From an uncultured Methanomassiliicoccales archaeon (GTDB lineage: Archaea; Thermoplasmatota; Thermoplasmata; Methanomassiliicoccales; UBA472): a DNA stretch of 64,000 bases. A program made the translations under genes and the position numbers. Where the stretch lies: assembly GCA_963695345.1 (NCBI GenBank), contig OY968769.1, forward strand, positions 1,184,001 through 1,248,000, in the 5' to 3' direction. Shown piece after piece: positions 1 through 64,000 of this stretch. Numbering within the stretch: position 1 is the first letter of the stretch; every line of letters starts with the position of its first letter. The notes beneath the pieces are model-generated. The model saw only the letters and a list, made by a program, of their open reading frames with translations. It was not told where the DNA came from and ran no database searches.

Positions 1-3000
1 CGTCCCGCTCCTCGGCACCGGGGATCTCCTCTTCGCAGACCTCTTCGGTCTCCTCGATCTCCTCTTCGGCCATCTCTTCGGCGAGGCTCTCCAATGCCTC
101 GATCCCGTTCTCCTCCGCCACGCCGCGCTTGCCGACGATGGATATCTTTCCGTAGCCGTTCTCGGTGACGGTGAGGAGCTTGGCGTCCTGGGTCACGATG
201 GCCATGCTGACCACGCGGTCACCCTCGCCTAGCCTGATGCCGCGGACGCCGTGCGCCGGCCGGCCCATGGGGCGGACGTCCCGCTCGGAGAACCTTATGG
301 CCCGGCCGTTGGCGGTGGCCAGGATTATCTCCTTGGTGCCGTCGGTGATCTTGGTGTCGACCAGCTCATCGCCCTCTTCCAGGCCCACCGCGATGATGCC
401 GCTGGAGCGAACGTTGATGTACGCCTCCAGCGGGGTCTTCTTGATCACTCCCTTCTTGGTGGCGAACACCAGGTAGCTGTCGCCGCCGATCTCCTTGACC
501 GGCAGGGTCTTCACCACCTTCTCGCCCTCTTCCAGCTTGGGCAGGAGGTTGACGATCGGCTTTCCTTTGGCGTGGCGGCCGCCGACCGGCAGCTGCCAGG
601 CCTTGAGCACATAGACCCGGCCCAGGTTGGTTATGAACATGAGCTTGTTGTGGGTCAGCGTGACGAACATGTCGGTCACGTTGTCCTCCTCCTTGGTCTC
701 CATGCCGATGAGCCCGATGCCGCCGCGTCTCTGTTGCTTGTACGTGTCCAGCGGTATCCTCTTGATGTATCCGTCGGACGTCCCCATGACCACCATGTCC
801 TCGTTCGGGATCAGGTCCTCGATATCGAAGTCCAGGGCGTTGGCCACGATCTCTGTCCTCCGGTCGTCGCCGAATTTCTCTTTTATCTCGAGCTCCTCGC
901 TCTTCACGATGCCGAGGATCCTCTCTGTCGATGCCAGGATGGCTTCCAGTTCTTGGACCAGTTTCTCGATCTCGGCGTACTCGGCGCGGAGGGCGACCAG
1001 TTCCAGTCCGGTGAGCTTCCTCAGCGTCAGGTCCAGAATGGCCTTGGCCTGTTCCTCGTCGATGGCCAGGAAATCTATGAGTCCCTGTCTCGCCTCTTCC
1101 GGTGAACCGGCCGCCCGGATGATGCGGATGGTCTCGTCCAGCACGTCGACCGCCTTGATCAGGCCCTGCAGGATGTGGTCCCGCTTCTGGGCCTGCCTGA
1201 GGTCGTACTGGGTCCTCTTCGTGACCACGTTGACGCGGTAGTCGAGGAAGTGCTGCATCATCTCCTTCAGGGTGAGCACCTTGGGCTGGTTGTCCACCAG
1301 CGCGATGTTGATGACGCCGAACGTAACTTCCATCTGGGTATGCTTGAACAGCTGGTTGAGGACGACCTCTTCCATCGCGTCCTTGCGCAGCTCGATGACG
1401 ATCCTCATGCCGTCGCGGTCGGACTCGTCGCGCAGGTCGGTTATGCCCTCGACCTTCTTGTCCTTGACCAGTTCGGCGATGGCCTCTATCAGGGTTGATT
1501 TGTTGACCTGGTAGGGTATTTCGTTCACGATGATGCGCTGCCTGCCCTCGGCCTCTTCCCTGATCGTGCGGGCACGCACCTTGATCTTGCCCCGCCCGGT
1601 CTGGTACGCCTCGATGATGCCATTGATGCCGTAGATGATACCGCCGGTCGGGAAGTCCGGACCCTTTGATGAACTGCATCAGGTCGGAGACCTCCGCCTC
1701 GGGGTGGTCGGCCAGATAGATTATGGCGTCGACAACCTCGCGCAGGTTGTGCGGCGGTATGTTGGTGGCCATTCCGACCGCGATACCGGACGAACCGTTG
1801 ATCAGCAGGTTAGGCAGCTTGGACGGAAGGACGGACGGTTCCTTCAGTGAACCATCGAAATTGTCGACCCAAACGATCGTTTCCTTGTCCAGGTCGTCCA
1901 GCATCTCCTCGGCTGTCTTCTGCAGCCGGCACTCGGTGTACCTCATGGCCGCGGCGGAATCACCGTCGACCGAACCGAAGTTGCCTTGCCCGTCTATGAG
2001 GGGATACCTCAACGAGAACGTCTGGGCCATGCGGACCATGGAGTCGTAGACGGCCGTATCACCGTGCGGATGGTATTTACCAAGGCAATTATGGGCCAGT
2101 ATTCCGTTCGCCACGAATTCGTGGGCTCCGGCGACCTGCATGTCATAGGTCTTCTGTTTCGGGGCGGTCTCGGTGGACTCGACCCTCTGGAAGTAGAGAT
2201 TCTTATCCAGCATCTCTTCCAGGATCGGAGCGAGGTCCGAACCTATCCTCTGCAACTTGGATTGGATGCCCCAATCAACAATCTGGGTCCGGCCCAGGTT
2301 CTTGTCCTTCAGATCGGACGAGTATCTGATCTTCGTTCCGTCCGGGAATTTGATGCCGGCACGGAACTTGCTGCCCTCGGTGTCCTCGTACCATCCGCTC
2401 CCGATATGGCATCTGGACAGTTCAGAGAAGATGACATCTGCCGCGTGTGGTATCTGGTCGAACATCACGATTTTTTGCTGCGCAGCTGATATCCTCTCCA
2501 ACCTTTCCTTCTTCTCATCGCATGCAAGATTCAGCAAGCCGCTCAGTACCTTCGAATATCTTCCACTTGCTTCAAGCGAAAAGAATTCATGGTTCAGTTT
2601 GGTAAAGTGATCGTTGATCTGGTGGAGTTCAGTGTTATCTGGCTGTGTGTTGTACCGTTTTAGCAATACCCCAAGATGTTGAGATATTATCTGGATCCCG
2701 TCAGCAAGCAACGGAGAAACTGTTCCATAGTGTACCATTGAGCGGTTCGTGTGGATCGATCCGTCGCCGTCAATTAACCCGGAAAGAAGTGCACTTAAGA
2801 CGTTCTTCGGTGACTGATAGAACTGCTCAGGTATGCGTTTTGTCGGTGCCTTCCATGTCTCGTCGATTCCGAAAGCCTGTGCCAGATAGATGTTTAACGC
2901 CTTACAGTTAACTCTCACCTGATATGCTATGCCAACGTAGCCGGGGCCTTGGTTGTGTACTGCATTATAGGTCTTGGCCTCGACTTTCGTATCATATCCG

Positions 3001-3823
3001 AAAGCATTCTCGAGAGCGTCTCTGACACGACCAGCAACACTCGCGGATGTTGAAAAGAAATTGAAACGTCCAGCGTTGCTGTAGTTAGCCTCGTACCAGC
3101 CATCCGATAGGAATTGGCCGATCAGGTAGGCGATGTCCTCACCGAGATAGACTGCCTTACCTTCATAGTCAGGCAACCGGACCGGCGACAGATCCTCGGG
3201 ATAGTCCATTCTCATCACGACATGATCTTCGGATGTCAGATCGCTGGCTAATTTCCATTCATATTCTAGCTTGCGATTGATAACCTTGATCATCTGAGAA
3301 GGGGTGGCGGTTAGGCTTACGCCGCTCTCCAAGGTGATCTTGACCAGTTCACGTTCTGGCATCTCGTACAGTTCGGTGACTGGACATTTGCCGATTGAGT
3401 GTAGACCATGTCACCGATTTGAACGTCCTCGATCGGGACCAGACCTTTCTCGGTGAGAACACGGGTACCTGGGACGAAACATTCTCCGACCACCCTGGCG
3501 CTCTTCTTCGGAGCGGATTTCGAGGTGATCCCCAGGTCGTTCATCGCGTAAAGGATCCTCCGGTGCACCGGCTTCAGACCGTCACGGACGTCCGGCAGCG
3601 CCCTACCGACGATGACGCTCATGGCGTAGTCGATGTAGCACTTCTTCATCTCGATCTCGATCGATTTCGGGACCACCTGGAAACCGGCGTTCTTGTCCTC
3701 CGGGACGATAACTGGCAATACAGGAACCTCTGGCGGTTCCGGCATGATCGCGGCCTGCTCTTCGGTCTTCACCGGCTCGACCTGTTCGGCGGGCTTGTTG
3801 TTCTGTTCTTCGTTGTCTGCCAT
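1..3823 (-). CDS. gyrA: DNA gyrase subunit A, intein-containing, runs off the window start; apparent indels near 3390 and 1665
   Basis: Motifs [58 protein letters not shown] and GyrA-box-like QQRRGGIG (~720-740); assembled from ORFs 3317..3823, 366..3362 and a further frame below 1665. Confidence 0.95.
2088..3481 (-). mobile_element. Intein with LAGLIDADG homing endonuclease in GyrA (~465 aa)
   Basis: SARVVGE|CFVPGTRV...[11 protein letters not shown]|CLGKYHPHG; motifs [11 protein letters not shown] and [13 protein letters not shown]; visibly lower GC than the exteins. Confidence 0.93.
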
Positions 3824-3833
3824 TTAGCTCACC

Positions 3834-6362
<2,529 letters not shown>

Positions 6363-6534
6363 TTATATAAAACAGAAAGGCGTCGCGGTATTTAAATGAT
6401 ACCTTCATCTGGCTATGGTCTAGAAATAATGCCTGGATTGGGGGCGTTTCCGGGCCTTTTCCGCACGATTGCGGACGCCAGTTTGCGAACGGTCCGGGGA
6501 AATGTCTTTTAGACGGGAGTGGGTTTGCCGGAAC

Positions 6535-7809
6535 ATGACTATCATGGAGGCCGCCAAGGGCGGTCCTACCGAGGAGACCGACACGGTCGCCAGGAACGAA
6601 GGGATGGACCCAGAGAAGCTCAGGAGGCTGGTCGCTTCCGGCCGGGTGGTCATCCCGCTCAACCCGATCCACGGCGCCACCGCCGTAGGAATAGGGGAGG
6701 GCCTCCGGGTCAAGGTGAACGTCAACCTGGGCACCTCTCGGGACATCGTCAACGTCGAGGAGGAGCTGGCCAAGGCGAAGCTCGCCGTGCGCTACGGCGC
6801 CGATGCGATCATGGACCTGAGCACCGGCGGCGACATTGACGCCATCCGCAGGCGCATCATAAGAGAGACCCCCATCCCGATCGGCACCGTTCCCATCTAC
6901 CAGGAAGGCCTCCGGGCGGCGCGCAGAAGCGCGGTCGTCGACATGAACGAGGACGACATCTTCAGCGGCATCGAGAAGCACGCCAAGGACGGCGTTGATT
7001 TCATGACCGTGCACTGCGGAATAACGAAGCACAGCGTGGACCGCCTGAAGCATTCCGAACGGATCACCGACGTGGTCTCCCGGGGCGGGTCGTTCCTGGT
7101 GGCATGGATACTGCACAACGGCAGGGAGAACCCCCTGTACGAGCAGTACGACTACCTGCTGGAGATGGCCAGGAAGTACGAGTTCACCCTGTCCCTGGGG
7201 GACGGCCTGCGGCCAGGCTGCCTGCACGACGCCAGCGATGGGGCGCAGATATCCGAGCTGATCATCCTGGGAGAACTGGTCAAACGCGCCCGCAAGGCCG
7301 GTGTCCAGACGATGGTCGAAGGCCCAGGTCATGTTCCCATGGACCAGATCGCGGCGAATGTCCGGATCCAGAAGACGATCTGCGACGGCGCCCCGTTCTA
7401 CGTGCTGGGCCCGCTGGTCACCGACATCGCCCCCGGGTACGATCACATAACCGGGGCCATCGGAGGCGCCATCGCCGCGTCCGCCGGTGCCGACTTCCTC
7501 TGCTACGTTACGCCGGCCGAGCACCTCGGCCTGCCGGACCTGGAGGACGTCAAGGAAGGCCTCATCGCCTCGAAGATCGCGGCCCATGCCGCCGACCTGT
7601 CGCGGGGGATCGACACCGAGAGGGACAACCGCATGGCCCGGGCACGCAAGGCGCTGGACTGGGAGGGCATGTTCGCCGAGTCGCTGGACCAGGAGAAGGC
7701 CCGCCGCTACCGGAAACGGGGGATGACCGAACAGAAGGACGGTTGCTCGATGTGCGGCGACGTGTGCGCCATGAAGATCGTCGGAGAATACCTGAAGAAG
7801 GACTTTTGA
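6535..7809 (+). CDS. thiC: Phosphomethylpyrimidine synthase (ThiC family radical SAM)
   Basis: KVNVNLGTS, MDLSTGG, GTVPIYQ, SRGGSF, SLGDGLRPG, EGPGH, YVTPAEHL and C-terminal CSMCGDVC; a BzaA/B/F paralog cannot be excluded. Confidence 0.85.
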   Translation: MTIMEAAKGGPTEETDTVARNEGMDPEKLRRLVASGRVVIPLNPIHGATAVGIGEGLRVKVNVNLGTSRDIVNVEEELAKAKLAVRYGADAIMDLSTGGDIDAIRRRIIRETPIPIGTVPIYQEGLRAARRSAVVDMNEDDIFSGIEKHAKDGVDFMTVHCGITKHSVDRLKHSERITDVVSRGGSFLVAWILHNGRENPLYEQYDYLLEMARKYEFTLSLGDGLRPGCLHDASDGAQISELIILGELVKRARKAGVQTMVEGPGHVPMDQIAANVRIQKTICDGAPFYVLGPLVTDIAPGYDHITGAIGGAIAASAGADFLCYVTPAEHLGLPDLEDVKEGLIASKIAAHAADLSRGIDTERDNRMARARKALDWEGMFAESLDQEKARRYRKRGMTEQKDGCSMCGDVCAMKIVGEYLKKDF

Positions 7810-7819
7810 TTTTTGAAGA

Positions 7820-7894
7820 TGGAGCCACCGAGGGGAATCGAACCCCCAACCTATTGATTACGAATCAATCGCCCCACCATTAGGCTACGGTGGC
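7820..7894 (-). tRNA. tRNA-Thr(CGT), CCA encoded, no intron
   Basis: Reverse complement GCCACCG...ATTGA-TTCGTAA-TCAAT...GGTTCGATTCC...CGGTGGCTCCA folds as a cloverleaf; TTTAAA box ~30 nt upstream. Confidence 0.96.
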
Positions 7895-8053
7895 ACTGGT
7901 TTCCCAACAAATGTTCCCATCATTTAAAGGTTTCTTTGAAGTTCCAGCAATGTGTTTTACCTGATCGGCTGGCCTTCAGGCAGTTAGATTTCGGAAATGC
8001 TAACACCGTAGCAAAACGATTTAAGCGCTCCGGCTCATGTTTCCCCGATAACA

Positions 8054-9097
8054 TTGCAGCCTCAGTTCGGTATCCCGCCTGGCGTCCTGGTCGAACAGCG
8101 GCGCGGAGGCCATAAGTCCCTGAGGTCACTCCTTGACATCATGATGGGGGGCCATTTCACCGGATACCTATTGACCGGCATGACGTTGGACGGAGATACC
8201 ACAAACGGCGTCATAGCCATGGATGTCGGAAAGGCGGTCCTGGCGATCTACGCCTTCCGCCCTTCGGGCAACAACAGCGTGGAGATGACCTACCGGGGAG
8301 AAAGAGCGGTCGAGTTCACCTGTGGGGATGCCCTGTGCCCGGAATCGCAGCTCGAACTGCACGCGCTTAAGGACCTGAAGGAGGTCAAGAGGATCATCGG
8401 GGAGACCAGGGACGGGGTCGACCTTCCACATTTTCTCTATAACTTCTACAAGGACAGGCTGGAAGAGGCGGTCCATGAACCGGAACCGGCCTCCCCGGAG
8501 GTCCTGAAGGACCCCTGCCGCCCCGCCGCGCCCCGGGCCGATTCGCTGGACTCGATCAAGGACATGATCATCCAGCATCACAAACTGAAGGCCGAGGGCA
8601 ACACCCGGAAGGCCGGATACCATGAGCTGGAGATGGACATCGTGGAAGGCGAGTCATATCTGGTGGAGGAGCAGACCAGGGACTTCTCCTATGGCATATT
8701 CGCCTCCATGGTGGAGGACAATTACAAAGGGATAGGCATCACCCGGATCAATCCCAGGCTCCTGCGCTCAAAGCTGAACGACGTTAAGCCCCGGATGCTC
8801 TGGCTGACCGACCATGAGTCCACCCAGGAGGAGACGATATCGCCATCGTTGGAGAAGATCATGGTGATCCTGGAGGAGTTCATCCTGAAGAACGAGCAGA
8901 GCGTGGTCCTGGTGGACGACCTGCAATACCTGATAAGCTGCAACACGTTCGAGGGCGCCGTCCGATTCATCCGCAACCTGGTGGACAAGATCTCGGAACG
9001 CTCGGCGGTGTTCCTTCTGTCGGTGGACCCTAACTCGCTGAACGCCCAGGAACGTTCCATCCTGGAAAGGGAACTGCGGGTGGTCCGGGACCGTTGA
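8054..9097 (+). CDS. DUF835-domain protein (inactive RecA/KaiC-like C-terminal domain)
   Basis: C-terminal ITRINP...LWLT...VVLVDDLQYLI...F....RFI..L.D...LLSVDP..L...E..ILEREL pattern; start uncertain. Confidence 0.75.
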   Translation: MQPQFGIPPGVLVEQRRGGHKSLRSLLDIMMGGHFTGYLLTGMTLDGDTTNGVIAMDVGKAVLAIYAFRPSGNNSVEMTYRGERAVEFTCGDALCPESQLELHALKDLKEVKRIIGETRDGVDLPHFLYNFYKDRLEEAVHEPEPASPEVLKDPCRPAAPRADSLDSIKDMIIQHHKLKAEGNTRKAGYHELEMDIVEGESYLVEEQTRDFSYGIFASMVEDNYKGIGITRINPRLLRSKLNDVKPRMLWLTDHESTQEETISPSLEKIMVILEEFILKNEQSVVLVDDLQYLISCNTFEGAVRFIRNLVDKISERSAVFLLSVDPNSLNAQERSILERELRVVRDR

Positions 9098-9115
9098 AGA
9101 ACTAAGTGGGACCGA

Positions 9116-10204
9116 TCAGATCCGTTTCATCTCGGCCTTGAACTCGATGAGCCGGTCGAGCGTTTCCTCGTACTTTTCCCGCTTCATGCCCATGCCGGCG
9201 TCCTTGAGGATCTTCACCATGACGGTCACGTCCTTGCCGTCAGCCTTTGAGTCCAGCAACGTGCTCTTGGCCTTCCTCATCTCGCTCTTGAGCACTTCCG
9301 GCAACGTCTTCATGATGTCCTCGCGGCCCTTCCGCGACAAAATGCCCATCATGCTCCAGTCACCCCGCTCCCCTGCCTCCTGGGCCTCCTTGAGCAGGTT
9401 CCGGGCCTGTCTTACGTCCACGTAGAACCGTTCCGAGTTCTGCACCAGTTTGGCCAACGATTCGCAGATGTCGTGGGCCTCGATGTACTTCCCGGTGACC
9501 TTCTCCGCGGTCTTGCGGCCGTTCTTTGATTCCTCCAGGGCCGCCAGGAGCTCTCCATTGGAGATGCTCTCCTTCATCCGGTTCATGGACTCGGTCATCT
9601 CCGACGTGTCGCCGCCCATGGACTTGGCCACCCCGATGAGCTTTTCCAGGTGCTCGACGTCCCGGGCCAGCCTCTCTTCGATCGCGAACCGCACGGACGA
9701 CCGGCACTCCTTCACGCACTGGACCGCGGTGGCTATGTCCTTCTGCTTCCCGGCGCGCACGGCCTTGTCTATCATCCTGCGGCACTCGGAAGTGTCGATC
9801 TCGAAATCCTTCGCCATGGCCATTAGGGGCTTTACCTCGGCCACCAGCACCGGGAACTGCTTCTTCAGTTCCTCGTTCTGTTCGGCCTCGATGCGGGCCT
9901 GTTCCTGCTGCTTCTTCAGTTCCTCGTTCTGTTCGGCCTCGATGCGGGCCTGTTCCTGATTTGGCTCTTCCTCGTCCTCGACGATGACCTCGAACTTGGC
10001 GCCGCAGGCCGGACATTCCTCGCTGTCGCTGGAGATAAGCTTGCCGCACTCTGGACATTCCGATTCGGAGACCTCTTCGATGACGAACTCCACCCCGCAC
10101 TTGGGGCACCTTGTCGAGTCACCGGAGATGTGCGTTCCACACTCTGGGCAGTCGAACTCGAACGATTCCTTTTCTTTGTCTTTGGATGAACTAGAACCTG
10201 CCAT
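9116..10204 (-). CDS. Multiple zinc-ribbon plus coiled-coil protein
   Basis: Four CPxCG knuckles at the N-terminus followed by a long helical region. Confidence 0.8.
   Translation of the reverse strand: MAGSSSSKDKEKESFEFDCPECGTHISGDSTRCPKCGVEFVIEEVSESECPECGKLISSDSEECPACGAKFEVIVEDEEEPNQEQARIEAEQNEELKKQQEQARIEAEQNEELKKQFPVLVAEVKPLMAMAKDFEIDTSECRRMIDKAVRAGKQKDIATAVQCVKECRSSVRFAIEERLARDVEHLEKLIGVAKSMGGDTSEMTESMNRMKESISNGELLAALEESKNGRKTAEKVTGKYIEAHDICESLAKLVQNSERFYVDVRQARNLLKEAQEAGERGDWSMMGILSRKGREDIMKTLPEVLKSEMRKAKSTLLDSKADGKDVTVMVKILKDAGMGMKREKYEETLDRLIEFKAEMKRI
9857..9958. repeat. Perfect 2 x 51-bp tandem repeat, in frame (QEQARIEAEQNEELKKQ)
   Basis: 9857-9907 is identical to 9908-9958. Confidence 0.95.
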
Positions 10205-10258
10205 CGAATCACGACTCGACCGCTATTTTGTTTCCGATTGACCTTAGATTATTTATTG

Positions 10259-11090
10259 CTACTTATGTGGGTGCCCTTTCTGAGAATATGCCTGGCCATA
10301 CTCGCCGCTCATCACCAGCGCGTCCTCGACGGGCAGCGGGGTCTCGCATATGACGGTGCACTCCTGCGAGAGGCCGCAAAGGGAGGGGACCAGATGGGAG
10401 AAGTCCGGGTCCTTGGCGCTGAGGGGGAGATGCCGTTTCTCCCCCGCCTTGGTGTACTCGATGCAGCTGTAGTGGCAATGCAGTCTCCCCGGCCATATGC
10501 GGACCAGGTCGTCCACGACCTTGCGCGAAGTCGTCCGGGGTCCGCAGTGAACCGCCATACCGGGCATGTATGTGGGCGAAGTCGACCACCGGCTGCACCC
10601 CCTTCAGCGAGCGCGTCACCACGCCGATCTCCTCCAGGGTGCCCCAGGTGCTGGCGCGTCCCATGGTCTCCAGACCGAGCACGACGTCCAGGCCTTCCTT
10701 CCCCATCTGGTCCAGGCATTCGGACAGGCCGCGCATCACCGCTTCGGTGGCCACCTCCGGTTCCTTGCCAGCGTATGTGGCCGCGTGGATGACTATGATC
10801 CAAGCACCGGCCTTGGCGGCCACCCGGGCGGTGCGCAACACCCATTCCTTGCTCTTCAGGTAGGTCTCCGGGACCGAATTGAAGCTGATGTAGTACGGGG
10901 CATGGGCGCTCAATCTCACGTCCAGTTCCTCCGCCTTTCGCCTGATGGCATCGGCCCTCTGATCGCTCATGTTGACCTGACGGCCGAACTGGAGCTCCAG
11001 GGCGTCCAAGCCCCGGTTCCGGACCATCTCGACGGCGTCCGCCCCATCCTTCGCACCCTCCGGATAACCCGCCGGTCCGAACCTCACCAT
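10259..11090 (-). CDS. nfo: Endonuclease IV (AP endonuclease 2 family); indel near 10525
   Basis: FGPAG, LSAHAPYYI, GLETMG, VDFAHIHAR, then in the other frame LHCHYS..EY...GEKRH..ICETP. Confidence 0.85.
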
Positions 11091-11194
11091 GGTGGCGCAT
11101 CATCTCCGGCTGATATATGATTTGACCCAACGGGGCAGGGCGGGACTCAAAAAGGCTATCTATTCGGTAAGCCCCTAGTATCCCTGGAGTGGAT

Positions 11195-11677
11195 ATGGAG
11201 ACCGAAGGGGTGCCGGTGGAGATACCGCCTGACTGCAACGTAATCATAGGGCAGTCGCATTTCATCAAGACGGCGGAGGACCTGTACGAGGCGATGGTCA
11301 ATGCAACGCCGTCGGCTAAGTTCGGCATAGCCTTCTGCGAAGCATCGGGCCCCCGGCTGGTACGCGTCGAGGGCAACGATGAGGACCTGAAACGTACAGC
11401 GGCGGAAAATGCCATGCGGATCGGGGCCGGGCACACGTTCGTGATCCTGATGAGGAACGCCTTCCCGGTGAACGTCCTCGGCGCCATCCGGGCCGTGCCC
11501 GAGGTATGCTCCATCTTCTGCGCCACCGCCAACGAGCTGAAGGTCATCGTCGCCAAGGACGGCGACGGCCGCGGCGTGATCGGGGTTATCGACGGCAAAT
11601 CGCCAATGGGAGTGGAGAAAGATGAGAACGTCAAAGAAAGAAGAGAATTCCTCCGCAGGATCGGATACAAGCGCTGA
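11195..11677 (+). CDS. Adenosine-specific kinase family (DUF355) protein
   Basis: NVIIGQSHFIKTAEDLYE, FCEASG, AGHTF, CATAN, GVIDG motifs. Confidence 0.85.
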   Translation: METEGVPVEIPPDCNVIIGQSHFIKTAEDLYEAMVNATPSAKFGIAFCEASGPRLVRVEGNDEDLKRTAAENAMRIGAGHTFVILMRNAFPVNVLGAIRAVPEVCSIFCATANELKVIVAKDGDGRGVIGVIDGKSPMGVEKDENVKERREFLRRIGYKR

Positions 11678-12446
11678 CGATGACTATCTGGACCAGTACG
11701 AGGTCACCGCAAAGTACTACGATATTTGGTATGAGGACTTCATCGAGGACGTCGAGTTCCTGAAGCGCATGGCGGAGCGCACCGGAGGCCCCATACTGGA
11801 TTGTATGTGCGGGACCGGCCGGACGCTGATCCCGCTGGCCAAGGAAGGCTACAAGATATCCGGATTTGATGCGTCGGAGGCGATGCTGGACAAACTGACG
11901 GCGAAGATCGAGACCCTGCCGGAATCGACCCAGGAGAACGTCCAGATCGGCCACGGCGACGTCAGGAACTTCGTCTGCAAGAAGAAGTTCAAACTGGTCA
12001 TCATCCCGTTCAACGCGTTCCTGCATCTGCTGGAAACGGAGGAGCAGGAGGCGGCCCTGAAGAACGTGGTCGACCACATGGCCAAGGACGGGCTGTTCAT
12101 CTTCAGCATATTCAACCCGAGGCTCGACCGGCCTGAGGGCCTGCTCCGGCACCGCGGTACCAGGATCACCTCGCAGGGGGAGATCATCACCAAGATGGAG
12201 GCGCAGGAGTTCAACACGCCCGAGCAGACCACCACGATACACTACTTCTATGACATCTCGCGGCAGGACCAGCAGCTGCGCCGGGTGAGCGCGGTGATGA
12301 CGCTCCGGTACATGTTCGAACGCGAGGTCGTCGACCTGATGGAGCGCTGCGGGCTGGAAGTGGCCGAGGAGTACGGCGACTACCTGCTCTCCCCATTCAG
12401 GAAGACCAGCGATATCATGGTGTTCGTGGCCAGGAAATCGGCATGA
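11622..12446 (+). CDS. Class I SAM-dependent methyltransferase
   Basis: ILDCMCGTGR motif I, GFDAS, GDVR, PFNAFLHL; start overlaps the upstream gene. Confidence 0.85.
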   Translation: MRTSKKEENSSAGSDTSADDDYLDQYEVTAKYYDIWYEDFIEDVEFLKRMAERTGGPILDCMCGTGRTLIPLAKEGYKISGFDASEAMLDKLTAKIETLPESTQENVQIGHGDVRNFVCKKKFKLVIIPFNAFLHLLETEEQEAALKNVVDHMAKDGLFIFSIFNPRLDRPEGLLRHRGTRITSQGEIITKMEAQEFNTPEQTTTIHYFYDISRQDQQLRRVSAVMTLRYMFEREVVDLMERCGLEVAEEYGDYLLSPFRKTSDIMVFVARKSA

Positions 12447-13246
12447 GGGTAGGGCCTATCGACCTCGACAGCACCCTCGGCTGTGGCCAGGTGTTCCGCT
12501 GGCGCAAGGAGGGCAACACCTGGAGGGGCGTCCTGGGAGAGGCCGAGGTGCGCCTTTGCCAGACGGGGGATGGCATCAGCGTGGACGGTGACGTGGAGGA
12601 GCGTGCGCTGAAGCGCTATTTCCGTTCCGATGATGATTTGGACCTCATCCGTTCCGAGATCGCCAAGGACCCGATGATAAGCTCGATGGTATCGAGCAAC
12701 GCCGGACTGCGGCTCATCCGCCAGGACCCGTGGGAGTGCGCGGCTTCCTACATTCTCGCGACGAACGCCAACATACCGCGGATACAGAAAATGATCGAGA
12801 ACGTCTGCCGCACCTTCGGCGACCGTCTGCCGGGCGGCTCCTATTCGTTCCCGCGCCCGGACCAGATCAGCGGAGGAGGGCGGGAGGCTCAGACCTGCGG
12901 GCTCGGATTCCGCTGCGACCGGTTCGTGGAGTTCGCCAGAATGGTGGATCGCGGGGAGATCGACCTCGGATCGCTGAGGAACGTGGACTACGAAACGTGC
13001 CACCGGGAATTGAAGTCCTACCCCGGGATCGGCGACAAGGTGGCGGATTGCGTCGCCGTCTTCAGCTTGGACCACCTGGAGGCGTTCCCGGTAGATGTCC
13101 GGATCAAGAAGGCGATGGAGGAGATGTACGGGGTCACCGGCACCTACCGGCATGTTAACAAGTACGGGCGGGACTACTTCGGCAGATTCGCTGGATATGC
13201 CCAAGAATACATCTATTATTCATTCCAGCGGAAACGACCTCTCTAG
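12443..13246 (+). CDS. 8-oxoguanine DNA glycosylase (Ogg1-like HhH-GPD)
   Basis: TLGCGQVFRW, GLRLIRQDPWE, YPGIGDKVADC, FPVDV, AGYAQEY. Confidence 0.9.
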   Translation: MRVGPIDLDSTLGCGQVFRWRKEGNTWRGVLGEAEVRLCQTGDGISVDGDVEERALKRYFRSDDDLDLIRSEIAKDPMISSMVSSNAGLRLIRQDPWECAASYILATNANIPRIQKMIENVCRTFGDRLPGGSYSFPRPDQISGGGREAQTCGLGFRCDRFVEFARMVDRGEIDLGSLRNVDYETCHRELKSYPGIGDKVADCVAVFSLDHLEAFPVDVRIKKAMEEMYGVTGTYRHVNKYGRDYFGRFAGYAQEYIYYSFQRKRPL

Positions 13247-13629
13247 ATGAGGGGCGTCTTGATCTCCGGACAGACGCATTCCGGGGCCTTGAGACCAGTG
13301 TGGATCTCATAGACCTTCACCAGCATCCCGCTCTTCTTGACCATGTCGCAGATGCGGCATGTCTCCGTGACGATGTCCGACCCGTTCATGATGCGGACCG
13401 CCGCCACCTCGACCTCGCCCCTGAACTCCTCATACTTGCCGGAAGCCTCGATCTCCTTGCTGGTACCCCGCTTTGCCTTAAGGTATTGGGAAATCGCCGC
13501 GTCCGTCACGCCGAACCGCCTGGCCACTTCCGCCTGGCTGAGATGGTGCTTCTCGACCAGTTCTCTTGCGAGTTCTCTTCGGATCGAGGGAAGAACGTAC
13601 CAGACGATGAGCTCGCAGGGAATTTTCAT
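13243..13629 (-). CDS. HTH transcriptional regulator
   Basis: PCE...YVLPSIR..LA..L....LSQAEVARRFGVTDAAISQYL..KRG, Cys-rich C-terminus. Confidence 0.85.
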   Translation of the reverse strand: MKIPCELIVWYVLPSIRRELARELVEKHHLSQAEVARRFGVTDAAISQYLKAKRGTSKEIEASGKYEEFRGEVEVAAVRIMNGSDIVTETCRICDMVKKSGMLVKVYEIHTGLKAPECVCPEIKTPLI

Positions 13630-13788
13630 GATTATCTTGGGAATATCGCAATACGATGGTTTAAACTATTGCTAAATTTCGCGGTGAGCATTACCCAGTT
13701 GTGGCTTGCCATGCCTCTCGGTCCGGTCGGGCGTCCTTTTCTGATGGCCCTGAACAGGCATGGGGATGGGCGCCCCCTTTAACGTTCC

Positions 13789-16700
13789 TCAATCCTCTTC
13801 GCCCAGATGTGTCTTCTCGAAGAACTCCTGTATCTCCCATTCGGCCAGGCGGTCCCCCTCATCGTCCCGAAGCGTGAGGCCGAGCGTACGGATGTGGTCG
13901 TTCAATGTCCGTCTCGTATCCCGATCGCCGATGAACTGGGTGACAACGATGTCCTTACCCCTGGTGCGCGCCTTGTACGCCGCCCTCATCTCCACCCCTT
14001 CGAAGATGACATTGCAGGTGCAGCCGAACTGGGCCCTGATCCAGGGATACTGGAGGTAAACGGCCAGGTTGTCATCGGAAGTGAGCACGAAGCGGCCTGG
14101 GATCTCGAGGTCCTTGATGGTGTCGACATCCTCGGCCAGCATCCAGTACATGGTGTCGTCTCCCTGCAGCAGGAACCCCTTGACCAGGAATCCGTCCTTT
14201 TCTAGCTCTGCCAGCATCGACCGTAGCTCGCGCATCGGCATGATGAAACCGAGGAAACGGGACAGGTTCTCGGCGCTGAACAGGCCGTAGTTGCGGAAGG
14301 TCATCCGCATGAGCTCCTTCCTTGCCTCGTGCGGCTGCATCTCATTGTCCGGGACCGGCCGGAGCAGGCCATGGGCATCGGCGTAGACGATCGTCGACCG
14401 GAGCAGCGCCCGGAGCGCGTCGTAGCTCCGGCGATGCCCCACCGGCGATAGGTCGAACAGCTTGTGCTTGCTGATGGGCGCCTCCTCCTCGATTATGCGC
14501 AGCAGGTTCGCCATGTCCGCCGTGGGCGTTTCGTTGCGTACCTTGCGATAGAGGGAGGCGTGCTCCAGCGAGGTGAAGGTGGAATACTCCGGTATCGCCC
14601 ATACCTTGATCAGGTTGCCCTGTTCGGCCAGCTTCTTCAGGGGTACCCTCACTTCCGAACGCAGGTAGGCGGCGGCGTCCGAACGCAGACCGCCCATGGA
14701 GCGGACCGCCTCGATCTCGTCCGGGTACCTCCTTCCACTCCCGATGTGCTGTTTGCTGAATAGATATGAGAACAGGTCCGTCCCGCTCACCTGCAGGGGG
14801 ACCATTTTCCCTTTGGCGTACATCCCATCGAACCTGACGTATCCTTTCGACCGGAGGACCAGGTCCGTCTCCTCGTCCAGGTCGTTGACCGGGGTCCCGA
14901 GCACCTCCCTGATGCGGACCACGTCGTATCCCACGAGCCCATAGTACTTCATCATGCCATCGATGGCGTCCAGGGCATCCGGGAGCAGCCTTGGGTCATC
15001 CAGGTCGAACGAGCGGACCTCGGTGCAGCCGCTCATCTCCCATTTCTCGATGGCCCCCACCAGCCGACCGTCCGCCAGGATCGGGAAGATCCACCCCTCG
15101 CCGTAGCGGGACGCTATCTCGGCCCACATCGGCTGGACGTCCGGATCGTAGAGCGAGACCACCCTTACCCCTTCCTCCGAATGCCTGAAATGGTCCAGCG
15201 CAGGCAATTCGTCCTCCAGCATGACCATCTCGGTGCGTGTCTCGCCCACTGAGATGGTGGCCACGTCCAGTTTCCTCAGCTTGTCCCGGACCTCGGCGGG
15301 CATCATGTTCAGCCCGGTGCCGATGGAATAGGGCTGTACCGGCCCATAGGCCCGCAGGTAACGCTCCACCAACTTGGCCGGGGCGTCGCCCCGGTATTCA
15401 TCCGGGTGGTAGGGGATGTAGATGTTCTCCCGGGCCCAGTCCTCCCCCTCCTCGTACTTTCGCACCAGGTAGAGGTTCCGGTCCAGCCGGTCGACCGCTT
15501 CCTTGAGGACCTCCTTGTCCATGCCAAGGCTGGAGGCCAGTTGCCTCAGGCTCATGCCATCGGCCAGATCCAGCTCGCGCAGTATCGTGTTGTCCAGGCC
15601 GCTCAGCTCCGAGTTGCGGAACATGGAGGCGTACATCGGTCCCTCGTCCGCCAGGACATAGCGGACCCTTCCCCGCATGAAGCGGCCGAGCAGCAGCTCA
15701 CCGTTCCGGCGCATTTCCTGCCAGTCACCGATATCGAACCCTTCCACGCGATTGAAGACGTCCAATGGCATGCCGGCCTCGCCGATGATGCGCATGCATT
15801 CCACTATGGAGCGGAACGGACCATGGGTCTTCTGGCGCCGGTACGATTCGACGGTGCGGTTGTCATATGACGACAGATTGCTGCTCCGGAGGCGCAGATG
15901 GTCCCGTTTCAGCATGTACTGCGTTCCTTCGGAAATGACGAACTTTCCTTCGTCGATGATGCCCTCCTCCACCAGGTCCATGATCGCCCGCTTGGTCTCC
16001 ATCTCGTTCAGGTTGAAGGCGTAGGCCATCTCCTCGACCGTGGCCGGGGCCCATAGCTCCAGGTAGGTGGTGAGCACGTGGTCCAGCGCCTCCTGCCGGG
16101 ACAGGGGCGGGACCGTCCTCGCCAGGTAGGTCCATTTGCCATCGGTGTATCGCGGACGTTCGATCCGGAACGAGGATTCCAGGTTCCTCAGGGCACGTTG
16201 CAGCTTGGTCGGTTCCGCCTGGGCGAATGTCTCGATCTGCCTGTGGGTCCGTTCTTCCTCCAGGAATGCCAGGATCCGCTGCTCCAGCTCTCCGAACGGA
16301 CGCTCCCGGCGCAGCACCTCGGCGTAGTAAGGCAACTGCTCCGCCGCCACGAACATGGTGTCCTCGTTGAACACGGAGACGATCTTCCTTTCGGCCAGCA
16401 GCTCCTCCGCCCAGCGGTCTATCTGTTCCCGGGCGGGGGAGCTGAAGGGATAAACGCTCCTCCCCTTCTCCTTGAAGATGTGCATCGGCCCAGCGCGACG
16501 CAGCAGTTCAAGGATGCCTCGCCTTGTCCTCGACCGCCCCCACCTTCCGGCGGAAATATGTGGCCACCTGCTCCTCCTCGAACTCGAACTCCTTGGCCTC
16601 GGCCCCCATGACCTTAGACAGCACCTTGCGGTGCAATTGCTTCAGCAAGGAGCTCCGGTCCTCCATCAGGACGATGTCCGAGGTACCGGCCAGGACCACG

Positions 16701-19175
16701 TTGGCCGCGAACGGGGACGGTGTGCCGGAGTAGGGGATGAACGACAGCTGGTCATCTCCCCGCGTTCCAGCTGCTCCAGGATGCCCTTGGCGTTCTGGAT
16801 GTCCATCACGTCCTCCAGTATCTCCCGGAAGGTCTCCTCGATGACCGGAACCCCCTCGGCGGAGATGAGGTAGTCCAGAAGATACTGCGAACGCACCTGC
16901 TGGCGGTTCACCGACACCTCGCGTCCCTTGTAGTTGCGCAGTATCATGAACGAACGGGCGGCGGTGTGCCGGAAACGCTGCTTGAACAGTTCCGAGTCCT
17001 TGACCGCCCGGCGCAGCACGTTGTCCAGGTTCAGGCTGGAGACCATGTCCTTGACCGATTCCAGGTCGATGCCCTCTCTGCGTCGTGACCATGAAGGCGT
17101 CGTCGACGATGGAGACGGACACGTTGCCTCCCAGACGTTGGGTCAGCTCGAAGGCGTAGGCCCGGGAAAGGGCGTCGTTGACCCTCCTGCCGAACGGAAA
17201 ATGGAAGATGAGCGAGGAGTTGTCGGCCATGTCCCGGTAGCCTTCGATCGCCAGGACCTTGTCGTCCGGAATCTGGGCGATCTTCTTCTGTTCCCGGAAA
17301 TATGACAGGATCGATCGGGCCGATCCGGTATCGATGTCGAAATCTTCCACCAGCCATTCGATGGTCTTGCCTTCCGGATCATCCAGTCGACCGGCCATCT
17401 CCCGGCGGAAGCGGGCGATCTCCATGGACAGGTCGAACGAACGCGGAAGCATCTCCCCGGTCCAGGACGGAACGGTGGGCTTCCGGCCGGAGGCGGATTT
17501 GACGAAGGCCTTCATGCCCTTGGCCCGTACGAACTCGTACGAGCGTCCGCCCAGAACGAACACGTCCCTGGTCGCCAGCCGTTCCACGAACTTCTCCGAC
17601 AGGTCGCCTATGAGTGAGCCCTTTTCGGTGAAGACCTTGTAGTGGGCCTCCTCGGGGATGGTGCCCAGGTTCATGAAATAGATCATCCGGGCGCCTTTCT
17701 TCTTGCCGAAGCGCATCTCCGCCTCATCGTACCAGATCTTGGAGTACACCCCTTCGAAGGCGTCCCTCGATCCAAGATAGCGCAGCACCTCCATGTACTG
17801 CTGCCGGGGCAGGTTGCGGTAGCAATGCGAGCGCTTGATCGCCTCGTACGCCTCCTCCACCTCCCAGCGCTTCTCCAGCGACATTCCGACGATGCTTTGC
17901 GCCAGGACATCCAGGCAGTTCTCCGGGATGGTCACCCGGTCGATGTTCCGGTCATGCGCCGCACGGCACAGCACCGCACATTCCACCAGGTCGTCCAGGT
18001 CGAAGACCAGCATGCGGCCTTTTGGCGTCTTGCCGTGGGAATGGCCGGAACGCCCGATCCTCTGCAGGCCCTTGGCGACGCTCTTCGGCGAGCCTATCTG
18101 GCACACCAGGTCCACCGAGCCTATGTCGATGCCCAGCTCGAGTGAGGTCGAGGATACGACGCAGCGGAGCTCGCCGTTCTTCAGCCGGTCCTCGACGTCC
18201 AGCCGGCTCTCCTTGCTGAGCGATCCGTGGTGCGCCTCGATGCTTTCCACCCCCCGCTCCTTGAGCTTGAAGACCACCGATTCCGTGCCGCTCCTGGTGT
18301 TGGTGAAGATGAGGGTGGTCTCGTGCTCCTCGATCATGTCCCGGAGCATATCGTACATCTTGGCGTTCACGATCTCGTACGGCAGCGTCGTGATGTCCTC
18401 GGTGGGGCAGATGACCTGGAGGTCCAGGTTCCTCTTGGTCTTGATCTCGATCAGATGACAGTTCCGCATCTGACCGTTCTCGTAGCCGACCAGATAGGAG
18501 GCGATGTGCTCGATCGGCGCCAGTGTGGCGGACAGGCCGATCCGGGTGATGGGGTTCGGGCACAGTGATTGCAGCCTCTCGGTCGTCAGCGAAAGGTGCA
18601 CGCCGCGCTTGGAATCGCAGACCTCGTGTATCTCGTCGATTATCAGATACTCGACGCCAGCGAACTTCTCCCGGAACTTCGGGGCGGCCAGCACCATGGC
18701 CAGAGACTCCGGTGTGGTGATGAAGATGTGGGGCGGCTTGCGCAACTGCTTCTGACGTTCCGCCTGCGAAGTGTCCCCGGAACGAACACCCACCCGTATC
18801 TTGGGAGCCTCCATGCCTTTCTGCACCGCCAGGTCGTTGATCTGCTGCAGCGGTTCCTCGAGGTTCTTGTTGATGTCGTTGGCCAGCGCCTTCAACGGCG
18901 AGATATAGACCGCGTAGATCTTGTCCTCCAGCTTGCCATCCTTGGCATACTTGAAGAGCTCGTTGATGATCGAAGTGAACGCCGTCAGCGTCTTGCCCGA
19001 GCCGGTGGGCGATGAGACTAGGACGTTCTTCCGCTCATGGATCAGCGGGATCGCGTATGATTGCGGTTCGGTAAGATCATCGAACCGGGAATCGAACCAT
19101 TCGGCCACCAGCGGGTCCATCAAATTCAGGAAATCCCGTTTGGACAGCCTCTTGGTTAACTCTTACCAATGACAT
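13789..19175 (-). CDS. lhr: Large Lhr-family SF2 helicase with extended winged-helix/AlkZ-like C-terminal half (~1800 aa), split by several indels
   Basis: SPTGSGKT, YISPLKAL, TTPESL, DEIH, GLSAT, HHGSLS, SLELGID, QRIGRSGH; ORFs 16508..19123, 16666..17046 and 13789..16485 abut with frame changes. Confidence 0.85.
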
Positions 19176-19388
19176 CTTTTGGCCCTCAAATCGGCTTCAA
19201 TCCGGCATCAATGTATTACTACCTTTTGTCCGGTACATCGAAAATGACTTATGATGTTCTTGATTGGGCGTCGCCAGGATAGATCGTCTTGATTCGTTGG
19301 GGAACCGTGCATAGAGCTTCGACCTAGCAAAGGACTGGCATTTCGCATTGGGTTATTTTGAAATAAGGTGGGCTCAGACAGCACTGTC

Positions 19389-19769
19389 ATGAAGCAATCG
19401 GTGATCATCGGTATCGTGGTCGTCGTGGCAATTGTCATCGTCGCCGGCGTCCTTCTTGGAATGCAGAACAGCGGGAACAACGACAACGCCCCTTCGGGGG
19501 ACAATCCGGTGCGCATCGCTGATTTCGCATACTCGCCGGCAGTGATCGTGGTGCATATCAACGACACCGTTACCTGGAGGAACAACGATGGGGTCGTGCA
19601 CACCGTGACCAGCGATTCGAACTCCACCATTGCGTTCGACAGTGGCAACATGGGCCCCGGTTCCACCTACGCGTTCACTTTCACCCAGGCGGGTGACTTC
19701 TGGTACCTCTGCACCCCCCATCCCAGCATGGCCCACGCCATGGTCAGGGTGCTTCCCGCGGCGGGGTAG
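19389..19769 (+). CDS. Membrane-anchored cupredoxin (plastocyanin/azurin family)
   Basis: N-terminal TM helix; W.N.D...HTVT and YLCTPHPSM supply His, Cys, His, Met type-1 copper ligands. Confidence 0.85.
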   Translation: MKQSVIIGIVVVVAIVIVAGVLLGMQNSGNNDNAPSGDNPVRIADFAYSPAVIVVHINDTVTWRNNDGVVHTVTSDSNSTIAFDSGNMGPGSTYAFTFTQAGDFWYLCTPHPSMAHAMVRVLPAAG

Positions 19770-19846
19770 GTCCGGCTAGGCAGTTCTGCGGAAATGCGGA
19801 GCCCTCACCAAAACGTTTTACGTAGAATTGCCCATGTGCAGGCAAG

Positions 19847-20860
19847 ATGAGAAGAATAGCGACGCTGTTGATCATGGTCGCGCTGCTAGTGTGCGCCATA
19901 CCGGTCCTGACCTCCCCGGCATCATCGGCCACGGTTGGACAGGGTTTTTACGGTTCCGTCCTCAATGACAGCGGCGCTCCCATGTCCGGGGTCATAATAA
20001 CAGCCCGGAACACAACCACCGACGCGTCATTGACCACAATAACGAATTCCGTCGGGGACTATGCGCTCACCATCCCGTTGGGCACCTACAACGTGTCGGC
20101 AGCGATCACCAATTACATTGCTAACACCACCTATGTCGATAAGGTCATTTCATCGGGAGGGGCGGTCGAGCTCAACTTCACCATGTCCGAGATCCTCGGC
20201 GCCCTTAACGGCTTCGTGACCGACGGTGTGGCGCCAGTGAACGGCGTGACCGTCGTCCTGGCCAACGAACAGAGGAACTACACCGCCACCACGGTGGCGC
20301 CGTTGGGCGAGTATCGGATAGCCAAGATCCGGCCCGGAGTATACGTGGCCACGTTCACGAAGTTGGGGTACGACCGCACCAACACACTCCCCCTGGAGAT
20401 CACCCGGGGGGTCACGACGCTGAAGAACGCCTCGATGCAGGCCCAGCCCTGCACACTGTTCGGCCATGTGACGGAGAATGGCAATCCTCAGGACGGAGTG
20501 ACCATCACCGCCCGGGGACAGGACACGGTAAAGACCGGCACCACCGACGCCAACGGCAATTACAGCATCCAGCTGACATCAGATACCTATACGGTGACAT
20601 TCACCAAGAGTGACTATGACGCGAAGGATGTGGCCGTATCCCTGGCGCCTTTCGAGGACCGGCAATTGGATGTCTCCATCGTCAAGTCCAAGAGCGACAA
20701 CACGACGACCTACCTGTTCGGATTCGATCTTCCTCATTCCCTGATGGTCATCGGCCTGATCCTGGCCCTGGTGACCATCTGCGCCGCCCTGTTCATCAAC
20801 TTCAAGGTGCGCAAGGACCCGGAACTGCTGGGCCAAGACCCGCAGGATGAGAAAAAGTAG
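19847..20860 (+). CDS. Cell-surface protein with three carboxypeptidase-regulatory-like beta domains
   Basis: Signal peptide, repeated G.V.D....P..GV.....T...G.Y......G.Y.....K..Y units, C-terminal TM. Confidence 0.8.
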   Translation: MRRIATLLIMVALLVCAIPVLTSPASSATVGQGFYGSVLNDSGAPMSGVIITARNTTTDASLTTITNSVGDYALTIPLGTYNVSAAITNYIANTTYVDKVISSGGAVELNFTMSEILGALNGFVTDGVAPVNGVTVVLANEQRNYTATTVAPLGEYRIAKIRPGVYVATFTKLGYDRTNTLPLEITRGVTTLKNASMQAQPCTLFGHVTENGNPQDGVTITARGQDTVKTGTTDANGNYSIQLTSDTYTVTFTKSDYDAKDVAVSLAPFEDRQLDVSIVKSKSDNTTTYLFGFDLPHSLMVIGLILALVTICAALFINFKVRKDPELLGQDPQDEKK

Positions 20861-20863
20861 CGG

Positions 20864-21457
20864 TCAGAGCCCCATATCCTTCCGGATCTGTTCGAGATTG
20901 GCCCTTACCTTCTCATCGACCTTTTCATACAGGCTTCGCCCCTGGGCATCGATGGCGACGATCAGGGGACCGAACCCTCTTGCCTCCAGATGCCACACTG
21001 CTTCCGGCATGCCCAGGTCCAACCAGTGGACCGATTCCACCCTGGCTATTCCTTCTGAGGCGATGACGGCCGCCCCGCCGGTGAATGCCAGATAGACGCA
21101 TCCATGCTCTTTCATCGCCTCGACGGTGGGCTTTGACATCCCGCCCTTGCCGATGATCGCCCTGATGCCGAACGCCCTGATGAACTCGGGCTCTATCATG
21201 TTCATGCGTGAACTGGTGGTCGGACCGGCCGCCACCAGTTTCCAGCCTTCACCATCACGGACCATGATCGGTCCGCAATGATAGACCGCCATGCCCCGAA
21301 GGTCGAACGGGAGGGGTTCTCCCCTCTCGTGCATCTCCAGCGCTTTGAGATGAGCCTCATCCCTGGCGGTGAACACGGGACCGGAAAGCAGTACTTCGTC
21401 CCCCGCATTGAGCGACCGGACCTCTTCCTCCGACAACGGAGTTGATAGCATCCTCAT
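20864..21457 (-). CDS. Fe-S fumarate/tartrate hydratase beta subunit
   Basis: FTARDEAH, YHCGP, AGPTTSSRM, IGKGG, LGMPEA. Confidence 0.92.
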   Translation of the reverse strand: MRMLSTPLSEEEVRSLNAGDEVLLSGPVFTARDEAHLKALEMHERGEPLPFDLRGMAVYHCGPIMVRDGEGWKLVAAGPTTSSRMNMIEPEFIRAFGIRAIIGKGGMSKPTVEAMKEHGCVYLAFTGGAAVIASEGIARVESVHWLDLGMPEAVWHLEARGFGPLIVAIDAQGRSLYEKVDEKVRANLEQIRKDMGL

Positions 21458-22338
21458 AGGAACCCCTCCGTCGAGAAAACGGCTCGACCGTCCGGAAATA
21501 TCCTGACCGACGCCCTCCTGGCCGCCCAGCATTGCATGCTGATGGCTACTGGCAGCGATGCCGTGTGACATGAGGCGGATTCTATGCAGACGCCCAGGAC
21601 CGTGCTCCTGCCGCCGAGCCCCATCGGCCCTATGCCGGTCCGGTTCAGCGCCTCCATCATTTCCTCTTCGATATGGCACAACGAAGCGTCCTCGTTCCGC
21701 CGGTGCACCGGGCGGAGCAGCGCCTTCTTTGCCAGGTGGCAGGCCAGATCGGCCGTTCCCCCGATGCCCACCCCGACAATGATCGGCGGGCACGGCTTCC
21801 CCCCGGCGGCCACCACGGTATCCAGGATGAACTCCTTGATGCCTTTGACCCCCTGGGATGGGGTCAGCATGCGCAGGGCGGACATGTTCTCGGATCCCGC
21901 CCCCTTCATCATCAGCGTGATGTCCGTATGCTCTTGTTCGGTAGGCTCGAAATGGATCAGAGGCATCATGTCCCCGAGGTTGTTGCCGCCGTTCCTTCTG
22001 GTGATGGGATCCACAACGTTCGGCCGCAGCGGTATCGTCCTGGTGGCCTTCTCCACGCCCCTTCTTATGGCCGGGATGATCCCGCTATCGCAATGACCGG
22101 ATATGTAGAACAGGGGAAGGCCAGTATCTTGGCACATGGGCAGGATGCGCATCTCGCCCAGCTCGACGTTCTTGAGTATGGTGTCCAATTGCACCTTGGC
22201 GACCGGTTCGGTCTCCGACCCCCGGGCCCGCTCCAGCGCACCCAGTACATCGGCCGGAAGGGTGGTGGCGGCCGTCCTCAGAAGTCGGACGGTGACCTCC
22301 TCGATGAGTTCGTCATTGTGGTGCATCGGGTCCGACAT
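21454..22338 (-). CDS. Fe-S fumarate/tartrate hydratase alpha subunit
   Basis: PMCQDTG, KGAGSEN, PCPP..VGVGIGG, GIGPMGLGG, CHTASLPV...QCWAAR. Confidence 0.92.
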   Translation of the reverse strand: MSDPMHHNDELIEEVTVRLLRTAATTLPADVLGALERARGSETEPVAKVQLDTILKNVELGEMRILPMCQDTGLPLFYISGHCDSGIIPAIRRGVEKATRTIPLRPNVVDPITRRNGGNNLGDMMPLIHFEPTEQEHTDITLMMKGAGSENMSALRMLTPSQGVKGIKEFILDTVVAAGGKPCPPIIVGVGIGGTADLACHLAKKALLRPVHRRNEDASLCHIEEEMMEALNRTGIGPMGLGGRSTVLGVCIESASCHTASLPVAISMQCWAARRASVRIFPDGRAVFSTEGFL

Positions 22339-22453
22339 CGTTGCCAGAAGTCATAACATTTGCCGTGCCCGACAAGGATATTATTATATTTTCCATCATA
22401 TTCACAAAGTTCATATAGCTACGGGTTCTGCTGAGATTCCAGGGATTGATCAA

Positions 22454-23393
22454 ATGGAGTTTCCTATTGAGTTAGAGAACCTGGTCAAGGATTATCGGGG
22501 AGGATTCAGGGCGGTGGATTCGCTCACCCTGAAGGTCCCCCATAAGTCCTTCCTTGGTTTCCTCGGACCGAACGGGGCGGGAAAGACCACCACCATCAAG
22601 GTCCTGACCAACATGCTGGTCGCGACGTCTGGAAGGGCATCACTGAACGGAATAGACGTCACCGAGAACCCGAAGATGGCACTCGCGGACGTCGGAGCCG
22701 TGGTCGAGACACCGGAGTTCTACCCGTACCTCACACCGGTCGAGACGCTGGAGTACCTGGGGCAGCTCCGTGGCATGTCCATGACGGACATCCGCAGGCG
22801 ATCGAAGGATGTGCTCGAGGTCGTCAAGATGACCGAGTGGCAGGACAAGCGCATCGGCAAGTTCTCCAAAGGGCATGAAACAGCGGCTGGCCATCGCCCA
22901 GGCGCTGTTGCACGAACCGAGCGTCATCGTCCTGGACGAGCCGACGTCCGGTCTGGACCCGCGCGGGATGTTCGAGATGCGCGAGGTGCTGCGCGAGCTG
23001 AAGAAAGGAGATTACACCGTATTCATGTCATCGCACCTGATGAATGAGGTGCAGGAGGTCTGCTCCGACGTCGCCCTGATAAACCGGGGCAAGCTGCTGA
23101 AATCCGGCAGTGTGGAATCGCTCCTTAGCGAGTTCCGGGGCAAGAAGATCGAGGTCCGGACCATAAAGAAGGTGGAACCGGCCGACTTCGTGAACGTGAG
23201 CAAGATATCCGGCGTGCAGGGGATAAATACCATGGGGGACAACGCTTTCTCGATGGATTTCAACGGCGGGGACGAGGAGCAATCGCGACTTCTCCTGGAT
23301 CTGCAATCGATCGGACTGAAGATAGTGACCTTCAAAGAGAGCGGAATGGCGCTGGAGGCGCTGTACATGTCTCTCATCAAGGACTCGAGGTGA
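22454..23393 (+). CDS. ABC transporter ATP-binding protein; indel near 22870
   Basis: GPNGAGKTT, FSKG/MKQRL signature across the indel, LDEPTSGLDP, SSH. Confidence 0.9.
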
Positions 23394-23397
23394 TCCC

Positions 23398-24243
23398 ATG
23401 GCAGATCTTTACAATATCAACAAGGACCTGACGGTCGAGGTACCGTCAGATGTCGAACAGGTCTTCCTCGTGGCTAAGTACGACATACTGAAGCATATCC
23501 GCTCCAAGCGCCTTCTGGCGATCGGCATAATCATCGGGCTGGTGCTCGTGCTCGTCACCTTCCTGGGAACCCTGAACAACCCTGACCCGCACAACGCCGC
23601 CAGATTCGTCGGCAACTACGCGGGGTTCGCGAACACCATGATCATCATCGGTGTGACGCTCTTCGCCGGGGACGCGATCGTCTCGGAGTTCCAGAACCGG
23701 ACGGGCTATCTCCTGTTTCCGAACCCGGTGAAGAAATCCAGCCTCTACGCGGGGAAGTTCCTGGCATCGGTAGGCGTCATGACCTTCGTGATCGTGGCCT
23801 ACTACGTGGTGGCGATGGTCATAGGCCTGGCATATACCGGTAACTTCACCGAGCTGGCCATCTACTCGATGTTGCTGGCGATCCTGTATGGTGCGGCAGC
23901 GACGGGACTGGCCTTCCTGATCTCGTCGGTCCTGAAGACGTCCACGGCGGCACTGGTGCTGACCTTCTTCATGCTGTTCATGATCCTGTCGTTGGTAACG
24001 GCGGTCGGTTCCATTGCTGGATTCAAGCCAGACGGTGAATTGACCTTCGCCGGCGGGACCATCTCGTACATCATGCAGACCCCTTATCCGGTGGATTCGG
24101 TGATTGATGTGCCGGGAGCGGGTTTCGTGATCCATACCTACATCCCGGATGTCGGTCTGTCCATCGCCGTCATGATCGTCTGGCTGATCGTTACCGCCGC
24201 CATAGGCTATGTGGCGTTCAGCCGCCGGGAAATGGTCAGCTGA
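23398..24243 (+). CDS. ABC-2 type transporter permease
   Basis: About six TM helices; DAIVSEFQNRTG...PVKK...GKF; adjacent to the ATPase. Confidence 0.85.
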   Translation: MADLYNINKDLTVEVPSDVEQVFLVAKYDILKHIRSKRLLAIGIIIGLVLVLVTFLGTLNNPDPHNAARFVGNYAGFANTMIIIGVTLFAGDAIVSEFQNRTGYLLFPNPVKKSSLYAGKFLASVGVMTFVIVAYYVVAMVIGLAYTGNFTELAIYSMLLAILYGAAATGLAFLISSVLKTSTAALVLTFFMLFMILSLVTAVGSIAGFKPDGELTFAGGTISYIMQTPYPVDSVIDVPGAGFVIHTYIPDVGLSIAVMIVWLIVTAAIGYVAFSRREMVS

Positions 24244-24364
24244 TTCGGCCTATCCGAAACCTCTTTCCGTCAATTTTTCTGATTCTTTGTATCGTTGACA
24301 AACAGCTCGAGAACCGGATATGAAAGACAGAAAGAAAGGTCGGACGCAAGCGTCCGGCTTCGGG

Positions 24365-25405
24365 TCACTTCGGCAGAAGGTACAGCTCTTCCTCGTACTG
24401 GAAGACCTTGACCGTCTCGCCTTTGGTCTTGTACCGCTGCGGCTTGCGCAGTTCGACCGGCTTGAATGTGACCGGATGCATTATCTGCAGCTCGCGGTCG
24501 GTTTCCGTGAGCACCACCACGTCCAGCATCTCCTCCCGCTTGCCGATGACCCGCGCGTCGGTCATGTCCCCGTTGCTCATGGTGAACGATTCGGAGGACT
24601 TGAGCTCGGTGATCTTCGTGTTCGTGGAGTGTATCGCACCGACCAGGTACATCTTCTTGCCGAACATGACCACGTCCCCGTAGCGGTACGCCGGTAACCG
24701 AATCAGATAGGTCATGCGGTAAACGTCGTGCCCGTCCTTCTGGGTCAGCAGTTTGGCCGTCTCCTTGACCTCCGCCCCGTACATTTCCGCAAGGTCGTGC
24801 GTGAGCGTCTTCCCTAGCGCCTGGCTGGAGAGGTTGATGTCCGACCCGCCGTTGGCCCCGGGGACCAGGGTGATCTTGCTGATGAACATCTCCCGGTTCT
24901 CGGTGCCGATCTCCTTGACCATCTTGGAGACGCGGTTGACGATCTCCTCCAGCTCGTTCTTGTCGAACTTACGGTCCCGGGTGCGTATCTGCAGGGTCGC
25001 CTCGTAGTAGTTGCCCTGTGATCTTGGAGCACTTGCCGCAGACGTTCGTCTTCACCCGCACTATGGTGTCCAGCTCCTCACGGGTGGTGAACCCGCGGTA
25101 GGTGACGGTGAGGTCCAGGTGAACTCGATAGTTGGCCTTGTCCCGGGCGATCACCGACGTCTTGATGTTGTCGATGTCCGCGCTCTTTCATCAGGCAGAT
25201 TGCCGGATATCGCCGCCTCCTGGGCCGCGATCTCGACCTTGTAACCGTGCCATTTATTGTTCACCTGGAAATCGGAGCAGTGAACGCACTGGAACAGGTT
25301 GACGTGGTCGGCGAGCGTGGTGAAGCGCTTGTTCTTCATGAAGCACTCCGAGCACACCGACTCGAAGACCTCGCCCTCTTTCCCGCATTTAACGCAGAAC
25401 GACAT
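24365..25405 (-). CDS. Archaeal NMD3-family ribosome biogenesis protein; indels near 25190 and 25015
   Basis: FCVKCG..C..C, C..C, C.KCSK..G.YYEATLQIR, ETAKL..QKDG..YR.TYLIR pieces across three ORFs. Confidence 0.85.
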
Positions 25406-25406
25406 C

Positions 25407-25700
25407 TCAATACCTTACCATCTGGGCGTGCGGAACGCCGCCGATGATCATGACGCAATCCTTCTCGATGAAGCTGTGCTCCGCCGCGATGCGGCATACC
25501 TTCTCGCCCACCAGGTTGGCCACGGTGCAGCCGCTCAACCGGTTCACCAGCATCTCCTCGTCGGCATCCTCGCCCTGATAGAAGCCGGGCGAGACGGTCA
25601 GCCTCAGCTCTCCCTCGCGGAACGTCTGTCCCAGGAGATGCTTGTCGCACGCCGCGACGACCACGTCACTGCCCTGTTTGTAGACCCTAACGGTTATCAA
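25407..25700 (-). CDS. DUF424 family protein
   Basis: VVAACD..LLG..F.EG...L.V...FY.G...ANLVG....IGGVPHAQ. Confidence 0.85.
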   Translation of the reverse strand: MITVRVYKQGSDVVVAACDKHLLGQTFREGELRLTVSPGFYQGEDADEEMLVNRLSGCTVANLVGEKVCRIAAEHSFIEKDCVMIIGGVPHAQMVRY

Positions 25701-25798
25701 ATCAATTCCCGGTCCTGTGTTTAACGGAGTTCAACTAAACCCTGACACGCTATTATACTTTTGCCGGAACCGCCGGGGAGACGGAAACATCAGCTGGC

Positions 25799-28700
25799 TC
25801 AGTCCCCGCTGGACAGTTTGTAGAAGTCATGGCTCGGCTCGTAGATGTCCCCGGCGTTGCGCAGCTTCTTCAGCGCCTCCCTCAGTTCCTGCTCGGTCAG
25901 GTTCTTCTCCGGGGCGTGCTCCAGCAGCGTCTTGAACGACACCCCCTTGCCCGGCTCGGAGTTGGAATGGATGAGCGTACGGACGACCGAGATCTTGTTC
26001 CGGTCGGTCTTGGAGAACCCGGTCATCACCTTGTCCACGTCCATGCTGCCCGAGTCCCGTGGCCATCTTGTTCAGGTAGAACTCGACGATGCGGACGGCA
26101 CGCTCGGCGTCCTCCTTGGCGACGACGTTGCTCAGCCTTATCCGGGCCGATGCCTCGGACAGCCGGATGAACGCCTCCAGCTGACGGGCGGTGATCGGTA
26201 CGGAGGCGCCCTGCACCTCGCCCAGCTTGCGTATCGCCAGATACTTGTCCTGGATGATCTTGCGCGCTTCCTTGCTCATCACCGGCACGTACCGTTTGGA
26301 GTGCGCCACGTACTTCCGCAGGAACTCCCTGTCGTAGACCGGCTTCAGTTTGTCCGTGTCCTCCATGATCTTCTTGTAGTCGACGCCCAGATCGTCCAGC
26401 ACGCTCAGGTCCTCGTGACGGCGTACCTCGCCGCGCACGTGTCCCATGATGATGTGCTCGGCGATCCGGGTGTCCGTTCTCCGCCTTCGGCTTGTCGGTC
26501 AGCGCGAATATCAGGTCGAACCTGGAGAGCAGCGCCGGAGGCATGTTGATCTGGTCCGAGAGCGACTCGTTGTCGTCGAACCGGCCGTACTTCGGGTTGG
26601 CCGCGCCCAGCATGGAGCAGCGGCACTGGAGCGTGGCGGTGATGCCGGCCTTGGCCACCGATATCCTCTGCGACTCCATCGCCTCGTGCATGGAGGAACG
26701 GTCCTGCTCGGTCATCTTGTCGAGCTCATCAATGCAAGCGAGACCCTTATCCGCGAGCACCAGCGCACCCGCTTCCAACGTCCACCTTCCGTCGCCGAAC
26801 TCGTCCTTCACCGCGGCGGCGGTGTTGTGCACCACGAACCCGTTGCCGATGAAGCTGTGGGCATCCTCGACCGTGAGATCGTAGACGTGGTCGGGTATCC
26901 CGTCGCACCTTCCGTTCCACTTCGAGGTTATGCGCGACCAGTCGGACTGGGAATGGTCTCCGGCCGGCCCGACCGTCATGACCTCGTCGTCCGCCACTAC
27001 GTCGGACGACCGGATCCACGCCGGATCATGCCCGATCCGGCTCAAAACCTGCGTCTCCGGGGTCAGCGATTATGCGACCTTCCAGACTCCTCTGTGAGTT
27101 CCACAAGAAATGAAGGGGTGGCGATGCGGAAAACTGCTGATACTGGCCTGGTGACCGGCAGACCATCGGCAGACACCGTTTTAAGGCCGTTAACCCCCAC
27201 TTCCTGCCGATAGACGCCTTTTTCCACTTCCGTTGGAGTTTTCATCCTGCTTTCGACGAACTCCCCGATATCCGATCAGCTTTCCCTTTACCTCGATCTT
27301 GGTGTCCCCGGCGACGCAGAGTCCTGCGGCCGATGAGGACTTGCCTGAAGCGTAGATGCCCCTGGGGGCCAGCTCGGACATGTAGCGCAACAGCTGCGAG
27401 TTGTGCGACAGGATGCCGTTGGCGACGAAGATGTGGGTGTTCTCCACCTCCAGGTCGTAGACGAACGGTTCCGGCGCCGGGACCTCGGTCTTTGACACTA
27501 CCTTATCGCAATTGTATGCCGCGCTTCCAGCCGTAGTCTTCCCGACCGCAGTCGCCCTGCCCCTTGGTCACCGCCAGCTTCCTGTCCGACATAGATCTGT
27601 CCGGCCTGACGTGCGGCCAGCCACGTGCCGTTCTGTACGAACAGCGGGTGAGTGGGCGTAACGGTTATCTTCCGGCCGTTCTCGGTAACGAACTCGATCA
27701 GCCTCTTCGGCGCGGTTCCTCTTCCAGGCCCTGACCGCCCGGCCCGGCTCGATGACCCCCCGTTCCGTGAAGGTCATGACCTGGATGTCGATCTCGGCAT
27801 AGACCCCGTCGTCCACCTCCTTGCTCCCGAACTCGATCAGCGCCTCTTCCACGATGTCCTTGATGTTCATGCAGTTGCCGGAGGCCGAGCATGACCTCGG
27901 CATCGCCGGTCACGCACTTGGCCACGCCGGGATCGCCGACCAGAAGGATGTGGATGTCGCCCCTGACACGGGTTCCGTCGTCCAGCTGCTTGTGCGATCC
28001 GCCGAAGAGCTGCAGGGCCATCGATTCCTTGACCTCGTCGTAGCCGTAGATGGTGGGGCTGATGGACTTGATGATCTTGCTGAAGACGTTCGGGGAATGG
28101 GCTTCCTGCTTGATCCGCTCCTCTTCCTCCGGAGTGATGTTGACCTCTTCGTACTCGTGCTCCTGGAACTCCACCGAGTGAACTTCCAGGTTGATGTCGA
28201 ACAGGGTCGATTTGTTATTTCCCTGGGCCTTCTGGACCGATCGCAGGATGCCGTTTATGACGATCCGGTCTCCCGGAGATACCGTCCCGGCCAGGTCGTC
28301 CTCCAGATATCCGGTGAGACGCTCTGGCTGAGACCCGCCCCGCAGGCCTTCCGGATTCTCCTGGATCTCGATCTTCTGGGTGTCGACGTAGCTGGACTCC
28401 TCGGTCAGCAGGGTGAACTTGGTGCTGCCGCCGGAGCGCCCGCAGCCGTTCTGCTCCTTGTAGCATTCCAGCGGCTCCTTGAACTGGAGCCCTTCCTGGA
28501 CCTCCACGATCTTGGCCGGACAGCGGAAGCAGCGGAACACCGCCTCCACCAGCTTCGGACGCACGTCGGTCGCCTTGCGGACCAGCCCTTCGATCGCCAC
28601 CAGTTTGCCCAGATGCTCGCTGCGCAGTTTCCTGATGTCGATGCGCGAGTCCGGCGCCAGCGCCTTGAACCTCAGGTGGATCTCGTAGTTGCCCCGGGTC

Positions 28701-28945
28701 TGCTGCACCTGCTTGCGCACGACCGCCTCGCCGATGGACAGCACCCGCTGCGGTTCCTCGAGCATGAACTGGGCCATGTCCGGGTCGAACTGGTCCAGCT
28801 CGGCGTAGGCGATGTTGATGGAGCGGACCTCCGGATAGAGGTCGGCCACCTCCGCTACCCTGACACGGTTCTCACTGGACTCGAAGAACTCCTCCCAGCG
28901 CGCGGCGAGGTCCTCATCGGTATAATCGATCGGCAAAATGAACAC
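25799..28945 (-). CDS. mcm: Replicative helicase MCM with two inteins; multiple indels
   Basis: Zn finger, [22 protein letters not shown]|[50 protein letters not shown]-terminal wH. Confidence 0.93.
26824..27318 (-). mobile_element. Mini-intein 2 in MCM
   Basis: SSSAAGL|CVAGDTKI...[21 protein letters not shown]|TAAAVKDE; ~165 aa with internal indels. Confidence 0.9.
27400..27916 (-). mobile_element. Mini-intein 1 in MCM (inside Walker A)
   Basis: GDPGVAK|CVTGDAEV...[21 protein letters not shown]|SQLL; ~170 aa with internal indels. Confidence 0.9.
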
Positions 28946-29099
28946 CTACTTTGGTGCAAAGAATCTGGACGGGGCGTTTGACTGCTCTCGTGATCTGTTT
29001 GCTGAGAAGTGATTAGGGGGGATACATAAAAGGGTTATTCATGATGTGACACTGCACCGGAAACCGTGGCTGGAAATGGGGTCGGGGCCTGGCCTCAGT

Positions 29100-29634
29100 T
29101 CAATCCTTGCGCAGTTGCGGCACGTAATCGGCCTGGACCTCTACGACCTCGGCGCTGGTCTCGCATTCCGAGTAGCGGTCGAGGGGCTCCTGGTTCAGAA
29201 CGATGAACTGCTCTCCCCAGGTGAACTTGGAAAGGATCGAGTGGGCCTGCTCCTTCTCGCCCAGGATGTACAGGGTGGCGGCAAGCGCCTCCACCGAGCT
29301 GAGCATCAGGGGCTTGCCCCAGTTGACCGGGTTGGCGGCCAGCAGGTACGGCAACGCCCGCGGAAGGACGCTCTTCTTCAGTTGCGGCACGGCGTCGATG
29401 TTGCCCCAGGAGACGTCAAGGACAACGATGCCGTGCGTCCTGGCGGCGGACCAGATCTTCGCGGGAGACCGCCTTCTCGGCGAACGGCCAAAGGACCACG
29501 CTGCCGTAGGGGATGCTCTTGAACGAAGACAGTTCCTGCACCAGATTGAACTTGGCCATCTTGCGTGAGGTGCATTTCTTCGGGTCGCATTGATGCTCAT
29601 CGTAAACGAAAAGGGAGATCGCCACGGCACTCAC
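29100..29634 (-). CDS. tsr3: rRNA aminocarboxypropyltransferase Tsr3 (DUF367); indel near 29450
   Basis: QCDPKKCT, LDVSW, RALPYLLAANPVNWGKP..LSSVEALAA, F.WG..F...N. Confidence 0.9.
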
Positions 29635-30056
29635 TGGTTCCTCAACAGTTCGTCGATCCAGACCTTGATGTCGTCCCGTGTGTTACGGAACATCTTGAGG
29701 AGCTGCTCCTCGCTCCCTTTCGCCTCGGTCGGGTCAGCGAAGGACTTGTGGACATATTCGTCGCCCTCGATGAAGAAGGGACATTCATCCTCCGCTTCGC
29801 TGCACAGGGTGGCCACGATATCGAAGTGCTTGCCGAACATCTTGTTCGCGTCCTTCGATGCCTGTTTGGAGATGTCGATGCCGATCTCCTTCATCACCTT
29901 GATCGCATACGGGTGGACCTTGGTGGCTGAGGTCCCGGCGCTGGATGCCTCCCATCGGTTGCGGTGAAAATGGTTTACCAGCCCTTCGGCCATTTGGGAC
30001 CGAGAGGAATTGTGCGTACACATGAATAGTATGGTTCTCTTTTGCGTCTTGGCCAT
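29631..30056 (-). CDS. arsC: Arsenate reductase / LMW phosphatase family
   Basis: LFMCTHNSSRSQMAEG, SAGT, CP, F.DP. Confidence 0.85.
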   Translation of the reverse strand: MAKTQKRTILFMCTHNSSRSQMAEGLVNHFHRNRWEASSAGTSATKVHPYAIKVMKEIGIDISKQASKDANKMFGKHFDIVATLCSEAEDECPFFIEGDEYVHKSFADPTEAKGSEEQLLKMFRNTRDDIKVWIDELLRNQ

Positions 30057-30291
30057 GGTGCTTAGCTCCAGGTCTTTTTATTGGGTTTCTTGGGACTTAT
30101 GATCTCAGTGTTCTCCGACCATTGGTGAAACTGAGCGTGCATTGGGAGTTGCACTCTTGAGTGTCGTGAAGGCTAATACAGGATTACCCAAATCAAGGTA
30201 TGTATTGGTGATTGATGTAATTGACCGGCCGGCAGGCCGGGTCATCGATGCCCACAGATAGGTTTATGAAAAGAATGTGCTATGGATGCCT

Positions 30292-30356
30292 AGCCACCGT
30301 GATGATAAACCCAGCACTGATCATTCGATGATGAGAGACGGGCGAGCTGAGTGGCT
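30292..30356 (+). ncRNA. Box C/D 2'-O-methylation guide sRNA
   Basis: Terminal stem AGCCAC/GTGGCT; C GTGATGA 30299-305; D' CTGA 30317-20; C' ATGATGA 30328-34; D CTGA 30347-50; 11- and 12-nt guides; TTTATGAA ~25 nt upstream. Confidence 0.9.
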
Positions 30357-30359
30357 TAT

Positions 30360-30578
30360 TCATTCTTTCCACCAAAGGAATGAACCTTTCTCAACTGATA
30401 CTGCCCCGTGAATTTTACCCTTTTTCCTTAGTTTGTTCAACATTCTTGCTACATTGTCCGGACAATCTGGGTAACGGGCTCTGAAAATACATTCGACTTG
30501 TATCGTTGATTTGGCTTCTTGAGTAATAATCTCCAACAGAAATTCGTACTTGGAGGTTTCTTCGTTCATTTGCTCCAA
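30360..30578 (-). CDS. Small hypothetical protein, possible winged helix
   Basis: 72-aa ORF; CPD.V.RML.KLRKKG.I followed by a beta-hairpin-like tail; downstream of the pilins. Confidence 0.55.
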   Translation of the reverse strand: MEQMNEETSKYEFLLEIITQEAKSTIQVECIFRARYPDCPDNVARMLNKLRKKGKIHGAVSVEKGSFLWWKE

Positions 30579-30630
30579 AGAGATGCCTCAATATATGAAA
30601 AAGGAAAAGGCCCTATTGGGCCGATAAGGT

Positions 30631-31080
30631 TTACGACGGGACTACAATCTGGTTCGATGCGATCGCATTTCCGGTCGGTTTGTAGATCAGTGTCACAGTA
30701 TACGTCACGCCCTTTGTAAGGCTGAGAGTTACATAGTCACTGGCCTGCACATGGGTTGAACCAGCTACAGACGGCGAGATCGTTGTAGGTTGAGCTGCAA
30801 CTGCCGGGACAACCGTCACCGATACGTCCGTGTACAACACGTTGTTGCTGCTGATCGACAGTACCGAGATTGTGTAGAAGGACGCGGCGGTGGTGTTGTC
30901 TAGTCCTTTCTGCACATTCAGGGATGCTGTGGGGGTGGAGGCATTGCCTCCGCCGAATCCCATGACCATTACGTAAAGGACTGCGGCCAACACTACAGTG
31001 ATCGCTACCATCAGGATGGTGGCGATGACCGGTGAGACGGCGCTCTTGTCCTTCCTAATTTTCCACATTTTCTTCATCAT
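30631..31080 (-). CDS. Archaeal type IV pilin
   Basis: Class III signal peptide KKMWKIRKDKSA|VSPVIATILMVAITVVLAAVLY. Confidence 0.92.
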   Translation of the reverse strand: MMKKMWKIRKDKSAVSPVIATILMVAITVVLAAVLYVMVMGFGGGNASTPTASLNVQKGLDNTTAASFYTISVLSISSNNVLYTDVSVTVVPAVAAQPTTISPSVAGSTHVQASDYVTLSLTKGVTYTVTLIYKPTGNAIASNQIVVPS

Positions 31081-31103
31081 TCCAATACCTCAGATCAATT
31101 CGA

Positions 31104-31553
31104 TCAGGCTGGGACGTTGATTACAGACGATGCGATTGCATTTCCTGTTGGCTTGTAGACCAGTGTCACTGTGTAAGACGTGCTCTTTTGCAGGCTCAGA
31201 GTAACATAGTCGCTAGCCATGACATGTGTTGATCCGGCAACGGATGGTGTTAATGTCTTGGCTTGAGCTACAACTGCCGGGACGACCGTTACCGATACAT
31301 CGGTGTACAGCACATTGTTGCTGCTGATCGACAGTACTGAAATTGTGTACAGAGACGCGGCGGTGGTGTTGTCCGCTCCCTTGACTACGTTCAGGGACGC
31401 TGTCGGGGTTGAGGTGTTGCCTCCTCCGAATCCCATGACCATTACATATAGGACGGCGGCCAACACTACAGTGATCGCTACCATCAGGATGGTGGCGATG
31501 ACCGGTGAGACGGCGCTCTTGTCCTTTCTCATCTTCCACATTTTCTTCATCAT
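31104..31553 (-). CDS. Archaeal type IV pilin (paralog of the adjacent gene)
   Basis: Same signal peptide; same length (149 aa) and highly similar sequence. Confidence 0.92.
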   Translation of the reverse strand: MMKKMWKMRKDKSAVSPVIATILMVAITVVLAAVLYVMVMGFGGGNTSTPTASLNVVKGADNTTAASLYTISVLSISSNNVLYTDVSVTVVPAVVAQAKTLTPSVAGSTHVMASDYVTLSLQKSTSYTVTLVYKPTGNAIASSVINVPA

Positions 31554-31749
31554 TATTTAGTCCTCCTTAGCAGGTGAACCCTGCAGGTAATTGTGTTTAT
31601 TGATATCGGAGTATTAATTGCTCACTATCAAAAAATCAAAATTGGAGACAAGTTTTATGGACATATTTGTTAAAAAGAATACAGGCCATATATCCAAAAT
31701 GGGTGGGTTTCGGGACGGATAATATCCTAGTATCAAGATAGTATAGCTC

Positions 31750-32319
31750 TCACTTGATCGTGACGATCTGATCGCTCACCAATGACAACATTTCCCTGAG
31801 ATCGGGCTTGAGCTGTTCGTCAACGCTTAGTATTGCTATGTATGCCCCTTTCGATTTGATCATCGTCGAGAGAACCTGAACGAACTCGCTCAAAATGTTC
31901 GTCCCGTTGTTCATCGCCATTGAATTGATGGAATCCAGAATGACAAGGCTCGGTTTGCCTTCGAGCATCTTGAACATGTACTCCACCTTGAGCACGATGT
32001 TCTCCAGCATGGTCTGCGATTCGACATAGACGGTGTTGTCACCGCCGTCTAGGCTTTCCATGACGCCGTATGATACGCAGTCAACGAAGTACATGGACTT
32101 GGTACTGATGTCCAGAGAGGTCAATGCCGACGAGATCGTGGATGCCGAGACCGATGACGCGATGTAGATGCAGTTAAGGCCCTTCTTCTTGCTGAAGGTA
32201 TCGACCAGTCCGGTAAGGACATCGAAGTAGCCTTCCATGTTGATGTTCAGAACGACACTGACGGCCGGGCCTATTTCCTCCATCTTGGAGACGACCTGGT
32301 CCTTCGCCTCTTCCGTCAT
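31750..32319 (-). CDS. Inactivated RecA/KaiC-like domain protein
   Basis: CIYI, YFVDCVS, LVILDSINSM, final SDQIV strand; no Walker A. Confidence 0.7.
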   Translation of the reverse strand: MTEEAKDQVVSKMEEIGPAVSVVLNINMEGYFDVLTGLVDTFSKKKGLNCIYIASSVSASTISSALTSLDISTKSMYFVDCVSYGVMESLDGGDNTVYVESQTMLENIVLKVEYMFKMLEGKPSLVILDSINSMAMNNGTNILSEFVQVLSTMIKSKGAYIAILSVDEQLKPDLREMLSLVSDQIVTIK

Positions 32320-32320
32320 T

Positions 32321-33058
32321 TCAGATCCCCCTCAGCAATGGCGTCAACAAGAGCCCCAGACTTGTAGTGTCGGTCACGTAGCGGGAACGGGAATGCGCAG
32401 CCCCAGACATCTTGACGATCTGGATTATGCGGATGATGTCCCCCCTCCTTTCAAAGTTGCCAAGGGTGATTATGCCGTCGGCGACCACCATCTCAAACCC
32501 GTCGCTCTGAGTTGTTTCGGATATCAGTAGGCCGGTGCATTTCAGTTCGTACAGCAGATTCGCCAATCCCTTGAGGAACTCGCGTCCTGCGGACGGCTCC
32601 ATTTCCATAAGCAGAGGAGTCGTCGAATCGATGACCAGACGTTTAACGGAACCATTAGTTATCAGGGTCTTTATGGAAACGAGCATCTGCATCGCACCCT
32701 CGTTGTCGATGAGGCTATGCTCCACCTTGGCGAACTTCATGATCTCCCCGACCCCGATCGCCTTGAGCGCGCCGGATTCCATTATCTTCTTGTCGAAGAA
32801 GTCCAGCGGCGGAACGGACAACATCAGCTTCTCCGCGGAGTGCACGGTGGAAATGAGGACTCCTTTCTGACCTGCCAGTGCGCCCCTGACCAGGAATTCG
32901 ATGCCGAGCGAGGACTTGCCTGACCCGCATATGCCTGCCACGAGAATGGCCCCACCAACCGGCAGGCCCCCGCCTATGATCCGGTCCAGACCTTCTATCC
33001 CAGTGACGCAGCGCCTCGATTCCGCTTTCTTGGCCATCTCGGGCATCATTCTTATCAT
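32321..33058 (-). CDS. Single-domain KaiC/RAD55-like ATPase
   Basis: TGIEGLD..IGGGLP, GICGSGKS, RLVIDS, ADGII.L, R.IQIVKM. Confidence 0.85.
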   Translation of the reverse strand: MIRMMPEMAKKAESRRCVTGIEGLDRIIGGGLPVGGAILVAGICGSGKSSLGIEFLVRGALAGQKGVLISTVHSAEKLMLSVPPLDFFDKKIMESGALKAIGVGEIMKFAKVEHSLIDNEGAMQMLVSIKTLITNGSVKRLVIDSTTPLLMEMEPSAGREFLKGLANLLYELKCTGLLISETTQSDGFEMVVADGIITLGNFERRGDIIRIIQIVKMSGAAHSRSRYVTDTTSLGLLLTPLLRGI

Positions 33059-33148
33059 GGGATATAGGGTTTCCTGACTGATTAATCAAGTGGTGACATC
33101 AGCGAACGTAACAAAAGGAATAATATTCAGTGGGGCTTTAGAAGGCCT

Positions 33149-34444
33149 ATGAAGCCTGTCCTCCAGGTCGCTCTAGACCTGATGCACCTTAAGCGGGCGG
33201 TCGAGATCGGGAAAGAAGCGGTCGATGGCGGGGCCGACTGGATCGAAGCGGGTACGCCTCTCATAAAGAGCGAGGGCGTCGAGTCCATCCGGGCCTTGAA
33301 GAAGGCCTTGCCTGGCCACGCCATTGTCGCGGACATGAAAACAATGGATGTGGGCGGGTTCGAGGTAGAGATAGCGGCTAAGGCCGGCGCCGATGTCATC
33401 ACGGTCATGGGCCTGAGCGACGACGCCACCATTGAGGAATCCTGCACGGTGGCCGGCCGTTACGGCGCGAAGGTGATGGTGGACCTGATGAATGTCCCGG
33501 ACAAGGTGGCGAGGGCGAAGGAGGTCGAGCGTCTGGGCGCCTCATACATATGCGTTCACATGGGCATCGACCAGCAGATGAAAGGGGACACCACCCCTAC
33601 GGAGCTGGTCCGTCAGGTCGCCTCTTCCGTTTCGATCCCGATCGCCGTCGCCGGGGGCATCACCTCGGAGACCGCCGGAAAGCTGGCCAAGAGCGGCGCA
33701 TCGATCATCATCGTGGGCGGCGGCATCATCAAGACCGAGGATGTGAGGGCGGCGGCGGTCAGGATAAAGAAGGCGATAGAGAACGGTACCGTTATCCCCA
33801 CAGATTTTGAGCGCAAGTATACACAGGAGGAGCTGTTCCAAGCCTTCTCCAAGGTCTCCGCCCCCAACGTCGCGGATGCTCAGCACAAGCGGGGCGTCCT
33901 CAGGGGCATCCTCTCCCGCAATCCGCGCGGGACCAGGATGGTCGGTCGTGCCCTCACGGTCCAGACGGTCAAGGGAGATTGGGCGAAACCCGTGGAAGCC
34001 ATCGACCACGCATCCAAGGGGGATGTCATCGTGATCGATGTTGGCGGAGCGGAGGTGGCGGTCTGGGGAGAGCTGGCGTCATGGTCTGCCAAGCAACGGG
34101 GGGTAGCCGGCGTGGTCATCGACGGGGCTGCCCGGGACATCGACGGCATCATGGACATGGGCTTCCCCTGCTTTTCCAAACTGGTAGCTCCAGATGCCGG
34201 CGAGCCGAAGGGTTTTGGCGGGATCGGTCACGAGATCACGGTCGGAGGACAGAACGTCCGCACTGGCGACTGGATCATCGGTGACGATAGCGGCGTCGTG
34301 GTGGTACAGCAGGAGCATGCCGTCGAGGTGGCGAACCGGGCGGTCGATGTCGCCGAGAGGGAGGACCGGGTCCGGGAAGAAATAAGGCGGGGAGGGACGC
34401 TCTCTTCGATCCAGGAGTTGGAGAGATGGGAACAGGTCCGCTGA
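33149..34444 (+). CDS. 3-hexulose-6-phosphate synthase fused to an RraA-like domain
   Basis: LQVALD, IEAGTPLIK.EG, DMKTMD.G, VH.GIDQQ, VAGGI; then NVADA, WGELA, DGAARD, GDWIIGDDSGVVV. Confidence 0.9.
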   Translation: MKPVLQVALDLMHLKRAVEIGKEAVDGGADWIEAGTPLIKSEGVESIRALKKALPGHAIVADMKTMDVGGFEVEIAAKAGADVITVMGLSDDATIEESCTVAGRYGAKVMVDLMNVPDKVARAKEVERLGASYICVHMGIDQQMKGDTTPTELVRQVASSVSIPIAVAGGITSETAGKLAKSGASIIIVGGGIIKTEDVRAAAVRIKKAIENGTVIPTDFERKYTQEELFQAFSKVSAPNVADAQHKRGVLRGILSRNPRGTRMVGRALTVQTVKGDWAKPVEAIDHASKGDVIVIDVGGAEVAVWGELASWSAKQRGVAGVVIDGAARDIDGIMDMGFPCFSKLVAPDAGEPKGFGGIGHEITVGGQNVRTGDWIIGDDSGVVVVQQEHAVEVANRAVDVAEREDRVREEIRRGGTLSSIQELERWEQVR

Positions 34445-35127
34445 TCAATCTTCATACGCACACCGTCTACTCCGACGGGGATTTCCTGCCGGATGACATC
34501 GTCCGGAGGGCGTATCAAGGCGGCCTTTCGCACATCGCCATAACCGATCATTTCGAGACCGAGAAGGTGCCAAAGCCGTTAAGGAAAGAACACTTCGAAC
34601 GCTACATGAACAACCTGGATGCGCTCAAGGAGATGTACAAGGGCAAGATCAAGGTCCTGGCCGGGGTGGAGATCGACACAAACCCCATACGCTGCCAGCT
34701 GGAAACGCTACCAATAGATCTGATCAACCGGCTGGATGTCGTCCTTTTCGAGTACGCGAGCGACCCGATGAACGGAGGTCGTCAGCTGGAGGGTTTGGAG
34801 GACTTCAGAAAGCAGCTTACTAAACCGATATGCGGCCTTTGCCACTGGGACATGGACCGGATATTCCCCTACCGGGACCCGGACGAGCTGGCAAACACGC
34901 TCAACGTGATGGACCTTTTCGTGGAGATCAGCACCTCGCCATATTACACGAGAGGCGGATTGCCATTTTTCATTCATGCGGAGCGTTTCTTCCGATCGTT
35001 CAAGGGCAAGGTCAAGGTATCGATCGGGACCGACACGCACCGGAGGATAGATGAGGTAGTGAACATCGACATCGGTCAGGAATTCATAAAGAGGATCGGA
35101 CTGGCAGAGGACGTCGTATTACGGTAA
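34426..35127 (+). CDS. PHP-domain phosphoesterase
   Basis: LHTHTVYSDG, ITDH, GVEI, GTDTH. Confidence 0.88.
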   Translation: MGTGPLINLHTHTVYSDGDFLPDDIVRRAYQGGLSHIAITDHFETEKVPKPLRKEHFERYMNNLDALKEMYKGKIKVLAGVEIDTNPIRCQLETLPIDLINRLDVVLFEYASDPMNGGRQLEGLEDFRKQLTKPICGLCHWDMDRIFPYRDPDELANTLNVMDLFVEISTSPYYTRGGLPFFIHAERFFRSFKGKVKVSIGTDTHRRIDEVVNIDIGQEFIKRIGLAEDVVLR

Positions 35128-35160
35128 GAAGAGGTCGGGGCATTGCGCCCCGAGGAGAGT

Positions 35161-36045
35161 TTAGTACTGGCCCATGTCGTGGGCCTGCTTTTCCAGGCGC
35201 CTGATGCGCTCTTCCATCGGCGGGTGGGTGGAGAATATCCGGACCAGGCCGCTCGCGGCGAACGGGTTGACGATCCAGAGGCCGGATGACGCAGGATTCC
35301 CGAACTTGATCGGGTCCTTTTTCACGCCTGCCTCGAGTTTCCTCAGTGCCCGGGCCAGGTACAGCGGCCTTCCGATGAGCTTCGCTCCCTCGTAATCGGC
35401 CTTGTACTCCCGACCACGTGAGATGGCCAGCTGCACCATCATCGCTGCGATCGGTGCGGTTATCGCGACGGCCAGCATTATCATGAAACCGCCATTGTCC
35501 CGGTTGTTCCCACCGCCGAAGAGCGATCCGTAGAAGGCCCATCTGGCGGCAAACGATATTGCCCCGGCGACGGTGGCCGCGATGCTCATGACCAGTATGT
35601 CCCGGTCCTTCACGTGGGCCATTTCGTGCGCCAGGACCCCCTGGAGCTCGTCGTCGTCCAGTAGCCTCATTATTCCCTCGGTGGCGGCCACGGTGGCGTT
35701 CTTCGGGTTGCGCCCGGTGGCGAACGCGTTAGGCATGGTGGTGGGGATTATCGCGATCTGCGGCATAGGCAGGCCGGAGCGGTCGGCGATGCTCTTCACC
35801 GTGCGGTAGAGACGCGGTGAATCGTTCATCGTGACGATCTTGGCCTTGTATGACCAAAGAACGATCTTCGAAGAGAAGAAGTATGAAACAGCATTGATCA
35901 GCGCTGCGAAGCCAATGAAAATGATAAGCCCCAGCAGCCAATTTCCTATGAAGTAGGTACCGACCAGCCATCCGACTACCATGAATAGCCCGATCATGAC
36001 CCCGAACAGGAGCATCGTCCTGAGAGTAGCGCCCATTGCACTCAT
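35161..36045 (-). CDS. htpX: Zn metalloprotease HtpX
   Basis: PNAFATGRNP, AHEMAH, AISRGREYKAD, FSTHPP...RI. Confidence 0.93.
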   Translation of the reverse strand: MSAMGATLRTMLLFGVMIGLFMVVGWLVGTYFIGNWLLGLIIFIGFAALINAVSYFFSSKIVLWSYKAKIVTMNDSPRLYRTVKSIADRSGLPMPQIAIIPTTMPNAFATGRNPKNATVAATEGIMRLLDDDELQGVLAHEMAHVKDRDILVMSIAATVAGAISFAARWAFYGSLFGGGNNRDNGGFMIMLAVAITAPIAAMMVQLAISRGREYKADYEGAKLIGRPLYLARALRKLEAGVKKDPIKFGNPASSGLWIVNPFAASGLVRIFSTHPPMEERIRRLEKQAHDMGQY

Positions 36046-36419
36046 TCTTTTCACCCTTTCCGTATCAATGCTAGAATCGCTATATAAAGAATTTGAAAAC
36101 ACTTCTATAAAAAGGCACCTGGTGATAGCATTCCATGCCACGATTGTCCAGCTATTCACTGTTCATGACGCGATTAGGCAACGGATCGATAAATATCGGA
36201 CCTTCAACGATATCTTACCGCACATGATCGCGGTGGGATGGAAGACAGACCTCATCCGGCGATGAGTTGGTAGGCCGGCCGATTGAAAGCAAGGGCACGC
36301 TGGGCGGTAGCCGAGAACTCGATGGAATATGGATTTGCCGGACTCGTTGAATGATAAAAATGATTCGGGGACCGACACACGATCGATCCGGCTGGTTTCT
36401 TGAGAAAAAGAAAGGAGAG

Positions 36420-37031
36420 TTATAGGGCCACGTAGACCACGTGGCGTCCTCTTTGCTCGGCCTTGATCTTGCCCTTGTCGACGTAATCGAGAAGCATGGT
36501 CTGGAGTTCGTCCTCTTCCATGCCAGAGGCCTTGACCAGCTCCATGAAGGTGTGACCCTCGGTGCTTGCCATGAGTTCCAGGGCGCGTTTCTTTATGGCC
36601 TCCGCCTTCTCCTTTACCTCCTTCTCGTGTAGTTCCTTTTCCTTCTCCGAGGCGATGCGCTCCAACTGAATGGTTGTCATTTCCAACGCCCGCCTCCGGA
36701 AATTCGACACGTCCTTTTCGAGGAGGTCGGATAGCTCATCGACATCGATCCCAGTGTCACGCCATTTCTCCAACCTTTCGCGGCAGGTCGGGGCTGCACC
36801 GGCAGAACCTTCGAATGGCTTACCTGAGGTCAACATGTATCTCACTCCCGTTCCCTTTAGTGCGGAATGCAGGGACTCCAACTTCTCTTGGAACTCACTA
36901 GCGTCGGCCACCTCGCTCTCGAATGCCTGTTGACCGTTCATCTTGTGAAATCCGTGATCGTTGAATATCCCCTCGACCTTGACTGGGGACATTCCTTCAC
37001 TGGAATATACGACCTTGATGTAAGCCTTCAT
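36420..37031 (-). CDS. Hypothetical protein with C-terminal winged-helix-like segment
   Basis: ORF from MKAYIKVVYSSEG; coiled coil, then HTFMELVKASG..E..L...L......GKI. Confidence 0.65.
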   Translation of the reverse strand: MKAYIKVVYSSEGMSPVKVEGIFNDHGFHKMNGQQAFESEVADASEFQEKLESLHSALKGTGVRYMLTSGKPFEGSAGAAPTCRERLEKWRDTGIDVDELSDLLEKDVSNFRRRALEMTTIQLERIASEKEKELHEKEVKEKAEAIKKRALELMASTEGHTFMELVKASGMEEDELQTMLLDYVDKGKIKAEQRGRHVVYVAL

Positions 37032-37145
37032 TTCTGAACCTTCGTGGAAGAAACAAAGGTAGTCGATAATAAATCTTGGCGTTTGGAAATCATTTAGAGA
37101 ACTTTCGATGACAATAGAGATATGCGAGGAGCCGATAGAGTACCG

Positions 37146-38346
37146 ATGAGCCGAGAGGAAGAACTGGTCACCAGGTGGTTCCGGGAGTACTACTCCAAAT
37201 CGCCCCCGCCCCTTCCCCCGAAGCACATGGAACGGGAGTTCGGTTTCATGTATATGGGAAAGGATTTCGTGCGCCGGCATCTGGCTTTCCCTGACCAGGC
37301 ATCGCTTAACCGTTTTCTGACCAATACCGTCCCCTCCCACGTCTATTATTCAACGGCGCTGTACCAGAACCCCGGGGCGCCCACCATGGACGCCAAACTT
37401 TGGAAGGGGGCGGACGTGATCTTCGATCTCGACGCGGACCACATACCGGGGGCTGCCGGCCTCACCTTCGAGGAGATGTTGGCTCAGAGTCAAGAGGGAG
37501 ATGATACGGCTTCTCGACGATTTCATACTGGACGACCTGGGCTTTTCCGAAAAGGACATCGAGGTGACCTTCTCCGGAGGGAGGGGGTATCACGCCCACA
37601 TCTACAGTGAGAAGGTGCTCAAGCTGAGACCTCACGAGCGTTCCGAGATCGTCGACTATGTGGCCGGGAGGGACCTGGATTTCGAGTGGGTGTTCCCCGA
37701 AAGGACCAAGATGGTCACGAAGTTCAAGACCGGTCAGAGGCTGGACAAGGGTACTGCGTTCCCGGTCGCTGACTCAGGGGGCTGGAAGCGCCGCATGAAC
37801 CAGGGAACTAAAAGGCTGTTCGAGGAATTCAGGAATCTCAGCGTGGTGGATGCGAAGACCCGCTACAAAACGTTCGCCTCCGTCGACGAGAAGCTCCTTA
37901 CTTTGCTGAAGAGAGAGCTGTTCGATGTGAGGGAGGACCTTACCGGCGCCGAGCTGATGTTCCGGGACGGCTCTTTCGATTGCATCGACGACCGGGTCAA
38001 GAAACTGCTGATCGGATGGCTGACCGAGGAGGTCCCGCCACGATCTTCGGCCCAGGTGGACGAACCGGTCACCAGGGACATCAAGCGGTTGATACGTCTT
38101 CCATATTCCCTCCACGGCAAGACCGGCCTCCGGGTCATTTCGATGACGAGGGAGGAGCTGACCGCCTTCGATCCGCTGCGGGATGCGTTCCCTGAGATAT
38201 ACCCAGACACCCCCATGAAGATAAAATTGGCCAAGCCGATCGACATGAAACTGAAGAGGGAGAGGTTCACCGGGGAAGGGGAGATCGAGGTGCCGACCTG
38301 GGCAGGCATATTCATGGTGCTTAGGAAATACGGAACCATCGCCTAG
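37146..38346 (+). CDS. priS: DNA primase catalytic small subunit; indel near 37490
   Basis: REFGF, P.HVYYS.A.Y..P, W.GADVIFDLDADH, FSGGRGYH, D..VT.DIKRLIRLP.SLHGKTG. Confidence 0.93.
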
Positions 38347-38426
38347 GCACGGCCCTATTTTTCGCTTGTTGTATCCAGCAACCATAACTATATAACCTGA
38401 CCATCTCAATTTTCCCCCGAATTCTG

Positions 38427-39272
38427 ATGAAGACCGGTAGTGATTTCGAGGGCGGATATCGTGTCGCTAGCATTCGCCGGGTCAAGAAATATCTGTACAT
38501 AATACAGATATTGATCATCCTGGTTTTCGCCACATACCTTATCCTTGCCGGTGGGGGTTTCGGACTGAAGCCGTTCTACCTGTCGATCAATTCGTTCATC
38601 TATTTCGTGATGATCATGCTCCTGGTCATAGCGGTGGAGAGCTTTGTTTTCACCAGCCTGGAGATGCGTTTCCTGAAGAGCAAGAGCACGAAGCGCTACC
38701 TGTCGAAGCAGCATATCAAGCGGGCGGCCTATGTGATCGTCGTCTGTGCGGTCGTCATCTTCATCCTTTGGGCACCGTTCATCACCAAGGCCTTTGAGAA
38801 CACCATGTCGACCACCGAATCGCTGGTCGCCGATTCGGCGTTCGTGGCTGAGAACAGGAACTTCTTCAACGACGACCCGCTCGGTGTGACGGCGATCAAG
38901 ACGGCGGTCTTCGAATCCACCGGTCTGGCGACCGTCTATATCGTCTCTGAGGCGAACTGGCTCCAATTCGGGGGACAGGCCAAGGATGTCGTAGGTCAGT
39001 ACCGGATCAACACCAACCAATACATCGTGAACACGACGCTCACCATCAGTTTCCCTGAGCTGTCGCATTCGAAATATTACCTGCTGGCATATTCCGAGAC
39101 GGGAACGCCGGTGACCATCACCTTCAAACTTAGCAGCGGGATTTCACCGACGCTTTACAGTTTCGTCCCGGTCCTCGCCCTCATGTTCATCGTGGCGTAC
39201 GGGGTCTGGGGAGCGTTCCTGACATTGAGGTCCAGCTATTACACGAAGGGCACTGATGCCATATACAGGTAA
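38427..39272 (+). CDS. Membrane protein of unknown function
   Basis: Three N-terminal TM helices, extracellular beta region, C-terminal TM. Confidence 0.7.
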   Translation: MKTGSDFEGGYRVASIRRVKKYLYIIQILIILVFATYLILAGGGFGLKPFYLSINSFIYFVMIMLLVIAVESFVFTSLEMRFLKSKSTKRYLSKQHIKRAAYVIVVCAVVIFILWAPFITKAFENTMSTTESLVADSAFVAENRNFFNDDPLGVTAIKTAVFESTGLATVYIVSEANWLQFGGQAKDVVGQYRINTNQYIVNTTLTISFPELSHSKYYLLAYSETGTPVTITFKLSSGISPTLYSFVPVLALMFIVAYGVWGAFLTLRSSYYTKGTDAIYR

Positions 39273-40142
39273 TTAGAGGAACGCGCAACAGGTCTCCTTC
39301 TTCTCGACCGTGACCCCCAAGCGCTCCAACCTCTGGACTGCCTCCTGTGAGGGGACGGCGATGCCGGCGATCCCTGCCCCATAACATCTCAACTCGAGAT
39401 CTGGCCTGCCCCTCGGCCTCATGCAGCCCAGGTTGACCGGGCAGTCAAGGGTGTCGACGGCGTATTCTACGATCTCCAGAAAATGATCATCGGAGACGAT
39501 CGGAGACCCTGACATCCTCGTTCCCACGGTGGGGATGAAGGACAACAGAGACAGTGATGATATGTCGTACTTGGCCACCAGATCTATTGCGGCCCTCTCT
39601 CCGGAACGCTCTTCGCCGTTCAGGCCCACGCAGATGTGCGGCACGACCTGCCTGGCCCCGGCCCGGAACAACGACGCCAGCGCTTCCCCGTACGCCTCCG
39701 GCCGGACCTCGAGCCCCAATACTCCGGAGATGACCTCCCGGTCCTGAACGATATCGATACAGAATATATCCACACCGGCATCGACCAGATCGGCGGCTTC
39801 CTCATCGCCGATGAGTCCGGGATGGACGCTGATCCTCAATTTGGTGTTGCGCTTGATATCGGCGATCGACGGAGCGAAGCGTCCAAGAGGGACGTTGGCG
39901 GCCTCGTTGCACCCGCCGCTCAGGAGGAACCCCAGACAACCGCGTTCCTCGAGGTCTCTGGCCAGCATCCGGAGCTCTCCCGGGGTCTCGGCGGAACGCA
40001 TGGCCCCGAGATAGTGCCCCCCGCAGTGGGCGCACTTCAGCTGGCATCGGGTCCCGGTCACCGATACCGAGGGAAACCGACCGCTGGGATAATACGCCAC
40101 CAATGTGGGTTTCCGGCCTATCCCCGACACAATAAAGACCAA
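39273..40142 (-). CDS. Radical SAM protein (biotin synthase-like)
   Basis: S.SVTG..CQLKCAHC, LLSGG, VPHICVGL, LGCMRP. Confidence 0.85.
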   Translation of the reverse strand: MVFIVSGIGRKPTLVAYYPSGRFPSVSVTGTRCQLKCAHCGGHYLGAMRSAETPGELRMLARDLEERGCLGFLLSGGCNEAANVPLGRFAPSIADIKRNTKLRISVHPGLIGDEEAADLVDAGVDIFCIDIVQDREVISGVLGLEVRPEAYGEALASLFRAGARQVVPHICVGLNGEERSGERAAIDLVAKYDISSLSLLSFIPTVGTRMSGSPIVSDDHFLEIVEYAVDTLDCPVNLGCMRPRGRPDLELRCYGAGIAGIAVPSQEAVQRLERLGVTVEKKETCCAFL

Positions 40143-40185
40143 AAGGTTTATTGCTTAAACACCTTTCCTCGGGGGAGGCGAGCTC

Positions 40186-40428
40186 ATGCAAGGATACAGA
40201 GCAGTTGGCTCATACAAGTTCAGCAATATGAATTACCGGTCCGAGACCCAGGACTTCAATATCGAGGTCGCTGCCAAGGACGAAAAGGATGCTGTTCATC
40301 AGATTTTGTCTAACATCGGCAGCAGGCACCGCATCGAGAGGAAGAACATAACCATCTCTCAGATGACGGCGCTCAAGAACGAAGAGGTAACAGACGTCGT
40401 TGTGAAGCACCTAATCGGTGGTCAGTAA
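40186..40428 (+). CDS. rpl18a: 50S ribosomal protein L18Ae (LX/eL20)
   Basis: F..EV.A.....A...I.S.IGSRH...R..I.I; conserved rpl18a-pfdA-ftsY synteny. Confidence 0.88.
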   Translation: MQGYRAVGSYKFSNMNYRSETQDFNIEVAAKDEKDAVHQILSNIGSRHRIERKNITISQMTALKNEEVTDVVVKHLIGGQ

Positions 40429-40878
40429 ATGAACGAGCAGGAGCTGCGTCAGGCCTTGGGCACCCTTGAGGTGTACAAGGCACAGCTGGAGGCGGTCGCC
40501 GAGCAGCAGCAGCTCATACAGATGTCCCTGGAGGAGTACTCCCGGGCCAAGGACACGCTGACGGAGTTCGCCAAGGCTCCGGAGAACGGGCAGTTGCTGG
40601 TCCCGATCGGCGGCAACTCCTACGTGTACGCCACCGTGGCGGACAACAAGAAATGCCTGGTCGGCGTCGGTTCCGGCATCACCGTGGAGAAGAGCATCGA
40701 GGAGTCCATCCAGCTCATGACCGTCCGGGTCCAGGAGATGCTGGACGCCATGAAGAAGATGAACGAGACGCGCAACGCCATGGAAATGAAGAGCGCGCAA
40801 CTCCAGCAGATCGTGCAGGAAGAGTACCAGAAGATGCAGGGCGCTGCAACAGCAGCAGCAACCCCGGTTCTGAGGTAA
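40429..40878 (+). CDS. pfdA: Prefoldin alpha subunit
   Basis: Coiled coils flanking LVPIGG...LVGVGSG..VEK. Confidence 0.92.
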   Translation: MNEQELRQALGTLEVYKAQLEAVAEQQQLIQMSLEEYSRAKDTLTEFAKAPENGQLLVPIGGNSYVYATVADNKKCLVGVGSGITVEKSIEESIQLMTVRVQEMLDAMKKMNETRNAMEMKSAQLQQIVQEEYQKMQGAATAAATPVLR

Positions 40879-40881
40879 TCG

Positions 40882-41826
40882 ATGTTCGAGTCGCTGAAGA
40901 AGGTCTTCGGCCTCAAGCCCAAGGACGTCCCCCTGCCGGAAAAGGCGGAGGAAGTGGTCGGCGACTCCGGAAGGAAGATCTCCGAGAAGGAGCTGGACGA
41001 GCTGCTCTGGGAGCTGGAGCTGGGTCTTCTAGAATCGGACGTCGCCCTGCCGGTCATCGAGGAGATCAAGGCCTCGGTGCGCGAGTCGCTGTTGGGCAAG
41101 CGCGTCGACCGCAAGTTCAGGGTCGAGGAGGTGGTGAAGCTCGCCCTGCGGAACGCCATCGAGAGGCGTGCTCAAGCAGAGCGAGTTCGATTTTGATGAT
41201 TATCGTCGCCAAGCACGAGAAGCCGGTGATCATCATGTTCGTGGGCATCAACGGCACGGGCAAGACGACCGCCATCGCCAAGATCACCAACCGGCTGCAG
41301 AAGAAGGGCCTTATCGGTCGTTCTGGCCGCAGCCGACACCTTCCGGGCCGGGGCCATCGAGCAGATCACCATGCACGGAGAACGGCTGGGCACCAAGGTC
41401 ATCAAGCACCAGTCGGGCGGGGACCCGGCGGCGGTGGCCTACGACGCCGTGGACCATGCCAAGGCGCGCCAGAGGGACGTGGTCCTGGTGGACACCGCCG
41501 GCCGGATGCAGACCAACGCCAACCTGATGGACGAGATGAAGAAGATCAAGAGGGTGGCGAAACCCCATCTGATCGTCTTCGTCGGCGACTCGCTGGCGGG
41601 GAACGACGCCATCGAGCAGGCGGTCACCTTCGACAAGGAGATCGGCATCGACGCGGTCATCCTGACCAAGATCGACACCGACGCCAAGGGCGGGGCGGCG
41701 CTGTCCATCGCCCACGCCATCAAGAAGCCGATCGCCTTCCTGTCCACCGGGCAGGCTTACGAGGAGATCATCAAGTTCGACAGCAAGTGGATGGTCGACC
41801 GGCTGTTCTCGGAAAGCTCCAAGTAA
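40882..41826 (+). CDS. ftsY: SRP receptor FtsY; indels near 41165-41310
   Basis: [41 protein letters not shown]. Confidence 0.93.
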
Positions 41827-41832
41827 CCGATT

Positions 41833-42637
41833 TCATTTCTTAGCTTGACACTTGAAGAAGGTGTAGCAAAAGGTCCCATCGTCTCTAGTGGTCCGTTCCA
41901 GATCGGCAATGCCGCGGTCAAATTCGGCAGGCTCGATAACGCCTTCGGCGATAGAACGGCCCCGGACGCCCGCCACCATGGCAATGAACGTGTTCTTTGT
42001 GAACCCGTCCACCAACGAAGGCTTTGACGCATCTACATACACCGTTCTGGGCGAAACCGTCACATCAACGAACCCGGCCGAGGTGACCACTGGGAAAAGC
42101 CTCCTTCCGATGTTGGCATCCCCGCCCAATGTTGGCCTGGTCCTTCACCAAACATCCGATCGCCTTCTGGGCATGCTCGCTGTCTGGATGGAAATAGCAG
42201 GAACCATGGTCCCCTTCGATGACGGTCAGATGGCCCCTGTCCCGCATCACCTTCCTGAGGGCGAGAAGAGCCTGCCCTGGTTTTGGAAGATGTTCCAAAA
42301 CAAAGCAAAGAAAGACGGCGTCAAAGCTACTCTCCGGGAATGGCAGGTCAAAAAGGTCAGCATGAACGAACTCGACGTTGGTCAAACCCTCCGATCTTGC
42401 ATGGGCCTCCGCGAGGCGGAGCGAGTCCTCAGAAATGTCCATGCAAGTGAAGAGCGCCTCGGGACTGTTCCTCGCCAGAATCGCCGTTTGAGCGCCGACC
42501 CCGCACCCGGCTTCGAGTACTCGGCATCCGGCCGGATAAAGGGTGTCGTAGTGGAGCAGGCCTTGCAGGGTGGAGGCCTGGTCATTCAGACGGCCGGATT
42601 CCCTTTCGGAATAGCCATGGACATAGTCGCACTTCAT
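41833..42637 (-). CDS. Class I SAM methyltransferase; indel near 42120
   Basis: YVHGYS.RE..RL.DQA, VLEAGCGVG, FVLEHL, EGDHGS; tail in second frame ending FCYTFFK. Confidence 0.85.
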
Positions 42638-42808
42638 TAAAGATCGGCCGGTGAAGACCCTTTCGAGGTAATAGAGTTAAGGGGGAGTGGGAAGGGATCA
42701 AACGGCTGTTGATGGTCCTGCTGTCCTTATCCGGAACCAGCTCGTTCTCCATTCTAGGAATAAAACAGCAACAATAATGTCCTCGACGGTCGTTGCTGAG
42801 ATAGCTTC

Positions 42809-43507
42809 ATGACCTTCGTTGACACCTATTCGATCGGCATCTGGACGATGGTGCTCATCGCGCCGATCGCCTACCTGACGGGGGCGGTAGCGCTAGTTGG
42901 CTACGCCAGGAAGAAGAGCATTATGGCGTTGCTGTTCTCCATCGGTTTCTTTCTTCTGGCCATCCCATCGCTCGACTATTCTCTCAGGCATTTCTACCAC
43001 TACGCCCTGGTCGACTGGGTGATCGCCAGCACGGTCACGGCCATCGCCTTCGTGTTGCTGGTCCTTGCGTATATTGTCCAGATCGGAAGACACTCGATCA
43101 GCCTGAGCCGGTTACAGAGCTGGGTGGTCCTGCTCTCCTTCGGGCTCACATTGGCTTACGCGTTCTATCAATACCTGCGCCTGCCCTTCTACCAGGATTT
43201 CGGCATCGGTCCGTTGGTCCAGTATATTCTGTACTATCTTTCGATCGGCTTGATCGTGATCGTGATCACCCTGATGGTCTCGTTATATCGCGAGAGAGGC
43301 AACCGGATAACCCTCGTCGGAATGGTCGGTTTCATCCTGATACTATCGGGATGGGCGTTCGTGGGAGGGCTGCTGGCCTTGGGAAAGCTGGCATACGTCC
43401 AATCGGTGACAGATGGCTGGATGGACCTGGTATTGGAGGCCGCAACCCTGCTGGGCTACATCGTGTTCCTGGCGGCCATGCTGAGCGCGCGGGCGGTCAA
43501 GCATTAA
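42809..43507 (+). CDS. Polytopic membrane protein (~7 TM)
   Basis: Hydrophobic ORF of 232 aa. Confidence 0.7.
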   Translation: MTFVDTYSIGIWTMVLIAPIAYLTGAVALVGYARKKSIMALLFSIGFFLLAIPSLDYSLRHFYHYALVDWVIASTVTAIAFVLLVLAYIVQIGRHSISLSRLQSWVVLLSFGLTLAYAFYQYLRLPFYQDFGIGPLVQYILYYLSIGLIVIVITLMVSLYRERGNRITLVGMVGFILILSGWAFVGGLLALGKLAYVQSVTDGWMDLVLEAATLLGYIVFLAAMLSARAVKH

Positions 43508-43561
43508 TTCGGCGGTCGCTGAAGCTCGTACAAGAAAATGGAAAAGCCCCGATGGGGGCGC

Positions 43562-44812
43562 TTATAGGTTAAAATCTGACTTGTGGCACAGGTTGGCGAT
43601 GACCGTCGCGAACACCTTGGTGTCTGAGACCAGGTTGTCCACCTTACAGTACTCGTTCGCCGTGTGGCACATGTCGTCGCAGGTTTCCCAGCAATAGGCG
43701 TCTATTCCCGCCAGGCGGAAGAAGTTGGCACAGGTGCCTCCCCCGACCCCGCCTGCCTTTGGTTCCACGTTCTTCACGTGCTCAATTGCCATGGACAGGG
43801 CCTTATAGGCTTCGGAGTCCTGCGAGCTGGGCGGACCGCTAATGGTAAGCTGTACGGTCTCGTAGGTGATCTTCACGCCGGTCTTGTCCTCGAACAGGTC
43901 CCCGATCCACCTGAGCGTCTCCATGACGTCCCCGGGCGAATACTGGGGCAGGATCCTGAAATCAAGGAAGAATATGTCCTCCCCGGGAACCGTGTTGACG
44001 TTGCCAACGGTCTGCAGCCTCTTGGTGGGCTCATAGGTCGATGTGGGCGGGTCAAAGAGGGGGTTCTTCACACCATACTTCGATTCCATATAGTCGACGA
44101 TGAATGTGATGAGCTCGGAGCCGACCTTCATGGCATTGATGCCCTTTTCCGGGGTCGAAGCGTGGGTCTGTCTTCCCAGCACCTTTACCTTGAGCCACAT
44201 GATGTGCTTCTCAGCCACCTCTATGAACGTTCCGTCGGCGTTGCCATAGTCCGGGACGTACACTATATCGTCCTTCTGGAAAACTCCCTGCTCCAAGAGG
44301 AACTTGATACCCTTTTCCGATCCGACCTCTTCGTCGGCCACCAATGCCAGGCCTATGGTCAGGTCCGGGCTCAGCTTCAGGTCGTTGATGGCCTTGATGG
44401 CGGAGATCGTCGCCACCAGCGACTGCCCGTTATCCTCAGACCCGAGCCCGAAGAGCTTTCCGTCGATAAGTCTGGGAGAGAATGGCGGATATGTCCAGGC
44501 GGCCAGGTCGCCCGGCGGGACAGTGTCCATGTGGCTGACGAACCAGACGGTGCGCTCTGACTTGCCCTTCTTCTTGGCGACGATGTTGGGCCTTAGCCGT
44601 AACTTCACGCGCTCGTCGAGGGCGTCGTACATATCGACCTCGTCGAAACCGCAGTTCTCAAGCATGTCCTTGATGAACCGCGCCCTTTCGAACTCGCCCT
44701 CTCCGCCGCTCTCCGGTCCTATCGCAGGTATCCTGATGATCTCGCTGAGCGCTTCCACCATTTCATCCTTTTTCGAATCGATGGAAGCCAATAAATCTTG
44801 AAGTGAAGGCAT
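43562..44812 (-). CDS. M20 family metallo-hydrolase (DapE/ArgE-like)
   Basis: SHMDTVPPG, G.GSEDNG, DEE.GS, HAS.P, GGGT.A, H..NEY. Confidence 0.9.
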   Translation of the reverse strand: MPSLQDLLASIDSKKDEMVEALSEIIRIPAIGPESGGEGEFERARFIKDMLENCGFDEVDMYDALDERVKLRLRPNIVAKKKGKSERTVWFVSHMDTVPPGDLAAWTYPPFSPRLIDGKLFGLGSEDNGQSLVATISAIKAINDLKLSPDLTIGLALVADEEVGSEKGIKFLLEQGVFQKDDIVYVPDYGNADGTFIEVAEKHIMWLKVKVLGRQTHASTPEKGINAMKVGSELITFIVDYMESKYGVKNPLFDPPTSTYEPTKRLQTVGNVNTVPGEDIFFLDFRILPQYSPGDVMETLRWIGDLFEDKTGVKITYETVQLTISGPPSSQDSEAYKALSMAIEHVKNVEPKAGGVGGGTCANFFRLAGIDAYCWETCDDMCHTANEYCKVDNLVSDTKVFATVIANLCHKSDFNL

Positions 44813-44992
44813 TCGAATCCCGTGATTAAATGCGTTCCCCCCTAATAATAGCTTAGGTTTAGGTTATCCAGTTTTGAAACGAGATACGCCCATCCAGATG
44901 CTCCGGCGTGGTTTACCGGAGGACGCTCGTTGTCTTGGAAATGGGACCGCCCCGGGGGGCGGCCCGGGGCCAAAAAGGACTTCCTTTTCGCA

Positions 44993-46168
<1,176 letters not shown>

Positions 46169-46274
46169 GATATTGCCCCCCAAGACTGCTGGCCTTGGAA
46201 TATTGTACGAATGGCAAAAACCTAGAGGTATAAAATATTGTCGATGTTGACAATCGACTTTCGACGATGCCAGG

Positions 46275-47579
46275 CTAAGGATTGGTTCGTTTCAATGGCT
46301 TCGCCAAATGCCGACGTGCGTTGACCGGCGGTTCATACCACCCCGTGGCCAGGTCACGATGCTCGATCTCCGTTTTGGCCGCCGATTCCGGCTGCTTGCC
46401 CCCGCAAAGCTTGCACCGGTATCCCCCGTTCCGCCCCATTGACTGCATGCTCTTGTTGCATTTCGGACAGAGGGGGTTCGCGATTTTGATCCTATGATCA
46501 GAGAGTTCCAGGATCTCGATCTTTTCCAGGTTGAGCGTGCGGGGGACCGCCCGTAGCTCTCCCACTGCCTTGACATAGTCGCCCGGCCGCAGTTTTCGCA
46601 CGACTTCCCTGAAGGACTTGGAGGGCTCGTATGCGGCCAGGTCCAACTCTTGCTTGGAACGGTCCGGCCGCATCGTGATCAATGAATGTCCTCCGGCGAT
46701 TGTCCGGGGCGCGGATGTTATCCTTCCCCTGATCGCATAGGTCCTCGCCGGGAGAAGTTCCTTCCACCTCTCCATCACGTGATCGTCCGTACCCTGATTG
46801 GAAAGGAACAGTACCCATCGGTCGACGCGCTCGGACTCGATGGAATCCATGGCTGAGGGCAGGTCCTCCAGGACGTCGCCTCGGATGCCGAAGAGCACCG
46901 GGCAGGGGGTGTGCGGCGATATCGCCCTCCGGCCGGCCTGGTCGTCGAAGTTGTTGAATGTGGACGGGAACCTAGCGTTCATCTCCCGGACCGAACCGTC
47001 CGAGACCTCGCGTTGCATGCCCCAGCGCGACCGTTCCCGGTAGGCGATCACCTCATAGGTGTAATCCTTGGGCCTCCAGGACATCGCTGCCGATGCCCCT
47101 ATGATCCCCCTTCCGCCCTCCATCTCGAAGCGGGTCGCTCCGATGCGATCGAGCTCTTCCACGACCTCGTTCTTCTGCACTATGCCCCTGACAGCTTCCC
47201 AGTAGAGTTTTGCCTTGGGCTTCTTCGGGGAGACCACCAATCCGGGGCTGGCATCCTCCTCGACACGGGACCATTTCTGCAGCAGCCGGGAACACCGGTC
47301 CATGATGAGGCCGGGGTCCGCCGGCCGCACACATTCTGGATAGCAGAATATCGGACCGTCCCTGATCATTCCGACCATCCGACACGGCCCCTTGCCATGA
47401 CCGAACCGCATGGTCAGGGCGGCGTTCCCACGTGTTTTCCAAGGGACTGCCGGATTGAGGCGCACCAATCGCGGAAGGCCTATCAGGTCATGGTCCCGCA
47501 TGGCGTCGATAACCTCGGTTGCCAGATATGTGGTGCACATCGATTCTACCGAATCCGTGTCATCAAACGCGACGTACAT
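46275..47579 (-). CDS. tiaS: tRNA(Ile2) agmatidine synthetase
   Basis: DDTDS...CTTY, LVRLNPAVPWKTRGN, GRGIIGA, PVLFGIRG, NQGTDDH, OB fold, CPKC/CKLC, RRHLAKP. Confidence 0.95.
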   Translation of the reverse strand: MYVAFDDTDSVESMCTTYLATEVIDAMRDHDLIGLPRLVRLNPAVPWKTRGNAALTMRFGHGKGPCRMVGMIRDGPIFCYPECVRPADPGLIMDRCSRLLQKWSRVEEDASPGLVVSPKKPKAKLYWEAVRGIVQKNEVVEELDRIGATRFEMEGGRGIIGASAAMSWRPKDYTYEVIAYRERSRWGMQREVSDGSVREMNARFPSTFNNFDDQAGRRAISPHTPCPVLFGIRGDVLEDLPSAMDSIESERVDRWVLFLSNQGTDDHVMERWKELLPARTYAIRGRITSAPRTIAGGHSLITMRPDRSKQELDLAAYEPSKSFREVVRKLRPGDYVKAVGELRAVPRTLNLEKIEILELSDHRIKIANPLCPKCNKSMQSMGRNGGYRCKLCGGKQPESAAKTEIEHRDLATGWYEPPVNARRHLAKPLKRTNP

Positions 47580-47614
47580 TTACGTCCCCCAGAGGGTGGG
47601 GCGAGTTATTAGGG

Positions 47615-47989
47615 TTACGCCGCATCCTTACTGACAAACGGTTCGGACGATATCTCCAAGAAGGAAGCGAACATGAACGATGGGTCATCCTCGGAGGGGG
47701 TCAGGACGACCCTGATGACGGAGCCTGCCGGGACCGAAGCCGCCAGAACGGACGGGGAAAGGTATATGCTAGCCACCTCGCCGCCTTTGTCCATCGCGGT
47801 TATTATGTGACCGGACTTGGATTGGTTGCACTGGATCACGATACATTCCACGGACACCTCGCTTCCTTCCATTGCATCCTTGAACAGATCGACCGGTTGC
47901 GGCGTAAGTTCGGAGAAAGCAGTAAGAAGGACAAGGGCGACACCGGCCGAGACAACCAAGGACCTAAGACCGACCTTCACCACACCCAT
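47615..47989 (-). CDS. Small membrane-anchored hypothetical protein (possible OB fold)
   Basis: N-terminal TM followed by beta-rich domain. Confidence 0.55.
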   Translation of the reverse strand: MGVVKVGLRSLVVSAGVALVLLTAFSELTPQPVDLFKDAMEGSEVSVECIVIQCNQSKSGHIITAMDKGGEVASIYLSPSVLAASVPAGSVIRVVLTPSEDDPSFMFASFLEISSEPFVSKDAA

Positions 47990-48046
47990 ATAACTGAGCT
48001 GGATTAGTTCTCAGATATCCATACATGTAAACTTTGAAAAGAACAT

Positions 48047-48430
48047 TTGAATACCCTGGTGCGCATTTCTCCCGACATGACCAAGCCGTTTCTGACCGAG
48101 AGAGCCCCTATGCTGGCCTCTCTCTTTCTTATCGGGGGTGCGATGCTCAGCGCCCTCGGTATCATAGGATTGACGATGACCGATGTGCTCAAACTGGGAT
48201 CGTGGGATTATTGGTTAGTCATGGTGGGAGTGCCATTGCTTCTGATCGGTGTCATATGGCTTTGGATCTATCTCGCCAGGGTGAAACATTTCCGTAAAGA
48301 GCTTCAGGAGAAGAGCAAAGCGAATTTCTTGAAGAATATGGATGATACCGAGTACCTCGCCTGGCGGCTGCCAACTAAGTTTGAAAAAGAGCTGGAAAGC
48401 AAGAAAGTCGAGTTCAACATCAAGAAGTAA
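48047..48430 (+). CDS. Small two-TM membrane protein (DUF3198-like)
   Basis: Two TM helices then SKANFLKN.DD.EYLAWRLP. Confidence 0.65.
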   Translation: MNTLVRISPDMTKPFLTERAPMLASLFLIGGAMLSALGIIGLTMTDVLKLGSWDYWLVMVGVPLLLIGVIWLWIYLARVKHFRKELQEKSKANFLKNMDDTEYLAWRLPTKFEKELESKKVEFNIKK

Positions 48431-48448
48431 TGTTGAGCTTGGAGGGGC

Positions 48449-48470
48449 ACCCCTACATTTCCGGTGGAAC
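48449..48470 (-). promoter_or_regulatory. Origin recognition box (ORB) overlapping the hflX 3' end
   Basis: GTTCCACCGGAAATGTAGGGGT, 19/22 identical to the ORB at 49861. Confidence 0.75.
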
Positions 48471-49835
48471 CGTATTATCCCGGGCCGGGTCGTTCGGGAT
48501 GACGGATCCGTCGAGCGCAATGACGGACTTGGCGATACGGTCCCGGTCATCCAATTTGCATCGAAGCGAGACCTTCGTGATCGGACCGTATTCGATCGAG
48601 ATGACATCGCAGATATCGTATAGCCCGGAGAGCAGACTTTGTAGTTCTCCGGATTGGGGAGCGGCGAAATTGAGCTCGATAGGATAGGTGAACTTCTCGA
48701 GTATCTTCGTTCTCAATACATCTAATCCGTAGTCATTCTTTACTGAGGTAAGAACGATCTCTGATTGAGGGAATTCAGCCCTAACAACATCGATCCTCTC
48801 TTTCATTCCAAACCTTAATAGATCGGTCTTATTCAGAACAACGACGATGTTCAACGGATCAATTTCCGGAAGAAGAATACCTTTTGACGTTCTCAATTTC
48901 CTTATGACTTCTGGCATATCATCGGAAGAATCTAGGACTAGCAGCACTAGATCCGCATTGAAGATGTCCTCAATCGTGTTGCGGAACGATTCGATCATGA
49001 AGTGAGGAAGGTTTTCCAGGAAACCGATCGTATCGGTCAGGAGGATTTCTTTCTTGACATTCTCCATTTTTCTTGTTGTGGTGGATAGTGTAGAGAACAT
49101 TTTGTTTTCTATTATGACACTCTCACCGGTCATTTTCTTCATCAACGAGGATTTTCCGGCATTTGTGTAACCAGCGAGACAGACAAGATAGAATCCTTTT
49201 TTCTTGCGTTGCTGTCTCCGAAGAGCCTGATCATCTTTCATGCTTTTTAAATCGGTATCGATCTTCTTCATTCTCTTCTTGATAAGGTCGTAATAGGTGT
49301 TGATGGCATATTCACCACCACCGAGGAATCCTGGATGCTCCCCAGCCTTAGCATTGTGGATCCATTCCTTGAGAAAAGGCATTTCATATTGCAGCTTCGC
49401 TTTTTCAACCTGCAACATGGCCTCCTTGCTATGGGCTCTTTTTGTAAAGATGTTCAGAACAACCTTGATCCTGTCCACACACTCGATCTTTAGTGTATTC
49501 TCCAAGATATAGTGCTGACCGGGTTCCAGCTCACCGTTTATCAGAAGTACCTCAACTGGATTCTCTTCCAGAATGGTCTTGATCTCGTCAAGTTTTCCCT
49601 TTCCCACGAAATATGAAGGGTCTGAATATCTTCTTTCTTGTATTATCTCATAGAGAATGTCATATCCTGCAGTATCGGCCAACTCCTCAACCTCAGCAAC
49701 GCGACTGTTAATTGTCACTAGTGCAGCGGTGATTTTCTTTTCCGTGCGGTCGACCAAAAGAACCCTTCCCTCTTTCCTTATGACTGATTTGATGATATTC
49801 TTTTTGTACCGGTCTATCCAAGAAATTGGCCCCAC
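48453..49835 (-). CDS. hflX: GTPase HflX (true start probably ~49757)
   Basis: E..ELA.TAGY, FVGKGKL, IF..RA, GYTNAGKSSL, FSTLSTT, DTIGF, NKTD. Confidence 0.93.
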   Translation of the reverse strand: MGPISWIDRYKKNIIKSVIRKEGRVLLVDRTEKKITAALVTINSRVAEVEELADTAGYDILYEIIQERRYSDPSYFVGKGKLDEIKTILEENPVEVLLINGELEPGQHYILENTLKIECVDRIKVVLNIFTKRAHSKEAMLQVEKAKLQYEMPFLKEWIHNAKAGEHPGFLGGGEYAINTYYDLIKKRMKKIDTDLKSMKDDQALRRQQRKKKGFYLVCLAGYTNAGKSSLMKKMTGESVIIENKMFSTLSTTTRKMENVKKEILLTDTIGFLENLPHFMIESFRNTIEDIFNADLVLLVLDSSDDMPEVIRKLRTSKGILLPEIDPLNIVVVLNKTDLLRFGMKERIDVVRAEFPQSEIVLTSVKNDYGLDVLRTKILEKFTYPIELNFAAPQSGELQSLLSGLYDICDVISIEYGPITKVSLRCKLDDRDRIAKSVIALDGSVIPNDPARDNTVPPEM

Positions 49836-49860
49836 CGAGAGGCATTCCCGGCTTTTTCGG

Positions 49861-49882
49861 TCTCCACCGGAAATGAAGGGGT
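49861..49882 (+). promoter_or_regulatory. Origin recognition box (ORB)
   Basis: TCTCCACCGGAAATGAAGGGGT matches the archaeal TCCA..GGAAA...GGGG pattern; upstream of cdc6. Confidence 0.85.
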
Positions 49883-50015
49883 CCGGGTAAATCCAGATAA
49901 AGAAGGTTCGTTACGCTTTGAAACCTGCGTTTCACCTCGAATCTTATGGGAAAGATAAAAAAAGGTTTCAAGTACGCTAGTGGTTAATCACCTATTCCTT
50001 CACCTGAAGATAGGT

Positions 50016-50037
50016 TCTCCACAGGAAACCGTGGGGT
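50016..50037 (+). promoter_or_regulatory. Origin recognition box (ORB)
   Basis: TCTCCACAGGAAACCGTGGGGT, 17/22 identical to the 49861 copy. Confidence 0.8.
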
Positions 50038-50079
50038 GATCCTGTCTATCTTTCACTTTCAAATCAGAGGCAACCACCG

Positions 50080-51318
50080 ATGGACACCAACGTCTTCGAG
50101 AAACACTTGGAACGGAAACAGATATTCAAAAGGAACAACCGAGAGATTCTCAGACCATCCTATATCCCTGACGTTCTGCCCCACCGCCAAGAGGAGATCA
50201 ATTCCCTGGCCTCGGTTCTAGTGACCGCTCTGAAAGGGGAAAGGCCCTCCAACATCCTCATATTCGGTAAGACCGGGACCGGTAAGACCGCCTGCGTCAA
50301 GTACATCGGTAACGAGATAAAGAAAGCCGACGGGGAGAACAGCAAGGTCACTTTCATTTACATGAACTGTGAGATAGTCGACACACCCTATGGTGTCATG
50401 CAGAACATCGGTAACCAGTTCATCCAGAATTTCACCCAGCGAATACCATTCACCGGTCTCAGCATCATGCAGGTCTACAACCTCTTGAGGGACAAGTTGG
50501 ACGAGCAGGACCAGGTGATAATCATCGCCCTCGATGAGATCGATAAGCTGGTCTACAAGAGCGGTGACGATGTCCTGTACTATCTTTCAAAGATCAACGA
50601 CGATCTGAAGAAGGCCCGTGTTTCCATCATTGGGATCTCCAACGACCTTCTCTTCACCGACATGCTCGACTCCCGCGTCCGTTCCCGTATGGAGGGGGAG
50701 AAGATGGTCTTCCCGCCCTACAACGCCGAGCAGCTCCGGGACATCCTGAACCAGAGGGCCCTGCTCTCTTTCGACGATGAGATCCTCGAGTCGGCGGTGA
50801 TACCATTGTGCGCCGCCCTGGCAGCCCAGGAGCATGGCGACGCACGCCGGGCGTTGGACCTGTTGCGCATAGCTGCGGAGATAGCTGAGCGGGAGAACTG
50901 CGATAAGGTCACCGAACTGCATGTCTACAAAGCAAAGAACAAGATGGAGCTGGACTGTGTCAGCGAGGCGATAAGGACGCTGCCTTCCCAATCGAAGCTG
51001 GTCCTGATGTGCGTGATAGTTCTGAACGAGGGCGGGATGGAACGGCTTACCACCGGCGACGTCTACGAGAAGTACAAGGACCTCAGCCGGATCGTTGGGC
51101 TAAGCGTCCTGACACAGCGCCGCATCACCGACCTGCTGTCCGAGCTGGACATGATGGGCATAATCCACGCCAAGGTCCGTTCCTTCGGTCGCGGAGGCAG
51201 GACAAAGGAGATCGACCTGAGCGTTCCCCCCCATGAGATCAAGAAGGTCCTGGAGGAGGACGACACATTCCAGGCCCTGAAGAACTACAAGCCCAAGGGG
51301 CAGACCACCCTTATCTGA
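50080..51318 (+). CDS. cdc6: Orc1/Cdc6 replication initiator
   Basis: Y.P..LPHR, GKTGTGKT, LDEIDKL, FPPYNAEQL, GDARRALDLLR, wH with S.GRGGRT. Confidence 0.96.
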   Translation: MDTNVFEKHLERKQIFKRNNREILRPSYIPDVLPHRQEEINSLASVLVTALKGERPSNILIFGKTGTGKTACVKYIGNEIKKADGENSKVTFIYMNCEIVDTPYGVMQNIGNQFIQNFTQRIPFTGLSIMQVYNLLRDKLDEQDQVIIIALDEIDKLVYKSGDDVLYYLSKINDDLKKARVSIIGISNDLLFTDMLDSRVRSRMEGEKMVFPPYNAEQLRDILNQRALLSFDDEILESAVIPLCAALAAQEHGDARRALDLLRIAAEIAERENCDKVTELHVYKAKNKMELDCVSEAIRTLPSQSKLVLMCVIVLNEGGMERLTTGDVYEKYKDLSRIVGLSVLTQRRITDLLSELDMMGIIHAKVRSFGRGGRTKEIDLSVPPHEIKKVLEEDDTFQALKNYKPKGQTTLI

Positions 51319-51325
51319 TGGTCCG

Positions 51326-52273
51326 TCAATCCTTCTTCTTTTTTGTCTGCTTGACCGGCTTCTCTTCCGCATCGGGCTTCTTGGGCTTCATCCTCAACGC
51401 TGCCCTCACCCTGCCCCACATATCTATGCCTTTTCTGCGAAGCGCGTACTCTGTGACATCAAGCACGATCGGGATTGCCACAATGACCACAATGGTAAGG
51501 ACCAGGTCGGTCTTGCTGTTCTCCGGGGTCTGGGCTGGCATATTGCCCGCCCACCCAGAGCTTTATGAGGCCGAACCACGGGATCTCGCCGCGGGCCTCC
51601 CCGACGATCCATTGCGCGATCACCGGTTGACGCGCTATGTTGGCCATCGGTGACTGGTCATACAGGAGGTTGTGGTCTCCCTTGGTGATCAGTCCGCCAT
51701 GGGGGGCGATGCCGTTGGACTCGTAGTAGCTGAGAAGGCTCGATAGATGTGATGGTTACTTTCTGGTCCCGATATCCCACATGATAGAGCTCTAGAGAAG
51801 AGGTAAGGTTCCACCATCTTCCGCTGTGCTGCCCCCCTGACGCTCCATTTGTCGAAGGGGACATTGGCCAGCGAGGGGATGTCGAAACTGTATGATGTGC
51901 TGTTGAACTCCAGTTCCACGATCGCCCGGTGTATGACCGGTTTGGCAAGAACGCTGCCGTCCCGATTGTATATGACCACATCCCCATAATCCCCATACGT
52001 CTGGTAGCCCTCGTTGAGGCTGGACACATAGGTCTTGATCTCCGACAGTGAAGAAATGGTCTTGACGACGACCAGGTCTCCGGTGTCGATCACTCCGATA
52101 TAGCTGGTGGTGTCGGAATGCTGCATGCTCTCGGACTCCACGACCACCAGGGGTGGCCAGAGTCCGCTGTAGGCGAACAGGCCGAGGATGATCACAATGA
52201 CGATAGCCGCTGCGATGAACAAACCTTTGAAACCCTTCAAGGCCTTGATCATTTTGTCCGCGGTGTCGCTCAC
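51326..52273 (-). CDS. Signal peptidase I (S26, Sec11-like); several indels
   Basis: PP.VVVESESMQH, GVIDTGD, GDVVIY, PVIHRA, ITKGD.N in another frame, G.ARGEIPWFGLIKL. Confidence 0.85.
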
Positions 52274-52549
52274 AGCCCGGTTAAAAGCGGTGGTTGTTCA
52301 TTATGATTTCTAGCAATTCAATGTCTTTAAAAGACCATTAGCATCAGTTTGCCACTAGCATCGGTGGATTGGCCGTCCATCCACTTGGACCGGACAGGTG
52401 AACGACCCGTTATGGCAAGTGCCTGCAGTGCAACAGGATGGCTGCATCAGGCGGGGCGACTGATACCGGTCCTCCGCACGATGCTAGAGTCCTTCCTCAG
52501 TCGAATCAATCCAAAAGTCCAAGGCCCATCAAGCAGTAGGAATATTGTT

Positions 52550-53041
52550 ATGTCGGAAGGGGTTTCACCAACAAGCATGACTCACCCCTCAGTGAGACCG
52601 GACAACGACACCTATTTCATGAGCATGGCCGAGCTTGTGGCAACAAGATCGACCTGCTTGAGGCGAAAGGTTGGGGCGGTGATCGTCAAGGAAAAGAGGG
52701 TTCTCACAACGGGCTACAACGGCGCCCCAAAAGGCATCCGCCATTGTGAGGAAGTAGGTTGCGTTCGACTGGAGAACCATATCCAGTCAGGAACGAGGCA
52801 CGAGCTCTGCCGTGGGGTACATGCAGAACAGAACGCGGTCATTCAGGCCGCCTATTTCGGGGTCAGCATCAAGGATGCGGCGGTCTATTCCACCAATTTT
52901 CCTTGCGTACTCTGCGCGAAAATCTTATTGAACGCCGGAATAATCGAGATCATCTACAAGGACGACTACGTCGATGAACTCTCACGGTCGATCCTTTCCG
53001 AGGCAAAGGTAAATGTAAGGCATTTCGAGCCTAAATATTGA
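52550..53041 (+). CDS. dCMP deaminase (cytidine/deoxycytidylate deaminase family)
   Basis: RSTC.RR.VGAVIV, TGYNG, HAEQNA, PC..C; start at 52550 or 52577. Confidence 0.92.
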   Translation: MSEGVSPTSMTHPSVRPDNDTYFMSMAELVATRSTCLRRKVGAVIVKEKRVLTTGYNGAPKGIRHCEEVGCVRLENHIQSGTRHELCRGVHAEQNAVIQAAYFGVSIKDAAVYSTNFPCVLCAKILLNAGIIEIIYKDDYVDELSRSILSEAKVNVRHFEPKY

Positions 53042-53264
53042 TAATAGTTAATATATATTATTTGATATATTGAACAAGAACAGTTCTTTGATGGGCTTTA
53101 TCATACCATTTGAGCGGATGATCTACCGCCATCCCTACGATTCCCAAGTGGAATTGACAAAAAAGCCCCTTGAAAACCTTCGTTAGGGGAGCCATGTTAG
53201 ACATTAGCAAATCCTTTAAATATAGTAAAAATATTCCCAACCTGAACCTCCGGGGGCGAGTCCT

Positions 53265-53585
53265 GTGACTAGGGCTGACACACTTCTTCAGATAAAAGAC
53301 GCGGAAGCAAAAGCGTCACAGATAATGATTGAGGCGGACGAGAAGCAGAGGACAATAGTTGCCTCGGCGAGAAAGGACGCCGTCAGAAAGATCCAAGATG
53401 CTGAGGAGAAGCAGAGGGCGGAATTTGAATCCGCGTATTCTGCCGAAAAGGCAAAGGTATCGTCTCAAAGGGACGATATTCTCTCCAAGGGAAAGGCGGA
53501 AGCCTCCAGCGTCAAGGCAAAGGCCGAGCAAAACATTCCAAAGGCCAAAGCGCAATTGAAGCAGGCCTTCGAAGCGAACATCTGA
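53265..53585 (+). CDS. A1Ao ATP synthase subunit H (G/H stalk)
   Basis: L..IK.AE..A coiled coil; first gene of the operon. Confidence 0.85.
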   Translation: MTRADTLLQIKDAEAKASQIMIEADEKQRTIVASARKDAVRKIQDAEEKQRAEFESAYSAEKAKVSSQRDDILSKGKAEASSVKAKAEQNIPKAKAQLKQAFEANI

Positions 53586-53596
53586 GAGGATTTTAG

Positions 53597-55712
53597 ATGA
53601 TAATGCCAGAGAAAATGACTAGGATCCTGGTCGTAGGGTCCAAGGAATCCCTATCGCAGACCATAGACATCCTGTATGGTTTGGAGACAGTTCACCTAGT
53701 GGATTTCTCAGCGGATGAGCCAGGGTTTTCCTTGGGTTCACCATTGTCGACTGCGTCGGACGCCTCTCAGAAGCTTCTGAAGCTCCGTTCGATGGAAAGG
53801 GACCTTGACATCAAGGAGGTCAAGGGAATGGAGATCGAGGTCATCCCGATAGGGAAGATCAACTCCGAGGTGGACGAGACCATCAACGGGCTCGAGGCTG
53901 AGATCGTCGGGGTCGTCGAGACCAAGGTCAAGGCCCAGGCTAGACTGCACGAGATCGAACAGAAAAAGAAACAGCTCGAACCGTTCATGTCATTGCCCCT
54001 ACCTATTGAGCTATACTCAGGATATGAGAACCTGACGGTCTTCTTGGGGCAGATCAAGCAAGACCCGACCGCGGGACTGACACAGGCGGTCAAGCAGTTC
54101 GAGATATACAAATCAGATGAGGGCAACTTCGTCGCGGTATTCACTCCCAAGGCGGAGGCGGCAGAGGCGCAGAAAATCCTGATCCAGAACGGCTTCACGG
54201 AAACAATTGCACCTACCGGAAGAGGACTTCCCGCGGAAGAAGTAAAGAGGCTTGACGAGGAGTACGCGGTCGAAAAGAAGACCGCCGACGACGCGTCCGA
54301 GAAGGTCACCAGCCTCAGGGAGAAACACCAATCGTTCATCCTTGCCTCGGACGAGCACCTGAGCATAGTCGTAGAAAAGGCCGAGACGCCCATAAGGCTT
54401 GGAACCACTGCCCACACATTTGCGATGGACGCATGGGTACCTTCCGCCGACATCGGCGCCATCGAGAAGGAGCTCACATCGAAGCTGGGAGACAAGGTCC
54501 TCCTGGAGGTCATCAATGAAGCCCCGAGGGTAGAAGCTCACGAACCGGCAGCACGCCCCGGGATTGCCTCACAAGGAACCGTTGGAAAAGGTTCCGACGC
54601 TGCAACGTAACGGCAAAACGGTCAAACGTTTCGAGTTCCTGACCGAGCTCATCTCCACACCGCGGTATAACGAAATCGACCCCAGCATTTTCTTGTCCAT
54701 CACATTCCCGATATTCTTCGGTCTGATGGTCGGAGACATCGGATACGGAATACCGTTCCTTATCCTGGGAGCGCTTGGGCTGAAGAAGTGCACGAGCAAG
54801 GAATGGCGCACAATCGCAACCATGCTCTTCTACGGCGGTATATGGGCGACCCTGTTCGGTTTCGTCTTGTTCGGGGAAGCTTTCGGTCTGCATTTCGCAC
54901 CCAGATGGGAGCTCGCAACCTCCGGCTTTGCGAGTCTGGAAGCCTTGGAGGCTGCCATACCTTTGGGAAATGAGATGACCTGGTCAAGCTTGACAGGGAT
55001 CGAGTTCCCACACAACCTACTGGGGATCCCGATTGGTATCTTCAGCAAACTGAACGATGTTAAGATCCTCCTCTGGATAACGATTTGGATCGGCATAATC
55101 CACCTGTACCTCGGTTTCGGATTGGGGTTCGTGAACAAGGCCATGAGGCACGGAATGAAACACGCCTTCATGGAAAGGGGAAGCTGGCTCTTCATACTCA
55201 CCGGAGGAGTGTTCCTCCTGGTATACATGGTCAGCACCCTGATCGCACCCTGGTTGATCGACAGTTCGCTCGCGACTATCTGCATGATAATGGGTATCGC
55301 GACCCTTGTGCCTGGGATAGTCATCCTGTTCCTGGCAGAGGGAGCAACATCGATACTTGAGCTACCGGGTCTGCTGAGCAACATAATTTCTTACGCTCGT
55401 CTGGCTGCAGTCGGCATGTCCAAGGCGGGTCTGGCGCTGGCCTTCAACACCATCGCCTTCCAAACCATTTTGGGCTTCGACCCTCATGCAGCCCAGGCGG
55501 CGACCTTCACAAATGCGAGCATTGTGTTGATCATCGTTGCGGTGGCGATATTGATAGTAGGACATCTGACGGTGTTCATCCTAGGGATCCTATCGGCCGG
55601 AATGCACGGCATTAGGCTTCACTATGTTGAGCTCTTCCAAAAATTCTACGAGGGCGGCGGCGTAAAGTTCAACCCGCTGAGAATAGTGAGAAAGCGTACA
55701 AGCGAGAGGTGA
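53597..55712 (+). CDS. atpI: A1Ao ATP synthase subunit I (a); indel near 54560
   Basis: PEKM, WVP, P.Y.EIDP, FG.MVGD.GYG, SYARL.A, H..RLHYVE.F.KFY.GGG..F.P. Confidence 0.93.
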
Positions 55713-55717
55713 ATAGA

Positions 55718-55939
55718 ATGGCAATAGAGTCTGGATTAATTGCAATAGGAGCAGGAATAGCAGTGGGAATGGCCGGAGTAGGCTCCGGTATCGGCGAAGG
55801 TCCAATTGGAGCAGCGGCAGTCGGCGCAATGGCCGAGGACGAGAAGCTCTTCGGTAAGGGCCTGGTCATGACTGTTATCCCTGAGACAATCGTTATCTTC
55901 GGTCTGGTCATGGCAATTCTGCTCTGGATCAAGATGTAA
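55718..55939 (+). CDS. atpK: A1Ao ATP synthase subunit K (c), single hairpin
   Basis: GxGxG helix and PET carboxylate; 73 aa. Confidence 0.95.
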   Translation: MAIESGLIAIGAGIAVGMAGVGSGIGEGPIGAAAVGAMAEDEKLFGKGLVMTVIPETIVIFGLVMAILLWIKM

Positions 55940-55981
55940 ATAGGCAATAAGACTGAAAAAAAGGGAACAGGGGGCCCATTC

Positions 55982-56539
55982 ATGGCACTGGATAAGGTAG
56001 TCGGAAACATACTGGAAACCGCCAACATGGAAGAAGCGGCGAAAATAGCGACCGCGGAGAAAGAGAGGGCAACCATCCTTCATCAAGCTGACGAGACGAT
56101 CGCAAATAAGAAAAAGGCTCAAGAGAAGGAACTGGAAATTGTCCTAAAACGCCTGAGGCAGCAGGAGATTTCCAGCGCCGAGCTTGAGGCCAAGAGGATC
56201 GTGCTGAACGCCAAGAAGGAGATACTTGATAAATCATATCAGGAGACTCTCAAAGATTTGGAGTCCATGTCGGTAGCGGAGAAGACAAAGGTTTATCAAA
56301 CGATCTTGACCAAAGCCAAAAAGATCATCCCAAAGCCCAAGGTGTTCTGCCCAAGGGGTGAGTCCCGTCTTGTCCAGAATGATAGTGAAATTATGTCTGT
56401 GACCGAGACAGACATGGCCCCCGGACTGATCCTGGAAAGCCATGATGGGACCGTCCGCCTGGATTACAGATTCAATACGATGCTCGGGGCGGTCTGGGAA
56501 AAGGAACTGAAGAACGTATCAAACGTTCTGTTCGGGTGA
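55982..56539 (+). CDS. atpE: A1Ao ATP synthase subunit E
   Basis: Coiled coil then G.I.ES.DG.VR.D..F...LF; operon position. Confidence 0.9.
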   Translation: MALDKVVGNILETANMEEAAKIATAEKERATILHQADETIANKKKAQEKELEIVLKRLRQQEISSAELEAKRIVLNAKKEILDKSYQETLKDLESMSVAEKTKVYQTILTKAKKIIPKPKVFCPRGESRLVQNDSEIMSVTETDMAPGLILESHDGTVRLDYRFNTMLGAVWEKELKNVSNVLFG

Positions 56540-56543
56540 ATGA

Positions 56544-57605
56544 ATGTTCGGAAAGAGGGGTAGAAAGGGCAATTACGCATATGCCTGTGCTAGGGTCAAA
56601 GCGAAGAAGAAGTTCCTCCTCGATAAGGAAACCTACCCCAAGCTCATGATGATGGACCTGAGTGAGATCGGAAGATTCCTGGGAGAGACGCAATACAAGG
56701 AGGAGATGACCTCGTTAGCGTCCCGATATGAGGGGGTCAACCTGATCGAGCTCGGTACCAGCCTGAACCTCGCCAGAACGAACAGACAGGTTCTAAGTTT
56801 CTGTACTGGGGACCTTCACGAAATGGTGGAAAAGTACCTGGCTCGTTGGGACATGTGGAATCTTAAGACGATTGTCCGGGGAAAGTTCTACGGAGCCACA
56901 GCCGAGGAGATCCAAGAGGACATCGTGGCCGCTGGGAAGATGAGCGTGGAAAGCCTGAACTTCTTGATATCGCTGTCCACCGTCAGGGACGTATTGGACG
57001 AGGTCAAGAATAAGACCGATATCGCAGTCCCGGAAGAGATCAAATCGATGTACGAAAGCACTGGGACCCTGGCTCCGATAGAAGACTATCTGGACCGGTT
57101 GTTCTATGAGAGACTCGTGGCCAGTGTCTCCGGCAACACGAGACCGCAAAGGTATCTCATGACATTCGTAAGGAAGGAGATCGATGTGACCAACCTTATG
57201 ACGCTTCTCAAGCTCAAGCGCGAAGGAATCGAGATAGAAAGGATTGGTGGTTACTTCATTGATGGCGGTCAAGAACTGCCGCTGAGGGAGCTTAACCGAC
57301 TGGCCGGCATGGAGTCGCTCGAGGCCACAATGGGGGAGCTCACCAAGCTTTCCTTCTACGAACAAATAAAGGAGGCTCTGGAGAAGGCAAAGGAGAGGAA
57401 TTCGCTGACGTTCGTCGCCCTGGCGCTGCAAAGGCACCTGGCAGCACAGTCTCAGAAGTTCTCTCATATGTATCCGCTCTCCGTTCTCCCGATTATCGAT
57501 TACATGATCAGGAAGAAGATCGAGGTCGACAATATCAGGATCATCGCTCGTGGAAAAGAGAGCAAGCTTGATGTCGACCATATCAAAGAACTACTGGTGG
57601 TATAA
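56544..57605 (+). CDS. atpC: A1Ao ATP synthase subunit C
   Basis: YAY..ARV, WD..N.KT..RG, EID..NL, EV.NIR.I.RG. Confidence 0.92.
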   Translation: MFGKRGRKGNYAYACARVKAKKKFLLDKETYPKLMMMDLSEIGRFLGETQYKEEMTSLASRYEGVNLIELGTSLNLARTNRQVLSFCTGDLHEMVEKYLARWDMWNLKTIVRGKFYGATAEEIQEDIVAAGKMSVESLNFLISLSTVRDVLDEVKNKTDIAVPEEIKSMYESTGTLAPIEDYLDRLFYERLVASVSGNTRPQRYLMTFVRKEIDVTNLMTLLKLKREGIEIERIGGYFIDGGQELPLRELNRLAGMESLEATMGELTKLSFYEQIKEALEKAKERNSLTFVALALQRHLAAQSQKFSHMYPLSVLPIIDYMIRKKIEVDNIRIIARGKESKLDVDHIKELLVV

Positions 57606-57898
57606 TGGACATAGCCGTTCTGGGCAGCAATGAATTCGTCCTCGGCTTCAGACTGGGAGGCGTCAAGCGCGTCTATACAGTGAAGCCGGAGAACTACGAG
57701 CAGAAGCTCATGGAGCTCATAGCGGACTCGACGATTGGCGTGCTGGCCATCGATTCTGTTGATACTGAAATGTTAAGCCCTAACGGCCGGAAGAAGGCGA
57801 TGGAATCCATCGCCCCGGTTGTAGTTATGGTGGGCGCAAAAGAAGGCGACCTCAGAGAGAAGGTCAAGAGAGCAATTGGCGTGGATCTGTACAAGTAA
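57605..57898 (+). CDS. atpF: A1Ao ATP synthase subunit F
   Basis: IAVLG....V.GFRLGG, KVKRAIGVDL. Confidence 0.93.
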   Translation: MDIAVLGSNEFVLGFRLGGVKRVYTVKPENYEQKLMELIADSTIGVLAIDSVDTEMLSPNGRKKAMESIAPVVVMVGAKEGDLREKVKRAIGVDLYK

Positions 57899-57910
57899 TG
57901 AGGGGTAATT

Positions 57911-59641
57911 ATGGCAAAGGAAGGCGAAATCTATAGAGTTGCGGGACCTGTCGTGACGGCAACCGGCATCACCCCGAGGATGTATGACGTTATGCAGGTC
58001 GGCAAGGAAGGCCTGATGGGTGAGGTCATCAAGATCGTAGGTGACAAGACCATCATTCAGGTATACGAGGACACCGCCGGCATAGCACCGGGAGAGAAGG
58101 TCATCGATACCGGACAGCCCCTCGTCGCAGAGTTGGGCCCGGGATTGCTGGGGAGTGTCTACGATGGTATCCAGAGGCCGTTACCGGTCCTAATGGAAAA
58201 GATGGGCGACTTCATCCAGAGGGGCGTCTCAGCCCCAGGACTGGACCACTCTGCAAAGTGGCCATTCACTCCCATCGTCAAGAAGGGAGACAAGGTCGTA
58301 TCAGGACAGATCATCGGTACAGTCCCGGAAAGGTCCATCATCCATAAGGTCATGGTCCCACCAGGCGTCTCTGGTGTTGTCGAGGAGATCAGGGCCGGCG
58401 AGTTCACAGTGGACGACCCGGTAGCCTTGATTGGCGGCAAGAAGGTCACAATGCTTCAGAAATGGCCGGTCCGTATTGGCAGGCCGTTCAGCGTCAAGAC
58501 CGCCCCTGACACCCCGCTGGTTACAGGGCAGAGGATCATGGACACGCTGTTCCCGCTCACCAAAGGCGGTACTGGCGCCATCCCCGGTGCATTCGGTACT
58601 GGAAAGACCGTTACCCAGCAGCAGTTGGCAAAATGGTCCGACGCAGAGATAGTGGTCTACATCGGTTGCGGCGAGCGCGGAAACGAGATGACCGAAGTGC
58701 TTACCACCTTCCCATTCCTGGACGACCCCAAGACCGGAAAGCCCCTGATGGGCAGGACGGTCCTTATCGCAAACACGTCCAACATGCCTGTGGCAGCTCG
58801 TGAGGCATCGGTTTACACCGGAATGACCATCGCCGAGTACTACAGGGACATGGGCTACAACGTATCACTCATGGCAGACTCGACCTCCAGGTGGGCCGAG
58901 GCAATGAGGGAAATCTCCTCCCGGTTGGAAGAGATGCCAGGTGAGGAGGGATATCCCGCTTACCTGTCCGCCAGGCTGTCCGAGTTCTACGAGCGTGCAG
59001 GACGCATCAACACCGTAGCGGGCGACACCGGGTCCATATCCGTCGTCGGCGCCGTCTCCCCACCAGGCGGAGACCTGAACGAGCCGGTCACACAGAACAC
59101 ACTGCGTATCGTCCGTGTCTTCTGGGCGTTGGACTCCAAGCTCCGTGAGAGGAGGCACTTCCCGGCCATCAACTGGCTTACCTCGTACTCGCTGTACGCA
59201 GGCCAGCTGGACGGATGGTACAAATCGAACGTCGCCGAGGACTTCCCCGAACTGAGGAACTGGGCCACTGAACTCCTGCAGAAGGAAGCCGAACTCCAGG
59301 AGATCGTGCAGTTGGTCGGTTCCGACGCACTGCCCGAGGAGCAGAAGCTCGTCCTCGAAGTGGCAAGGACGATCCGTGAGGTCTTCCTGCAGCAAAACGC
59401 ATACCATCCGGTCGACACGTACTCCCCGCTGAAGAGGCAGTACGCCTACCTGAAGACCATCAAGATGTTCTCCGACCGGGCCGAGAAGGCGGTCGAGAAC
59501 GAGATATCCGTCGAGACAATCGCGAACATGCCCATCAGGTCCAAGCTCCAGAGGGCAAAGCTGGAACCCACGGTGGACCAGGACCTCGAGGCGATCATGG
59601 CCGGAATGGACAAGGATTTCGAAGCACTGGGGGCGAAGTAA
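57911..59641 (+). CDS. atpA: A1Ao ATP synthase subunit A (no intein)
   Basis: [49 protein letters not shown]. Confidence 0.97.
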
Positions 59642-61024
59642 ATGACATCCAAAGAGTATCACACGGTCTCTCAGATAGCCGGTCCGCTGGTGTTCGTCCA
59701 GAAGACCGAGCCGATCGGATTCAACGAGATCGCCGTCGTCACGATGGCGGACGGCACCGAGAAGAAGGGACAGGTGCTGGACACCTCCAAAGACTACGTC
59801 GTCATCCAGGTTTTCGAGGGAACATCCGGTATCGACAAGAACTGCGGCGCAAAATTCACGGGAGAGACCATGAAGATGCCCGTTTCCCGCGACATGCTGG
59901 GCAGGATCCTGTCCGGTTCCGGAGAGCCTCTGGACGGCGGCCCGGCCATCGTGCCGGAGAAGCGCTTGGACATCAACGGAGCGGCCATCAACCCGTGGGC
60001 CCGTGACTCCCCGTCCGAGTTCATTCAGACCGGCATCTCCACCATCGACGGCATGAACACCCTGGTCAGGGGTCAGAAGCTCCCGATCTTCTCTGCGTCC
60101 GGATTGCCGCACAACGAGATAGCATTGCAGATCGCCAGGCAGGCAAAGGTTCTCGGGTCCAACGAAGAGTTCGCAGTGGTCTTCGCCGCCATGGGTATCA
60201 CCAATGAAGAGGCCAACTACTTCATGAAGGACTTCGAAAGGACCGGCGCGCTGAAGAAGGCCGTCGTCTTCATGAACCTCGCCGACGACCCGGCCATCGA
60301 GCGTATCATCACGCCGAGGCTGGCGCTCACCACCGCGGAGTATCTCGCCTACGAGCTGGGATACCACGTGCTGGTTATCCTCACGGATATCACCAACTAC
60401 TGTGAAGCGCTGAGACAGATCGGCGCGGCCAGAGAAGAGGTGCCCGGCCGTCGCGGATACCCAGGGTACATGTATACCGACCTGGCAACGCTGTACGAGC
60501 GTGCTGGACGTATCAAGGGAAAGAAGGGTTCCATCACCCAGATCCCGATCCTGTCCATGCCCGGTGAGGATATCACCCACCCGATCCCGGACCTTACCGG
60601 ATACATCACGGAAGGTCAGATCGTGGCCAAGAGAGAACTGGTCCGTGCTGGTATCTATCCCCCGGTCGATGTCTCGACATCCCTGTCAAGGCTGATGAAC
60701 GAGGGTATCGGCAAGGGCAAGACCCGTGAGGATCACAAGGCAGTGTCCGACCAGTGCTACGCCGCCTACGCGGAAGGCAAGGACCTGAGAGGTCTCGTGG
60801 CCATCGTCGGAAAGGACGCACTCTCCGAGCGTGACAAGAAGTTCCTGGAGTTCGCCGACCTGTTCGAGAAGCGCTTCGTCAGGCAGGGCAGGGACGAGGA
60901 CCGGGACATCGAGACCACACTGAACCTCAGCTGGGAACTGCTGGCACACCTCGACGAGAGGCAGCTGACCAGGATCGACAAGAAGTACATCGACAAGTAC
61001 CACCCGGCGCACAAGCAGAGCTGA
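59642..61024 (+). CDS. atpB: A1Ao ATP synthase subunit B
   Basis: [44 protein letters not shown]. Confidence 0.97.
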
Positions 61025-61030
61025 TGAAAA

Positions 61031-61666
61031 ATGCCAGCGCGTGAAGTGAAGCCCACCCGGTCAGAGCTCCTCGAGATCAAGAAGAAGATCAAGTTCTCCA
61101 AGACCGGCCATAAGATCCTGAAAATGAAGCGGGACGGCCTGATCTTGGAGTTCTTCAAGATCCTGGAGCAAGCCAAGAAGATCCGGGAGAAGATCGACAA
61201 GGACTACCACAATGCAATGGAGAAGATCGCCATAGCCAAGGCGGTCGACGGCGCAATCGCGGTCCAGTCCTCCGCCTTCGCCCTAAAGCTTCACCCGGAG
61301 ATAACGCTGCGCAGCAAGAACGTCATGGGACTGGTCGTCCCGGAGATCGAGGCCAACAGCATCCGTACCCCCATGGATAAGCGCGGGTACGGTGTCATCG
61401 GCACATCGGTCTACATCGACGAAGCCGCCAAGGCGTTCGAGAACTTGGTCGAGACGCTCATCGAGGCAGCCGAGATCGAAACGACGATGAAGAAGCTGCT
61501 GGAAGAGATAGAGAAGACCAAGCGCCGCGTGAATGCGCTAGAGTTCAAGGTGATCCCGGAATACCAGGCCGCCGAGACCTTCATCAAGATGAGGCTCGAG
61601 GAAATGGAAAGGGAGAACATCTTCAGGCTCAAGCGCATCAAGCAGAAGGCGCAGGTAGCGAAATGA
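61031..61666 (+). CDS. atpD: A1Ao ATP synthase subunit D
   Basis: PTR.EL, G..ILK.KRD.L, EIEKTKRRVNALE..VIP, LEE.ERE..FRLK. Confidence 0.96.
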   Translation: MPAREVKPTRSELLEIKKKIKFSKTGHKILKMKRDGLILEFFKILEQAKKIREKIDKDYHNAMEKIAIAKAVDGAIAVQSSAFALKLHPEITLRSKNVMGLVVPEIEANSIRTPMDKRGYGVIGTSVYIDEAAKAFENLVETLIEAAEIETTMKKLLEEIEKTKRRVNALEFKVIPEYQAAETFIKMRLEEMERENIFRLKRIKQKAQVAK

Positions 61667-61791
61667 TGTTCCAGCGGATCGAGAGATATTTCTCGATGAC
61701 GACCCCGGAAGGCCGGGAGCGTCTTTTCCGCCTGGCACAATACGTTTCCTACGGGATGCTGCTACTGGGCTGCATCCTGATCCTGATATGA
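61663..61791 (+). CDS. 42-aa single-TM micro-protein coupled to atpD
   Basis: ATGA overlap with the atpD stop; MMFQRIERYFSMTTPEGRERLFRLAQYVSYGMLLLGCILILI. Confidence 0.6.
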   Translation: MMFQRIERYFSMTTPEGRERLFRLAQYVSYGMLLLGCILILI

Positions 61792-61846
61792 GATCATTAA
61801 CGGCCGTCTCAACTAGGACAGAAAATAAACCATTTTCCCCTTATTC

Positions 61847-63349
61847 TTAGAACATAAAGCTCTGCATGTCCGTTTCTCCGGTACCCAGGTGCACCAGGTA
61901 GAGCTTTGCCGGGTCTGGAGTGAAGTTATGCATCTTCTGGAAAGAGGTCTGTGACTGCCAGGTGGAGGCGTTGATCAAACGGACGCCCTTGTAGTGGGAC
62001 AGCCCCGCACCGTGCACATGTCCGGTGACGAAGATGTCCGGCACGGTATCGATGACCATCATGTCCCTCGGTTCCGGCGCCAACGGGGTCTTCCCGCCAT
62101 ACATTGGCGCCAAATGCCTTCGTTTCAGCATCTCCTTCATCGCCTCGATGGGTTTGGAATAGTTGAGTCCCTTCACCGAGGACATCAGGTCATCGAAGCT
62201 CTTGCCATGGTAAGAAAGGATGGTCCTGCCCTCTACCTTCAGGTAGCAGGGGTTGCCTATCAGAATGGCGTTGGAGTCGAACATCTTGGCGAATTCGCCT
62301 TCGAACGCCGGTTGCGGCTCGGCCGGCCTGACAGCATCATGATTTCCTGGCTGCACGATCACCTTGATCGAGTCGGGGATCTCCTTCAGATACTCAGCCA
62401 GGACCCGGTACTGCCCGAAGATGTCGTCAACGTCCAGCTCCTTTTCCTGATCGGGATAGATACCGATGCCGTCGACGACGTCCCCCGGGATCAGAAGATA
62501 ATTCATTCCCAGGTCCACTGCGTCGGTCTTCAGCCAGTCCATCATTCTTCCCCATTCGGGGCCGAGGAACGTCTTGCTTCCCACGTGCACGTCCGACATG
62601 AACCCGATTATGGACGTGGAATCGGACCGGGGCATGCCGCTGCTGATGGGAACATCGGGCCTTACCAGTTCGGTAGCGGTCATCTTCACACCGGAACCGC
62701 TCTTTTCGTAGGATCCCCCTCCCCGGCGGGCAGGTTTCCCGATGATGCCGATGACCTCATCGTTCAGGATAGAGTCGTTGCCCCCCTTGGCGTCCTTGCC
62801 CAGCATCACCGTTATCCGTCCGGTCTCATCCTCGATCTCGATGATGTGATCGCCGGTCTTGGTCTCCTTTACCTCATTGACGATCCCTATGACCTTGATC
62901 TCCTTCTCCACCATCATGCGGTTCGGGTCAGAGACCCTGCTGATGGTAGTGGAACCGCTCATGTCCCGGCGTTTCTGGAGCATCCCCCGTACGGAGTTGA
63001 AGCGGTCCATGAAATAGTGCGAGAAGCCATCGATGCTGCCTACGCAATGGGAGGCCCCGGTGATGTCCTTTAGCACGATGACGTCGCCGTCGCAATATTC
63101 CCTCGGCCCGATGGCTTCGAGATGAGAGTTGACCTGTGTGAGCGCATCGATCGAGCCGACCTGACATACCGTCCGCAGGTCGCGCATCGTGACCACCAGG
63201 GGCCGGGTCATCAGGCGTGATATGGCCTCCCGGGCATAATTCAAAGGGTCGTTGTTGGCCAGGATGAACTCCTCCGCGTCCGCATCGAGGAGGTATCCTT
63301 CCTTGGCCAGCTCGTCAACGACGTACTCCCGGTTCACGTCAAATGTCAT
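61847..63349 (-). CDS. DNA polymerase D small subunit DP1
   Basis: OB fold then SDVHVGS, GDVVDGIGIYP.Q, PGNHD, YHG.S.DD, RHLAP.YG, GHVH, WQ.QT.FQ. Confidence 0.95.
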   Translation of the reverse strand: MTFDVNREYVVDELAKEGYLLDADAEEFILANNDPLNYAREAISRLMTRPLVVTMRDLRTVCQVGSIDALTQVNSHLEAIGPREYCDGDVIVLKDITGASHCVGSIDGFSHYFMDRFNSVRGMLQKRRDMSGSTTISRVSDPNRMMVEKEIKVIGIVNEVKETKTGDHIIEIEDETGRITVMLGKDAKGGNDSILNDEVIGIIGKPARRGGGSYEKSGSGVKMTATELVRPDVPISSGMPRSDSTSIIGFMSDVHVGSKTFLGPEWGRMMDWLKTDAVDLGMNYLLIPGDVVDGIGIYPDQEKELDVDDIFGQYRVLAEYLKEIPDSIKVIVQPGNHDAVRPAEPQPAFEGEFAKMFDSNAILIGNPCYLKVEGRTILSYHGKSFDDLMSSVKGLNYSKPIEAMKEMLKRRHLAPMYGGKTPLAPEPRDMMVIDTVPDIFVTGHVHGAGLSHYKGVRLINASTWQSQTSFQKMHNFTPDPAKLYLVHLGTGETDMQSFMF

Positions 63350-63390
63350 GCGAGGCCTGCCTTTAATACTTTCATTTCGATGTTCCGCTT

Positions 63391-63777
63391 ATGCCCCTAG
63401 TTACCATCAGGACGCTTTTACGGCCCACGGAGGACCCGGAGAAGGTCAGGACGGCAATTCTGAACCTATTCCCAGACTGCGAGATCGCCACCGGTCAGGG
63501 AGAGATCGTGGCCAAGGCCGCCTCCTTGGAACGTTTCAAGACAATGATCCGGAACCAGAAGATCCTCGATTCCATTCGGAAAACGCTTCTTTCGGGGGTC
63601 TCTCCCGGTTCCACCTCCCTTTCGCTGAACAAGCAGGCGGCCTTCGTCAAACGCGTCTCGTTATCGGAGGGGAGGGCCGCCCTGGGGAATATGGAAGTAA
63701 CCATCGAGTCCGAGGACATCGAACGTTTGATCGATGAGGTGGCGCCCAGGACGGTGGACGGGGTCGAGGTCCCATGA
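63391..63777 (+). CDS. DUF54 family predicted RNA-binding protein
   Basis: PTED.EKV..AI.NLFP, Q.ILDS.R, LNKQAA. Confidence 0.85.
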   Translation: MPLVTIRTLLRPTEDPEKVRTAILNLFPDCEIATGQGEIVAKAASLERFKTMIRNQKILDSIRKTLLSGVSPGSTSLSLNKQAAFVKRVSLSEGRAALGNMEVTIESEDIERLIDEVAPRTVDGVEVP

Positions 63778-64000
63778 TCTCTGTATCCTCACCCGCATTC
63801 TCTTTGATGCCGTTCGACCAGGCGATCGAGACGGTGGCAAAGAACTTCCGCGCCTGGGAGATAGTCGCCGAAGGTCTGCATCGACTGGAGAACATTGAAA
63901 AAAGGTTCATCGAAGTAGCCGGGTCGTTCGACCTGGAGTACTCCGTCCACGCGCCTCTGAGCGATATCAACATCGGCTCGCTCAACCCCGCGATGAGGGA
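63774..64000 (+). CDS. Sugar phosphate isomerase/epimerase TIM-barrel protein (partial)
   Basis: Manual translation MISVSSPAFS...WEIVAEG.H...YSVHAPLSDINIGSLNP; runs off the window. Confidence 0.8.
   Translation, partial: MISVSSPAFSLMPFDQAIETVAKNFRAWEIVAEGLHRLENIEKRFIEVAGSFDLEYSVHAPLSDINIGSLNPAMR

Follow-up and report, generated by a model that had tools for sequence, protein, structure and literature searches.

Where does DNA replication begin at the cdc6 locus of this uncultured Methanomassiliicoccales archaeon, and could the DNA that is opened there be a whole protein-coding gene? In their textbook form, archaeal origins are modules made of an ORB, a short AT-rich unwinding element (DUE) and a second ORB, and they lie in intergenic DNA. 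In the original prediction, an Orc1/Cdc6-type origin was placed beside cdc6, with the hflX gene enclosed between ORBs of opposite polarity. The window analysed here is the whole stretch of 64,000 nucleotides, and the features needed for the argument are the following:

48047..48430, plus strand: p3, a small membrane-protein gene convergent with hflX, its stop 15 nt from ORB-d
48446..48472, minus strand: ORB-d, the distal ORB (mini-ORB core and G-string; exact 19-nt pattern; 35.0 bits)
48453..49835, minus strand: hflX GTPase gene between the outward-facing ORBs (TIGR03156 score 279.1 bits, cut-off 216.75)
49042..49125, no strand: predicted easiest-to-open stretch within hflX (opening probability of up to 0.60 in a one-run SIDD approximation of a 4-kb domain at sigma -0.07; rank 4 among the least stable 100-bp windows of the 64 kb)
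49608..49665, no strand: second predicted easy-opening stretch within hflX (same approximation for the ORB-bounded domain, opening probability up to 0.42; rank 5 on the same scale)
49859..49885, plus strand: ORB-a, partner of ORB-d in a 20-nt inverted repeat (34.9 bits)
49929..49941, minus strand: decayed mini-ORB between ORB-a and ORB-b (7.4-bit core match)
49946..49965, no strand: A-tract motif ATAAAAAAAGGTTTCAAGTA (100% conserved in 6/6 genus genomes)
50014..50040, plus strand: ORB-b, 40 nt upstream of the cdc6 ATG (24.5 bits)
50080..51318, plus strand: orc1/cdc6.1 initiator gene (ORC1-type model NF001625, score 574 bits, cut-off 501; Pfam Cdc6_C, Cdc6_lid and AAA)

The sequence TCCACNGGAAA occurs in five exact copies in the 2,561,992-bp genome, three of which are at the hflX-cdc6 locus, and the 19-nt ORB pattern TCCACNGGAAAYNNNGGGG has three genome copies, all of them here: 48450-48468(-), 49863-49881(+) and 50018-50036(+). 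The two plus-strand ORBs expected upstream of cdc6 were therefore recovered by this pattern. With up to one mismatch, the 11-mer gave 9 window matches against 4.95 expected, and the 3 exact ones are the three locus ORBs. A weight matrix of 27 columns, trained on 82 ORB sites of relatives, found only four sites above 20 bits in the whole genome, scoring 35.0, 34.9 and 24.5 bits at the locus and 32.9 bits at window position 27096-27122; the next-best score was 15.2 bits. The inverted ORB predicted 1.4 kb away was also retrieved by a separate repeat finder, which paired 48449-48468 with 49863-49882 as arms of 20 nt, 95% complementary and 1394 nt apart. In this inverted ORB-d/ORB-a pair, which confirms that hflX lies between boxes of opposite polarity, the G-strings point outward and the mini-ORB sides inward. 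The boxes are conserved as DNA: within the genus, 26 nt of ORB-d are invariant in 6/6 genomes between variable flanks, as are ORB-a and the core of ORB-b.

Two weaker copies had also been proposed upstream of cdc6. The one near 49930 is marginal, a core match of 7.4 bits on the minus strand instead of the plus strand, in a genome that has 0.4-0.8 matches of 6-8 bits in every kb; nothing near 50051 reaches 6 bits. Between 47500 and 51500, the full-ORB matrix gave no match of at least 4 bits besides the three boxes. The core-only matrix returned six weak matches of 6-10 bits over 1.9 kb, the genome average being 0.8 per kb; they were not counted as mini-ORBs because the region is AT-rich. Elsewhere, the mcm gene contains a fourth strong ORB, which has no partner nearby and is kept in 8/8 genus genomes.

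Copies of the ORB consensus (mini-ORB dyad and G-string) that are multiple, clustered and rare elsewhere in the genome, together with a cognate orc1/cdc6 immediately downstream, are what is expected of an origin. The three boxes agree with the Methanomassiliicoccales and archaeal consensus of Borrel 2014 (PMC4153887). The sequence thus supports an orc1/cdc6.1-linked oriC of the oriC1 type, a kind already known in this order (Borrel 2014), and on this point the original prediction stands.

The detrended cumulative GC-skew reaches its maximum at 1,180,965, and the locus (about 1,233,900) lies on the plateau of that maximum (1.025-1.275 Mb) with arms that differ (p=0.0006), but the peak itself is 53 kb away and the polarity is opposite to the bacterial rule. 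A second genome gave the same polarity as a trend only (p=0.076, 20 sampled stretches). Large genes had been said to point mostly away from the locus, which is the case locally (67% of the 42 crudely called genes at up to 20 kb are co-oriented, and 62% of the 95 at up to 50 kb) but not genome-wide (51.5%).

As to the neighbouring genes, p3 was found by tblastn at the same position in 27/28 relatives with a complete hflX and is a conserved syntenic neighbour; it has a weak DUF3198 match, below the cut-off. The ORF on the other side of cdc6 was considered as a signal peptidase and rejected, since Pfam gave no match and the NCBIfam match to archaeal signal peptidase I, at 19.7 bits, stays below the cut-off of 51.85. 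No RNA gene was found in the region with Rfam at E <=1.

The gene enclosed by the boxes is a genuine HflX, with a full-length equivalog match and Pfam GTP-bdg_N, GTP-bdg_M and MMR_HSR1 all above cut-off. Its 3' end reads GTT CCA CCG GAA ATG TAG, that is V-P-P-E-M-stop, so that the minus-strand box supplies the last five codons and the TAG (48453-48470), as had been predicted. The G of the TAG is the first G of the ORB-d G-string, and the remainder of ORB-d sits in the 22-nt gap before the p3 stop. At the other end, the first 30 codons combine high third-position conservation with low amino-acid conservation; the true start is probably downstream of the annotated one and may be the TTG at 49757.

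The further proposal that this DNA is dual-coded and links a ribosome GTPase to initiation is not supported. An ORB(-) homologous to ORB-d is kept at the nucleotide level in all 28 relatives with a complete hflX, but it overlaps the stop codon in only 10/28; in 16/28 it is intergenic, 8-124 nt past the stop, and 2/28 are ambiguous. The overlapped tail is also the least conserved part of the protein, with 25% of residues invariant within the genus over the last 20 codons against 79% overall, and the residues right before PPEM vary (TV, GF, AV, ES, SV). Since the overlap is lineage-specific, being found only in these 10/28 relatives, and a sister clade carries an AT-rich spacer at that place, it looks like an incidental by-product of spacer loss rather than a regulatory link to HflX. 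No sign of hidden DNA elements was seen in the hflX body, along which third codon positions are poorly conserved within the genus (0.05-0.40), except for a rise at the ORB end and over the first ~30 annotated codons.

The bracket itself is widespread. In 28/28 relatives with a complete hflX beside cdc6, an outward-facing ORB pair encloses hflX over a span of 1269-1438 bp. The layout returns in other Thermoplasmata families: the pair encloses hflX in 7 further loci of family f5, and in families f12, f13 and f21 pairs 1.7-3.2 kb apart surround hflX or hflX and p3. Both genomes examined from family f4 have a low-GC hflX that is flanked by ORBs and separated by 1-3 Mb from the cdc6.1 orthologue, and no ORB of at least 14 bits was found within ~5 kb of that orthologue; the ORBs of this family follow hflX rather than cdc6. 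The f4 boxes bracket hflX in the opposite gene orientation, therefore the link is with the bracket and not with the hflX 3' end. In L046-L051, it is cdc6 that is flanked by ORBs on both sides.

The polarity of such pairs can also be followed in relatives. In those with compact origins (n=11), the mini-ORB side of an ORB(-) at about -315 leads into a 40-bp bin with a GC of 0.00-0.10; L042, with an ORB at -550 and 0.00 over four bins, possibly masked sequence, was set aside from this set. In L045, an ORB(-) is followed by 131 bp with a GC of 0.21 and then by an ORB(+). Since the inverted-pair polarity of compact origins flanks the unwinding element, the DNA faced by the initiators at the present locus would be hflX. 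A short AT-rich DUE between opposed ORBs is present in the compact relatives and also in the sister clade, where the spacer beside the distal ORB is ~0.32 below the locus GC, is closed by an inverted mini-ORB in 5/13 loci, and accompanies an hflX body of near-normal composition. In the present genus there is no spacer at the distal ORB (48451-48600 has a GC of 0.57-0.61) and the hflX body is AT-rich; the DNA flanked by the opposed ORBs is a 1.39-kb gene of only moderately low GC (0.45), and no short intergenic stretch with a GC below 0.37 was found between the boxes.

The predicted AT-richness of hflX was confirmed. Its GC is 0.446 against 0.560 for the genome, a value equally low in 1.6% of 1383-bp windows (31/1852 non-overlapping), and among 2186 crudely called genes its GC3 (0.53) ranks at the 5th percentile. 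Low-GC clusters elsewhere in the genome number 37. The 200 bp of hflX next to ORB-d have a GC of 0.57-0.61, unlike a canonical DUE, which abuts its ORB.

Among the loci compared, low GC goes with enclosure by ORBs. The median GC of hflX minus that of its 1.5-kb flanks was -0.056 where an ORB pair encloses the gene (n=41, 35 negative, the other six not being AT-depressed). Loci without any ORB (n=24) gave +0.005 and those with one ORB (n=11) gave +0.001, seven others having been dropped for flanks that were too short. For cdc6, the difference was -0.109 where it is the enclosed gene (6/6 negative, all from a single clade) and +0.033 otherwise (n=40, 3 negative), after 16 truncated loci were dropped. 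The effect is located at synonymous sites: GC3 differs by -0.03 to -0.21 in f5, where GC1+2 differs by ~0, and by -0.25 to -0.32 in enclosed cdc6. Seven rows of the GC3 table have no value for the enclosed ORF, whose stop-to-stop length exceeded the margin, and the positive differences in L005, L006 and L010 are probably due to mis-framed flank ORFs in GC-rich loci; the argument relies instead on the flank comparisons and on the ORB maps of the relatives. Taken by family, 5 that have pairs and 15 that lack them make for a weak test (p=0.042), relatives not being independent. The ORB matrix was trained on family f1, and diverged ORBs may therefore be missed in the class without ORBs; an enlargement search for f10, the no-ORB control family, gave no new genomes. 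These comparisons strengthen the conclusion that AT-enrichment tracks the position between ORBs, whichever gene sits there. The synonymous sites of hflX are under no extra constraint (pS 0.65 against 0.51 for cdc6), so its AT-richness could be a mutational by-product or a weak codon bias.

Duplex destabilization was predicted by a one-run SIDD approximation. In the ORB-bounded domain, 49085-49119, 49614-49665 and 49773-49808 open; all three belong to the hflX ORF as annotated, and 49773-49808 falls in its doubtful first codons. When the domain is extended to 11 kb, destabilisation is dominated by 53004-53242, outside the ORBs. That hflX serves as the unwinding zone is plausible, and a small ORB-flanked spacer upstream of cdc6 is another candidate.

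We give a probability of about 0.5 to the reading that this locus is the main, oriC1-type origin, with Orc1/Cdc6.1 acting on three ORBs, MCM loading and unwinding taking place within AT-rich hflX, and a passive stop-codon overlap. Orc1/Cdc6.1 (50080-51318) would bind the three high-scoring ORBs, two of them direct copies upstream of cdc6 and one an inverted copy 1.39 kb away beyond hflX. The initiators would face hflX, and MCM would be loaded between the boxes on hflX DNA, the AT-enriched body of which is predicted to hold the most easily opened stretches between them. The genus would have lost the short AT-rich spacer that the sister clade keeps at the distal ORB, and the hflX frame would now run into ORB-d and take the TAG of the ORB as its stop, the overlap being a passive result of this loss with no functional tie to HflX. 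The sequence itself shows the boxes, their uniqueness, conservation and polarity, and the composition pattern, whereas Orc1 binding, MCM loading between the boxes and unwinding within hflX are inferred.

It is possible, though we consider it rather unlikely, that the origin is compact, with unwinding upstream of cdc6, either from the minus-strand mini-ORB (49929-49941) to ORB-b or from ORB-a to ORB-b. ORB-d would then be an accessory box (enhancer or boundary) or one left over from the distal core of the sister clade, and the AT-richness of hflX would be unrelated. The intergenic islands invariant in 6/6 genus genomes, namely ORB-a, the A-tract, CAATCACC and ORB-b, fit this scheme, and the A-tract could be a small DUE core as well as a promoter element. 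At the offset of the decayed mini-ORB, relatives have a real ORB(-), at -158 in L002 and L019 and at -154 in L013, L015 and L032, which makes an outward-facing pair with ORB-b over ~60-70 bp; here, the mini-ORB, a 72-bp stretch with the invariant A-tract, and ORB-b form a smaller arrangement of the same kind. Canonical archaeal origins are intergenic (PMC12141716, PMC6742236 and PMC4010727), and accessory ORB clusters with regulatory roles are described for Haloarcula (PMC4010727). The GC of 49901-50050 is indeed 0.39-0.42, but this spacer is not more AT-rich than the hflX body, and the SIDD opening probability of the A-tract is <=0.09. Moreover, the mini-ORB is degenerate here (7.4 bits), and the AT-rich spacer of the sister clade is at the distal ORB and not at cdc6. 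A compact origin also leaves unexplained the AT-rich synonymous sites of whichever gene is bracketed, and the ORBs that stay with hflX when cdc6 is elsewhere.

It is improbable that ORB-d is mainly a gene-regulatory Orc1 site, be it a roadblock or terminator aid for p3 and hflX or a means of Orc1 control of hflX, with no initiation role and with the mcm ORB of a similar nature. ORB-d does lie exactly at convergent gene ends, the ORB within mcm is partnerless and yet kept in 8/8 genus genomes, isolated ORBs are reported in 'Ca. M. intestinalis' (PMC4153887), and Orc1-family proteins can be regulators (PMC9738581). Against this, ORB-d is paired with ORB-a (20 nt, 95%) in a set polarity and at a near-fixed 1.27-1.44 kb in 28/28 relatives, the distal ORB of the sister clade flanks a DUE-like spacer closed by an inverted mini-ORB in 5/13 loci, and the f4 bracket surrounds an oppositely oriented hflX. 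Finally, a chance motif match or a recently transferred low-GC hflX can be dismissed: the 37 other low-GC clusters are in its favour, but the 19-nt pattern has 3/3 of its genome copies at the locus, and transfer is ruled out because p3-hflX-cdc6 synteny and the ORB bracket are conserved in 28/28 relatives and in other families and hflX is under strong purifying selection (dN/dS 0.043), with synonymous divergence saturated within the genus.

The preferred reading, with initiators facing and opening hflX, can be compared with known systems. ORB-bearing origins adjoining orc1/cdc6.1 have been described in Methanomassiliicoccales (PMC4153887), and the likeness extends to the order, the ORB consensus, a nearby ATP synthase operon and a pair of orc1/cdc6 paralogues, separated by 60-90 kb, of which just one has ORBs; the ORBs of 'Ca. 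M. alvus' are on both sides of cdc6.1, as in L046-L051. That paper has 0 mentions of hflX, and its account of genome replication describes no distal ORB beyond hflX, stop-codon overlap, polarity logic or AT-enrichment of an enclosed gene. Its 113-bp M. luminyensis ORB pair (ORB1/ORB2) had no near match among our loci, therefore the M. luminyensis genome is not among them. According to a review, ORBs of opposite polarity flank the DUE and MCM is loaded between them; Sulfolobus oriC1 (PMC12141716 and PMC6742236), an ORB2-DUE-ORB3 module bound by Orc1-1, likewise has monomeric, polar and inverted Orc1 sites flanking the MCM-loading and opening region, with the cognate orc1 adjacent. Its flanked region, however, is a short, non-coding and highly AT-rich DUE, whereas here it is a conserved coding gene of 1.39 kb with a GC of 0.45. 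In haloarchaeal oriC1, gbp (a GTP-binding protein gene), cdc6 and a signal peptidase gene form a syntenic context (Wu et al. 2014, PMC4010727), which recalls hflX on one side of cdc6 and the sub-threshold signal peptidase I match on the other, gbp and hflX being likened by description; the inverted ORBs described there are intergenic and are not said to enclose gbp.

This architecture, with an ORB pair around hflX, appears to have no description in the literature searched, which also yielded no experimental mapping of initiation or initiator binding for this lineage. Helicobacter pylori and Bacillus subtilis have bipartite origins, with DnaA boxes on both sides of dnaA, and thus initiator-site clusters separated by a whole gene, but the initiator is DnaA and unwinding occurs in one non-coding sub-region. 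We know of no report of a compositional change in the gene enclosed by such origins.

A wider reading, which we hold only tentatively, is that in the ancestral origin of Thermoplasmatota the loading and unwinding zone is a whole gene set in outward-facing ORBs ~1.4-1.5 kb apart, mostly hflX and, where hflX is absent, cdc6. The bracket would be the conserved unit, and origin activity would raise the AT content of the enclosed gene at synonymous sites, either because easy opening is selected for or because DNA that is unwound again and again mutates. The bracket would keep hflX even with cdc6 megabases away, hflX could change orientation within it, probably when the inverted ORBs recombine, and in the present genus, with the dedicated spacer lost, hflX would have taken over entirely.

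This lineage may load MCM over, and open, a transcribed gene of an essential type, and a bracketed AT-rich gene, recurrent across related archaea, may double as the DNA-opening site. The idea can be tested directly, since some sister clades have a dedicated spacer and others lack it, and one of them includes cultured Methanomassiliicoccus relatives. If true, it would provide a natural system for the coexistence of replication and transcription at an origin and a case of origin function shaping codon usage, and gene-sized AT troughs between outward-facing ORBs would be a genomic signature of origins in uncultured archaea.

The window occupies G000:C1:1184001-1248000 of a genome that is a single contig of 2,561,992 bp (GC 0.560). 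The features of the locus, with its origin recognition boxes (ORBs), and the second initiator gene are as follows:

48047..48430 (+), p3, small membrane-protein gene convergent with hflX
48446..48472 (-), ORB-d, distal ORB at the end of hflX
48453..49835 (-), hflX (TIGR03156, 279 bits, cut-off 216.75)
49859..49885 (+), ORB-a
50014..50040 (+), ORB-b
50080..51318 (+), cdc6, ORC1-type initiator gene (NF001625, 574 bits, cut-off 501)
G000:C1:1297342-1297611 (-), second orc1/cdc6 paralogue (Cdc6_C; L059), 63 kb right of the origin and outside the window

Methanomassiliicoccales have two orc1/cdc6 paralogues, including an orc1/cdc6.2 copy (Borrel et al. 2014, PMC4153887), and the pair found here matches this picture, the right-hand copy being orc1/cdc6.2-like. 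A weight-matrix scan of the genome found no ORB of at least 10 bits in 1,234,014-1,449,294, and none of that strength within 150 kb of the second paralogue on this side. Two genes left of the origin is TiaS (46275-47579, -), with domains of tRNA-Ile2 agmatidine synthetase.

All three genome copies of the sequence TCCACNGGAAAYNNNGGGG are at this locus (48450-48468, -; 49863-49881, +; 50018-50036, +), as are three of the five copies of the 11-mer ORB core. The weight matrix, trained on 82 ORB sites from relatives, gave four genome matches above 20 bits (35.0, 34.9 and 24.5 at the locus, 32.9 at window positions 27096-27122), while the next best match genome-wide reached 15.2 bits. An independent repeat search recovered a 20-nt inverted repeat with arms 95% complementary and 1394 nt apart. 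These results demonstrated that the boxes at the locus are real and not due to chance. The plus-strand copies of TCCACNGGAAAYNNNGGGG are the two ORBs that the original prediction placed upstream of cdc6, and its reading of the inverted box as GTT CCA CCG GAA ATG TAG in the hflX frame is exact. The weaker copies that it proposed fared less well: near 49930 a core match reaches 7.4 bits, but on the minus strand, and near 50051 nothing reaches 6 bits.

Across six genomes of the genus, the 26-nt block holding the distal ORB is invariant, while both its sides, intergenic DNA and hflX tail, are variable. The invariant islands upstream of cdc6 in six genomes are ORB-a, ORB-b, a 20-nt A-tract motif and CAATCACC. 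The A-tract ATAAAAAAAGGTTTCAAGTA (49946-49965) and CAATCACC (~49990), found in 6/6 genus genomes, lie between a decayed mini-ORB and ORB-b; a promoter, a ucm-like origin motif or a small duplex unwinding element (DUE) are their candidate roles.

A total of 57 loci were retrieved with the Cdc6 protein, from relatives labelled Methanomassiliicoccales or Methanomassiliicoccaceae archaea. An hflX match was present in 30, divergent from cdc6 in 29 and co-directional in L052. Every one of the 28 loci in which hflX is complete (it is cut in L007, which is not among them) has the gene enclosed by an outward-facing ORB pair, minus box left and plus box right, spanning 1269-1438 bp. The gene was found in 27 of 81 sampled genomes of the class and was not found in 12/12 near-complete genomes of family f2, from the same order. 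Outward-facing ORBs also enclose hflX in families f5 and f12, and hflX together with p3 in f13 and f21, the span in f12, f13 and f21 being 1.7-3.2 kb. In family f4 (L061-L064, L086-L088, L090), ORBs flank an hflX whose orientation relative to p3 is reversed; this flip would be accounted for by an inversion between the inverted ORBs. In the two f4 genomes examined (G059, G029), the orthologue of cdc6.1 (64% identity) lies 1-3 Mb from the ORB-flanked hflX, with no ORB of at least 14 bits within ~5 kb of it. The f4 hflX region is a GC trough (0.28-0.33 versus 0.40-0.46), whose onset is ~2 kb ahead of the weak left box. In families f26 and f55 (L132-L142), from other classes of the phylum, one strong ORB (25-31 bits) precedes the hflX start by 15-50 nt, its mini-ORB side facing the gene; their 1.5-kb flanks gave no cdc6 match, and hflX GC is not depressed. 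In L046-L051, labelled Methanomethylophilaceae, the outward-facing pair encloses cdc6 itself (span ~1515 bp), in agreement with the ORB positions of 'Ca. M. alvus' (Borrel 2014, PMC4153887).

The overlap of the distal ORB with the hflX stop codon has the geometry of the window (...P[PS]EM-stop or ...QET-stop) in eight relatives (L001-3, L019, L013, L015, L032, L017). The ORB lies wholly within the hflX coding end in L025, overlaps it partially in L027, and is intergenic in 16 relatives: the 13 luminyensis-like loci of the sister clade, with the hflX stop 82-106 nt before the ORB, and L020, L028 and L030, with a gap of 7-19 nt. L018 and L021 are ambiguous because of early stop or frame problems. 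The overlap is lineage-specific. The distal ORB stays within a few bases of where p3 stops, while the hflX tail is variable, its last 20 codons having only 25% invariant residues within the genus versus 79% overall, but 40% invariant third positions. We concluded that the ORB is the constrained element, with the HflX protein simply running into it. With a dN/dS of 0.043, hflX is a working gene; its synonymous sites are saturated and unconstrained (pS 0.65 versus 0.51 for cdc6). At its other end, the annotated GTG start is doubtful, the first ~30 codons (49755-49835) showing weak protein but strong DNA conservation, with a conserved plus-strand motif TGATGATATT..TTTTGTA at 49790-49812. Translation may really begin at the TTG at 49757, which follows a purine-rich stretch, and the non-coding gap would then grow to ~320 bp.

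As originally proposed, hflX is AT-rich: it falls in the lowest 1.6% of genome windows, with GC3 at the 5th percentile. When hflX GC was compared with 1.5-kb flanks (seven loci left out for short flanks), the median difference was -0.056 for pair-enclosed genes (n=41; -0.119 to +0.010; 35 negative), +0.005 for those without ORB (n=24; 10 negative) and +0.001 for those with a single or other ORB class (n=11), the three f4 loci of which gave -0.05 to -0.08. Family medians (5 versus 15 families) gave a Mann-Whitney p of 0.042. The same comparison for cdc6, leaving out sixteen truncated loci, gave -0.109 when enclosed (n=6; 6/6 negative) and +0.033 when not (n=40; 3 negative), the positive values being inflated in f1 loci, whose left flank is hflX; compact-origin loci gave -0.02 to +0.05. 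This AT shift sits at synonymous sites, with GC3 differences of -0.03 to -0.21 in f5 hflX (GC1+2 difference ~0) and -0.25 to -0.32 in enclosed cdc6. Since synonymous sites of hflX are unconstrained, mutation of often-opened DNA is as possible a cause as selection for opening. In the sister clade of luminyensis-like loci, GC of the hflX body is near normal.

In that clade, the first ~100 bp inside the distal ORB lie 0.32 below locus GC in the 13 loci, L016 and L006 having ~80 bp of almost pure A/T. In 5/13, an inverted mini-ORB (at most one mismatch) closes the stretch within the last hflX codons. This is a canonical ORB-DUE-miniORB core, but its place is beside the distal ORB, 1.4 kb away from cdc6. 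The window genus has no such spacer (48451-48600, GC 0.57-0.61), and its hflX body is 0.04-0.12 below locus GC in 10/14 bins. Eleven compact-origin relatives (L033, L035-L041, L043, L054, L056) have a single strong ORB(-) at ~-315 from cdc6, with a 40-bp bin of GC 0.00-0.10 on its mini-ORB side; L042, with GC 0.00 across four bins, perhaps masked sequence, was kept apart. L045 has the order ORB(-), 131 bp of GC 0.21, ORB(+). The unwinding element of this group therefore lies away from the G-string. According to one review (PMC6742236), DUE-flanking ORBs are of opposite polarity, so that the initiators face each other, MCM being loaded between; Sulfolobus oriC1 has this arrangement (PMC12141716). 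Applied to this locus, the rule has ORB-d and ORB-a facing hflX.

When the 200-bp windows of the 64 kb are ranked from the least stable upwards, hflX takes ranks 3, 5 and 6. In a one-run approximation of Benham's duplex destabilization (SIDD) model, the ORB-bounded domain opened at 49085-49119 and 49614-49665, well inside hflX, and at 49773-49808, among its doubtful first codons. The intergenic A-tract opened with P ≤0.09 in the same domain. Of the candidate unwinding zones, hflX has the best support, at about even odds; a compact DUE upstream of cdc6 is the less likely rival. In an 11-kb domain, all opening was taken by 53004-53242, where duplex stability is the lowest in the 64 kb (GC 0.16 over 50 bp); this site contains a TTTAAATATA-like box and no ORB. 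The AT-rich stretch has a dCMP-deaminase-family gene on one side and, on the other, the A-type ATP synthase operon (called from AhaH and subunit I matches below curated cut-offs), upstream of which it lies.

After detrending, cumulative GC skew has its maximum at 1,180,965 and purine skew at 1,175,785; the locus (~1,233,900) is on a skew plateau (1.025-1.275 Mb). Mean skew is -0.0102 on the right arm and +0.0056 on the left (p=0.0006), with the same sign in 20 sampled stretches of G040, a genome of the same architecture (p=0.076). This is consistent with, but not decisive for, an origin at the locus if the leading strand is C-rich.

The 32.9-bit match, a fourth full-strength ORB (+), is located in the region of mcm but on the strand opposite to that gene, between intein-like and extein-like segments. 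It is kept at 28.7-32.9 bits in 8/8 genus genomes (flanks 83-89% identical), with no partner box nearby. The mcm gene (25827-28945, -) has intein-like insertions, carries MCM_N, MCM_OB and MCM P-loop on its first piece, and is split across several frames in the assembly; the gene for ATP synthase subunit I is likewise in two pieces (53597..54610 and 54564..55712). The genome scores only 85% complete, and assembly indel errors are therefore likely.

These results confirm the original observation, the locus being an origin of known kind. The literature search found no paper joining 'origin recognition box', archaea and hflX, and Borrel 2014 (PMC4153887) does not mention hflX. What appears to be new is the enclosure of a gene by the boxes, the conservation of this layout and an AT-enrichment that depends on position. 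The Fig. 2 legend of PMC4010727 places a GTP-binding protein gene, a candidate hflX, beside cdc6 at haloarchaeal oriC1, and the neighbourhood may thus be ancient.
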